DNA of 63,484 nt, the filler included, from Reticulomyxa filosa (lineage: Eukaryota > Protista > Foraminifera): assembly GCA_000512085.1 (NCBI GenBank). It is 19 parts of 19 records of this genome, joined end to end, with 100 filler letters (N's around TTAATTAATTAA, not from the genome) between each part and the next. Parts side by side here need not be neighbours in the genome. Positions count along the whole stretch, not along the records: positions 1 to 2,938 come from ASPP01001313.1; 18 more parts are not named here. One strand, given 5' to 3'. A program made the position numbers and the translations under genes. Below are positions 1 through 63,484 of this stretch, one piece after another; position 1 is the stretch's first letter, and every line of letters begins with the position of its first letter. Under the pieces are notes generated by a model. The model was not told the DNA's origin, did not search any database, and worked only from the letters and a program-made list of their open reading frames with translations.

Positions 1-1160
1 AACGAATTGTATTATCCCATGATCCAGAACATATCACATTTGAAATACCACTACTATTCTTTATTACAAATGGTGAATATTCAACAGACCATACAATACT
101 TGTATGTCCATTAAACAATTGAACTTGCTGACCAGATCGAATATCCCACAAACGAACACTTTTATCTGCAGATCCAGATAATATTGTGTTAAATAATTCA
201 TTGGATCCATATTTTACACTTCTCACAATACTTGTATGTCCTTTGAATACATTGAGTTGTTTGGTTGTTTCAATATCCCATATTCGAATGGTTTTATCAA
301 ATGATCCAGAACAAATTGTATATCCATTTCCACCAATCACACCAATATTATTCATTTTATCATTTTTATTTTATCATTTTTGTTATTGCTTTGTAATGGT
401 GAAATATCAACACACCAAACAGTATTTTCATGTCCATTAAAAACATGTAATGATTTTAATGTTTCAACATCCCATAAACGAATTGTTTTGTCAAATGACC
501 CAGAACATAAGTATCTACCACCATTAAATGATGAAAATTCAATACCACAAACACAATCAGTGTGTTCATTGAATATTTGTAATTGTTGATTATGTTTGAA
601 ATCCCAAAAACTAATGATTTTGTCACTTGTTGAAGAACAAATGACATGTTGACAATGATTATGATAATGATATGATGAAAATTTCACACAATACACATTC
701 TTTGAATATCCATTTAATGATTGAACTTTTTTGTTGTTATCAACATCCCATACACGAACTTTTTTATCATTTGATCCAGAACAAATGAATTGACAATCAT
801 CGAGTATTGAATAATCAATACTCCACACAATATTTGTATGTCCAGTAAATGTATTTATTAATTTGGATGATGAACGAAATGTTTCAAACATGAAGATAGT
901 AGGTGCCTATGTTAAATAATTATTTTGATTGATCAAATGAAAAAAAATAATGAACTAACATAATTGACAACGAGTTTATCGAAATCTTTGATCCATCCTA
1001 ATTTAATGTTTAATGTTCGAATCCAATAATGAATAATGATTTGGATCTCTTCTTCTTCTTTTGACTGTTTCAATCACGTGTTACAACGATAAGTAAAATA
1101 AAGAATAAAAACTTAAAGACAAGTTGAGCTCAACTTTGATTGATAAGTTTAAGTTCATTC
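1..1160 (-). pseudogene. WD40-repeat protein of the expanded family; frameshifted and truncated at the window edge
   Basis: Repeated GH...WD units ([50 protein letters not shown]). N-terminal exon reads EEEIQIIIHYWIRTLNIKLGWIKDFDKLVVNY. GT-AG intron at 907-959. A 14-bp tandem duplication near 355-382 shifts the frame, and the probable first exon contains a TGA. Confidence 0.85.
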
Positions 1161-1242
1161 TTGTAACTTTTTTTAGTTTTCTCTTGAGATAATTTTTGAT
1201 GAAAAACTGCTTGAACTTTTGTTGACAAAAGGAAAAACTGAA

Positions 1243-1470
1243 CTAAGAAACATTTTGAAATGGAAGATAACTGTTACAGTTTGTAAAATATTTGTGCATC
1301 ACAATAACCAGTAGCAATTTGATGTTTTTGAGTAGTTGGCCAAATGGCATATCTTTGTTTATATTTGTTTTTTTCATTGTTGTTTGATTAGAAGTTGTAT
1401 TATTTTCACCACGACAAGCATCAACAATAAATATTTTTGGAAAATCTTTGAAAGATTCCATTTCATAGAA
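1243..1470 (-). pseudogene. Caspase-like (peptidase C14) catalytic-Cys region, fragment
   Basis: YEMESFKDFPKIFIVDACRGEN matches the caspase PK(L/I)F(F/I)xQACRG strand-plus-Cys motif, with D in place of Q. No catalytic His segment is visible. Confidence 0.75.
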
Positions 1471-1499
1471 TACTTAAAAAAATTATCTTAAAAAAAATT

Positions 1500-1970
1500 C
1501 CAAATAATCATTTTCAAATAGTTCCACCATGTTATTACATTGATTATATTTATCAAATATTTCATCAAATCCGTCCATAATAAATATAAATGATATATTT
1601 TCACGAATTGCATCCATAATTTCTTTATTAATATATTTACCTGTTAATGCTTGTAAAATAATATCTCTTTCATTATTTTTATTATAAACTCTTGGAAAGG
1701 AAATGTAAACAGTAATTAGTAGTTTGGATCATTTTTATAATTATTCCATAGTGCTTCTTCCAAATGACGACAAAATATGCTTTTTCCTGATTTCCCTTGA
1801 ATTATCATCCCTTTTTTTTTATACAATGACTATTGTTCTTATTTTTCACTTGTTTTCTTCTTTTTCTTCCAAAAATGCAAGTACATGTTTATGACAATCA
1901 TATGTGTTTTCTTTTTGCTTTTCATTAGCTTTTACATCCTCATATGCATAATTATTTGCTTGTAAACCAA
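1500..1970 (-). pseudogene. Degenerate NACHT-like STAND NTPase fragment
   Basis: Manual translation gives MIIQGKSGKSIFCRHLEEALW (shortened Walker A), then ITVYISFPRVY, then SFIFIMDGFDEIFD (NACHT-type Walker B hhhhDGhDE). Stops and frameshifts lie between the blocks. Confidence 0.7.
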
Positions 1971-2151
1971 ATCTCTATCTAAAATAAGTGAGTTGTTTAG
2001 TACAAGGAAAATATTGTTGCATTAAAACAAGAGAGGGTACTCACTCAAGCAAATATGCAAATCAACAAGTTAACAAAAACTACAAATCCACTGAGTAAAT
2101 GTATTATTATTGAAAAGTATTATGTAATGGATATTTTGTGTTTAATTTAAC

Positions 2152-2880
2152 ATGACAAGGATGGAAAGAAATGACGAATCGGAAATAGTAAGAGAGCTGT
2201 CTATTTACGTGTTGTGGAAGATCTTAAACTATCCTAAAAAGACAAAATATCGCCAAATCAATAAGCAAGCCCTATATGACAACTTACTGCGTAGATGTTG
2301 TCAACGAAATGTCGATATAGATAAAGTAATGGCAAATATGGAGCGCCGTTTAGAGCAGTGTGGCTTTGGAATAAGAGCAGAAGATAGAAATTGGTATTAT
2401 CAAAAGGATATGCAGTTATTAGGACTGTGGAGCCAGTATTGCGAATGGATGGACATGCAGCATATGTATTCATTTTGTAGCTACTCTCTTTTTTTATCCA
2501 AATGGCAATACATATAAAAATAACAACAAGAGGATATATTATTATTATTATTTTGAAAATAGGCATGGAATGGAGGGCGTGTTAAAAACAGTAAGTATGC
2601 TGGGAAATAGAAAATGGAGTGAGTATTCAACTGTGTTTGATTATGAGCACCGAAGAATTGTGTTGTTTGAAAACGAAAAATTGAAAGTAACGACATTGCA
2701 AGTTGGCAATCGAAAAAATTTGTCATTGGAATTGAATGTTGATATTAAATACTATAATGATTTTTCTGATGTTAATACAAGTCAAGGCAAATGGGCTTGT
2801 CTTTATTCTCAATGATACGTGGCATTTTGGTATGACCGATAATATTACAAGAGATTGTTTTGCAAATTGTTGCTCCGTTA
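2152..2880 (+). CDS. Hypothetical protein with PUB-like N-terminal domain (spliced, 3' partial, possibly degenerate)
   Basis: LWKILNYPKKTKYRQIN resembles the PUB motif (NI..P...KYR.I). ORFs 2152-2517 and 2570-2815 are separated by an AT-rich intron-like gap ending aaatag at about 2562. Confidence 0.5.
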
Positions 2881-2938
2881 ATTAAAATCAAAAACACACA
2901 CACTCTTTTTTTTTTTTTTTGTTTTTAGGGAAGGGGGG

Positions 2939-3038
2939 NNNNNNNNNNNNNNNNNNNNNNNNNNNNNNNNNNNNNNNNNNNNTTAATTAATTAANNNNNN
3001 NNNNNNNNNNNNNNNNNNNNNNNNNNNNNNNNNNNNNN
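2939..3038. other. Artificial contig-joining linker (44 N + TTAATTAATTAA + 44 N), first of 18
   Basis: The same 100-bp spacer, with stops in all six frames, occurs at 2939, 5973, 8676, 9929, 11979, 17536, 18677, 34781, 36154, 40356, 41531, 43344, 45758, 47164, 50699, 54720, 60943 and 62043. Confidence 0.98.
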
Positions 3039-3363
3039 CAATAACAATAACAATAACAATAGCAATGACAATAGCAATGGCAATATGCTCAAGTTGAAGA
3101 GATCTTCTCTTCATCACTTGAACGATGTGTTCGATGTTACTACTACCACTACTACTACTACTACTACTAGTGCTACTGGTGCTACTGGTGCTTCGGCAGA
3201 CTCGTCTGATCCTCATTATTCTCCTTCTGATATTCTTCTCAATGCGCTCAATCATCATCACACTCTTTTCAACCAAATACGCATTCCCGCTTATGCCTAT
3301 TTGAGACCCAATCCTAACGATCCCACCTTGCGTACTCAGAACAGTACTCTTGCGTCGCAATAA
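3039..3363 (+). CDS. 3' fragment of a hypothetical protein with low-complexity tracts
   Basis: Open frame from the contig start to TAA at 3361-3363, with a poly-Thr tract, higher GC than the flanks and an AT-rich UTR-like region after it. Confidence 0.45.
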
Positions 3364-4246
3364 AATTTATACATTTATGTGTAAGGGAAAAAGAGAAAGA
3401 GAGGGGGAGGGGGGGGGGGAAAAAAAAAGGATAATTTGCAATACATCTTTTTTTGTTTCTTTTTTTTTGGTTTGGCCTGGTTTGTTGCTCGCTTTTTTTT
3501 TGTGATATAGTGTGTGTTTTTACCTTTCACAATGCAATCATACTTTCACGGACAACTAATATATCACAAATTAAATACTGCTGGGATCTTATTTTTCATA
3601 ACTTGGAGTTCATATAAATCATACATACATAAATAATATTTCCTCCTCTCTTTCTCTTCTTTCACACGCAAAACTTATAGACAAATCCAAACAACAGTCA
3701 AAATGCCTCGCTGACTATTGCATATTCTGCTTTTGATATGTTGCACTTAGTCTGTGTTAAAATGTTGACGAACTGAAGTATATTGGCCTTAATTATATCA
3801 GTTTGTCACAAAATGCTGCGAGTTAGCATTACAGCTTGTTTCTATTTTGTTTTTATTCTTTTTTACTTTATTTATCTGCTTTCTTTATTTTTATTTATAT
3901 TTTCTTCTCTTCTATTTTGGTTTTAATTCACATGTTGTAATGTTCAAATTAATCTAACTCATTTTTAGTTATTTTGCAGAGTCGATGACACCTGAAACAA
4001 AAATTTAGTATTTGGTTAACTAACAATCAACTTTAAAAATATTGCAAAACTTGTTTCTTATTAAAGCAATTTCAATACTTTATTTTTGCAACGTATGGCA
4101 TTGTATCACGTGAGAAAAAGGGTTTTGATACTTTACCAAGTCGGGGACTTTTGAGTGGAAAAGTTTTTCCTTATTTCATTATTGCTCTACTTGTTATTCT
4201 CTACCATTTTCTTTAGATAAGAAAACAAAGTAAAACTCGAGCAAAG

Positions 4247-4480
4247 ATGCCACATAGAACAGCCCAGGACTTAAAAAGACTGGAAGAAGAAAAGAAAGAA
4301 CTAGAAAACGAACTAAATATGCTTGATAATACCGACAAACCAGAAGAGGCAGCCAATGCGATAATCGAATACGTTGCAAAGAGTAAAGAACCCCTCTTGG
4401 AGCAGGAGAACCCCTACAGACCTGCGCCGGGATGTTGTCAAATGTTAAGTAAATGTTGTGACGTATCACTAACTACTTGA
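4247..4480 (+). CDS. Heterotrimeric G-protein gamma subunit (GGL domain)
   Basis: 77 aa. N-terminal coiled coil HRTAQDLKRLEEEKKELENEL, helix PEEAANAIIEYV, EPLL (DPLL-like) and ENPY (NPF-like) motifs, Cys pairs near the C-terminus. Confidence 0.85.
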   Translation: MPHRTAQDLKRLEEEKKELENELNMLDNTDKPEEAANAIIEYVAKSKEPLLEQENPYRPAPGCCQMLSKCCDVSLTT

Positions 4481-5420
4481 CAAATCCCTTTTTTTTTTGT
4501 AAAAAAAATTGATCCTAATAAAATTGTTTTAAATACGAGCAAAATTACACGTTTTTAAAAGGTAATGATGGATGTGTACATACAGACTGTGAAGACATCT
4601 TCAAATGGAAAATTCCGTGCATTCTTTCGAGACAAGGAAGAAGTGTAAGTATTTGTTAAAAATGAACCGTAATCACAGATTGCAAAAACAAGTGTTCAGA
4701 TAATTTTATTCACGTTTGATCAAAATTGTTTATTTCCTTCTTTTTTGTTTTTTTTTTTTTGTCTTGTTCATTATTTTTTGGATTGTGAACGGCGACCTTT
4801 TTTTTGTGTGTGTTGGGTATTTACCCTATTGTTAAACAAAAGCGTTGCAACGGTGTGAAGTACATGCCTTTTTTCTCTTGTTCCTTTTATGATCATTTTT
4901 GACATTGTTGGCGTAAAGGAGCTGTCCATTCATAACAACTCTTTGCTTTATTAAACTCTTCTCAATCGTAGCATAAACAATATTCATTCATTGCAATTGA
5001 TTGGGCTTCCTTTCAATAAGGTTATTGTAAAATTATTTTAAGTGTTTTGAGTGTCGTGTACAAAAAGTTAAAGAAATGAATTGACTAAAAAAATGTGAAT
5101 TTTTTGTTAGCACAACCCTAGGGTTTTGAAATTGTTTGGAACATTTAATGAAGGTAAATTTAAATACAAAATTTGTCGCCTTTAAGCCCGCTTTAAACAT
5201 GCGATACCAATCAGTACTCTTGGTTTTTTGCTTAAAAACAAGCCAAGAGAAAAGATACTCTCTACATGAACAAATATGCTTTGTTTCATAGCGTCAATAC
5301 TAACTCAACAATAATATAAATGAATTTCAATTAACGTTTAATTTTCTATTGTTTAAGTGCCTTTCCATGTGATAAGAAATTGCCAACCAAAAACAGTGGC
5401 AAAATATTTAATCAAACCAA

Positions 5421-5972
5421 ATGGAACCAGACGCGGAAGGATTTATAGGATTTCGAATAATAACTCCAAATGAGTTCCCCTCAAAAAATGAGGCTGAACT
5501 TATCGCCCAACTGTGTGAGCAGGGCGATGGGAAACAAGACAAACCAGACAAGGATCAAAAGGACAACAAAGAAAATATCAATAAATCTTGTGCTGATATT
5601 CAGAAAGGAGACTCTTGGAGCCACAGCTATTGGAGCGAAAGTTTGAGTGTTAGTTACAATTGTAATTCTGGAGAGAACACTCACCACACAACTGAACATG
5701 AAACTCAAAACACTGCCACCCTCACCCCTAGTCGACGAATACGCCAAGCCTTGTTTGGGAGACTCAGGAGCAATCCAACTGTAGTTAGAAGCGATTACTC
5801 TAAATATCAGTACCATAACGTAGATAGAACTCCGCATCGCACTGTGAAAGGATCGTCCATTGTAAGCACATCAGATGAAAGAGGTGAAGAGGGAAAAAAG
5901 AGCGTAAAATTTTCTTTTCCATCTTTTGCAATTTGCGCCTCCAAGAAAAATATTTTTTCCAAAAAAAAAAAA
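5421..5972 (+). CDS. Hypothetical protein, 5' part
   Basis: About 180 codons open from the ATG to the contig end, with coding-like composition. No domain recognised. Confidence 0.5.
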
Positions 5973-7511
5973 NNNNNNNNNNNNNNNNNNNNNNNNNNNN
6001 NNNNNNNNNNNNNNNNTTAATTAATTAANNNNNNNNNNNNNNNNNNNNNNNNNNNNNNNNNNNNNNNNNNNNTTGTACTGAACTGAAAGATCCTTTTAAA
6101 TTAGAAAATATTTTATTAGAAATTAAATGAAAATTTAAAAATATTTATTTTGAAAAAATATTTTGTGTGTGTTTATATTTTTTATAAACTGGTCCATTTA
6201 TTATTTACAAGTATGAAAATTTGTTTATCTTCAGGAGCAAGACGAAATTTTGTCTAAGTATTATACCAAAAAATCAGTTTCCAATATTTCGTACTATTCA
6301 CAAATTTTTGCAAATAGTTCAATGTAATTTCTATATGTCATGTCTATTTTCATAACATGAAATCACATTATAAAAATAAAAGCACTTGCACGATATTTCG
6401 CAAACAAATGTTTAAGTTTTTTTTCACTTACATAACGACAGTAATATTACAAATCGTCTTGAACTTTTCCACTCCAACAAATACGACGATATTATTAGTG
6501 ATTTGTCAAAGACGACTTAATGACCTGTCTGAGCCACTATATAAAAAGATTTTAGATATAAAATTCAGACAAAATCAAAAGTTCACTTAAAAACAAAACA
6601 AAAAAAAGACAGAAATATTTGAAGTCCTTTTGTCAAGCTTGGCTTTTCTTGTGATAGTCAAGATATATAAATGCAGTAAACAAAGTGATTATTTTTACAT
6701 AAGTATGATTAATAATGTTCAAAAACATTTTTACTTCTTCTCTTTGCCTCTTCATTAAATTTGATAAACATAAAAATTATTTTGTACTACATATTTTTTT
6801 GTTAAGTGAAATCTTCATTTTATCTTTTTTTTTTACATAGTTTGTAATGAATAAGTAAAAACATTAAGAAAAAAAAGACGAGTCTTTTTTTTTTTAACAA
6901 AGAACAGTGTATGCAAAATTGGAATTGATGATGAAACATTTCATTTTACTTTTGAATGATCAAAAAGTCAACAAAGTGAGTTGATGTATTTGACTTTCTA
7001 GCACAATTGATCACCTGTTGATTTAATGGTAATGAGTTTATCCAAAAAGCAGTATTATTACAATTGTTGGGAGGAAATTTTTAAAAATGTGATAATGGAA
7101 CACATATCCACATGTTAAATGTTTTTTTTTATTAGCTACTTCTATCTGTATCCCTAGCTTGTCCGCGAAAATGTGTTAACAATTATTCGTTTGATCACAA
7201 CATAGTTGGAGTCGCAATGAGATTGGGGCAACATCTTCTAAATCGATACTGCGATCATGGTATTGACAGCAAACTCCCCTTGTGCTTTTCACAATGTCAG
7301 GCAAGAATGCAAATTCTTGCTTAGTTACAATAAAATTATTTCTAATTCTTATACCATCTTTGTGTATATAAAAAAAAATTAAATAACTGATTGTGAAAAA
7401 AGTAAACAAACTTTTCATATCAACCTTTTTTTCTACTTTCACTAATTCTCCACAACATCTTTTTCTTCAAAAAAAAAAAAGCAACAATAACAGTATATAC
7501 ACACATACACA

Positions 7512-7606
7512 ACATCCAACAAAAAAACAAAAAATTTTGATTAAATGTTGTTTTTTCATTGAGAAAATCATCCATCTTCAATAAAGTGTCAACTTTCATA
7601 TTACTG
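7512..7606 (-). mobile_element. Tc1/mariner-like TIR copy (degenerate)
   Basis: taaatgttgttttttcattgagaaaatca...gtgtcaacttt...ttactg|TA is the reverse complement of the TIR family seen at 34669 and 60743. Confidence 0.6.
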
Positions 7607-7929
7607 TATTTAATTTTAATTTAAAAAAAATTTGAAGTGTGTAAAAAATTTTGGTGTAAATCCAGAATTAATGTAGAGTTTGTTGAAGAAAAAAAAAGGA
7701 AGATTGTAGAAATATAGAAATTTCCGTTCAAAATTTACATAAATTACTAGTAATTTTGATCTCATTTTGGGGATAAATAACAAATTATATTGAAAAAGAA
7801 ACAAAATAGAGAAATTGTGATAGCAGCACAATATATTCTAGAGATAATAAGTAAAGAAAGTACTCAACTCGCAGCGAACTGCAGTATATCATGATCTAAA
7901 CATAACTCTAGTGTACCTATTGTATTTGC

Positions 7930-8105
7930 AGTATATCCAGACACTTTGTGTTGTGTTTGATATTAATACAAATGGATCGGATCCAGTAAATACATTCCTT
8001 GTTGTCAATTACAAAGTTCCAGGAAAGCTATAATCTTTTGGACAAAACAATGATGTTTTGTAGAAAATGAAAAAAATAAAAGATCAGTCAATAAAATATT
8101 TTCAG
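7930..8105 (-). repeat. Dispersed pseudogene-derived repeat (copy 1; copy 2 at 40838-40990)
   Basis: Shared core aaatggatc(g/t)gatccagtaaatac...caaagttccaggaaa...ataatctttt.gacaaa. Minus-strand translations are CPKDYSFPGTL*..VFTGSDPFVLIS and CLKDYRFPGTLL*..VFTGSDPFLLVS. Confidence 0.7.
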
Positions 8106-8636
8106 ACACTTTAAAAAAAAATCATGTAGCGTTCGATATTAGTGAAAAAACTTTGACTGATACGACATAAGTCAAAATATTAATTTGCAAAATGATATCA
8201 AGCGCCAATATATTATCTAATGCTTAAAAATACATTATTCAACATGTCAACGATCCAAAACAAAAAATGTATCAAAACATTTCTCAAAATTTCAAAATAA
8301 AAATATTATAGTTTTTTAAAAAAATAATTTATGATTGTGCTTTAATCTATATAATATACAATATCACTATATCCTGATTAATAACTATTTGCAGTTTAAG
8401 ACTTAACACTGAATTTTCCAACCATACACATGTGAATTACATATAGTAATCACATAGATGTCGAATATGTGTATAGTGTATCCATCTTAAACTAGTCTAT
8501 ATGATTGACAATCATATTTAATGTATAACAGTAGTGCCGTCATTATAAAGTCAGTTTATATTGCAACTATATTAAATCATATACAATTTGGATGCAATAC
8601 CCTAGTTGATAAATATATTATATATATAATGTTATA

Positions 8637-8675
8637 CAGTATGTTGCAAAGAAAACTGAACGCATAAAACATATC
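8637..8675 (+). mobile_element. Tc1/mariner-like TIR, cut by contig end
   Basis: TA|CAGTATGTTGCAAAGAAAACTGAACGCATAAAACATATC is near-identical to the copy at 60743 and to the reverse copy ending at 54901. Confidence 0.75.
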
Positions 8676-11600
8676 NNNNNNNNNNNNNNNNNNNNNNNNN
8701 NNNNNNNNNNNNNNNNNNNTTAATTAATTAANNNNNNNNNNNNNNNNNNNNNNNNNNNNNNNNNNNNNNNNNNNNTTTCTTCTTCATTGCCTTCATTTAT
8801 CATTCGTTTAATTGCTTCCAACCATATTTTTATTTTGTTGTGTTCCATCTGCACAATAAAATAGAACATTTTGTCTCTAAAAAAACCAATATAACAATAA
8901 TTGTTTCTTTGCTTATTGTTTTTACATGTCACCACTTACTCGATTTTTGCACCCAAAAAAAAGAATTGCGTATATAAGATTAATTTTTTCATTTGATTGT
9001 TGGTTTTTCTGATATTTTTTTTAAGTGGCTACGGAAAAACGAAAAAAACTTTAAAGCTAATTCCAATTTCAAAAAATTAATGATCAGATTAAGATAAGCC
9101 AAAACAAGATAGATTAACGCTAGTCGTGTAAAATGAGCTACAAAATATAACAATAGACTACAAAATCTAACATTTTTCCTAAAACAACTATCATAACATT
9201 CAAGTTATATTTTAATTTGGTTCTAGTAAAGAAAAATCGATGCTATTTGCGATTGCATTAAAAGTAATTTATGTGAGTATAAAACAAACATGCTGTTTTC
9301 TCTCTGTTGCAAAACAACGAAAGTATATCAAATATGACATACTTTCTTTTTCGTCAAACAATCTTAAATGTATTGCTTCTCCTCAAAACTGCCTTTGATG
9401 AAAATTTTTTCATTGCCTGATAAAGGTGTTGAACATATATTTAGACTTAGATTGATTTATTTTTCTGTGTTCAGCAATGCTTTTAAATTTCATATATTAT
9501 AATTCTACTGAAAAAAAAAAAAATTAAATTTCTTTTTTCAAATATGAAAACTCAATAATTTTTTAGATTACAAATAGATAATGATTTTTTAAAAAGTATG
9601 TATTGTGCAATTTTTCATAGCCATCCCATATATATTTATATTTCAAAATTGAATTTGTTGTTGTAGATTTATAAAAAACTGTTGCTTTAGTCAATAGAAT
9701 TTTATTTCATTGTTTATTTTTTTTTTTCGATAGATTGTGTACATAAATGAAATGAACGTACCATATTATTATCATCTTATATGCATTATACTCTTATTTT
9801 TTATAATGAATTAAAGCATAATAAATTACTTGCGATAAAAATATATTGAATCTCCAACACATATTATTTTCATTTTGTACAATTAATGACTCTTTTGATT
9901 TGTTTGAAATATTTCTATTTGTCATTCANNNNNNNNNNNNNNNNNNNNNNNNNNNNNNNNNNNNNNNNNNNNTTAATTAATTAANNNNNNNNNNNNNNNN
10001 NNNNNNNNNNNNNNNNNNNNNNNNNNNNGTTTTTTTTTCTTGAGGACCTTTCCTATGAAAACTTTAGAAATTAATACCTTCTTCACCGATGATTTGCAAC
10101 TATATATTTTCATTACCTAAGATTACAATATCTTAGATTGTTTTTTGTTTTCAGATATTGTCATTGTATTTCTTTGAAAGAATAGCTCAAAAATATTGAT
10201 TTTTAAAAGATTGATAATTTTTATAAGATATTTTCGTCAAATAAGTTAATTACATTAGTTTTCTTTGACATTGATTAAAAAAACGCCAAAATCAAACAAA
10301 CGAGCAAACTTTTGTCACCCTTTGCGATTGTATTGTGTTGAAATTATAATAAAAATATTTCGGCTAAATTTATTTTGTAATAAAAGATAAAAGCGAGTTT
10401 ATTGGATTTTTGAGAAACGTGACGTTCAATTCGAACTGCGATTATTTTAAGGGGAAAAAAGCACTCTTGAATAAATATTTTTATTTGAAAATATTAAACA
10501 ATACTTTTATTGTTTTCATTTAATTCAATTTAATAATTGTTAAAAAAATTAAATCAAATGAATGATTTAAAAGGTGAAAAAATTGAAAAGATAATTTGTT
10601 TGCAAAAAAGACCAAATGATCAGATTGAACAATGGAATATTACATTTGCTATTCATTTTTATAAATTTAAACAACACAAAAAAAGCACTAAAACCATTTT
10701 TAGAAAATCAAAACACAAATTTCAATAACTCAAAAAAAACTTTTATATTAAATCTATCGTGTTCTTGTCGTTCCTATTTAACAATTTCTCTTTCAGGATT
10801 CCAAAATAATTGAAATATATAAATATTATAATAGTATATCAGAAGATCTAATTTAGAAAAAAGGAATTTATCAAAGTGAACATTTTTTTCATCCATCATC
10901 ATCATTAATATGTATGTTTTTTTGTTGCAGTTCTTAAATCAAGACTTATTTATTTATCATGGATCCACGACAAAAGGTATTATTTTTTAGAACATGTACT
11001 TTGGCTTTGGTCAAGTTTTTTTGTTTTTGAAACGTGTTAGTATAGATAAAAGTATTTTTAGTGTTCTGATAAGGACATGAACAAGTATTGTGACATTGAA
11101 AACGAAAAGGACTGAAATGTCAACATTTTGTCTTAAGTTTTTGATTATACTTGACAGCGAATTTGCGCTAGGTTTTTTTGCATTTTGATTTAAGAAAATT
11201 ATAATTGAAAATGCGTCTTGCTTTTCCATTGCAAAAAGCAATACACTTTAAGGTATGGAAACAACACCAAAAAAAATCGTAAGTAATGACAAAGATAGAA
11301 TTTTTGAATGGAAGATTTTTAAAGAAAAATCAATGTCACAAAATCTATTTGGCTACCTTCTGAATTTTTTTAGAGAGCATTGAAAGAAAATCTTAATGCT
11401 TTAAAAACAGGAACGCAAATAAAATACACAGAAAAAAAAAAGGTTAAAAAAATTGGCAAATGTTAGAATAACGCGAAAAAGCGTGTGCAAAAAATATTGA
11501 AATTGAAAGACTTTGAAATTTTTGGAGTACCACATTTTGCTACTTCATTTTTTATTGCAATTGTCATTTATTTTCGCTTTCTATTTTTGTAGAACACACA

Positions 11601-14600
11601 TTGGGATCGATTGGGCAAATTTTGAAGGTGATCTCAGTTTTCTTACTCATATTGGAAAATAAGCAACTAGTTTTTTTTTTTACTGAATCGTGTTTTCTTT
11701 TCCAATATACAATATCCGCCTAACATTTTTGATTTTTTTTACGTTTTCAAAAAGCAATTGCTTTCTTTTTAAAAAGACGAAAAAGTCAAGTGATAAGCAT
11801 AGATTTCAAAAGCGATAACTTGAGAGGCCAACAGCAGAAAAAGTAATCACAAGAGACTGTGAGATGTTGGATATACATGAACATGTGAATGCACTGGCAA
11901 ATGTGAGGATGGAAGTTTTTTTTAAGAAAAAAAAAATTAAAGGTGGTCGTTGCAGACGAATTCTGTTGTTTGATAACTNNNNNNNNNNNNNNNNNNNNNN
12001 NNNNNNNNNNNNNNNNNNNNNNTTAATTAATTAANNNNNNNNNNNNNNNNNNNNNNNNNNNNNNNNNNNNNNNNNNNNGTGAAAGCGTTCGTGCTTATTA
12101 ATAACTTTACTCAAAGTAAAGTTAGCATGTTATACGTATTCCATTGCTGACAATGTTTTAGCTGAGTCGGGTGCGGATGGTATTGTCACTGTGTATGAGT
12201 CAAATATTGAACAGGACCTCAACTTAACACGACCACGGACAAATGAATCGGAATCATGGTGTCAGCTCAATAAACTTATCCATTGGTATCTGAAAATCAA
12301 TTTACAATCCACTACCGATGATGGAAGAGACGGTGTGCTATATTTCAAGATATATATTTTTTATTTTTGTCATGTCTTTAGCTGTTGTAATATGTTACAA
12401 TCAAAACGATGTGAATATGGACCTTTTCATTGTGTAATGGGTTTGGAGTGAAATAAAGAAAAAGAGAATATCAAGGAATGGGAAAAGAAAAACAAAGAAG
12501 AAAAAATACTGATCAACAGTATTGGAAACATGGCAAGTGCTAATGAATTGTGCAATAAGTACGAATTATCGAGTGAAGCAAGCTAGGCAGTATAAATAAA
12601 GAAAATCGATACAATCAATCCCTAAAAGGTGTCGGCATATGTTTTACCAAGACTATGATGTTGTTATGTGATCGTGAGCATGTAACAATTCGCTGTTATT
12701 TGCGCTTCGTTTCCATAAGTATCATCAACAACAGCATCCAGATTTGCACATGCACAACTTTCAATCAAGCCATCAATATGCATAATCGATCAAGTATCCG
12801 TCGCTGATTTTCACATATATTTGCGATTATATTATATTTGGCTCTCGATGTCGACACACCGAAGATACGTGGATATTTCCAAGATACAATTGGTACGACT
12901 TTCGTGTTGATTTGGTGGAAGATAATAAAGTTGTAATATATTGCAATTTGATTGCAAATGTGCTGGGAGCCGCAAATGAAGAAGAATAAGCAGATGCACC
13001 GAAATATTGAAGCAAATGCTGCCGTCTTGGTGAAAATAAAGATGTACAAAACAAAGGCAAAAGTTTAACGTATAAAGATATACAAAAGGTAATAATCTAG
13101 TGACCTTCCCATGACAAACAGCGAATAGTGTCAATGCGAAAGACACAAGAAGATATTGAGTTGGAAATATAGTCTCCAGTCAAATATAAATTGGTGTATC
13201 TTTTCCAAGGTGGCATGCAAGTCAAGAAAATATTAGACATCATTCTCACAATGCACAAACTCTAAATATCACCTACTGTCCTTATAGTAATAGCTGCGTT
13301 CTCAAGGATCGCTCTATTTCGCCAATATATGAACAGCACTGCCATCGTAAATGTAAATGTGGCCCACCACTCCGTGTCAGAGCAATATCGATTCACTTGC
13401 CTCCATTCATGGCCATAGATAAAGCGGCGATTCAATACATTAAACAATGGCCAAGTCATTGTATTTGATTTGAATAAAAATACTGCCTTACAATTGATTA
13501 ACATTCCAACTATCATTTCTATTATCGTCATTGTGCACTTGAGATGATGTCGATAACATAGTCTAATTTTGGGATCACAGTTTTATCAACCTATCTTCTT
13601 CGCTAATTGCCAAAGACGTCTTCGGTTGCATTATCATCATTATCATCGAGATGAATTCTTATTGTAAAGCGTGTTATTACTGCACCAACAGAAGCAAAGA
13701 AAGCACTTATCGCGATCTCGAATGCGCACAAACACAAACATGAAAATAACATTGTTGCAATATATATATACATATATGTATATATTTTTTGTTAATGTTG
13801 TACATATTTTGACAATGTTGCCCGTCCAATTCCTTTCGATAATGCAAAGTATGATATAACAAATCAACGCATTGATTTGTCTTTGTTTTGTTATTTTTCT
13901 GTGAATGTAGTTAGTCTCATTGTGTGATTTGTTATGTTACAATGTGTTATATTTTCATTGTTGTTACTATTTTTTAATATAGTTATTTTTTTGATTTATC
14001 CTTTCAATCTTGTTATCATCAATATCAGTAGCAGTCAATTTGAATAAGCAGCCAAATAAGACCAAGTTAATCAATATTCATTTCTTGGATGAGATGTATT
14101 GAATGAAACTATATCCATCCGACGATTATTCACTCGCACCAAAACAGAGCTAAATGTTTTACTTAAGCTCAAATAAATACAATCTTTATGACCAACCATC
14201 AAATTCGTCTCCAACATAAATATAATGATATTGATCCAGATTTCCATCTTTTCTTACATTCTTCTCTGTTTTTGCAGTTGCAAACATCTTTAATCTTTAA
14301 GTGTTTTCTCCTTGAAGAGTTGATTTGTGCATTCATTTTTCTATATCAACAAAATTTTGCGATGAAATGTTGCTCGAAAAAAAAGACAATATACTTTTCT
14401 TTTTTTTAAAATAACAAAAATAAAAAATAAAAAAACATTAGCTCTTCTTTAAGATAATTCAATTAATTAAAAAAAAATGAACAAATGAGCCCAACAATAA
14501 AATGTGAAAAGATTACGCATAAAAAAAAAATTATTAATCAATCACCTAGAACGTGTGCATACACAAGATTACAAAAAAGTATAGTAAGGAACAAAGTGAT

Positions 14601-17600
14601 TATAAGAGACAGTACCAGGCTGTGACGTGGTCTCAGTGCCACCAAAGTATAGCAAGACGGTCCAGTCATGGGTCCTTGTAGAGACTTCGAATATATACTG
14701 CGTCATTCCTTTGACAAAGATGATCAAGAATATCTATCCAAGGGGTCTCCCACGGTGGCAAGTGATGGTTCTTTTATCAGTATTCATTGATGGCGATTTT
14801 GTCACTTTGGTTTACGTATACTTACCGATCGGAGAAGTACTTACGCCATTCGAAAATGCATGATATGTGAATGATCTGGATATAGCTTCACGAAAGCCCA
14901 AACAACTTGATTGCATTCGAGTATAATGTATTGAAGTTGCAAGGATAAGCCGTATGTTGTTATTGTGGGGCACTACGCTATTGTGAGTGTGGCCATGCTC
15001 GTAATTCTTTCAGTTTGTTTTCTACTAACAGCACCTTGTCGTGAGTGCCCACGTTGTGTTGGTTTGCTGTCAATATCACACACCCAATCTTCTGTTGAAC
15101 AGTTTTGCACTTGATTGCACCCAATGCAAGTGTCGTCCGATGGATATGCGTTCATGTCTCTGGTCACTACCAGTATCGTCCACACAGCCAAAGTGCTACA
15201 CCACAATGACAAGTCCTTTTTCGTCATTTTTTTTGTTATTGGTTCTTCAATAGCTGTTTGCGCTTTAAAAGATCATTGATTACAACAACAAAAAAACTTT
15301 TTTCCGTTCTTATGACCCGTTCCGCTGTTTGTTTAATTCACTAACACCTTATCAAGTCCAAAAAAATGATTTTAATTTTTATTTTCAAAATGATAAATTT
15401 TTATTTTTTTAAATTGTTTGACTTCAAATATTACAATTTATGCTTCCATATATATACACTTTTGTTGCTTTGCAAACCCCCTTTCATGCTTGTCTCTTAC
15501 ACATTAAAGAAGCTGAGATATTAGTAACATCTTGCTCAATTGCATGCTTACCCTGCTGCTTATACTGCTGACGTGTCCTGACATCCTGTCATCGTCAGTG
15601 CCCTGTTTTTCGTATGACGCGCTCTTGGTGCACAATGTGGTGCTTTTTCTTATGAACTTTTGGTGCGCAAGTAGAAATCTTCAAAAACGGGAGGATTCAA
15701 TGGAGACACTCATTCTGACAGCACCTTGATCATGGCCAATGGGCATCTTTGGACTATTGATTATATATTGTCAAAAAGGTCGAAAAAAATGATGTTTCAA
15801 TCCTCAAGCACAGGACCTTTACTTCATAAAGTAATGACTACCATTGGAGTAGGTTGCTTAGATAATGATATTTGGAAGGTATGTCATCATCACAAGCATG
15901 TCAAATAACATTCTTTCTCATGCGAGGCCTGTTTCAGCTTGACTAGATCTACTTGTGTTTTCACAAAGAATAACACCAAATGACAATTGTGCTGGAACGT
16001 GTGAGACGATACAAGCGTTTATATAAGAGATTGGAGTTGTACAGGTATCTTTTTTTGGAGGGGTTTTCATCTTGTTTTACTTTGTCTACAGGTCAAAGTG
16101 GAACCAATCAATTTTTTTTCAGATGATATATTTTTTCATCCAATAAAAAAAAAATGTAAAATGATTGCGGTATACAATGCACAAACACATACATAGATAT
16201 AAATTTGATTATCTTAAAAATGGAGGAAATGCTAAATGAGCATTTTTGTAGGCTTGACTGCTTCAAATATTTTTTTTAGAAATTGTTGAAATATTTACTG
16301 TAACAACTTTTTCCATTTAATTTTTTTCTTTGATTGGAGATAGTGCTTTTTTTTAATCTACAAATATTTATCTTCTTAAGTGAAAAGAATTTTTTAATTG
16401 TAAAAGAACTAACTGTTTTCGTCTTGGGTTGCAATGAATTTACACAAAACAAATTCATTTTTCAATCAACTTAGTATTTGCATAAATCGTTTGCAATCCA
16501 TTTAAAGTTTTACAAATACATTCGTTTGCCACAAAATTTTTCTTATTTTTACCTTAAAGTGTCTTTGTTTCTCATTGAATGTCCTTCAGTTTCGGTGTGT
16601 CCAGTAGAAGTGGAGGGGACAAACAGAAGAGAAAATCTTGAGTAAGTGCTTTGGTTAGTTAAGCGGCAGCATGAAAGCGTTGCTTGTGTTAGTGGTATTG
16701 CATGTATCAAATGCATTCGTTGTGACGTTAAACACAAATGAGAGTAATACAAGCAAGTGCAGCTGGACGAACACACAAAAACACTTCAATCAATACATCA
16801 ATATGAACATACTGGCAGTATCACGTGATGTGCTGCTCAACCACTCAATCAACAACGTGTGGGAAATTGGAAACGTGGAAGTGTGAACAATATCTACAAT
16901 TACACAACATAGCATGCGCATCCTCATTGCAAATTTCTAACAATGAGTTGATGCAATCAACAAATAAAATTATACGTATTTTTCAAAGTACTCTGTTTGC
17001 CAATCCAAAACAGTCCAAAAAGAACTGGCACTTCAAAACGTCGACAATGGGTGTATTCATATCCAATTCTACAATACAACAAACAGCAGACAAAAGGACA
17101 TTTACAGCAGCGACACTCAGGTACTAATAGTGATAGTAAAAAAAATGGCCATTAAAAAAAAAGGGAGGTTTACGTATATCAAGAGATATTAAAGGGAGAT
17201 GATAAATTGTGTATGTTATGGATTTTATTTGAAAAATGATTTTTTTAAAAAAATAACAGTGGCAAAGTGGATGCAATAATAAATACGCAACGTCGAAAAG
17301 AAGGTGCAGCCAGGAGCGAATATCGATTGTGGAAGTTGTCAATGATCAACTATTTCGGGTACAACACTATCACAAGCGCGAATTCAACCACCAATATTAT
17401 CTGTAACTGCAGCAGATTTGTTTTTTTCAAGCTCGCTGCACCATCCAAGCAAGTATCAAGTATAAAATTGCACAAAAACCAATACGTCCAAGTCATGTCG
17501 CCCACAACTTCGCCGCAATTTTGAGTATTGTCCAANNNNNNNNNNNNNNNNNNNNNNNNNNNNNNNNNNNNNNNNNNNNTTAATTAATTAANNNNNNNNN

Positions 17601-17922
17601 NNNNNNNNNNNNNNNNNNNNNNNNNNNNNNNNNNNTGTCAATATTTTTAGCTAACAGTTTATTGTTGAAAAACTTATGAGATATATTGAAATTGCACAAA
17701 AAACCCAGCTGACAAACAAAAACTCTGAAAAATTTTGATGAAGGGCTTGTTTAAAATTTTTTAAAGTTTCAAAAAAAAAAGGTCACCATGGATGGCCAAG
17801 TACAACCAAATGAGGACCTTCTTGCACAAGCTTCAAGTAGTAACGAAGAAAAAAACGACAACGGTAAAGCACAAAGTGAAAATGAACAATTAAATTCAAT
17901 CAAAACAAAAATGAATGCGATA

Positions 17923-18676
17923 TCACCAATCACAAGATAAATTGGCTCCATTATTCGATGATCCTGAACAATCCATTGTATTATTATTTACAAAACTCTG
18001 AGACGAAGGAGAAAGAAGATTTTGAGGTGGAGCAGGCGAACATCTTCTGTCGAAAAAACGACTCATAAGTGCTAGGTGCCATGGTGGCGTGGTGGCCATC
18101 TTTTTGGCCTTTGTTTTTTCGGTTTGCATGATTTGAGTCATGCGTTCAAAGTAGTTACAAAAAAAGGTTTCGAATTGCACTTTGCGGGATCAGTTCGTCC
18201 GACTCCACACACATTCACTTTCGGGTATTTTATTTTCACCACGGTGCAGATATTCTTTCAACACATCCGGAATTATTTGAGCTTTTGTCTTGCGCATGTG
18301 CACCCGTTTCCATTTGCAGTATTTTCATTCACATTGCCATCGCTGTCATTATATCTTTGATGTTCTTGTTGTTGTTGATGATGATGATGATGATGATGCC
18401 ATGGGTCAATTTTCAGTCATGGAATAGTGCCAGACTCTTTTATAACATTGCTATTTCGTTAATGCTTGGCATCGGAGATGCTTTGACGAGGTTCTTGCTT
18501 CGCTTGCTCCAAGTGCGAGCTTCAACTATTTCCATTGTGCACGGACTGCGTGATCGCTGTGGCGTCGTCCAACTGCTGCGAGTTCAATTGCTCCAATTCT
18601 TCTTTCGTTTTCCAACCTATTTCATACATTTATCCAATTGCTCTTTCAACTCCTTTTCCACGTCGTCTTTCTTCTT
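17923..18676 (-). pseudogene. Decayed low-complexity protein gene
   Basis: GC-richer coding-like frame (KTKEELEQLNSQQ...HHHHHHQQQQEH...) interrupted by in-frame TGA 18522, TAA 18459 and TGA 18417, plus frameshifts. Confidence 0.45.
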
Positions 18677-18883
18677 NNNNNNNNNNNNNNNNNNNNNNNN
18701 NNNNNNNNNNNNNNNNNNNNTTAATTAATTAANNNNNNNNNNNNNNNNNNNNNNNNNNNNNNNNNNNNNNNNNNNNTTTTTTTTTGTTTTTTTTTTTTTT
18801 TTTTTATTATTTTTTTATTTGTTCTCAATTTTGTAATGCTTTTTTTTTTTTTTTAGTTGTTGTTGAAATGAAACAAACACCAG

Positions 18884-19710
18884 AACTCAGGCGACATAAG
18901 TGATTTACGTGAAATTGTGAAATTAAAGGAAGAGTACAAATACCGTTTGTATATGGATGATACTCATGGACTGGGGGTGTTGCACAGCAAAGGCAGTCCG
19001 GGATATTGGAGTATTCCTTTTGACAAAATTGACGTCTATGTGTGTGCTATGGATACCGCGTTGGGTAGCACCGGCGCATTTTGTGTTGGGAGTCGACACA
19101 TCACAGACCATCAACGACTATCTGCTCCTGGCTACGTCTTCACTGCCTCTTCGCCGATGTTTCAATGTACTGCTGCTCAAAAAGCTTTGGAACTGCTTCA
19201 AAGTGAAGGCCGTGTTTTGATTAATCAACTCCTCTCCAATGCTAAACTTGTCAGAGAAAGACTTCAAGATAGAGGTAATCTTTTGCTTGTTTTGAAAGAT
19301 CAATTGTTGATTTAGTTTGTTCAAACCATTAAAAAAAAAAACAAAACACACACACACACACACAAACAGATAAGCGTTGGAGTTTGCTGGGGAATCCTGA
19401 GTCACCTTTAATTCATATTCGATTGATCAATATCAGCGATAAAGATGCTGATATTTACTTGGAGGACATTACTTTGCAATGCCGTCAAAAAGGTATTTTA
19501 GTGTTCCCAGCCTCCTACTCACCACAAGAATTTGGCATTCGAGAAAAGTCAAACCCAAAACCCAGTTTATGTGTATGTGTCACGGCACAACATACGCCAA
19601 AACAACTTGAAGCTGCAGCAGGTATCATTGTTGAAGTAATTTCCAAAGTTTTGGAATACACTCATTATATTTCTGAAGAGAGTGATTTAGATTCTTCAGT
19701 TGCGCAGTAA
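18884..19710 (+). CDS. SPTLC1: Serine palmitoyltransferase subunit 1 (LCB1), 3' exons
   Basis: LKEEYKYRLYMDDTHGLGVL, AMDTALGSTGAFCVG (no PLP-binding Lys, as expected for LCB1), DHQRLSAPGYVFTASSP and ESPLIHIRL. Intron 19275-19369 is GT-AG. Confidence 0.92.
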
Positions 19711-20244
19711 GCAAATTTGTTATTTGTTTTTCCAATTTTTTGTTATTGTCGTTTTTCTCGGAATCGTTACCTAGTTGTTAGTTTTTCGTTTTACTGTTGG
19801 TATGTTGTGTTTCAAAACTTGAATTGTAGAAAGATTTATGTTTTCTTATTTCTTATTTTCAAGCAATGTTTAAAGGATTACTAAAAATTTGAGCGAGTAA
19901 CGCTATTTGTGGTGCATCAAACAAAAAAAGAAGAGCGCAAGCTTTTTTGTCGCCTCGTTCTCTTTTTGTTTCATTCCTATTTGTACAGCTGACAACAGAA
20001 GAAGGAAAGTCAAGACCGTTATTAAAAAAAAAACTAAAAAAAAACTACGAAGCATAAAATTGGCAATTCAAACAGCAAAACCCACCCAATCCATTCGCCA
20101 GACAACAAAAATGGTCGTCTGATCTATCACTTAAATTTGTACCTTTTAAATTCGAATTGAATACTTAGCGTAATTTAAATGAGAATGAAATGACACTGCC
20201 AAAAAACGGCGTTTTGTGTTTTGAGAGAGGTTGTACAAAAAAAA

Positions 20245-23164
20245 TTAACCCAATAGGCTATTGACATAATAAGTGGTGATAACACTTTGAACAGTAGCAC
20301 GACAGATAGGACACTTTGTGTGCAAAAAATGCTCTGCGCACTGTGAGCAAAACCCAACATGTCCACAAGGAACCAATCCTTTGCTAGTGTCAGCGCCGCA
20401 ACATATTGGACATTCACTGACTTTTTTAGTGGAGTTGGCATGGATTTTTTGCAATCTGTCGATATGCGATAAAATCAGTTGTTGAACCTCTGTATTGCGA
20501 ATGCCAAGAACTATTCTAAGATAAAGGGGATTGAAACTAAGCAAATCTATGCCAGTTGTTTTCTGCTTTTCAATGTGATCCAATAGCAATTGCATGATTT
20601 TGGAATTATTTTCAGTGACAGTGGAAGCATTACAAGAATTGGGATCACTGTTATCATTAGAAGAAGAAGAAGAAGAAGAAGAAAAAACTGTGGAGTTGAA
20701 AAAAATACAGCGAATCCAATCCACAACTTGTGCTGTATTCCATTCCAAAAAACCTGCTTCTAATTCTTGAAACCATTGTTGAAAACTAGTAGACAGATTG
20801 TCAATGTCTTGTTTCATTTCATTTTGTTTCTGTGAGATCGATTTAGTGAGTTGCAAGCTGTTTTCAAGATCCTCCAAATCTTTTCGCAATTTTTGAATCT
20901 GAAAATCAATCTTTTGTTCACTGTTCATGTGCTCGATTTCGTACTGTGCGATTTGCGAACTAACATACTCTTTCAAACTTTTATAATATTCCAACAAGTT
21001 CACATATTGGCAAAATGACCCATTTTGTTTCATTGGATTGTGTCTGGCTTCCAACATTCGATTGCCCCTTTTGGCACCAAGGCGTACATTACGCAGACTA
21101 TGGCCATGATCATAGCAATTATTTTCCAAGTCATCATCACCATCATCATCATTATCATCATCATCATTATTATCATCATTATTATCATCATCATCATCAT
21201 CAGCATCATTACTATACCAATTCATGTGGGACGTGGAAAGCACTGGGAATTTAAACTCTTGGGCCACTTGTGTCAACAAATTGGAAATGTCTTTGCATCC
21301 AAACACTTTTCGCAAAGGTATGGAATTATACGTATTGATTTGGTAGGCCTCCAAGGCGAACATATTGGAAAAAGGCAAGTGGTAGTGCAGCATATTGTTG
21401 TTGACACTTTGAAGGCGATCCAACGACACCCACTCGTCCCACTTTCTGTCCCAAAACAGCCAATGGACACAAACTTGCTTGGACATGTAGTTGATCATTC
21501 GAATATATCCAGTGAACCATTGCGACTTGTAGTCGCAAGCGTGGACAATATCACCAATTTTCAGTTCATTGATGTTCGCCACCATGTCCGTACCGGGATG
21601 AAACTTGGCCCCAACCGGCCAAAGTTCTTTGTCTTTGTCGAATAATTCCAGTAATATTGTGACTGAGTTTAATGACGTTTCATTGCTTTCAAAGAACAAT
21701 CCGTTTGCATTTGCATTTGTATTTGCATTTACATTGGTTATCTCTTCATAATTCATATCATCAGCATTATTATGTTCATCCTCTTGTCCTTGTTCTTCCT
21801 CCTCTTCTTGTTCTTGTTCTTCTCTTTCTTCTTCAAATTGCTCTTCTTTAATCAATACATTATCATTGGCACGCTTTTTGAAGCATCGCAACTGGCCCAA
21901 GGGCAACTGCAGCTGGTCCATTGGCAGCTCTGTCCATTTGTGCTGATAAGGCGCGGTTTCGATTTCGACACTTTCCAAGGGGATCGAGCAGGTCTTCACA
22001 GTGTCGTCGCTCATCGCATATACCGGAAGTATCGTGTACAAAGGCAGCCAAACGCGGACACTGTTGTGTAGCGCCGTTAGCGCATTCTGCGAGTGGCCGC
22101 CCTCGCATTCGAATGAAAAGTTGTTTTCCAAAGCCATCGTGTCCTGCCACGTGGACGAAGGAAAGGGCCAAAAACTGGACATCATTGAAGCGCCATTAGC
22201 AGCTGCAATTGAAGAAGAAGAAGAAGAAGAAGAAAGAGAGGGTCCAGACATGGAAATAGGAGATGTATCAACCATCGAAGTCGAAATAGAAGTCGATGAG
22301 AATGGCGACGATGACGATGACGATGATAACGACGACGACGACGACGACGACGAAAGTGGTGATTGTGACTTTTTATACACATTTTTGCGCATTGTCGACA
22401 TTGCAACGAAAGAAACCCACAATCGTATAGACTTCCCAACACGTCGATGAAACGATTGTCTTTGTCAATGTTCGCATAATACTCCTCGGAGCTGCACAAG
22501 TTGTGGCTTTGCTGTGGTCTCTGTTCGTCCCAAAAGTTTATGGAATCCACTACCACGAATCTCACATTGATTTGGTTTTTACCACATTTCATTGCTGTTG
22601 TTGTTGCTGTTGCTGTTGCTGTTGCTATTGCTGTTGTTGCTATTGTTGTTGTCGTTGTTGTCGTTGTCGTCGTTATCTTTGTCGATGACAAAGATAACAA
22701 TGCGCTCTTCCGTGGACTCGTTCGCATCTCTGCTCTTTTCATTCGCTTGCTTGCAATGCGTGGTTCCATGTCGTCTTCCTCATACGAATGTACTCGCGTT
22801 GCTGCTGTTGCTGTTGCTGTCGTCGCTCTCGCTCTTGCTCTTGACTTTGGTGGACTGTCGGTGCACAACATCTCTGCTCGATCCGATAACGGCGCTTGGG
22901 GCGGATTTCGCTACTCCGATTCGCTGTCTTTGCCGGTCTCATCGTCGTCGTCGTCGTCGTCGTCGTCGTTGTTTTTGTCCTCTTCATGTCTTCGCGGTCC
23001 TCCATTTTTGTTCGCATTCTCATGCGTGTCTTCGCCGTGCCTTTTTGCAGCTTTCTCTTCTTTGGAACTTGGCTTTCTTCCACAGCATGCTCCACTTGTT
23101 GCTTCAGTGCTAACCTCACACTCCTCCGCAAGGGAGAGGATGAAAAGCCGGATGTAGAGGACAT
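20245..23164 (-). CDS. Multidomain RING E3 ligase: Tudor/chromo-barrel-like domain, coiled coil, SAM and C3HC4 RING; two frameshifts in the 5' part
   Basis: The 725-aa ORF contains LKIGDIVHACDYKSQWFTG...VCVHWLFWDRKWDEWV (Tudor-like), EWNTAQVVDWI...TGIDLL...LGI (SAM) and CPIC...PCGH..CSQC...CPICR (RING). Upstream ORFs from ATG 23164 join through frame changes near 22880 and 22445. Confidence 0.85.
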
Positions 23165-24849
23165 TTGCTTTTTTTTTTCTAAAAAACAATGCAAATAGAA
23201 ACTCTTAAGCCGATCCTTTATTTTTTTTTTTCTGTAGGTCACGCCCCAAAAACATACATATATACGCACGAAAACGCTGCTTTTCACACAGCAACAAAAA
23301 AAAAAGTTCAATATTGTCACACATAAAAAAAAATTTTTCCAAGCTACTTTTCTTCCACAAACACAAACAGCAATCACAATTCTTAGTAGTCAATCAAATT
23401 TTGTTTCCTTTTCTTCAAAATCGAAAAAAAAAAGATAAAGAAAACTTTTTTAAAAAAAACTTTTATAATCAAGAATACAAACTGGTTTAACACATAAAAG
23501 GGGCAAGGATGCTTAAGTTATCTGGTGCAAGTTGTAATGTCGAAAGGCTTTGTACAGACAAGTAAAGCGGAACAATACTGTACATAACATAAACTATTTG
23601 AACTTGCAGTCAAGTGTCCAATAGTGTGTTGCAAAAAATACTTGAAAAAGACTACTGTCAGCATAATTTATAGTTAATCAGGTTGTTTGTGCGTCTTGCG
23701 ACAAATGCATATACGAAATTGATTAGTGATTGCAAAACTTACAATCGAACAATAGATTAAACATTGACAATAGCGACAAGTAGTATGACTTATGCGAAGA
23801 TTTGCAAGCAGTAGATGAAACAAAGCATATAAAGCAAAGGACTTATCAACAAGCATTAAGTAAAATTCGACAAAACAAACATAGCTTCGCATTAATCAAT
23901 TGGATTAACCGTTTGGCGAAGTATTAGCAATACAACATAAATAAAAACACAACAAAACATGCAAAAAACATTAACATGAGATTGCAAGGTTATCGTTACA
24001 TTGCAAGTGAACAAATGCTGATGGATACAGCGACAAAGAAAATGACAGCAAATATCCAAGAGAAGACAGTGATAATATAGGAATGAATACATTGATGAAT
24101 GTGTTGTTAATATTGACTTATCAATGTTAGTATTTAGATTTTTGTTAAACAAGTCTAAAACTTCATACATATGATCAGTCTATTGCTGTCGAAGCAAATT
24201 AATGCAATTCATTTATGATATTACATTAACATATTGATATACACTTGCAAGGGCTTCAATGCGATTGACAAATGCATATTTACAAAAATTTCATAATCAT
24301 TTGTAATCGCTGCAGCATTACACCAGATACAATATGTTTATAAAAAATGTTTTTTCCATGCAAAAAGAGATATTTTTTGGCAACTGAGAACATAAGTAAA
24401 AATACAAATAGATATTGTTATTTTATGTGGTGTCGAAAAAAAGTGTTTAGCATGTTTTAAGACTGATGATTAATAAATGAACATATAAAAAAGAAATTAA
24501 TTATTGAACAATATTCTGTTTGTTTATTAAAACTATTTGAAAATTCAATTGGATAAATTGAAACTGGCCATTAAAGAGAATTCAATATTAATTATTATAA
24601 AAAAAAGACCAATTCCAAGAAAAAATATTTAAATTGTTATGAAAATACATTGTTAATTTATACTAAATTATTAAGTTAAACTAATCAAAAAACACAACAA
24701 GTAAAATTAAAATGTTGTATGTCCAACAACGTAATGAATAAATATAAACGAGTTCTTGGAATAATATTTTTCAACATCTTTATTTTCAAAATATATAATC
24801 ATAGTCATTGTGCAAGTTATTTCATCAATTGAAATAAACTATTTCTACA

Positions 24850-25140
24850 TTTTACACATCATTTAACATTGAATTGATTGGAATTATATCAACATCAATA
24901 TCACTTCTCATTTTTGCATGTACAGATAGCAAAGAATTACAAGTAATTAAATTTGGCATAACATTGTAAATATCAATAATTAAATGAAGATAACGCCTGT
25001 CTGGAATATCTTCTTTTTACACATTATACTTGACCATTGTATTAAATATAATTGTATCAGTGATTATCAATTGCTCACCAGATTGGACTTGTTGTTTCTT
25101 AAACCATTGTTCAAAATAATGTTTTTGTAAATCAAATTTA
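24850..25140 (-). pseudogene. Pentatricopeptide-repeat (PPR) gene remnant
   Basis: Manual translation: DTIIFNTMVKYNV*KEDI...IIDIYNVMPNLITCNSLLSVHAK...DIIPINSMLN. The first two motifs are 35 aa apart. In-frame stops are present. Confidence 0.7.
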
Positions 25141-25277
25141 TCCAAGTGATGTAAAAGCATATTGTAAAATGATATCTGAAATAATATATTCGCTTTTCAC
25201 AATTTTAATAATACAATTGATTGAATTGTTGAAAAATTCTCCGAGGGCCTTTGAGTTCCGCAGCAGTTACTCATCCA

Positions 25278-28221
25278 TGGAAAGCACTGAGGGCTTCATC
25301 TTGGGTCGTAGCGGCGCGCCGTCGGAAAAAAGGGCGAGTCTGCTGACGCCGGTTCTGCAAAAAAGGATATCTTTAATGAACGCGTCTTCAGGTCAGGACG
25401 TAACTTTGTATCTAACCGAAACGTCCAAGAATAGTTCGTTTTTTCCATTGTTGGCTAAGTTGTTCGAGCATACGGAACAGCAATCCACTGAAAATGACAA
25501 AGACAAAGATAATGGAGTGAAAGACATGCATATCTCAGTTAAACACTCGGCCGAGAAATGCCTATCAAAGCACCCCAAATGGGACAGCACTTCCGTCCGC
25601 CTTTGGTATATCTACTGAATGTGGCCAATTCATTAGGTGTCAAGACAAAGTCGCAAGCTGCAAAGGACGAGTTTGCGAATAGTGACAGCAGCAATAAGCT
25701 GACGTCAGCAATGAGAAAAAAGAAAGTCAGTGATAAGCTTTGCTGATGGGCTGTTGAAAGAACAGGTCCAAGGCGAAGAAAATGAAAGAATATCGAAAAG
25801 AGACAAGGCGAAGAAGACTGCGAAAAAAACAAGTCTGTTCATTTTAATGAAAGTAATAATGAAGAAGAAGAACATTAACGTGGAAAAGGCAATTCCAACA
25901 AAAAAGCATCGGTAACGACGACGGCATTGGCCAAGTCGCAACAGTCCAAAAAGACATCAAGTCAACATAAAACTCCAAAAACTAAACGGTAGATAGTTCT
26001 AAAAGGAATCGAACGGAACCGAAAGGCAACAATCTCGAAAGCGCTGCAGTTCATCTTTTTCGACAATGATATGGTGGCCAATGTCCTTGGTCTTACCTCG
26101 GCCGACTCGTTCGATCCAAACAATATGCTCCAATTATCACACAAATACCGAATATGACACAACAATCTCCAATTGATATCGCAGATCATGTATGTTTTTG
26201 TTTTGGATACGTATAACTAAACATATTTATATATTGTCTGGTAGCTTCGAATGGCAATCACATTTAGTGATGTATCTATCTCGAATTGGATACTTGACAA
26301 AGCATTGGACAACACTGAAGATAATATGGAGGATCCTCCGTTTTGGGAAAACGACCTGTCGTTTTACGTGGCTTTGATGATTGTGCAAATAATCTCTGAG
26401 TTCTTAAATGAGTACAAGGCGTTGAGCGAGCGTCGTTCCAAGTTTATGAAAATGACAAAGTATTTGACGTTTGTGAACAATCACATGTTTCATAAAAACT
26501 ATTTATGAAATCAAAGCCAATTTGATTTTAAAAAGTTTATATATAATGTATATTGATAATGTAAATTTTTTTATATATCTTAATATTGTTGTTATTGTTA
26601 TTGAAAACTCTTAAACTTACAGAAGATCCAATGACGAAGATGTTATATCCTCCAGTTGGACAAGCTCAGTCCTGGAATTGGATCTCGCTGGCCTCGCGAT
26701 CGGCGAACATTGTCTTAACGACATTGAAGGGTATGACGATAAAATAGGCCGTTGGAGAAATCAGCGGGACTGATGGAGCGATATGAGACAACACTAGCAC
26801 ATTAGCAACTGAAAAAACTAAACAATAACAAAGAGTGCATCCATTCGAAGCGTCAAGTAAAAGGAATATTCACAAGGGGACATTGTCGAGTCGACATATC
26901 AATCATCGACAGACGGCAACAAGTTGTCCACATCATCTCTCATTGAAAGGGATAAGGAAAAATTTAGCAGCGGACAATCGCATACTGGCAAACTGTCGCT
27001 TCATGAAGGCTCAGCCGACTTGCTGGAATGAAAGAATGACGGCAGCGTATACTAGTTGCATCGACATATTAGAGATGATTTCAATTTGTAAATCGATACT
27101 GTCCACAAAGTGTGCTTTTGCCACAACAAAACATATCACATGAATAGCAAAACCAAAAAATTGAAGAACCACTATTTCGTTATTCGATTTCATGCAATCT
27201 TCCGATATACTTTGAAAGATGAAGACAAAATCTTTGATTTTGTCAATGTCATCACAAGCTTTTGATTTGCAATTTGCCAGTTTCAAAAAATAAAATAAAA
27301 TGTCATATTTATTTACATAAATATAATATATATACATGTACGTATACGTATGTATGTATATAGATTGAAGTGCATGATAAAATAATAAATTACATATTGT
27401 GAATTTGTACTAGTTTACATTGCATTTTATTTCGCCTTTCGAAGACGTGGACACGAAGGCGGTGCAACATGAGCGGAAGCAGTATAATAATAAGGATAAG
27501 ACGCAAACGAATTGGAAAAAAGAAAGTGTCAAGGATGCAACTACCAAAGGCAAAGACAATGAAAAAAGGTAAAGTGACTATAATAAAAAGAAAGATCAGT
27601 GGGACTAGTGAAATCGATATTGAAGACGATGACACTTAACTAGTGAAGATATGAAGAAAAAGTGAAGGCAGCAAGAAAAAGTAACATTTTGCGTCCGACT
27701 ATCGGCTGGTCAAACATTATCGGCAACTGCTCTACGAAGGGGCCGCAAAGTTAGAAAATGCATAAATGTTTGTCAAACTCATTGTACCCGCTAAACTCTT
27801 CATGGGCAACGACATTATCGTCATCTGCGATCGCACAAAATCGCTTCACGATACATCAGCAACAGACGAACGAAAGTAAGATACAAAGACAGCATTGCAT
27901 AAAATTCAAGCGAACATAGAACTACTTCGTTAAGTTAGATTTCATTTCAGATTTTTTATACTTACAATACGTATAGATATATATTTAACAAAATTATTAC
28001 AAAAATACTTAAATCGATTGGGTACTTTCAAAAAAGAGTAAAAACTGTATGTTTATGAACAAGATATATACGATTTACACATATTCAGAGACTTTGCCCA
28101 ATGACGAGAAGATTTTCTTAGAATTGTTTGATATGATGAAGCATTGGAAAATAACAGCATTGCCTGAAACGGATATGAATGTGATTGTGTTACCATTTAC
28201 CCAAGACAAGGACAAAGCATA
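25278..28221 (+). pseudogene. Large decayed gene, probably a DH-PH (RhoGEF-type) protein
   Basis: A chain of broken coding-like frames with intron-like gaps. Near 27705-27830, RLVKHYRQLLYEG...KLFMGNDIIVICD resembles the start of the PH domain that follows a DH domain. Confidence 0.4.
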
Positions 28222-28499
28222 AAGACAAAGGATCTAGTTTATTAGACTAATTTTTTTTTGTAAAATGAAAAAAAATTCAATTCAATTTGTAATCATATGG
28301 TGGTACAATGTTTGAATGCACTGACAATGAGAAATGTCTATGTAACATTGCTACTGAAACGTGACATTCATTTGTCAAAAATCTATACCGAAAAAGTGTT
28401 TGAAGTTATTAATATTTTTTTGTTTGAAATATGTCAACTATCACACAAATAACTTTTTGAAAGCGAATACTAAATCTTTGCAAAAAAATAATAAATAGT

Positions 28500-30250
28500 A
28501 CTGTCAATAGAATAACAGATTAAAAGAAAAAGACCATATTCGGAAGAATTTGGAGATGCTCCAGTTACTTCACAGTTAGTAGGATGAAAAAGGACAATAC
28601 ATATTGAAATGAAAATGAAATATTTTGAAATGCATCTGCTGTTGTGATCGCCTTTGAACAGCTCGGAATTCAAAGATAAAATCATTTGAACTGGCGTGGA
28701 CGCTCGTGATAATGTGTTTGAAATGATGAATATGTCAACATTTGTGAATCCTGAAGATAAGAAAGCCCCTTTCAAATCATATAAAAATCCGAAGTAGTTT
28801 GCTAGTTGTGCAGGCCTTTGAAAGAGGCAATCTGTATGCTAGCAAGAAAAAGACAAGTCCTTTTCTTTTGGAAGTTAAAAGATCTACTTATCCAAAGTTG
28901 GAATATGTTGAATTTTTCGTTCGGTATTAAGTTTTGAAAGTAATTTATGTGATTCAAATATATAACAATATAAAATGCAACATAATGACGAAGAAGTATC
29001 GACCAAGTTTAACAGCAAATTAATATCCCTTTCTCAAGAAAAGAAAATAGACTAATGAAAACTCCAATAAAAACTATGACTTTACTTCCGAACAAATCAG
29101 CATCTAGCAAGAACATCTGTCGCAACGACATATGCTCAAAGGCAAAGAAAAATAATATATTGACTACTTGGAAATTTAATCCTTTTTTATTACTTCAAGT
29201 TACTTGATCGATTCGAACAATTGCTTATTGGCTAATGATAAAAATATAATCAGAAATTAGTTCAACTCAAAGTTTAATCTAAGTACTTTCACAATAAGAA
29301 AAAAATAGTATATACATATTTATGTATGTATTTTTTTTAAATAGAAAACATGTCGTACAAAATTGACAAGAAAAATTTGATTACACAATAAAACTTTACA
29401 AAGTTTATGCAGTCAATATAGAATTGGAGAAAGGTTATACAAATCGAAAAAGTTTTATAACGATTATAACAAAGCTGTCACTAAGCTACTAGTGTATATA
29501 CAATTATTATACCGAAAATACTGTGGTCTATCGGCCTAGTCGCATTACAGACTTTCGTTTGATTTCAAAAAGAAAAAAAAGATTATACATATTAAGATTG
29601 AGAAAATGATTAATAAGACAAAGAAAAACATTAAGGTAATGACTAAAAAACATCCAAAAAGATAATTCTTCAAGTTGAAGATTTGACTTCTCAATTCGAA
29701 CAAAAGTCTGATTCAGTATTGAAAACAAGTGAATAGTCAAAAATATTTGCTTTGGACGTCGTATGTCGCAATAGTTGAAAAAAATGATGAAAAAAAATAA
29801 ATCGATTTGGATCAATTGTTAGCAATTGATCCAAGCGTACTGTTTTACAACATAACTTTTATGTATTTTTTTTTTGTTTGGTGTTTTAGTTTTTTTTTAA
29901 TCATGTGTTATATGATTATTGCAGATATTACAAAACTTATCAAATTGAAAATAAAATACGCTAATCTAGCATCGCTTGGATAGCATTACAATGAAAACTC
30001 TTGCCGAAATCGAAAAGACTTTAGATGAGCTTTATTGAAATGTTGAAGAAACTAAAGAAAGAGGCGCTGGAGCATTTAGAAGATTTGTAGACAAAACCAG
30101 TAAAGATCTTGTCGAAACCTACATTCAAGCATACAATATTCACGACATATTGTTGTAGGCACACAACATTTTGAAACAAATGCTGCACATTCAAAATATT
30201 AATCAGAATGATAACATGATAATGTCAGATTCTAAGAAGATATTATGAAA
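28500..30250 (+). pseudogene. Decayed helical-protein gene of unknown family
   Basis: Coding-like frames broken by stops, e.g. DARDNVFEMMNMSTFVNPEDKKAPF and MKTLAEIEKTLDELY*NVEETKERGAGAFRRFVDK. Confidence 0.35.
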
Positions 30251-31329
30251 ATATCGGCCGACAGACACTAAATGTAAATACTTATGCTTTATTCTTTTTA
30301 AATAATTTTAATAACAAATTATATTTTTATATTATTGTTATTATATTAAAAATTATGTAACCATTCAATCAGTAGAAATAGACTTGTTCTTGGATAAAGA
30401 AAGTTTAGAATAGAATTGGCGAATGTTCAGACGAACACAGTATACAATACCAAGTACTTAGACGATAATACATTCAGTATATACACTTCAAATCAACATC
30501 TTCCTTCTGCACAAACACATGCCACAATGCAGCAGAACATATATTTGCCCCAGTACACGAAACATCGACAGTAAGCTTCCCCCAATGTCATAGTTGTCAA
30601 TAAAATATCACAACACATCAAATTTCAACAATATCTAGATTGTTGTTGTGGAAGTTGTTATGTCATTGTCCAATAATCAACTATTGAGTACAAAATATAT
30701 TCATATATTGATATTGCTAGATTTTCGTCTTGGATCAAAAAAAGACAAAAAAGCAAAAGTAATAGTTTTTTCCCATTTTTTCCTTTTTTAAAAATGTAGT
30801 TTTAATCACTTTTAGCCAGTGAGATTATTTTTGTGATATCTGCTTGTATTGTGGTTTACGCGAAGGTTTTATTTGTGTTTTGGAAGCATTGTTTTTCAAT
30901 TTAAGAAATTTTCGGTTTTGTAATTAAATAGCAAATTTTTCAGTTTTAATTTTTGAATTGAAGTTTTTTAGTTTAACCAAAATCTAATTCATTTTTTATG
31001 AATGAAAGTCGCTTAATTTATGAAACCTATTAACCGTTTTAAATTAATATACTTGATGATAACTTCATTATGTAAATTGCAATTTTTTCTTTTCGGTTTT
31101 TATGTATTTGAATAAAATTGATATTGTATTGTAGTTTTATCTGTTGAATTCAATACTTAATTGACATATATATAATATATCAACATAATTGTCCTTAATA
31201 GCTTATTGAAATTGAGTTTTAATTTTATGTAGAGTAATTTCAAACATGACACAATTTTTTTGATTTCATTACAAAAAAATAACGACGTTTTAAATTCAAT
31301 AAAATGATCAGTAAAAGCAAATTTTGTGT

Positions 31330-32470
31330 TTAACCCCAAATCCGAATTGTACAGTCTGGAGAACCTGATGCAATTGCACTGCCATTTGGTGATATATCCA
31401 CTGAAAGTACAGATTTTGAATGTCCTTTCAATTCTTGTGCTTTTTTTCCTGTTTTTATATCCCATAAACAAATGTTATTATCATCTGAACAAGACACGAT
31501 CATTTGACCTTCTGGGAAATATTTTACATCATTTACATCATATTCATTTTCTATTATCTGTAGTTCTTTTCCTGTTGTTACATCCCATATTCGAATTGTT
31601 CCATCCCATGAACCTGATACAACAAATTGGCCATTTGGAGAAAATCTTACACGTCTTACACTATAAAAATGTCCGTTTAGTTCTTTTAATCTTTTACCTG
31701 TTTTTACATCCCATATACTAACTGTTTTATCCTTAGAAGATGATACAATCTTTTGACCATCTGGTGAAAATTGTACACACCATATACCACTTGAATGACC
31801 CATCAATTTTTTTATCTCTTTGTTGGAATTTACATCCCATAATCGAATTGTTGTATCAGCTAAGCCTAATACAATTGTTTTGCCATCTGGAGAAAAATCT
31901 ATATATAATGTCGATGGTGACACAACAAAATCAATTATAATCCTTTTCACTTCTTTTCCTGTGTTTACATCCCATAAACGTGTTGTTTTATCAGATGAAC
32001 ACGAGGCAATAGTATATCCATCTGGTGAAAATTCTGCAGTAAAGATCCATTTTGAATGTCCTATAAAAATCTGAATTTGTTTTCCTGATAAAACATCCCA
32101 TAATCGAATCGTTTTATCTGCTGATGCTGAAACGAGCCTATAACCATCTGGAGAAAATTTTACATGAGTTATTTCATCCTTGTGTCCTTCTAAAATTCTT
32201 ACCATTTGAAATTTGGCCTATTTATGTGTTGATGATTTAACAATTGATACGTATAAGCTGGATCAAAATTCTTAACATATCTAATAACAATTTTGTCAAA
32301 ATCATCTATCCATCCTAATCTCATGTTTGATATTCGAATCCAATTTTGGATGATTATTTTTACTTCTTTCTCTGGCTGTTGTTTTGTTAGTTCCTCAAGT
32401 ACATAAAGACAAAGATAAAGATTTCTTGAAATGGGCTGAGACATACCGACGGTGATGTTAGAGTATCCAT
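31330..32470 (-). CDS. WD40-repeat protein (7-bladed propeller), expanded family
   Basis: 291-aa exon with seven regular GH..V.FSPDG..I.S.S.D.TIRLWD repeats. Upstream exon [30 protein letters not shown], and ATG at 32470. Confidence 0.92.
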
Positions 32471-33450
32471 TCTATAGCAGAAGAGTGGCAATGTAATCTT
32501 GAACGATTAAATTGGATGATCAAGCACAAACTTTGAACTTTTGGACTCAAAAATCATCACATAGTTTACTATCTGAGACAAAGTTTTGAAATGACATGAG
32601 AAAAAAACGTAATAATGTAATATTATATTCCAAGAACTCGTTTCGGTATCTCAATAAAGTGTTGAAAGCAACAGTATCTTTGAAGCAAAAAAGAAAAGCT
32701 ATGAAATAACATTGTCACATTGACCGTGGAACGTTTGTTTACAACTGTAAAAAGACTTTGATTTTCACAGAAAGGTGAAAGCGATAGTTGCAGTGAACAA
32801 CAATAGGAATTCGAAATTAGAGACAAACAGTGTGAGAATTGAAGCATTGATCATATGTGTAAAAACGAATAACTATATTTCAATATACAGCATTAGATAT
32901 AAAAATAAAATTATTGAGGCTAATTTGGTTAATTCTAACGAACCCATCCTATGAAATTCAATCTTATATTTTTTTAAATTGTAATTTAGTGCATAGAAAA
33001 CTCAAGAAAAGCGTATTTTAAAAAGAAATGTCACGACTTGTTTTATTGAATATGAAATGCATAAGGCTAATGCCCTATTTGCTTTATTTCTTCACTCTCA
33101 GATGTGAACAGTTTTATTACACCAATGTCCATAGACTTAATTTATTCTAATGTAATGTGATAGTTTTTATTTTTCAATTTGAGCCCAAAAGTAAATACAC
33201 TAAGACTTTACACTTACACTCAAAATGATATCGTGATGCAATTTTATCAATATGCAAAAAATTAATTTACATTGTTCAATTTCATTAATTAGTACTGAGA
33301 TTAATTTGAGTGAAGTAGCTCAAAATGAGTGTATTTGACAATATTTTGCAAAAAAGTACAATATTTTAAAAAAAAAAAAATCCCACGCATGCACACATAC
33401 ACCACATAGTTTTTTTTATGTGATATTTGACAAGTTTTATGTGTTGACAT

Positions 33451-34440
33451 TTAAAAAAAGCAACAAACGCGTTTTCTTGTTTCAGTTAATTCAAAGTCAA
33501 TATTTATGGTGGCTTGTTCTTGCAATTGGCTGATATGTACATATACATATGTGTACGTATTTATAGCATAAAATTTCATTCGATGTCAAGCGAGGTATCC
33601 AGACATATTTAAAAAAGAAAAAAAAAAAAGGTCACTGAACTTGTCAGTATCTACGGCACATGCAACATTGATAAGTTCGCGCATGGCGATACCAAAATGA
33701 TCGCCATCTAAAGCACTGGTTTCAGCGAAAAGCATACCAAGTTGATTTGCCAGTGATTCACCGTCTTGTTGAGAAACGACGCGAGCCGATTGCAAATCCG
33801 ACTTATTTCCACACAACAAAAATGGGCATTTCGTGTTTGAACTCAACTGCGCATTCTTCAAAAATGTTTTATGCCACATTTTAATATTTTTGAATGAGTC
33901 AGCATTTGTTATATCATACACTAACACACAGGCATCTTGCACAAACACCAAAACCAACATTAGCACATTTATACTTTTTTTGAAGGAGACGGAAAAGTAG
34001 AAAAGAATGCAATGGGAAAAAAAAAAACGCGCACCTGCTCCTCTGTAAAATGATGTCCCTACATCTCTGAATTTTTCCTGTCCGGAATTGTCCCACATCT
34101 GTCTCAAAAAAAATATATATATACGTGCTCTTAAAAAAATATATAGGTATATAATTTATTTTTTTTTGGTGGTAACTTGCAATGTTACTGACATGTTGTC
34201 AATAGAGACGCTCTTGGTCAGAAAATCTGCTCCTTGAGTTGGTTCGTATGTTTGAGTAAACTTCTCGTTTATGTATTTTTGGAAAAGAACCGTTTTGCCC
34301 ACACTTTCATCCACAAACAAAAGAAATACGTAAAATAAGCAGTGCAAAATGTGTTTAGTTCTTTTGTGAAAAAAAAAGACTTGCCAAGCATCTCCCAAAA
34401 TAATTATCTTTAGCAGGACTCTCTTGGTTTCTTGGGCCAT
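33451..34440 (-). CDS. Divergent Rab7-like small GTPase, 5 exons
   Basis: LLKIIILGDACVGKT, GADFLTK, WDNSGQEKF, FYRGADACVLVYD, PFLLCGNKSD and ETSA motifs. The last exon ends RKRVCCFF* (CCxx prenylation motif). First intron 34304-34384 is GC-AG. Confidence 0.9.
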
Positions 34441-34668
34441 TTTTGCTTACTTTGATTATTGAATGATGCCGATACCTGGTTTATAAAAAAATACATTTCA
34501 ATTTTTAAAAAAGACTCACCATAACGTTAAGTGTTTCTGATTTTCTTCATATTTGAAATAAATTTGAAATTGGAAGTGAGTACAAAAAAATTAGTGAGAA
34601 AAAATTTCAACTGAAGAAATAGTTTAATGTGAAGTAGCTATAATAAGTACGTTTGCAACCAGAAGCTA

Positions 34669-34780
34669 CAGTAGAATGCAAAGTAAAGTTGACACATAAA
34701 ACGGCACCTTATAGAGATGATTGATTTTCTACGTGAAAAAACAACATTCAGACCTAATTTTTTTAAAAAATATCTACAAA
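34669..34780 (+). mobile_element. Tc1/mariner-like TIR (subfamily 2), cut by contig end
   Basis: TA|CAGTAGAATGCAAAGTAAAGTTGACACATAAAACGGCACCTTATAG..TTGATTTT..AACATTCAGACCTAATTTTT aligns with the copies at 60743 and 48143. Confidence 0.7.
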
Positions 34781-35303
34781 NNNNNNNNNNNNNNNNNNNN
34801 NNNNNNNNNNNNNNNNNNNNNNNNTTAATTAATTAANNNNNNNNNNNNNNNNNNNNNNNNNNNNNNNNNNNNNNNNNNNNACCGAGGTCACAACAAATGT
34901 TGTTTTTTTTTAAAGTATATTAACTGATACACAAGTTTCTTGGACAAGTTTTTGTGTAGAGCAATTTTTCACTCGTCTGAAGCTCCCTTTGTATGAAAAT
35001 GTTATAAACTGAAAGAACTACTTGAAATGTTAAAAGTCAATAATTTTTGTGTTTGTCTCGAAAAAACAAATGTTCTCGTTCTGCGTTTCTTAATTTACAT
35101 TTTTTGAAATGAAACAATAAGATCTTGTTTTTTTTTCTTGAAATCTTTGATCCAAAGATGGCAAATGAAACAAATGGATATTAAACAAAATACCACATGA
35201 GATTATTACAAAACATCACAAAAAAGATTTTATCTTGAGCAAATGGATTATTTGTTCTATTTTCATAACATGTTATTCGATAATGATAATAATAATAATT
35301 TAT

Positions 35304-36153
35304 TTAATAATTGGAAGCATTTGTATAAAAATAAAGATCTTGGTATGCATTCAGCATATTTGCTATCATCGCTGTAAATAAAAACATAAAACATAATGAA
35401 ATAAATTTTCTTGTGTAAGAATTTAAAATATTTAAACAATGTTTTTTTTTTTAAAACTTAATATCCAAAATCGAATCTTTGAATTTCTACTTTTTAAAGA
35501 ATCTGCAACTGAATCAAGAGGATATTTTACGTATTTTTGAAAAAATGGAGGTCTCAATAAATACATCAACCAATAAGTGCGTCTTCGTTTTAATTCTTGT
35601 TTTGATCGTTCTGAGCATCCACGTAACCTATATACATATATATAATATATATATATATATATTATATTATATAATTATATAAAATAGCATTAAAAATGAT
35701 TAATTTAATTAACATATGTATTGTATTACTGGCCAAATCCAAAGATAAAGAAGCATAAAAAGGTAGCCAATTTGAATCATCCATTCCTGTTGACATATAT
35801 GTTGAAACATATACAACAGGTCTAACAATATTTAATACTTCTGCAACAATACTCATATGTTTTCGATATGTTTGACGCTGTTTCTCTTTTGTTTGTGATT
35901 GAGACATATCATCAGTAGAATCAGTGCTATATTCATCATCATCATTATCATTATCATTATTATTATCATCATTATCATCATTATCATCTAATGACTCATA
36001 TTGACCATCAATAAACATATCTCCCTTTTTTTTATTCATTGTTTTGTGTGTATTGCTATTTGCAGAAACAATTTTGCTTGGTCGAGACAAAGGCGAAAAA
36101 TAGCCATGTGGATGAGCACCACGTCCATGATCAAAATACATCATTTGTAAATT
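35304..36153 (-). CDS. PEX16: Peroxisomal biogenesis protein PEX16, 3' exons
   Basis: VAEVLNIVRPVVY...WLPFYASLSLDLAS, next exon KQELKRRRTYWLMYLLRPPFF, last exon MLNAYQDLYFYTNASNY*. These follow the conserved Pex16 C-terminal blocks. Confidence 0.85.
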
Positions 36154-36306
36154 NNNNNNNNNNNNNNNNNNNNNNNNNNNNNNNNNNNNNNNNNNNNTTA
36201 ATTAATTAANNNNNNNNNNNNNNNNNNNNNNNNNNNNNNNNNNNNNNNNNNNNTTTTTTTTTTTTTTTTTTTTTTTTGAAAACAAAAAAAAAAAAAAGAT
36301 GTAACT

Positions 36307-37251
36307 GTGGATATTTGTAAAATGATGGTAACATCCTCGACCCTTTTTCCAATAACCACACGCACCCCTGACATGTGGACAACGTCGACAGAACAGCCAC
36401 GGCCTGTGGACACCTCTTCGCCTTTGGCAACGACGACCAAGACAACGTACACTACGGTCGATGCAGCCGCACGGCTTCAGGACACCCCGTCGAGGATACA
36501 CATGAGCAAATTTCAGTCTCTTTCGTACGTGCTCATCTTGGTGGCGTTTGTTTGCGCCGGCTGCCTGTGTGGATGCTTCACAACTGCTTATCGTGATTTC
36601 ATACAAAATGTCGTTGGCAAAAGCACAAGGCCTGCAAGTAACACAGAAATTATTGAGTTTGGTACAGAAGAGGAGGAGGAGGAGAAGGAGAAGAAGAAGA
36701 AGAAGAAGGAGCCTATTGAAACGAAGGCACACCAAACGGCCCATGAGCATGACTATGGTCACGATTACGATTATGACATTGACTTTGATCCGGACTTGAA
36801 CCGACCTCTACATCTCGTTGGAGGTGATGTGAACCCGGCATCAGTGACACAAACTCATTACGCTTTTATTTCGAACGAAGGTAAATATGGTGATGACAAT
36901 GACGATGAAGACAATGACAATGGGAATGATGGTGATGATGATGACGATGATGATAGTGATAATGATAATGATAATGATAATGATGATAATGATAATGAAA
37001 CACATACTTTTTCACATGCTCCTATCGCAACGACCTCAAAACGCAACTTTTCACTTGATGTTCGAATGCCACGACAATTCATTTCTGTGCTGCCTCCTCC
37101 ACCTCCTCCAGAAGCCACTCGACAAGCAATGGCTGATGTATCTCCTGCGCCTCCTCTTCTTTCTTCTTATCACAATACAGTACCCTTGAGTTATGAACAC
37201 ACGGACGAAATGGAGTGGGAACACTGGAAACCTCGTTCAAACTTTGTCTAG
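36307..37251 (+). CDS. Hypothetical single-pass membrane protein with Thr-rich and Asp/Asn-rich tracts
   Basis: 314-aa ORF with a Thr/Ser-rich segment, hydrophobic LSYVLILVAFVCAGCLCGCF, acidic repeats and poly-Pro. Confidence 0.6.
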   Translation: MDICKMMVTSSTLFPITTRTPDMWTTSTEQPRPVDTSSPLATTTKTTYTTVDAAARLQDTPSRIHMSKFQSLSYVLILVAFVCAGCLCGCFTTAYRDFIQNVVGKSTRPASNTEIIEFGTEEEEEEKEKKKKKKEPIETKAHQTAHEHDYGHDYDYDIDFDPDLNRPLHLVGGDVNPASVTQTHYAFISNEGKYGDDNDDEDNDNGNDGDDDDDDDSDNDNDNDNDDNDNETHTFSHAPIATTSKRNFSLDVRMPRQFISVLPPPPPPEATRQAMADVSPAPPLLSSYHNTVPLSYEHTDEMEWEHWKPRSNFV

Positions 37252-38833
37252 TACTCCCTTTCATTCCGGATTGTTCAGACTGTAGTTTATGTGCTAGACA
37301 CGTCCTTTTATGTCAGGATCGAAAGTTTTTCTGTTTCAATTGGAACATATTCCTTGTATGAGTTCTTTTTTTAGCATGTGTGTTGAAGGAATGCAGTCAA
37401 GTACATGTGCATGTATTACTTAAGTCTTTATTATTATTGTGTGCACTTTTTGAGATTGGTTATTATTATCGTTTTATGGGTTTTTCTTTGGTTTTTTAAC
37501 TTTCCCCCTATTCGTACTTTTTTATGGTTTTTTTTGGAGTAATGTGTACATTTTCTGATCAAATCAATTGATTGCTGGTTACGTTTTTTACGGTTACCAT
37601 TTTAAAGTTTGGAATGTTGTTTTAAGAAAAATGCAATACAGTAAAATTGACCTTGATACATCTTTGCGCTTTTCAAAGCACAGAAAAAAGCACATTGCAA
37701 CTAATCTTTTAAATTATTTAAAAGAGCAGGTACCCTTTTCAAGTTAAAAAATACAACTTAAAATTTGAAGTTCACTGAATATTTTCTCCCCTTTTCTTGA
37801 ATTTAATCATTGAAGACAAGTGGTGTTTGAAGTAAAGTATAAGCGGTAGAGATGAAAGCACATAGGCATTCAAGTTTTGTTTTTCTTTTTTTTTTTTTTG
37901 AGCGGGTAAACGAGAAACAAAAAACTGTTTGTACAGTGCGCGGGAAATGGAAAAAGAAGAGAATGAGAAAAAGAAAAAGACAGAGAAAAGCAAGAAAGGG
38001 TTAGACAAAGAAATGCAATTGTTGGCACACGCTTTCAGTCACCAAACGCATGTTTCAATTGGCGTTTAAACCAAAAAACCTGTTTGGACAACGCAAGATG
38101 GCAAGAAGGCGATTTTGCGAAGAAGAGAAAAAAGAAAAACAAATTGTTTTAGCTTTTTTACGCTTGTCATCAGTGTGAAAGAGTTGTGCGACAATATTTT
38201 TTTTGTCCTGCTGTTTGTAATAGCGTTCTTTTTAAAAAAGTGCGGAACTTGGTGAGCTCATCAATGATCTGTGACTTTTTTACTTGGTTTTATACTCACA
38301 AAAAACATTGTGACTTATGTGAATCCTCGCAAAGTTACTCATACTCGGAAATTTTTGTAAAAAATGCAAGTAAGAGAAAAAATGAATACAATATTAAATT
38401 TTAAATTGTAGTGCCGCAAAAGCAATCAGTATTATGTGTTAAGAAAGTATCCTAAAAAATACGATACAAGTTAGTATAATTCTAAAATTGTTTGTGAACA
38501 GTAAATAATAGCTGCGAAAACATTTGCACAACTTTCAATTTTTCTTACATTTGACTATACTGTTGGCATTCGTTAAAATAAATGTTTTGAGATCAAAAAT
38601 CTTTGTAAATTCTATATTCAGATTAGCACTAGGAATCAGTGAATATTTGAATGTTTTTCAGTAAAAAAATGTGAAAAGATACGAAGTGTTATAAATTGGA
38701 TTAAGAATTATAAATTTTTAAAACATGAGAGTTAAGGCACATATACAGCAACGAACATTACAATAAAAGGACAGTCAGTCACAAGGTTTTGCAGCATAGC
38801 AATTGCAAATGAGAGCTCACGAAGAGTGATAGC

Positions 38834-40355
38834 TCAGCGAACAATTAATTCATAGCGGAAAGAATCAAATCCTTTGATTGGGTAGTTCTTTTTCCGTTGA
38901 ATTTCTTGAAACCCAATTTTTTGGTATAGCGTGATGCCAACAGTATTTGTAACCAAGACATGCAAACGAAATTTTCTTAAGTTCCATTCTCTTTGACTTT
39001 CTCGAATCATTACATCGATCAACTTCCTCGCGATTCCTTTTCGGCGATGCTCAAAGTCCACGCTTATCCAAAACAGTTCTGTGAATGCATCTCCTACAAA
39101 CTCAAAGAAAGAAGGAAAAAAAGATAGTTTGTCATGTAAGTTCTTTCCTTTTCAGAAACAAAGTTCAATTTATTTTTCTAATAAATGGATTTTGCCCCAA
39201 CTGCCAGTGGTGTTGCGTTTATACATGACAAAAGCGATGGGTTTTCCTTCATCGACAGCAGACGATTCTGGAACAGAGCCACTTGCAGCAACTGACGGCT
39301 CTCCTTTTTGTCTTACCTGCAATGGCACACAAGCTAAAGTACGCCAGTCGTGAAATCGAACACGACAGGTATCTGTTTTTTGGAATAAAAAAAGTCGTCC
39401 ATAAGGCTCGCCGTCACTCCCCATCAGTTCATCTGCCATGATATGGTCTAATTCATCCAAGCGCTCTAAATCGTCGTTGCAGAAGCTGCGAATGCGATAG
39501 CGTTCGTTGGGAGAAAGTTGAAAGTTATGTTCAACATTGAGCACTTTTTTCCAAAAGGGGATATTCGTCGCATTCGCTGCGCCATGGCTTTTGGCTTGGT
39601 GTGAGGTTCTTTGTCTACGCTTTTTACTCAACACATTGGAATTGGACGTCTCAGTCGTGGTCTGCGTGTGCAAATCCATTCGAGATTTGTCATCAGTCAT
39701 TTGAGAAGAGAGCGTAGCCAAGTTCTCTGAGACACCATTGTCGCTATGTTTATTATTATTATCATTATTATCATTATTATGACTCGCATAGGGTTGTGAC
39801 ATGGACAGCAAAGCGCAATGTTCATCTTCATGAACGTGATGTGTTTGCACTCGCAAAGCGTCATCACACTGTTTGCACAAATACACTTGCTTTTGCTGTT
39901 GAGATCCATTCCAATCTACAACCATTGCCGAATCAAACCATTGTTTACATACCAAGTTGTCACATCTGTGCAACATTATTTTTGTTTGTTTGTTTGTTTT
40001 GTTCCGACTGGAAATGGAGTTGACTTGATTCAGCAAAAACATATATGGACAAGCAAGACATAACTCTTGGTGACAAGAACCACAAAACATAGATGGGTTC
40101 CGTTCCGCATCCAAAGAAAAGTCGAAACTTGGAGAAGGTTGAATGAGGGGCAATGACTCTGTCCGCTTTTGTACAAAAAAAGATTTTGTCGCATCGACGG
40201 CGCAAGTGCCTTGCGGATCACTGAGGTCGTTTAGCGGTGACAGTGGTTCACCTCTGTTGTCATCCTTTTCGGAAGTTTTTTCTCTCTCTGTTTTGCTATC
40301 TGTTTCTGCTCTTACTTTTTTTTTTTTTTTTTTTTTGTACATACACGTGTACATG
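38834..40355 (-). CDS. GNAT N-acetyltransferase with N-terminal Cys-rich zinc-binding region (5' partial)
   Basis: ISVDFEHRRKGIARKLI (acetyl-CoA motif A) and LHVLVTNTVGITLYQKIGF (RimI/NAT-like). Upstream CxxC pairs CGSC, CLAC, CDNLVC and CKQC. Intron at about 39095-39195. Confidence 0.8.
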
Positions 40356-40455
40356 NNNNNNNNNNNNNNNNNNNNNNNNNNNNNNNNNNNNNNNNNNNNT
40401 TAATTAATTAANNNNNNNNNNNNNNNNNNNNNNNNNNNNNNNNNNNNNNNNNNNN

Positions 40456-40837
40456 GATTGGATTTTCCAGCAAGATAATGCAACATGGCATAAATCGGAA
40501 AAAATTATGAAATGGTTAAAACAAAAAAATAAAAACAATGAATTTTCCTCCAAATTCACATGATTTAAATCAAATTGAAAATCTTTGGTGTGCAGTAAAG
40601 ACAAAGATTCATAAAAAAGGATCATTTAAATACCACGGAAGAACTTTGGAACCAATTCGAAACAGAATGTGAAAAAATAGAAACATTTGTGAAACCTTAA
40701 TAAAATCGATGCCAAAGAAAATACAGGCAGTTAAAAAAGCCAAAAGAGATTAAACACGTTGGTAAACTTGAATTAAATTTTAAAAAACAAATCTCGTACT
40801 CAATCAACCACAAACAATTTTTTTAAATATCCTACTG
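40456..40837 (+). mobile_element. Tc1-family (DD34E) transposon, 3' end with frameshifted transposase
   Basis: WIFQQDNATWHKS...FPPNSHDLNQIENLW...LIKSMPKKIQAVKKAK. D-to-E spacing is 34 after restoring one base in a poly-A run. The element ends ...CCTACTG|TA. Confidence 0.88.
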
Positions 40838-40990
40838 TATATAGACATTTTTTGATTGTCTGATACCAATAGAAATGGATCTGATCCAGTAAATACCTTC
40901 TTTATTGCCTACAACAAAGTTCCAGGAAAACGATAATCTTTTAGACAAATCAGTAATCAGTAATTAGTAATCAGTTAATCAAATATTCTA

Positions 40991-41530
40991 CAGTTGCGAC
41001 AAAAAAAAATTAGCCACCCCTAAAATATGAACTTTTTGTGTTTGTAAACAAAATTTTAGTAGCAAATTGTGATTATTTTTTCTGGTTTATTGGATATACG
41101 TTTACACTTTTTATAAGTAGTTTGTAAAAAAACAATAAACAAAAATTTATAAAAGTTGTTGTAAGAAAAAAATTTTCAAAAATGATTGGAATTGATGCAA
41201 AATTTCCACAGTAGATATATAATAACTATGTTACAAATAAATAAAAAAAACAAAAAACACCAAGCCAAAGAATAACAATAAAAGCAAAAAACTTGTTGGA
41301 ATGTTAAAAAGAAAAGTTTATATGGAAAATTGTGACACTTCCAATCATTTTTGAAAATTTTTTTCTTACAACAACTTTTATAAATTTTTGTTTATTGTTT
41401 TTTTACAAACTACTTATAAAAAGTGTAAACGTATATCCAATAAACCAGAAAAAATAATCACAATTTGCTACTAAAATTTTGTTTACAAACACAAAAAGTT
41501 CATATTTTAGGGGTGGCTAATTTTTTTTTG
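40991..41530. mobile_element. Foldback MITE with long terminal inverted repeats (Tc1-like terminus)
   Basis: Begins TA|CAGTTGCGACAAAAAAAAATTAGCCACCCC. Segment 41000-41191 is the reverse complement of 41339-41530 (192 bp, no mismatch seen), with a 147-bp spacer. The right terminus is cut by the contig end. Confidence 0.88.
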
Positions 41531-41797
41531 NNNNNNNNNNNNNNNNNNNNNNNNNNNNNNNNNNNNNNNNNNNNTTAATTAATTAANNNNNNNNNNNNNN
41601 NNNNNNNNNNNNNNNNNNNNNNNNNNNNNNAGCATCATTATCATCACCATCGTTGCCATTGTCATTGTCATTGTTATTGTCGTTATTGCGCTTGCCCCTT
41701 TTTTTGTTCTTTCTTTTGTCCTTTTTATTCTTCTTTTTTAGCGAATAGTAATCCTTTTTTTTTTTTTTTTGGATATATGCAGACAAGTTCATTTTTT

Positions 41798-42570
41798 TTA
41801 TACATATAGGTATACTTTTTTTTTTTGTGGCCAAACTTGTGGAAATACTTCCTCGGTCGTGTTCTCCCAAGTTATTTTGCTTGCTAGTGCCCTGTGTTTG
41901 TAGCCATCTATTAATGGGGGCGCACGCTGCTTTTCTTCTACTGTCTGTACGGTTTGTGTTTGTGGTCTCATTGTCATTTTGTTCTTCGTGACTCTTTTAT
42001 TTGAACACATTTTTTTATAAAAAGTGCCAAACGGTGAATCGCACGAACGCATTTTTACTTAGGCCTTTCTTCACTACATCCACAAACTTTAGCTCTAATG
42101 AATCCAACATTGCTCGGATATGATCCGATTTCCAAAAATGTGGAAATCCTCGCAGCAATAAGAGTGCATTCTCTTGTGGCAGGAGTTGATCCATAATGGT
42201 TAAGAGTTTTTTTGGAGATTTTCTTGCTGTCCCTTTTAAATAAACGTGACTTTTCTCAAGAAATTCCGTAGATATTGACGTGCTCAGTTTTATATCATTT
42301 GTATTTATTTCTACTTTGCCTTTGCGAATACCATTCTGTTTTCTACTATTAACAAACAAATCAAATATACAATTCTTTGAATAATACTGCAATGGCCATG
42401 CAATTAGCAAAAGTTGTAAGAAGCTTTCTAGTTTTTTAACATCCATTTTAATTAGATATAATTTGGACATTTCTCCAAAGTTGTACAATTACATATTAAT
42501 CACCACAGATGGAGTTTTGTGGGTTTTAGAAGCAAACTGTACATACAATGTTTTGATTACATTCATAAGG
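41798..42570 (-). CDS. Putative RRM-containing protein (fragment, possibly degenerate)
   Basis: LLLLRGFP (RNP2-like) and NAFVRF (RNP1-like) in ORF 42015-42488. The frame changes near 42020. Confidence 0.4.
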
Positions 42571-43308
42571 GCCTGTGTTATTCAATGGACAAAAACTAAT
42601 TACACTTTTAAAGGACGCTAAGACGAACGTTCGGCGTTACTTTTCGACTAAAAGGGGCAATAATTGTAATCAGAAAAAGTTTAACTATGCAACGGTGCAA
42701 AAGTATTTTTACGCCCAAAAGATATAGATATCACACAGAAAATCTTTCAATTTCACTTCAATATACAAAAAGAATTGTGAGAGGCCTGGCAAATGTTCCC
42801 TCAAAGAGCGAAGGGTTCACCTCAAAAAAAAAATCAACTTATTGGGCTCTAAAACAGCACCAAAAGAGAAAAGCAGAAAAAGTTTCAATAACAGAGCAAA
42901 AAACGGCCAGTATTGAGCAAAAAAAACTTCTTCCAGACACAACAGAGGAAAGAACTGGTTTGGGCTCGATAGACGCCCGTACTTTCAGTTGATCAATATT
43001 TGCAAAAAAAAAAAAAACATAAAACATACATATTCAAATATTTAAAAAAAAAAACAAAAAACAAATGTGGATTACACAAATAGTAAATTGCGACGGGAAG
43101 ATATTTAAATTGATCTTATTGATTGACAAAGGGTTGAGTGACGATACGCTCGGTGTTGATGAACGCATACGTGAACGCTTTTCTGTTGTCTAGTGTGTAT
43201 GTTTTGGCAAGTTGTCCTCTATAGCTATACGTATGGGTTGCATACATGGCACTTCCTTTGGATTTTTGTTACAAACAACTTGCAATGAGGGAGCACCATA
43301 GACGTATA

Positions 43309-43343
<35 letters not shown>

Positions 43344-43443
43344 NNNNNNNNNNNNNNNNNNNNNNNNNNNNNNNNNNNNNNNNNNNNTTAATTAATTAAN
43401 NNNNNNNNNNNNNNNNNNNNNNNNNNNNNNNNNNNNNNNNNNN

Positions 43444-44246
43444 TTTTGAAAAGTATGCATGCTTGATTATGAAATCGTTGGGCTCTCTCCGAAAGCGACG
43501 TGGCCTCCATCGCCGTGTTTGATGACATTTTCATGGTGTTGTGGGGCTTTTTACTGGGGATTTGGATTGGCCACTGTTGTCAGGACCGGTTTGTTTAATT
43601 ATATACACATATGTATACATATATTTGTATATGTGTACATATAATAATGTGCAAGTTTGTGACTTCACTTTTTACGTAACCCGTATTATATATCTTTGGA
43701 AAAAAAAAAAAGAAAGATACATTGGTGAGAGTGACATTTCAGGGATTGAAAATGTCGATATTGTCCTCATTTCTAATAATTTGTTCCACTTGTGCTGTCT
43801 ATTTTAGTCGTGATTGGATTGCCGGCATTTATACCGACGTCAGACACCTTCTGTCCAACGTGTTGCCCTGCGTGAGTCTGTGCTTTATGATAGGCGGAAT
43901 GACATGTTCGGGCTCGATCGTGTTGGAAAAGGACTCTCACGAAACACTCACGCACTCGTCGCCACTGTCCTCAGCATTTGGGGGACTCTACTTCCCTTTG
44001 ACGATATACTTTGCCTTTTATGCGTCTGCCCATATTCGAAATAGCCTTACCTTCTCTCCTGTCGGAATCATTTGGATGGTCGGGGTCACCTCACATCTTG
44101 TAATGGCCATTGGCAATTGGGGATGCATTCTTAGAACCGATTGGGAAGAAGAAGTTAAGAGTGCCAAAAATCGGAGTGTGAGGTTTTGTTGGGGGAAGAA
44201 GATAAAGAAAAGTGGATTTCGAGTCGTCGAACACGACCAGTATTAA
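43444..44246 (+). CDS. MATE-family efflux transporter, C-terminal half
   Basis: WGFGLATVVRTG (G...A..VR.G motif), RDWIAGIYTD, several TM helices and the terminal LRTDWEEEVKSAKNR typical of eukaryotic MATEs. Confidence 0.8.
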
Positions 44247-44758
44247 TGCGGGTCAATCAAAAGATAACAAAGAAGATATCACACAGTCATTGACTCACAA
44301 AAAGTCTATTGATTTGACTCGATCTTTAATAGAAAGCGAAATGACCCTTGAACAAGAATTGACTCTATTTCACTTGAGGAAATGTCACATTGTGGATATT
44401 TGTGTCATACAATCTTTACGTTTCGTCTGCTATGAGGTCTTGCTTTTCTTCTTAAGAAATTCCCCCCTAGATGACCTTCAATCTGTTTTCATTGAACGTG
44501 GTAATCTCTTACTTCATTTTTTTCTATCTCTTTTTTTTTCCCACATGTTTCTTTCATTGATCGTTGAGTTGCTTAATGTGCCCTGCTTTTTTTGGAAAGA
44601 AAATTGTCTTTTCTGCTTTGTTTACAAGAGAAGATCTTTTTAAAACAAGGCAATTGCTTTTTCTTATTGAATGTTTTATATATTATCAAAGCTAACCAAA
44701 AAACAGGGGCTTTGAAAGTCTGAAAAAAATCCTGAACTTTTTTAATATCAATAAAGCA

Positions 44759-45620
44759 ATGCTAAAAACAGATAACAGTGAAACCATTTATTTCTACGAT
44801 GTCTCTTTTACGCTTACTGTATACCTTTTGCTTTCTTGGTGTTTCTTGTCGGACGCAAACCACAACATGTGGTAGGGGCTGTTGCTAGGCACTAGTTAAG
44901 GACAAAGAGGAGAGAATAAGAGAAAGTAAACAAAAAACCACGAAGCAGCGTCAAGTTTGAACAAACAGACATATCAACAAACTGAAACTGAAGTATGGCA
45001 TTTTACCTATGCGCAATAATGGTGAACTGTGTATTGTAGAAATTGTTACTATTTTTACAAAGCTCGTTGACAATGTTTATTTTAATTGGAGTGTTGGTAA
45101 TCGAGGGGATAAGGCCAATCTACTATTGCCTTTATATAAAATTCCATAGCTCTTTTGGGTCAATATCAACCAATAGAGCACTTTTTCCAATAAATGATCT
45201 GTTTGGGGCCATTTCAAGTGGCTTTGGCTGGAGTTGTTCACATATTGTTATTCTCCAAATCCACTGGCTCTGGCACTTATTTCCAATTTGACAAATGTTC
45301 CATTTCACTGTTATTAGTAAAGCTGTTTACTTAGTCCATCCGATTTTTGTTCAATGATCATCTGTTTAATGGTCACTTTTTTAACGATTTTTACAGTGTA
45401 ATGATGGATCGCAATGGTTTTACATCTGTTTGCTTCTTTGTGGATTTTTTTTTTTGCATACATAATCTAATACTTTCCATTCGTTTGCATTTACAGTATG
45501 TAGTTGCCTTAATAGAAGTTGTTTGTGCATGCTATTTAGTACACAGCTCTCTCCATACGCATTATTCATCACAGCTTTTTGGGAAAATTACTTTATTTAC
45601 ATGCTCTATCATCAAATAGA
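44759..45620 (+). pseudogene. APH-1-like gamma-secretase subunit (frame-disrupted)
   Basis: CLFYAYCIPFAFLVFLVGRKPQHV (TM1), GVLVIEGIRPIYYCLY (E..R...Y of TM3) and GAISSGFGWSCSH (GxxxG-type TM4). Several frameshifts. Confidence 0.55.
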
Positions 45621-48142
45621 TTGCTTTCGAATTTTTTTTTTTGAAACAAACCTGGTTATTTTAAACAGTTGATAGCGTCACTTTTATAAACAAGAAATTC
45701 CATTTGATCAATTAATGTTTATATATTTTTTTGAAATCATTGTGATTTTTAAATAGANNNNNNNNNNNNNNNNNNNNNNNNNNNNNNNNNNNNNNNNNNN
45801 NTTAATTAATTAANNNNNNNNNNNNNNNNNNNNNNNNNNNNNNNNNNNNNNNNNNNNAAAAAAAAAATTCTCTTTGATTGCTCATTCATTCTTTTCAACA
45901 GAGAACTCATTGTCGAATCATTACCACAATTGTTTCTAAACGTTGCCAATGCCACCTTTTCACATTGGACTATTATCTCTGGAATTAGTTTCTTTTTTAG
46001 TGCATCTATGATCACATATCATGTACTAAAGATTGTGTATTGGGTTGGAATTCGTGGCAAAGGCTTAGGCGAACTTTTACTCTAGTGTTTGAGATTTTGT
46101 TTCGTTTTGCTTTTTTTTTTTGGTCTTCTATCCTTTTGTTTTTCTCTTTTGTTGGTTTTTCTTTATCAAGCCAACAATTGTCGTCAGCTGTTTCAAACAG
46201 ATATGAAAATAGAGAAAAAGGGGAAAACAAAAAACAAATGATGACTTGTAATAACATTCTCAACGTTTTCATTTTTTTACCTTTTTCCTTTTTTTGTTCA
46301 TAATCACAATCTCCGTGTTAATTTGTTTGTGATCACCACTAATCAGAAAGGTAAAATTATTTATTACTCGTTTTTCGAAATAACTACAACATAACAAGTA
46401 GTATTGGAATATTGTTATTGAGTCATTTGTTGAAAGGACACTACAAAAAATTGTAGTCCTTGAAAAAAGTGATATTTCTGTACTTTCGTATTACACTTAT
46501 TAATTTCGATGCCACTCTTTTCGAATAGTTTTTCAACAAAACAGAACCGAACTAAATAAAGAAAAAAGGTAACGAGAGGAAAAACGGAAAGAAGTGAAGA
46601 AATTGGCTGGAAAAAAAGGAATTTGGGCTCACTGACAACAGACAATAGGGCCTTGCCCTACATTTCAAATAAAAAATCAAAAGATCGATTACTTTAGATT
46701 TTTGTATATTTTTAAAAGATTTTGAGTAATTCCTGTTCTATCTCTAATTGTACTTTAATTTATATATATATTGCTAAGGTAACTTTATTCTAAAAAGTGA
46801 AACTACTAAAACATACCAAAAAAATCACGGCAAATGGAAAGATAGAGCCGCATAAATTACATTTACCAACAAAAAAGTTTGCAATCAACACAAGAGGGGA
46901 TTAAATGCATAAATATGAATAGATCATGTGTATTTTTCTTTAATGCGATGCTGAAACTTATTTGTAAGGTCCCAAATGAAGCCATATGTTCATTTACCAT
47001 AATTAGTGGAAATTTGCCGATCCAAGCACGTGCTTTTTTTAAAAAGAAAACAAAACAAACAAGAAGAACCAAAGTACGTCATAACTCATGCTAGAAAAAT
47101 AAAACCTTTACATCAAATACAAAATTTTTGAGACATAGAAAGAAGTCAGTCCATAGTGACCCCNNNNNNNNNNNNNNNNNNNNNNNNNNNNNNNNNNNNN
47201 NNNNNNNTTAATTAATTAANNNNNNNNNNNNNNNNNNNNNNNNNNNNNNNNNNNNNNNNNNNNACAATTGACAAAATAGATCAGCAAACATCCTTGTTTT
47301 GTGTTTTATCATCTGTAGTGTGCAAAGTGGAACTAGTCACTTCAAATTTTTTTTGTTCAGAACAGACGCATTTACTTTAACAACAAGAAAATCTGACGTC
47401 TTTCGGTATATGACAGCGATATACAATTCACAATTGTCTAAATTTTGCAAGCTAACAAGATTATAATGATTTGATGACATGTTTTTCGAATATGCTCAAG
47501 CTGCAAATGGATTTTAAAAAGTAGCTTGAACTTGCTGATACAATACATTGCACTTCCGATATAAGACCCTCTTACAAAAAATAAAGATATATCAATATAA
47601 GTATTTTGAAAAAATGAAAGCAATTTACAATAACTTGATCTCATTAACACTGTATTTTCAATTTTGAAACATTTTGATCTTATTTATTGAGAAAATAGTA
47701 TTCAATCGGTGATTGCGATAGTATTGTCAGTGATAAGTATTTGCAAGACTAAGTGATTGTTATTAATATAAATCTATAGAAATAAGTGAACGAGTTAGTA
47801 GAAGAAATTTGTATTATTTTAAACTTTTGTTCGCTTAATTTGTTACTGTACAAGCTATACTTTGGTGAAATTTGTTTTTCAAATAGATGTAACTATAACT
47901 TGATAAACATTTATGTGGTAACTAACTGAATTAATTATTTGAAATTTTATTCCGTACATTTAATTACTCAAGTAGGATAGTTAATCAAATCGAATTTAAA
48001 ATAATTTGCAGAAAAACTTAGTTAAAATCAAATCACGATCAAATGCAATGATAAGATTTATCAAATTAAGTTTCAACAGTATTATCTAAATTTTGTATAA
48101 GTAAATATCAAATGATCTTAATTATATTTATTATATCAAATA

Positions 48143-48270
48143 CGGTGCAATACAAAAGAAAATTAACATATAAAACGGCACCTTATAGTATAATTGATTT
48201 TCTTCACGAAGAAACGACTTCAGACATGTTTTTTTTAATATTTACGAACAGTGGATTTTTAAAATATAAT
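48143..48270 (+). mobile_element. Degenerate Tc1-like TIR copy
   Basis: TA|CGGTG...ATAAAACGGCACCTTATAG..ATTGATTTTCT..TTCAGAC, shared with the copy at 34669. Confidence 0.6.
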
Positions 48271-48422
48271 CTTTATTTTTATTAAATCTTTATAATTACA
48301 ATAAAATTATACATAATTTTTTGCTCAAGTTTTTTAGTGACAAAAAAGATTCACGATTTTTATTTATATAATTATATTGAAACATCACTGTGTAGGCATT
48401 TGCGAGTAATTTTCGATATATC

Positions 48423-49554
48423 ATGGCTTGGTTAGGATTTAGAAGAACAAATCCTTCAATGGTGAAAGGAGCTTTCGAAGGAAGTTTGGTAATAAACCCC
48501 AACGCAAAAAAGCGATCATTGATTTGGCTTCATGGATTGGGAGACACCCCTCATGGTTTTGCAGACATATTTGCGTCACTTGCTAGTTGGCACTTTTTTG
48601 TTATATTTCATTTAGCTTCTACTATCTCCACGTTTATTTGTATATAATATTTTGCGACAACTTTGAAGACTGAATTTATAAATGAGCATCTCACAAAAAG
48701 TAACTCTAATCAAAGTAAGTCTTCAAATCGATTGACTCAATATACTTTCAAACAACAATAATTAATGATAGCCGAGGAACTTCGAATAACACTGTTGCAA
48801 GCACCAATTCGATCAGTAACAATCAACGGAGGAGAAAAAATGCCAGCGTGGTATGACATAGTAAATTTTTCTCCTGTCTCGGAAGATAAAGAGGGGATAC
48901 TGAACAGTACTGAGATTATATTAAAGTCAATCGAAGCTGAAGTTGAACACACAGGTATATTATTACACGCATATCTCTTTTGTGTACATGTATCTTTATT
49001 TTTTTGTTTTTGTTGTCGCTGTTATTATTATCCTTGCACTCGATCTCTTAATTGCTTTTAAATCAAAGGAAACTCAAAACACGTTACAATTGGTGGATTC
49101 AGTCAAGTTGGGTAACTTATTCTGTTTTGAATTTAATAAATTACTCAATCCATTGTTGTTATTGATGATGGTGATGAATTTATTTGTATGGTAGGGAGGA
49201 GCAATGGCTATGCATGTTGGATATAATTTTAATCGACCGTTGAATGGAGTGGTGAGTCTAAGTGCCTATGCTTTGGTTACCAGCAATTTCCCTCAAAAAA
49301 TACATGTAAGCAATCAACAAACACCATGCTTGATTGGACATGGAAAACTTGACCCTGTTGTTCCTTTTCAGTCTGGTGTTGAGAGCATTAAACGGACTTT
49401 GGGAAAAAGTATTAAAAAAATCAAATATTTGACTTATTATGAATTGGGACACGAGGTCAATGAAGAGGAAATTCAACAAGTTATTTCTTTTGCATTAGAC
49501 TCAAATTCTTTCTTTGAAAAAGACTCCAATGCTCCAGCTACAGCCAAATTGTAA
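48423..49554 (+). CDS. Acyl-protein thioesterase / lysophospholipase (APT1/LYPLA-like), spliced
   Basis: LIWLHGLGDT, APIRSVTINGGEKMPAWYDI, GGFSQ|GG (nucleophile motif split by an intron at about 49107-49194), GHGKLDPVVP (Asp) and LGHEV (His). Confidence 0.92.
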
Positions 49555-50798
49555 TAATTATTTATCCTTTTTTTTGAGTGCATTCACTTGTTGTAAACAT
49601 TTTCTTGTTCCACAACTTGGATGAAATACTCTTCCTAAGATGCAATAGTTTAATTGCAACATTACAGATATTTTGCACATATTAATTCATCGTAATTCCA
49701 AAGTTATCGACGCTATATTTGTCGCTAGTTGTTTTGATAAAAGATCGAAATAAAAGTACTTTGAATGCTAGAATTATATTTTTGAAGTATGCCAGTTATA
49801 ACTTGTACCACAACTTTTTACTTGTTTTTTAAATCAAGATTTCAAATTTTTTTCCAATAATGAATTATGAAATGTTAACTTGTTGATGAAAGGAAATACG
49901 TATAAAAATAATAAAAATGTAGGAATTATTCAACTAGTTTATTTTTATGCGACCTAGTCAGATATCTACCCTTGAGGCATTATGAGTTAGTGTACACGTT
50001 AGACATAGCAATGGCTTACAAGACCGTGCGAGATATGAACACGATTTTCTTTTAGTTGACGTTGCCAACGTAAATCATTAGCGTTTGTTTTTGTTTGTGT
50101 TAAACAAAATTATAAAGTACAACACTTCTATTCAACACTTTTCCCAACTGAGAAAAAATTTATGACCAGCCAACAAAACAAAACAGACAGCCCCATGTGT
50201 TGAAGAAAGTCTCAAATTTTGTAGTTTGTTTTAGTCTAAAAACTGTACATAGACAAAAACAATCTCATTTATTTTTTAACAAAAAAATCAATTATCCCCA
50301 AATACTGACGATACTGTCAGCTAGGCTATAACACAAATTCCAATCATATGTATTATTATATGTAAATTTATTTTTTTTAAGTTTAATAAATTTTATTCTC
50401 GAAACACCATTGTCATATACGTCACCAAACAGTATTGTAAGCGCTCTTATTTCTTTTTCATATCCACTATTTTCTTCTTGAGTTGTTGCTCGCAATGCAC
50501 TAATATCTTGCATACCTCCACACAATTTCTCACAGCCTACAAAAATATAGTTGTGTGCTTTAGCATCATTAACACAATGGTGTGCCACCAATCGTGGATA
50601 GTACTCTTTTCATCATTTTCTTCAAGATAAACACAAGCAAACCTACCAGTACTCCACTCGATCACTCCACTTAAGCGTTCCATCAGAGTCATCATTATNN
50701 NNNNNNNNNNNNNNNNNNNNNNNNNNNNNNNNNNNNNNNNNNTTAATTAATTAANNNNNNNNNNNNNNNNNNNNNNNNNNNNNNNNNNNNNNNNNNNN

Positions 50799-50837
<39 letters not shown>

Positions 50838-52259
50838 TCTCAATCCCACATTGCAAACAAACGTATATAACAAAACATACAATCAATACAATGCAATACA
50901 GAGAGAACTATGCACAATATAAACTACAACTTCCCAATCAACCCGACAGCTTTTTCAAACCCAAAGCTGAAGAACCACCCGATCCAAACCTTGAATTTGA
51001 TTCTCCTAGTTTTTATTCTTATTTTTTGTTTTTTGTTGATTGCTAAACAACCCGACACTGTTTAGATGAATAAAGGAGACTGAGTCGGAACTAACGGGGG
51101 AAATCTGAACAATAAAAACATAAAGATATAAAACATGAAAAAAAAAAACAACACAAAATAAAACAAATAATAATAATACAAAACTTTAGCCAATCAAAGC
51201 GAGAGAGATGAAGTTAAATCATCCAAAAGAGAATGGGAAATGGAACAAAAGAACTCCAGGGTCACAGATTCTGTTTCAGTCTCGCATTCCGGGTCAAGAT
51301 TTGAACAAGAATATCCGTCACACAGTGGCATTGAAAAAAATGACTATCTTGCACTTGAAAATCCCATTTCGTTTTCAAGAAGTTCATCTCCGTCAATACC
51401 ACAGTTTGATGAGCCTTATCAAAACGGTTTGCATTTGTTTTATTTTGTTTTTTAAATAGAAAAATATTTTTTCTTTTTTTTAAAAAAAAAAAGAGGTTAA
51501 CGATTTCCTTTTGGATTTTAAGACGTTGAATGATAATCTGAAATTCTCCTGTGTGAAAGATCTGCTAAAAGATGTCGAACACATTGACAATGAAACACTG
51601 AAGCATCTCTATCTTGAGACACAGAAACAACAAAAAAAGCATGAATCTGAAGCATCTGGTAGTGAATTTATGATTTTGTTGATATACTATCAAAACAAAT
51701 TAGAACAACGACAAATCGAATTTCCTGAGTTTGAAGATGTGCATTGAGGGATTTTTAAAAATATACATTTTTTTAAGCGCCTTTTTTTTATTTTTTTATT
51801 GTTTTGATAGGGTATCCCTCTTAAAGTACATATTTTCCATATCTTTTTATCTTTACATTCGTTTTCTCTTTTTTTTCTCCTGTTTTTTATTTGCAAAATG
51901 TTTTTGGAAACACTTTTTATTTACTGGGTTTTGGAAGTGAGATATCATTGTTTTTGCAGCTTTGGAATTCAATCTTGAAGAACTCAAAATAGACATAGTT
52001 TTATTAAAGTAGTTCTGCTGTCATTTTCTGCGAGTGTTGCTTTTGTTTATTTTAAAAAAAGTGTACAGAGAAATTTAAAGAGACGAGGAAATTTGTTCAT
52101 ACACGTACAACTTTCCATAAAGGAGAGTAGGCCACTAGGCTGCGTAAAAATAAAAATCAAGTCTTCTCATAAACAAAATGAAAAGGAATGTCCATTTATC
52201 TCGAAAGACTTTTTTGTTATTTTTATTGTGATGTAAAAGTTATTTTAAATATTACCGAT

Positions 52260-54617
52260 TTATGTTAATTGTGACACATATTTACGATAACCGATCCCAT
52301 GGATATTGACTGAATATGGAATAACAGAGAGTCTTTGAAATGGCACCTCATTTGTGTCTGATTTCCATTGTTTCAGTTGCTCCAATACTTTGTAAATTTG
52401 ATTATTTTGTTTTGTATTTTCAGTAAGCACAAGCATAGCAACTCCACCACCCATGGCGCCAGTAAACATGCCTCCATGGATGATACCATTCTTGACGAGG
52501 GGATCAAATAGCCTCCGCAAGACTTTGCCATCTTTGGGATTATCAAAGATGGATTGTGTTGCACCAGGGTCAATTTTTTCCCGGCAAGACATATAATCCA
52601 AGAAAAGCTTGCCAAGATAAATATAATTATTAAAGTGTAAAGCTTTGATGAGTTCGTGGTGAATTCCATAAGATTGCAAAATGGGTTTAAACCGATGAGG
52701 TTGTCGCGACAGATATGCCCAAAACCTCATATTCAAACCCCGATGCAATCCAAGGCTAGACGCACGTGCAATTCCAGAGTTGACCAAGAGCAAGTTCTTG
52801 GACAATTGGTCGAGTTTGAAACTCGAAGAGAAGTAAGAAATATCTGGAACTTGAAAATCAGTCCGCGATTGATAATGAAGAATTTTGAGGCCATTGGGCA
52901 ATAGTCCATCAACATCTTGTCTTTGTTACCCCACCCAATATTTATCACAAAAAAAAAAATAATAATGTAACATATACATATACATATACATACATAAATA
53001 TATATATGTAATATGTTATATTATTATTACCTTCCCGATTTTAATCCTAATTTATTTTCAAATAACAAGGCCATGGATCCAAGCAAAATATTGTCATTTG
53101 CGATATGAGCGACTCCGGCACACGTATACAAAACCTTGAGCAGATTGCATGCAACAGCGGAGGAACTCGCGAACCCCGAGCGCGAAGGGCCCAAGTTGAC
53201 CAACTCCAAACCCAAGCCATGACTCCCTTCTCCTCCTCCGATGAAGGAGGTGATATCATCGGTGAGGATACGTTTAGCCTGAGCTGGAGTGTGCACGTGC
53301 ACAATGCCGACAAACACTAGTGCATATTTGAGCATTCGAAACACATCATTGGGGTCTTCAAATTGCAAAAACGAATCAATGTTGGAGTCATCGAACACGA
53401 TTTCGTCCGTTTGCACATTCCCATTCATTGTGTGCGTGGTTTTCAGAACGATGCACAGGCGATTGGGAACAACATACGTTTTGGCCGACACTGGGGGCGT
53501 GTCTATTATCGAGTCCAAGTTGATACACATATTGATCGAAAGTCCTCCTCGCAGCTTCGAATTGGTCCAATTATCGGAGGCATTTGCACTGGAGATACTC
53601 ACTCGCATTCCAGAACTGGTTTCATGCGTGTATTGAGGATATTGATAAGACAGAGTCGCCAGTGGTCGAGAAGACGATGAAGAGTCATGTCCTTGCACAT
53701 GTGCATCTGACGCACTTGTCGGACGGTATCTCTCCAACAAAAGTTTGGCGCAATGGTCGAAATCCCTTAGTTCACGCTCGTTTGCGATTTTCAAAAAGGG
53801 TTCCACAAACTCGATATATTCCATCCACCAGTCAATCTTGGACGACGATGAGGAGGATGAGGAGGATGAAGATAAAGATAATGCTGATGACGACGCATTC
53901 TCTTTGTGTTCATTTAATTGCGGTTGTTGATCTTTCAAACGCGTCATCTCTTTCACCAGCAAATTGATATATCTCGATTCATGGGACAAAGAGCGGACCC
54001 ATGACAAGATATCCAATCCACCCATCCATTTTCTATAATTCAAGTTATCATATATACATATACATATACATATACATATACTTATACACATATACATATA
54101 CATATACATATATATGCATATATGTATATGTAAAGCTTAATGTTTGACTCAAAACTGAAAAGAATGTGGAAAACGAGTGGAAAAAGTCCAAATGACATCA
54201 GCCAAAATTAGGATGGCACGCTCTTGCTTCAAGAAGAGATGGGGGTCATGATCGATATCACCGCTATTGTTGTTACCGTCATCGTCGTCGTTGTTGTTGC
54301 CAGCAGTGACGACATGTGTGACTGCGTGCTGCTTTTGGATATACTGCGTCAACTGTTGAATGCACGCGGCAAAGTGACAGTCTTGCATGCACTTGGAATC
54401 CAAGAGGAATTGGTGGCATTCGTCCAGGTCCTGCACGATCAGTCGCATTAGCGTCTTCTCCGCGTCGAGGCCTTTTTCGAGACATGCATTGTTGTCCACA
54501 TGCTCTATTGGCAACACATCAATCACCACACATTCCATGTCCCCTTCTCTCCACGCGTGGCTCATGCCTAACATGTCCACGTAAGCCAATTTGATATTCA
54601 CATCGAAATCTTGTTGC
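52260..54617 (-). CDS. Large GHMP-superfamily sugar kinase (fucokinase/HddA-like), 5' partial, 3 visible exons
   Basis: GPSRSGFASSSAVA (PxxxGLxSSAA ATP loop), LFENKLGLKSGR|QDVDG (GxQD motif across an intron) and GGMFTGAMGGG (GAGGGG loop). Confidence 0.8.
54050..54130. repeat. Intronic (TATACA)n / (TA)n microsatellite
   Basis: Tandem tacata units. Similar tracts lie in introns near 27320, 35630, 43600, 52970, 58920 and 62480. Confidence 0.85.
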
Positions 54618-54819
54618 TATGCAATTACAATTGCAATTGCAATTGTTTTACATTTACAATATATGCATTTTCGATAGCATACAATTTTTTCCCTCCCCTT
54701 TTTTTTTTTTTTTTTTTTTNNNNNNNNNNNNNNNNNNNNNNNNNNNNNNNNNNNNNNNNNNNNTTAATTAATTAANNNNNNNNNNNNNNNNNNNNNNNNN
54801 NNNNNNNNNNNNNNNNNNN

Positions 54820-54901
54820 CTAAATGTTGATTTTTCATTGAGAAAATCAATTATCATCATAAGATATGTTTTAGGCGTTCAGTTTTCTTTGCAACCTACT
54901 G
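54820..54901 (-). mobile_element. Tc1/mariner-like TIR, cut by contig start
   Basis: Reverse complement of 60743-60825 with about 2 differences. Ends ...GCAACCTACTG|TA. Confidence 0.8.
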
Positions 54902-55899
54902 TATATATTCATTTACATATTTCAAGATTTGAATTTTGTTTTTGTATTATCAGTTTCTTTTGGGGTAATTACTTTATCCAAATAAGTATATGCATACGCA
55001 AGTTCTTTTCTAAGCCTCCACGTATATATATGCATATATTATATAAATTATAAACTGTATTGAAAAGGATGTTGACTCTTTTAGGCTTATCCATGATTTG
55101 TTTCAGTTAACTTTTCTAATTTGATGCAATAAAGTAACATTGGTCTTGTGCAAAACATGAGTAGTGGCATCTTACCTTCTCTCAATTCATTCGAAAAAGA
55201 GTGTGTAAATTTAGCAATCTGAATGCCACAGAAGATACTTAAAAAGATTTGTTTAATAGAATATTTCTTTCTGCAATAAAGAGGACATCATTTTCTTTTT
55301 TAAAGTAGTTAAGATAAGATTTGATCAATATTGACCACACCAAAAAATAAATCTCGATTCAAAGTCATTCTAACTTTAATAAATTCGATAAGTGAAAAAG
55401 TTTTGGTTTCCCCTTGTGCAGACATGGCTAAAGCAAAAATTAAAAGAGCCTTACAATGCAGAACTTGTCGTAAATGCAAAGAATGTATTGCACAGTAGTC
55501 TGCAAAAAAACCGTACAAAAAAAAGAGCTTTTTTAGTATTTGACTTGTATATCTTTATTGAAAAGAGATCAAGTAAAAATAATTTTGTAGATATTTATTT
55601 TCTTCTTTTAATTATGAGAATATATAATCAACATGTCAAGTTAGTTTAAATAAAGCAAAATCATAAGTAATGTAAAGTATTCAAAAGATAAAGAACATAA
55701 GCTTTATCCATTTTAGTATTTAAATCTTGAATAAAAAAAGTCATTGAACAAAAGGACTAAAAAAAATGGAAATAAATTCCAAATAAACAAAAAACTTGTG
55801 ATAATCAGTGTAACACTTTTTTGTGATAGCTTCACCAAAGTGCAAACTCATGAAAAAAGAATAACAATTGATTTTATTTATATCTAAAGAAAGAGATTG

Positions 55900-56110
55900 C
55901 GTTAATACACATTTACTTTCATATCCATTGAATGATCGGATTTGTTTGTTGTTAAAATCTCATACACAAACTGTTTTATCGGATGGTCCAGAACGAATGA
56001 ATTGATCACCATCAAGTGTTGAAAAATCAATACTTCATACAATATTGATATGTCCAGTGAATTTATTAAGTAATTTGGACGATGAACGAAACAAATCAAA
56101 AAGCGATAAC
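55900..56110 (-). pseudogene. WD40 family remnant
   Basis: FRSSKLLNKFTGHINIV*SIDFSTLDGDQFIRSGPSDKTVC is a decayed paralog of the gene at 1-1160. Confidence 0.7.
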
Positions 56111-56589
56111 TGATTATGACAAAGTAAAAGACTGATTAATTCTTCCTTTTTTTTTTTCATTTTTTTTTTGTGCTAATAATTTAATTTTTGAATGAATTGT
56201 TCTTAATCTTGAGTTAATTTGGCATTCTTCTATTCCAATGATTTAACAATTTTTCGTGATTAGATAAGATTTTTTTTCTTTATCAATGAAATCTTTTTTA
56301 ATCAATATCTGCACTATATTTGAGTAATTCTTTTGAGAACCTCTTTCCATTTTCTTGATTCGATTATTTTTCAATTTGATTTTTTGTTTTGACAGGCATT
56401 GAACACTGTTATGAATAGTTGAAATAAAAAGTAATGATAATACAATTGATTGAATTGGGACACTTTAATTTTTTATGTTTTGATTCTATTCATCAAATTT
56501 AATTTGATATGAAAAATTGTCCAATGAGACCCTCTTATTCAATGCTCTCTGTGTAAGGTCAGTTGTAATAATCAAGAAACTGGAATTAT

Positions 56590-56725
56590 TATGAAAAATG
56601 AGAAGAATAACAAGCTCTTTTATACAAACCTCACAAATGAGGAATTCGTGTTTGTGTAGCACACATTGAGAATCTCTTAGTGTGGTGGGCAACTCCTCCA
56701 AAGTTTGAAAGGTTTGGTTGCTCAT
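56590..56725 (-). pseudogene. Kelch-like family N-terminal remnant
   Basis: MSNQTFQTLEELPTTLRDSQCVLHKHEFLICE resembles a Kelch blade (LP.P...S.CV.....LICGG); the frame is lost after it. Confidence 0.55.
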
Positions 56726-57974
56726 GTTAATGTTGAGAAACTATGAAGTAGTTTAAATTTTTAAAAAGGGAAACGGCTACTTGTTAAATATATTCTTGAG
56801 ACAGCATTTAGATATTCCTTGTTATCTTGTATCCTTTTTCCGAAAACAAAGAAAATCAATTGTTTGACTTTACAAAGGAAAAAATCTATTGAGTGAGATT
56901 TTAACAAAAACATTTTGATTGTTCCATATTTCGATAATCGTGCAAAAAGAAAAAACGACTTGTTTTCACTTTTTCATAAAAAAAAAGCAAAATACTAAAT
57001 TTTTCATATTTCTAATCATCATAGAATAAAAGTGACATATTCGGAAACTAAACATTTTTTAAAATGTTGATTTTCATTAGAATATTGATATAAGCAATGA
57101 AAAAAAATTCAACAAAGAAATCAAATTTTAAAATTTGCTCCTTTCAGATATATAGCAGGATTTACGACTGAAAGTAGAGGGTCTGCTTCAGCATGATGCT
57201 CTACAAGTACAGTACATTCATCTTTTCTTCCAATTATGAGCTCTGTTTTACAGCCATTTTGAAATGATTAATCGCAAATCGTATTTCAGCCATATTTTTC
57301 TCTTTAAAGAATTTCTTATTTCCTGAAGCTTCATTCCATATTTAACATATTCCAAATGATAAACAACATAAAATAAAAGAACAATCAAGGAAAAATTGTA
57401 CTTTTTGTCATCATAATAATATAGACCTTTCTTGAATTCTTATATTTTCTCACAAACACACATTCCAAATTTCAATTTTATCTTTTTGTCCCTGTTGAAT
57501 GCTATATCTTGTGTTACTTTCAAGTTTTTTTTCCAATGTTTTTTTTGTTTACTCAGATTCTACGTTATCCAAATAAGGCCATAAATGATGTCTAAATTGT
57601 ATCACAAAGATAGATTTAAAACTTTCTTTGATTTTTTGTGTTTATTAATTTTATAGTCTTACTTTGAAATTCTTGTAATTTATTTATTGTTAAAATCAAG
57701 ACATTATTGGCAACATGAAAAACCCTTTGAAATATTACCTCCTTTGCCAATTCTATTTCAAAATCCTTAATATGTGGTTAAAAGCAAAATGTTCATTTGT
57801 GGACTTATTTAAAAAATGAGAACAAATTAATCTGTTCTTATCCACATAGTGTCATTTTGTCAATAAATTGTACTTTTGTTATTTTAGGATCAAAAAGACG
57901 TATTAAGCCACAAATTTTTTTGACAATCGAATATACTCACTCAACTTTGTATTTTTAAAAACATTTTGTTTGTG

Positions 57975-59082
57975 TTATCGTCTCCATATTGCAATTTTCC
58001 CTTGATAACTATGTGCCATAATCATATTACCATCTGATGAAATATTAATTTTATTGAAAAAATAAAATGAACCAAAAATTTCTAGTCTCTGTATTTTTTG
58101 TCTTGATTTTACATCCCACATTTCAATTGTGCGTTCATTAAACAAAAACGCAATAGTTTGTCCACTTGGGAAAAATTTAAAATCAGCCACATCAAGGTAA
58201 TCCTCAAATATTTTCTCTTTTTTTCCTAATTCTATATTCCATATTTGAGCTTCACTAGATATGATAGCTCTATTATATAAACTGAACACAATATATCTGC
58301 CATCTGGAGATAATGTTGCACATTGTATATCGTATGTATTCTCGCATAGCTCTTTCATTTGACCAGATTGTATATCCCATAAACAAAGCTTGTTTCTAAG
58401 TGTGAATAAGATCGTTTGACCATCAAGTGAAAATTGTGCACTAAGTAAATTATGTGAAGATACCACAACTGTTTTAATGTTCTCTCCAGAATTTACATCA
58501 CACAAAGATATTCGATCGGCTGAAGCTGTCACAATATATTTACTATCTGGAGAAAATTGAACTATCACCACTCCATAAAAATGTGCTCCAAATCGCCTCA
58601 ATTCTTGTCCTGATTTTACATCTGACAATCGAATTGTCCCAGCTGAATACAATGCAATAATATTTCCATCTGGTGACAATTCTTTACAATCTTTCAAAGT
58701 GTTACAAATTTTGAAAATTTGAATTTTTTTTCCTGATGCAATATCCCATATTTCGACTATACCATCACGCGTTACTAAAAACATCTTGTGATTATCTGTT
58801 GAAAATTGTACCTTTTCTATTAGTACTGAGGGATCCTTTGGAAAAACTTTAAATAGCTTGAAGCTTTTGGCCTTTGTGAAATATTTACAATAATTTTACT
58901 TGAATGTGAACAAAAAGAATATATATATATATGTATATATATGTATATATATATATATATAACAATTACAAAATAATTTAACATATTTTGCGATAATTTT
59001 ATTGAATTCATTGATCCATCCCTGTCTAATTGTCGACAACTGAATCCAATTTTGTAATATTAAATTTATCTCTTGTGTTGTC
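57975..59082 (-). CDS. Divergent WD40-repeat protein, expanded family
   Basis: 269-aa ORF of FSPDG..WD repeats that extends upstream in frame. Exon EINLILQNWIQLSTIRQGWINEFNKIIAKY. The first exon ends in TAA at the splice donor, so this may be a pseudogene. Confidence 0.8.
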
Positions 59083-59121
59083 TATTTTATATTTTATTGT
59101 TGCTTATGAAAAGATACTTAC

Positions 59122-59652
59122 TTATTTGTTTATCTGATTTACCGAATATAATGACTTTTGATCACAACCCATCATATTTTGATCGCATTGCATATCACTT
59201 TGTCTGCAGGATATATTATCGCCACGTCTAGACTTGCCAGAATGATAATTCCTGTATCGATTGCTTCTTTTATATTTGTAAGTGTTTATGTAAGGTATAT
59301 TACGCTGATAATCACGTCTTTGCTCTTGATTAAAATTGTTTCCATTGCGATTTCTGTTATACTGCTTGAAATTATTATTTGACCATTTCTTATTATTGTG
59401 GAAATTCGAAACGTGTTGATACGTATCAAACGCCTTTTGATAAGCAGGCCTATTTCTGCTTCTTGTTCTTTGTTGATATCTTTGATTCGTGTTGAGGGTA
59501 CTTGCACTTTTAAACTCAAATGGACGATATCTTCTTCCATTTTCATTCAAGTCGTTTTCTTGATCGTCGTATTTCAGATAATCTGGTCTTCTTTGATTGC
59601 CATGTTTTGATTCATTAAAACTGCCGAAATTCCTTGCTCTCCAACTGGTCAT
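59122..59652 (-). CDS. Asn/Gln/Arg/Tyr-rich low-complexity ORF
   Basis: 176-aa ORF with no recognised domain. It ends exactly at a GTAAGT donor of the neighbouring WD40 gene. Confidence 0.4.
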   Translation of the reverse strand: MTSWRARNFGSFNESKHGNQRRPDYLKYDDQENDLNENGRRYRPFEFKSASTLNTNQRYQQRTRSRNRPAYQKAFDTYQHVSNFHNNKKWSNNNFKQYNRNRNGNNFNQEQRRDYQRNIPYINTYKYKRSNRYRNYHSGKSRRGDNISCRQSDMQCDQNMMGCDQKSLYSVNQINK

Positions 59653-60742
59653 TTGTAAGATCGTGGATGAATTGTCACCACTATTCCAAAAGATTATGTG
59701 ATTTGATTTTTTTTTTAATCTTGTGTCCCCTTTCTACTTTTTTTATCCAGTATTCCTTTAATATTTAACACACAAGTTTAAAGTTAAGCTATTCTTCAAT
59801 TGCAATGAATAAAGAAATAATAAACAAAATAGAAGTTTTGACCTGGATAGAAGTTCCGTTTTAAACCTTACATCATTTTCATCACCAGCATCTAAGAGAA
59901 CCCAAGAAGTTGAAAGAATGGCACAATCATCAGTGGTAAGTTTCATTTTAATTTATCTTTTAGAAAACTGGCTGTCTTTAAAATCTCACTTCACTTAATA
60001 AAATGCTAATAAAAATGTTTTTGAACTTATCATCAAGATAAACATACTAAGGGAAAAATCAACTGAAAATGGATTTTTGTTATAATAAAATTATCAATAA
60101 CAACATAAATATTTACAAAACAAAAAAATTCCAAAACAACAGTTTTCCAATGAAAGTTCAAAAGTTCTATCATACTGTTCAACAACAGAAATTTGAAACA
60201 AAGTTAGATTTTTGCGTTTTTCCAGATGCAACCCTTCAATGACAAACCAGTTCTTGTAAGTGAAAATCGCTTTCAGTTCTTTGAGCACAAAAGCAGACGT
60301 CTCAAAACTTGTCAAATGCATAGTTAAATTTCCATAAGTTAAACGCATTATTTGTGCAAAAGCTCATCTAGATCGATTACAATATAACTTGTTGAAATTT
60401 TGTGAATAACAATGAAAATGTGCGAAAATGTTGGAATAGTTTTTTATAGGAAGTGTATACGTTTCAAAAGCGTTTCGCTATTTTCTTTTTAGACTCGTGC
60501 ATAAAATTTTCATAATACCTTTTTTTTGGTGAAAGAAAACACGTATCATCTAATAAAGAGTTGCTTGCATATCTACAGCATTGTTTGTATTTCCTTTGGC
60601 AATATTTTGCATTTGCTGGAACATTGACAGATTAATGTTATATTTGACTAGAAATGAGCTATGCAGACAAGCCAATAAGATCACATGTATTGTGTATAGT
60701 ATTTATGAGCAAAGTTGTTGAGTGATAATTTTTTAAAGAATA

Positions 60743-60942
60743 CAGTAAGTTGCAAAGAAAACTGAACGCCTAAAACATATCTTATGATGATAATTGATTT
60801 TATCAATGAAAAATCAACATTTAGACCTAATTTTTTTTTATTTTAAAAAGAATATTTACAAGTCTTGTAGTTTTTAAATATGATATTGATTTTTTAATAA
60901 TTTTTTTTGTTGGATGAAATCAACATTCTTTCAAATGATTTT
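60743..60942 (+). mobile_element. Tc1/mariner-like element left end (TIR), cut by contig end
   Basis: TA|CAGTAAGTTGCAAAGAAAACTGAACGCCTAAAACATATCTTATGATGATAATTGATTTT..AAATCAACATTTAGACCTAA. Confidence 0.8.
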
Positions 60943-62142
60943 NNNNNNNNNNNNNNNNNNNNNNNNNNNNNNNNNNNNNNNNNNNNTTAATTAATTAANN
61001 NNNNNNNNNNNNNNNNNNNNNNNNNNNNNNNNNNNNNNNNNNTTCTTTCTTCAATAGTTAAAGGAACGCCACAATTTTGCTATGTTCATTGTATTTGAAA
61101 ACAAAAAAAACTTATGTCAAACAAATTTATAAGAATACGTACAAAGAAAAAAACGCTAAGTAGAGTTTGAAACAAAAATGATTAAAACATTTGAATCATA
61201 AATTTCATAATCTAATATAAATTGTTTTATATAATTTTATGATAAAGTTTTTATACAAATTCAATCACATTTTCTTTATTCATATCTGGAATGTGCCATC
61301 CAACTGCTTTAATCTGTTCTCACTTATTTTTAAATAACAAGTGATCATTTTCACTGTATTTCCAGATTTATTTGCCATTTGTGATTGTTTGTGCTGCAAA
61401 CAAACATTTTCCTTTTTTAGGAATATCTTTCACTTGGTAGTTCACCAATACTTCTTAGAGTTTCAGTACGAGTGGTCTAAATTGAAGTGATAAAAACACA
61501 TTATAGATTTTTGGTTTTCTTTCGTTTTTGACCCTTTTTTTTGGGGTTGTTTTTCGTAATAGTTTTATGTGTTCTTAACATGTCGTGGAGAAACTTACAA
61601 ATCTTGCACAAAAATTTTAATCGACTATTATAAATTTTGCTAAAAAAGAAATTTCGTTAATGAAAAGATTTTCTCAAAAGCTTTGTACACAATTTCAGAA
61701 GAAATTTTTTTGTTGAACATTTGCCTCTGCAAAAACTCTTAGCCTTTTTTTTCTCCAATTTCAAAAGCAACGAATTACTTTCTTGCTGAAGATGACTCTC
61801 GTATCCAGGTTTATGTTCGTATGAGCAAACATGTAGAGAACACGAAAACGACAAGCAAAGACAAAAAGAATAAATTAACATTCGAGAAAAAATGGAAAAG
61901 TAGAAAAAATTGAGTTTCTTTTGTATTGTATTTACTTTTTGAATAGTTATATTGCAAGTAGTTTATGATTTAATTTATTGAAACAGTATTGAATGTCGAT
62001 TTATTCATATTAAATAGCAGTCTCATTGTAATCAAATGTAAGNNNNNNNNNNNNNNNNNNNNNNNNNNNNNNNNNNNNNNNNNNNNTTAATTAATTAANN
62101 NNNNNNNNNNNNNNNNNNNNNNNNNNNNNNNNNNNNNNNNNN

Positions 62143-62781
62143 ACTGCAACTGCAACTGCAACTGCAACTGCAAATGTAAATAGCACAAAAAATATATCAA
62201 ACAAATGGGAGCTAATTCACACGAAAAAAATCCCGAAAGAATGGTCTTATATCGATTGGACGCTGTCTCCTGAACAAGTGTTTAATCGCTTTCGGGCGAC
62301 ATATGGCACTTGCAAAAATATTCGGTCTGTCACCGTCCCGTCCAACGCACTCAAGTCGATCCATGTCATTATTGAACAATTTGTCGCGCCCGAAGACGCA
62401 CAGCCTATTCAACCTTTTCAAGGTAATTTTTTGCTTGTTTGCTTTGATAATATGATTGTATGCGCATAATTTTATATTATATACATATATATATGTATAT
62501 GTATATATGTATATATATAAATATATTGCTAATTTATTTTTGATCGGTTTGCCAAAGGTAAATGCGGGACGATGAATTATTGCCACAAACAAAATGTCCT
62601 TTTTGTCAAATGCGGAACGAAAGATGATCTGGGGAGAGAATATATTGGGATACAACAATTAAGGGTTGCACCCCAGAAACAATCCAAACCTTTGGTTTTA
62701 TTTGCTGAACTCCTCAAACAATGCGACCAATTTTTACCTAATCACGATGCCGTTGAATACTCTCTTTTAACACCAATTTAA
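62143..62781 (+). CDS. Methionyl-tRNA formyltransferase (probably mitochondrial), C-terminal domain
   Basis: HTKKIPKEWSYIDWTLSPEQVFNRFRA matches the FMT motif YA.KI.KE...IDW..A..I.N.IRA, followed by GT..Y...LFVKCG...IGIQQL. Intron at about 62423-62557. Confidence 0.7.
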
Positions 62782-63484
62782 AAATTCATTAACACAGCCA
62801 TTGACTTTATCTCCTCTTGTCATTTTTTTTCACAACTCAGCAATTATGTTATCATTAAAAATTGAGTCTTATACCAATTATAGAATAATATATGATCCCT
62901 GAGATGGACAATTTTTGTTGCACTCACGTCATAACATAAACAAATTTCGAAGATCCATTTGAGTCGAGTTGGAAGGAACATAACATTTACATACAAAGAT
63001 TTAAAAAAGTCGTGGTTTTTGAAGAAAAGAGGTCCAAGGTTCCACTTCTATCTTTATTATGGGCTTTGCCCAACAACAGCGAAAAACTACTTTTGAATAT
63101 TTTTTTCAAATCCTCGTACATTATAACAGACAACATCATTTCCAACAAAGAAATCAGTAATTCATTTTTAAAAATAATTTAAACATGTGCAAAACAAATC
63201 TAAAAATAAAATAGATAAAGCATTTTTTTTATTTTTGAGATGATATGTTTATATGCCGTCTTGCGTCTTTAAAAAACAAACTTCACATATACAATACATT
63301 TAAGAATTACTTTCACTATGCTACTTCGACACTTCTCACTGAGTTTTTCTGGCTTAAGAGAGGGTACTTTATTAATACTGGGCACTAAAACGAATATGCG
63401 CAAACAAAACAAACAACAAGATAATATTCAGCTTCAGCATCTTACAAATTACACACCTGATGAACTTTATCCTGTCAGTTCTCT

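What the first reader, a model, noticed from the sequence alone, without database searches (positions are those of the whole stretch)
1243..1970. NACHT-like NTPase joined to a caspase-type protease motif: trace of a possible NLR/apoptosome-like family in a protist
Seen: on the minus strand a Walker A remnant (QGKSGKSIF) and a NACHT-type Walker B (FIFIMDGFDE) run, within about 120 nt, into PKIFIVDACRGE. Established: STAND NTPases with repeat sensors activate caspases in animal apoptosomes and inflammasomes and in some bacterial defence systems. Protists usually have metacaspases (DxCHSG) rather than PKxFxxxACRG enzymes. Inference: this is an internally deleted copy of a single-chain NACHT-caspase receptor, and intact paralogs would form a self-contained immunity or cell-death module. 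This copy is non-functional, since it has stops and no catalytic His segment.
Basis: partly seen in the sequence, partly recalled or inferred. Interest (0 to 1): 0.8.

Follow-up and report, generated by a model that had tools for sequence, protein, structure and literature searches.

The report
Dead NACHT and caspase gene stumps
This stretch of the foraminifer Reticulomyxa filosa holds broken leftovers of two separate genes, a NACHT ATPase and a caspase-type protease, brought next to each other by deletion in front of a frameshifted WD40 gene, so it is a gene graveyard and not the relic of a fused immune receptor.

Summary
The organism is Reticulomyxa filosa. The protease stump (window 1466-1299) is an internal piece of the expanded, already published R. 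filosa caspase family. The NTPase stump (about 1965-1486) is an internal piece of a Pfam-verified NACHT gene family. It has a 6-nt deletion in the P-loop, in-frame stops and at least two frameshifts.

The fusion reading is not supported:
- Intact relatives of the two stumps are separate genes. On contig L008 they are neighbours on opposite strands.
- None of 54 caspase-family proteins found carries NACHT.
- In the paralogous locus L003 the same NACHT and caspase remnants lie about 2.5 kb apart, with a Tc1/mariner remnant between them. Both remnants extend past the window's breakpoints.
- Both domains are cut mid-domain at the window junction.

The WD40 gene downstream belongs to a large stand-alone family with its own start. 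Here a 14-bp tandem duplication shifts its frame.

Verdict: a decayed mosaic of low interest. One lead remains. Caspase genes in this genome often sit beside NACHT, Kelch or WD40 genes. Whole-genome scans and read mapping were not possible.

The parts
1486..1965 (-). Internal stump of a NACHT STAND-NTPase gene, from about 40 codons before the P-loop to shortly after Walker B. It lacks the N-terminal 430 or so residues and everything after Walker B. Weak similarity to the NACHT 'NEWNAKII' region persists to about 1486.
   Evidence: 69% nt identity over 445 nt to L008 719-304 (window 1965-1532). tblastn gives 68% over 62 aa and 63% over 30 aa. The L008 ORF is PF05729 NACHT, E=2.9e-8, 34.2 bits, above the cut-off of 26.7. 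Fading similarity beyond 1534 is seen.
1773..1799 (-). Walker A remnant QGKSGKSIF (frame 2). It is two residues short of the family P-loop GKSGAGKS because of a 6-nt deletion.
   Evidence: Protein alignment A2 and DNA alignment.
1561..1590 (-). NACHT-type Walker B FIFIMDGFDE (frame 1).
   Evidence: Aligns with FVFILDGFDE of the L008 NACHT gene and FVFIMDGFDE of the L003 remnant.
1719..1860 (-). Lesions in the NACHT stump. A TGA stop in frame 1 follows EEKEENK. TAA and TAG stops lie just upstream of the P-loop where the intact gene has sense codons, about a 24-nt replacement follows them, and there is a one-base frameshift near 1725.
   Evidence: Three-frame translation and alignment to L008.
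1467..1485 (-). Junction between the two stumps: AT-rich low-complexity DNA. Caspase homology starts sharply at 1466.
   Evidence: Window versus four caspase loci is 35-40% identical upstream of 1466 and 82-92% downstream, while those loci stay 73-84% alike upstream.
1299..1466 (-). Internal stump of a caspase-type Peptidase_C14 gene. It covers the Cys-motif region (equivalent to RFI_10549 residues about 290-346). A frameshift and small deletion follow NINKDMPF, and IWPTTQKHQIA continues in frame 0. There is no His segment, no N-terminal half and no C-terminal end.
   Evidence: phmmer hits P0121-P0124. P0124 has a full C14 domain, E=1.5e-20. tblastn results, blastn. Pfam C14 gives 17.8 bits at profile positions 113-136 of 233.
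1405..1440 (-). Catalytic-Cys motif PKIFIVDACRGE (Cys codon at 1416-1414).
   Evidence: Identical or nearly identical to PKIFI(I/V)DACRGE in the intact proteins RFI_10549 and RFI_06001.
1248..1292 (-). Spacer shared with the paralogous loci L001 and L003. The window lacks about 130-365 bp that those loci have here.
   Evidence: blastn to L001 825-861 (92%) and to the start of the L003 3933-4982 block.
1..1221 (-). WD40-repeat gene of a very large R. filosa family, running off the edge of the piece. It has its own start (ATG at 1158-1156, MNLNLSIK), the leader EEEIQIIIHYWIRTLNIKLGWIKDFDKLVVNY (1073-957), probable short introns, and then WD40 repeats (891-355 in frame 1, 370-2 in frame 0).
   Evidence: Pfam WD40 E=2.3e-26 and 2.3e-20. 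364 family hits, the top 120 all R. filosa. The leader occurs in 36 of the fetched proteins, many starting at a Met just upstream. 86% identity over 1077 nt to L003. Homology to L005 starts at 1221.
354..381 (.). Exact 14-bp tandem duplication that shifts the WD40 reading frame by +2.
   Evidence: Tandem Repeats Finder: period 14, 2.0 copies, 100% match. The window is +8, +11 and +2 nt relative to the paralogs L003, L005 and L004, i.e. +2 mod 3 in every case.
2152..2885 (+). 5' part of an unrelated gene on the opposite strand (ORFs 2152-2517, 2570-2815 and 2736-2885). It is homologous to genes that lie upstream of the intact caspase RFI_10549 on contig L002.
   Evidence: tblastx shows collinear matches of window 2158-2882 to L002 2352-3129 at 32-56% aa identity. 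No Pfam family.

Best explanation
The finding is a decayed mosaic, not the relic of a fused receptor. Reticulomyxa filosa has large families of caspase-type C14 proteases, NACHT NTPases and WD40 proteins. Their genes are separate but often lie side by side.

In the lineage of this locus and its paralogs L003 and L001, a caspase gene just upstream of a WD40 gene decayed to an internal stump, and a NACHT pseudogene lay further upstream. In the window, a further deletion of about 2.7 kb removed three things: the distal part of the NACHT remnant, the intervening DNA, and the caspase His region. That left the Walker B of one dead gene about 120 nt from the Cys motif of another. I infer no function for the NACHT-caspase part, and the WD40 gene is itself frameshifted.

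Shown here: the homology of each stump, the lesions, the breakpoints, the separate intact genes, and the wider spacing in L003. Inferred: the order of events and the single-deletion origin of the junction.
For: - Organism and families: all of the top 120 WD40 hits are R. filosa, and the contigs come from GCA_000512085.1.
- The caspase stump is homologous to P0121-P0124. P0124 (RFI_10549) is a 409-aa stand-alone protein with a full C14 domain, E=1.5e-20.
- Of 54 family hits, 36 have PF00656 on record and none has PF05729. Partner domains are Kelch or Ras.
- The NACHT stump matches L008:3-2024:-, which passes Pfam NACHT at 34.2 bits against a cut-off of 26.7. That gene lies on the strand opposite the caspase gene 500 bp away.
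- L003 has the NACHT remnant at 689-1040 (reaching the LWPFTK region) and Tc1/mariner remnants at 2369-2921 (HTH_Tnp_Tc3_2 E=7.6e-5, DDE_3 E=2.1e-6). Its caspase remnant starts at 3495 and includes a decayed His region IIIICEH-stop. The WD40 gene that follows is 86% identical to the window's.
- The caspase breakpoint at window 1466 is sharp.
- The lesions are a 6-nt P-loop deletion, in-frame stops, frameshifts and a 14-bp duplication in the WD40 gene.
- WD40 paralogs L004 and L005 have neither remnant upstream.
Against: - I could not scan the whole R. filosa assembly or transcriptome, so a true NACHT-caspase gene elsewhere is not excluded. The protein searches saw caspase relatives only up to 716 aa.
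- NACHT, caspase remnant and WD40 appear in the same order on the same strand in two independent contigs (the window and L003). A broken three-domain gene could also leave that pattern.
- The NACHT remnants of the window and L003 are only 76% identical, against 86-92% for the caspase and WD40 parts. The single-deletion history is therefore not proven.
- The junction was not checked against reads.
Confidence: 0.75

Rival explanations
1. One reading: the window is an internally deleted copy of a single-chain NACHT-caspase (-WD40) receptor, and intact paralogs of that architecture exist in the genome.
For: The order NACHT, then caspase, then WD40 on one strand is seen in both the window and L003. 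R. filosa shuffles these domains freely: there are Kelch+C14 and C14+Ras gene models. NACHT genes are immediate neighbours of caspase genes on 2 of 6 long caspase contigs.
Against: - No NACHT among 54 caspase-family proteins or among the hits of the exhaustive representative search.
- The intact relatives are separate genes, on opposite strands in L008.
- Both domains are cut mid-domain at the junction, and L003 shows 2.5 kb with a transposon remnant between them.
- The intact NACHT relative has its own long N-terminal region, and intact caspases have their own 180-230-aa N-terminal region. Neither region is present in the window.
- The WD40 gene has its own Met and leader in many paralogs.
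Confidence: 0.08
2. Assembly chimera: the two stumps come from different loci and were joined by the assembler through AT-rich low-complexity sequence in this highly repetitive, fragmented genome.
For: The junction (1467-1533) is AT-rich and low in complexity, with T runs. The assembly consists of short contigs, many under 2 kb. The tight junction is unique to this contig.
Against: An independent contig, L003, has the same order and orientation of the three elements. Weak NACHT similarity continues into the junction, as expected for a real deletion scar.
Confidence: 0.08
3. Exonised remnant: the caspase stump (ORF 1461-1243, starting MESFKDF) is now the first coding exon of the WD40 gene, as in the public gene model P0177 for locus L003.
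For: P0177, a predicted 351-aa protein, joins the L003 caspase remnant to the leader and WD40 repeats. The window stump begins with an ATG.
Against: P0177 is an ab initio model without transcript evidence seen here. The window's WD40 gene is frameshifted. Other family members start at a Met just before the leader. A 30-residue piece without His cannot be a protease.
Confidence: 0.05

Closest known systems
Reticulomyxa filosa caspase-like proteins (Peptidase_C14; e.g. RFI_10549, RFI_06001; described by Klim et al. 2018, PMC5982838)
   Same: The window stump shares the motif FNCHEMESFKDFPKIFI(V/I)DACRGE and is 82-92% identical in DNA over the Cys region.
   Different: The intact genes encode 300-500-aa stand-alone proteins: an N-terminal region of about 180-230 aa plus a full C14 domain with a CGHG His motif. 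The window keeps only about 60 codons, has a frameshift, and lacks the His region.
NACHT-domain STAND NTPases (PF05729), here the R. filosa gene L008:3-3181 (minus strand)
   Same: Same region from before the P-loop to Walker B, the same hhhhDGFDE Walker B, and about 67 residues between Walker A and Walker B.
   Different: The window copy is cut at both ends, has a shortened P-loop, stops and frameshifts, and scores nothing against the Pfam model by itself.
Animal apoptosome and inflammasomes (Apaf-1/caspase-9, NLR/caspase-1), and the bacterial and fungal caspase-like-protease-STAND-repeat fusion proteins (my own knowledge of the literature, e.g. Koonin and Aravind 2002)
   Same: The same three kinds of module occur together: a STAND NTPase, a C14 protease and WD40 repeats. 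In R. filosa their genes are often neighbours.
   Different: No single-chain fusion and no shared adaptor domain was found. The caspase N-terminal region does not recur in the neighbouring NACHT genes. The order in the window (half a NACHT, then half a caspase) fits no functional architecture. No functional link was tested.
Mosaic pseudogenes in clusters of fast-evolving multigene families such as NLR clusters (general knowledge)
   Same: Truncated pieces of several family members, indels, a transposon remnant in the sister locus, and paralogous copies that differ by deletions.
   Different: Nothing notable. This is the category the window fits.

Membership tests
NACHT NTPase (PF05729) | Significant match to the family profile | tested here: not met
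   The window pieces give no hit at E up to 10 in Pfam, PADLOC, NCBIfam or PDB sequences. Family membership rests on homology to L008:3-2024:-, which does pass (34.2 bits against 26.7).
NACHT NTPase (PF05729) | Homology to a verified NACHT gene | tested here: met
   69% nt identity over 445 nt, and 68% aa over 62 residues, to the L008 NACHT gene.
NACHT NTPase (PF05729) | Canonical Walker A GxxxxGK[ST] | tested here: not met
   The window has GKS--GKS where the intact relative has GKSGAGKS, a 6-nt deletion.
NACHT NTPase (PF05729) | Walker B hhhhDGhDE | tested here: met
   FIFIMDGFDE at 1590-1561.
NACHT NTPase (PF05729) | Complete domain in an open frame | tested here: not met
   The fragment is truncated shortly after Walker B and about 40 codons before the P-loop, with stops and at least two frameshifts.
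Caspase-type Peptidase_C14 (PF00656) | Catalytic Cys in a QACxG-like motif | tested here: met
   DACRG within PKIFIVDACRGE, as in the intact R. filosa caspases.
Caspase-type Peptidase_C14 (PF00656) | Catalytic His segment (SHG/GHG) | tested here: not met
   Caspase homology starts at 1466, downstream of where the His region would be. Relatives have IIIICGHG.
Caspase-type Peptidase_C14 (PF00656) | Profile match above the curated cut-off | tested here: not met
   17.8 bits against 21.4, covering profile positions 113-136 of 233 only. Homology to family members is nevertheless clear.
Single-chain STAND-caspase receptor | Both domains complete in one reading frame in this locus | tested here: not met
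   Both are internal stumps separated by stops.
Single-chain STAND-caspase receptor | An intact paralog with both domains exists in the genome | tested here: inconclusive
   None was found among 54 caspase-family proteins of 225-716 aa, 5 representative hits or 6 long caspase contigs. The whole assembly could not be scanned.
WD40 repeat (PF00400) | Repeated WD40 units matching the profile | tested here: met
   E=2.3e-26 (4 stretches) and E=2.3e-20 (3 stretches).

The most novel reading that the evidence does not exclude
The window itself is junk, but it points to a real pattern. In R. filosa, caspase-type protease genes may be non-randomly linked to NACHT STAND-NTPase genes and to WD40 or Kelch repeat genes, forming a multi-gene (split) apoptosome-like or immune module in a rhizarian protist. 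Two of six long caspase contigs have a NACHT gene as the immediate neighbour, three have Kelch directly upstream, and two have a collinear large WD40 gene directly downstream. The background density of these expanded families is unknown, so chance adjacency is not excluded.
Probability: 0.2. Interest if true: 0.6.

Novelty: new member of a known kind. Interest (0 to 1): 0.2.

Why it matters
As found, it matters little. It is one more decayed copy in a genome full of expanded, fragmented gene families, and caspase-type proteases in R. filosa are already published. Its value is as a caution: two famous motifs 120 nt apart can be a deletion scar rather than a domain fusion.

The side observation could matter. 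If the caspase, NACHT and repeat-protein genes of this foraminifer are truly clustered and act together, that would be a protist counterpart of STAND-controlled caspase activation outside animals, fungi and bacteria. It would bear on how old that partnership is.

Tried and rejected

Searches that returned nothing useful:
- The word search with the 81-aa NACHT piece was blank. It saw only proteins of 45-142 aa, so this says nothing about longer relatives.
- The Atlas feature search was blank.
- The NACHT pieces and a 3-row profile against Pfam, PADLOC, NCBIfam and PDB gave no meaningful hits. The NACHT call became solid only after contig L008 turned up an intact relative.

Ideas considered and rejected:
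- A ciliate genetic code (TAA/TAG read as Gln). The organism is R. filosa, one stop is TGA, and frameshifts are needed in any case.
- My first idea that the caspase stump ends in a microhomology deletion to the C-terminal PFKQMLQDI region. tblastn and L001 show that it continues in another frame as IWPTTQKHQIA.
- A shared adaptor domain between caspase N-termini and neighbouring NACHT genes. None was found.
- My guess that the L008 WD40 gene has a TRAF-type zinc finger, and that the L002 upstream gene is an ADP-ribosyltransferase. Pfam supports neither.

The R. filosa genome paper is not in the paper library.

Full report
**What is in the sequence.** The piece is AT-rich (28.7% G+C). Reading the minus strand gives, in order:
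- QGKSGKSIF at 1799-1773 (frame 2);
- a one-base frameshift near 1725;
- FIFIMDGFDE at 1590-1561 (frame 1);
- stops at about 1485 and 1476;
- PKIFIVDACRGE at 1440-1405 (frame 1);
- about 350 nt without a long ORF;
- WD40 repeats from 891 to the edge of the piece.

**Organism.** The WD40 ORF (355-891) finds 364 proteins. The top 120 are all Reticulomyxa filosa WD40 proteins, at up to 83% identity. Every contig fetched later belongs to assembly GCA_000512085.1. The organism is therefore a foraminifer with a very fragmented, paralog-rich assembly.

**The protease stump is real but only a stump.** By itself the 76-aa piece scores 17.8 bits against Peptidase_C14, below the cut-off of 21.4, and covers profile positions 113-136 of 233. 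An exhaustive phmmer search of 1.84 billion representatives returned four true hits, all from R. filosa (E=5.6e-13 to 8.6e-05).

One hit, P0124 (RFI_10549, 409 aa), has a full C14 domain (E=1.5e-20) with IIIICGHG and PKIFIIDACRGE. A word search with P0124 found 54 relatives. Of these, 36 have PF00656 on record, some have Kelch or Ras as a partner domain, and none has NACHT.

Caspase-type proteins in Reticulomyxa were published in 2018 (PMC5982838; also PMC10565124). The premise that a caspase-type enzyme is unexpected in this protist therefore no longer holds.

A DNA alignment of the window with four caspase loci shows 82-92% identity downstream of window 1466 and 35-40% upstream. Those four loci remain 73-84% alike upstream. 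That is a sharp breakpoint in the middle of the domain.

After NINKDMPF the homology continues in another frame (IWPTTQKHQIA) and ends near 1299. Only about 60 codons of a 230-residue domain survive.

**The NTPase stump is a NACHT remnant.** The two window pieces give nothing in Pfam, PADLOC, NCBIfam or PDB searches, and the word search was blank because of its length window.

The identity became clear from contig L008, fetched for the caspase RFI_06001. Its minus strand carries a 674-aa open frame running off the contig (L008:3-2024). This frame matches the window at 69% over 445 nt (window 1965-1532), and at 68% over 62 aa and 63% over 30 aa. That frame passes Pfam NACHT (E=2.9e-8, 34.2 bits against 26.7; profile positions 2-163 of 167).

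Against this intact relative the window copy shows these defects:
- a 6-nt deletion in the P-loop (GKSGAGKS reduced to GKSGKS);
- TAA and TAG stops just upstream of the P-loop, where the intact gene has sense codons;
- a TGA stop;
- at least two frameshifts.

The copy is also cut about 40 codons before the P-loop and shortly after Walker B.

**Were the two ever one gene?** Four lines of evidence argue against it.
1. The intact relatives are separate genes. On L008 the NACHT gene (108-3181) is on the strand opposite the caspase gene (3678-5228), with about 500 bp between their starts. On L009 a caspase gene is convergent with a 1795-aa NACHT-HEAT gene. RFI_10549 on L002 has no NACHT nearby.
2. 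No caspase-family protein found carries NACHT.
3. The paralogous contig L003 shares the caspase stump (88%) and the WD40 gene (86% over 1077 nt) with the window. There the NACHT remnant (689-1040) runs on past the window's breakpoint to the LWPFTK region. The caspase remnant starts earlier (3495) and includes a decayed His region, IIIICEH-stop. About 2.5 kb lies between them, including Tc1/mariner remnants (HTH_Tnp_Tc3_2 E=7.6e-5; DDE_3 E=2.1e-6). The window looks like the same arrangement after a further deletion of about 2.7 kb. Faint NACHT similarity persists in the 67 nt before the junction.
4. The order 'N-terminal half of NACHT, then C-terminal half of caspase' fits no working protein. 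The intact NACHT relative and the intact caspases each have a long N-terminal region of their own, and both regions are absent from the window.

**The WD40 part.** It belongs to a very large stand-alone family. Thirty-six of the fetched relatives carry the leader EEEIQIIIHHWIRTLNIKLGWIKDFDKLVVNY, often right after a Met such as MNLNLSIK. The window has the same elements: an ATG at 1158 and the leader at 1073-957.

Paralogs L004 and L005 have neither a NACHT nor a caspase remnant upstream, and homology to L005 starts at window 1221. An exact 14-bp tandem duplication (354-381) puts the window at +2 mod 3 relative to three in-frame paralogs. This gene is therefore broken too, unless the duplication is an assembly error.

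**Caveats.**
- I could not scan the whole genome, look at reads or see transcripts.
- The NACHT remnants of the window and L003 are only 76% identical, against 86-92% for the rest. The exact history is an inference.
- The AT-rich junction leaves a small chance of misassembly.

**A lead worth noting.** Across six long caspase contigs, totalling about 71 kb:
- two have a NACHT gene as the immediate neighbour (L008, L009);
- three have a Kelch gene directly upstream (L002, L009, L012);
- two have a collinear large WD40 gene directly downstream (L008, L011).

The L008 WD40 propeller is of the same subfamily as the window's. The caspase-then-WD40 adjacency in the window is thus probably inherited. 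Whether the NACHT adjacency exceeds chance in a genome packed with these families is untested. No paper in the library mentions Reticulomyxa together with NACHT.

**Verdict.** The domain assignments and the 'dead copy' conclusion are right. The single-chain receptor is not supported. This is an ordinary mosaic of pseudogene stumps from known families, and it is of low interest.

Noticed in passing
L008:3-2024 (minus strand): The intact NACHT relative has a 470-residue N-terminal region with a weak RelA_SpoT-like match (PF04607, E=3.3e-4, 21.4 bits, below the cut-off of 27; residues 172-259). It also has a faint PDB hit to the (p)ppApp synthetase toxin Tas1 (E=0.71). This may be a nucleotide-pyrophosphokinase-like effector on a protist NACHT protein. 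tblastn finds a similar stretch at the start of a WD40 gene model on L010, near 11438 (E=1e-8). That stretch reads through stops in the frame I tried.
   Followed up: partly
L008, L009, L011, L002, L012, L010 (R. filosa caspase contigs): Recurrent gene neighbourhoods around caspase genes. NACHT is adjacent on L008 (divergent) and L009 (convergent, a NACHT-HEAT gene of 1795 aa). Kelch lies directly upstream on L002, L009 and L012. A large WD40 gene lies directly downstream on L008 and L011, and these two loci are collinear. Public gene models also fuse Kelch+C14 (P0132, P0157) and C14+Ras (P0127).
   Followed up: partly
L003:2369-2921: A Tc1/mariner-type transposase remnant (HTH_Tnp_Tc3_2 E=7.6e-5; DDE_3 E=2.1e-6) lies between the NACHT and caspase remnants of the sister locus. 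A small inverted WD40 fragment sits at L003 1600-1630.
   Followed up: yes
window 2152-2885 (+ strand): ORFs of 121, 81 and 49 aa form the 5' part of a gene with no Pfam family. The gene is collinear with genes that lie upstream of the intact caspase RFI_10549 on L002 (32-56% aa identity). The downstream 444-aa ORF of the L002 gene looked ADP-ribosyltransferase-like to me by eye, but it has no Pfam support.
   Followed up: partly
window 354-381: An exact 14-bp tandem duplication in the Asn/Asp/Lys-rich loop of the WD40 gene causes a frameshift. The same loop varies in length among paralogs.
   Followed up: yes
L003:3567-4963 (protein P0177): A public gene model splices the dead caspase stump onto the WD40 gene and is named a G-protein beta WD-40 protein. 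It is probably an annotation artefact. P0121 (L001) is likewise a gene model built on a decayed caspase stump.
   Followed up: partly
L008:6617-7285 (+ strand): The 815-aa WD40 gene downstream of the caspase RFI_06001 starts with a Cys/His-rich region followed by Lys/Glu-rich stretches that look coiled-coil-like by eye. Pfam finds no domain there.
   Followed up: partly
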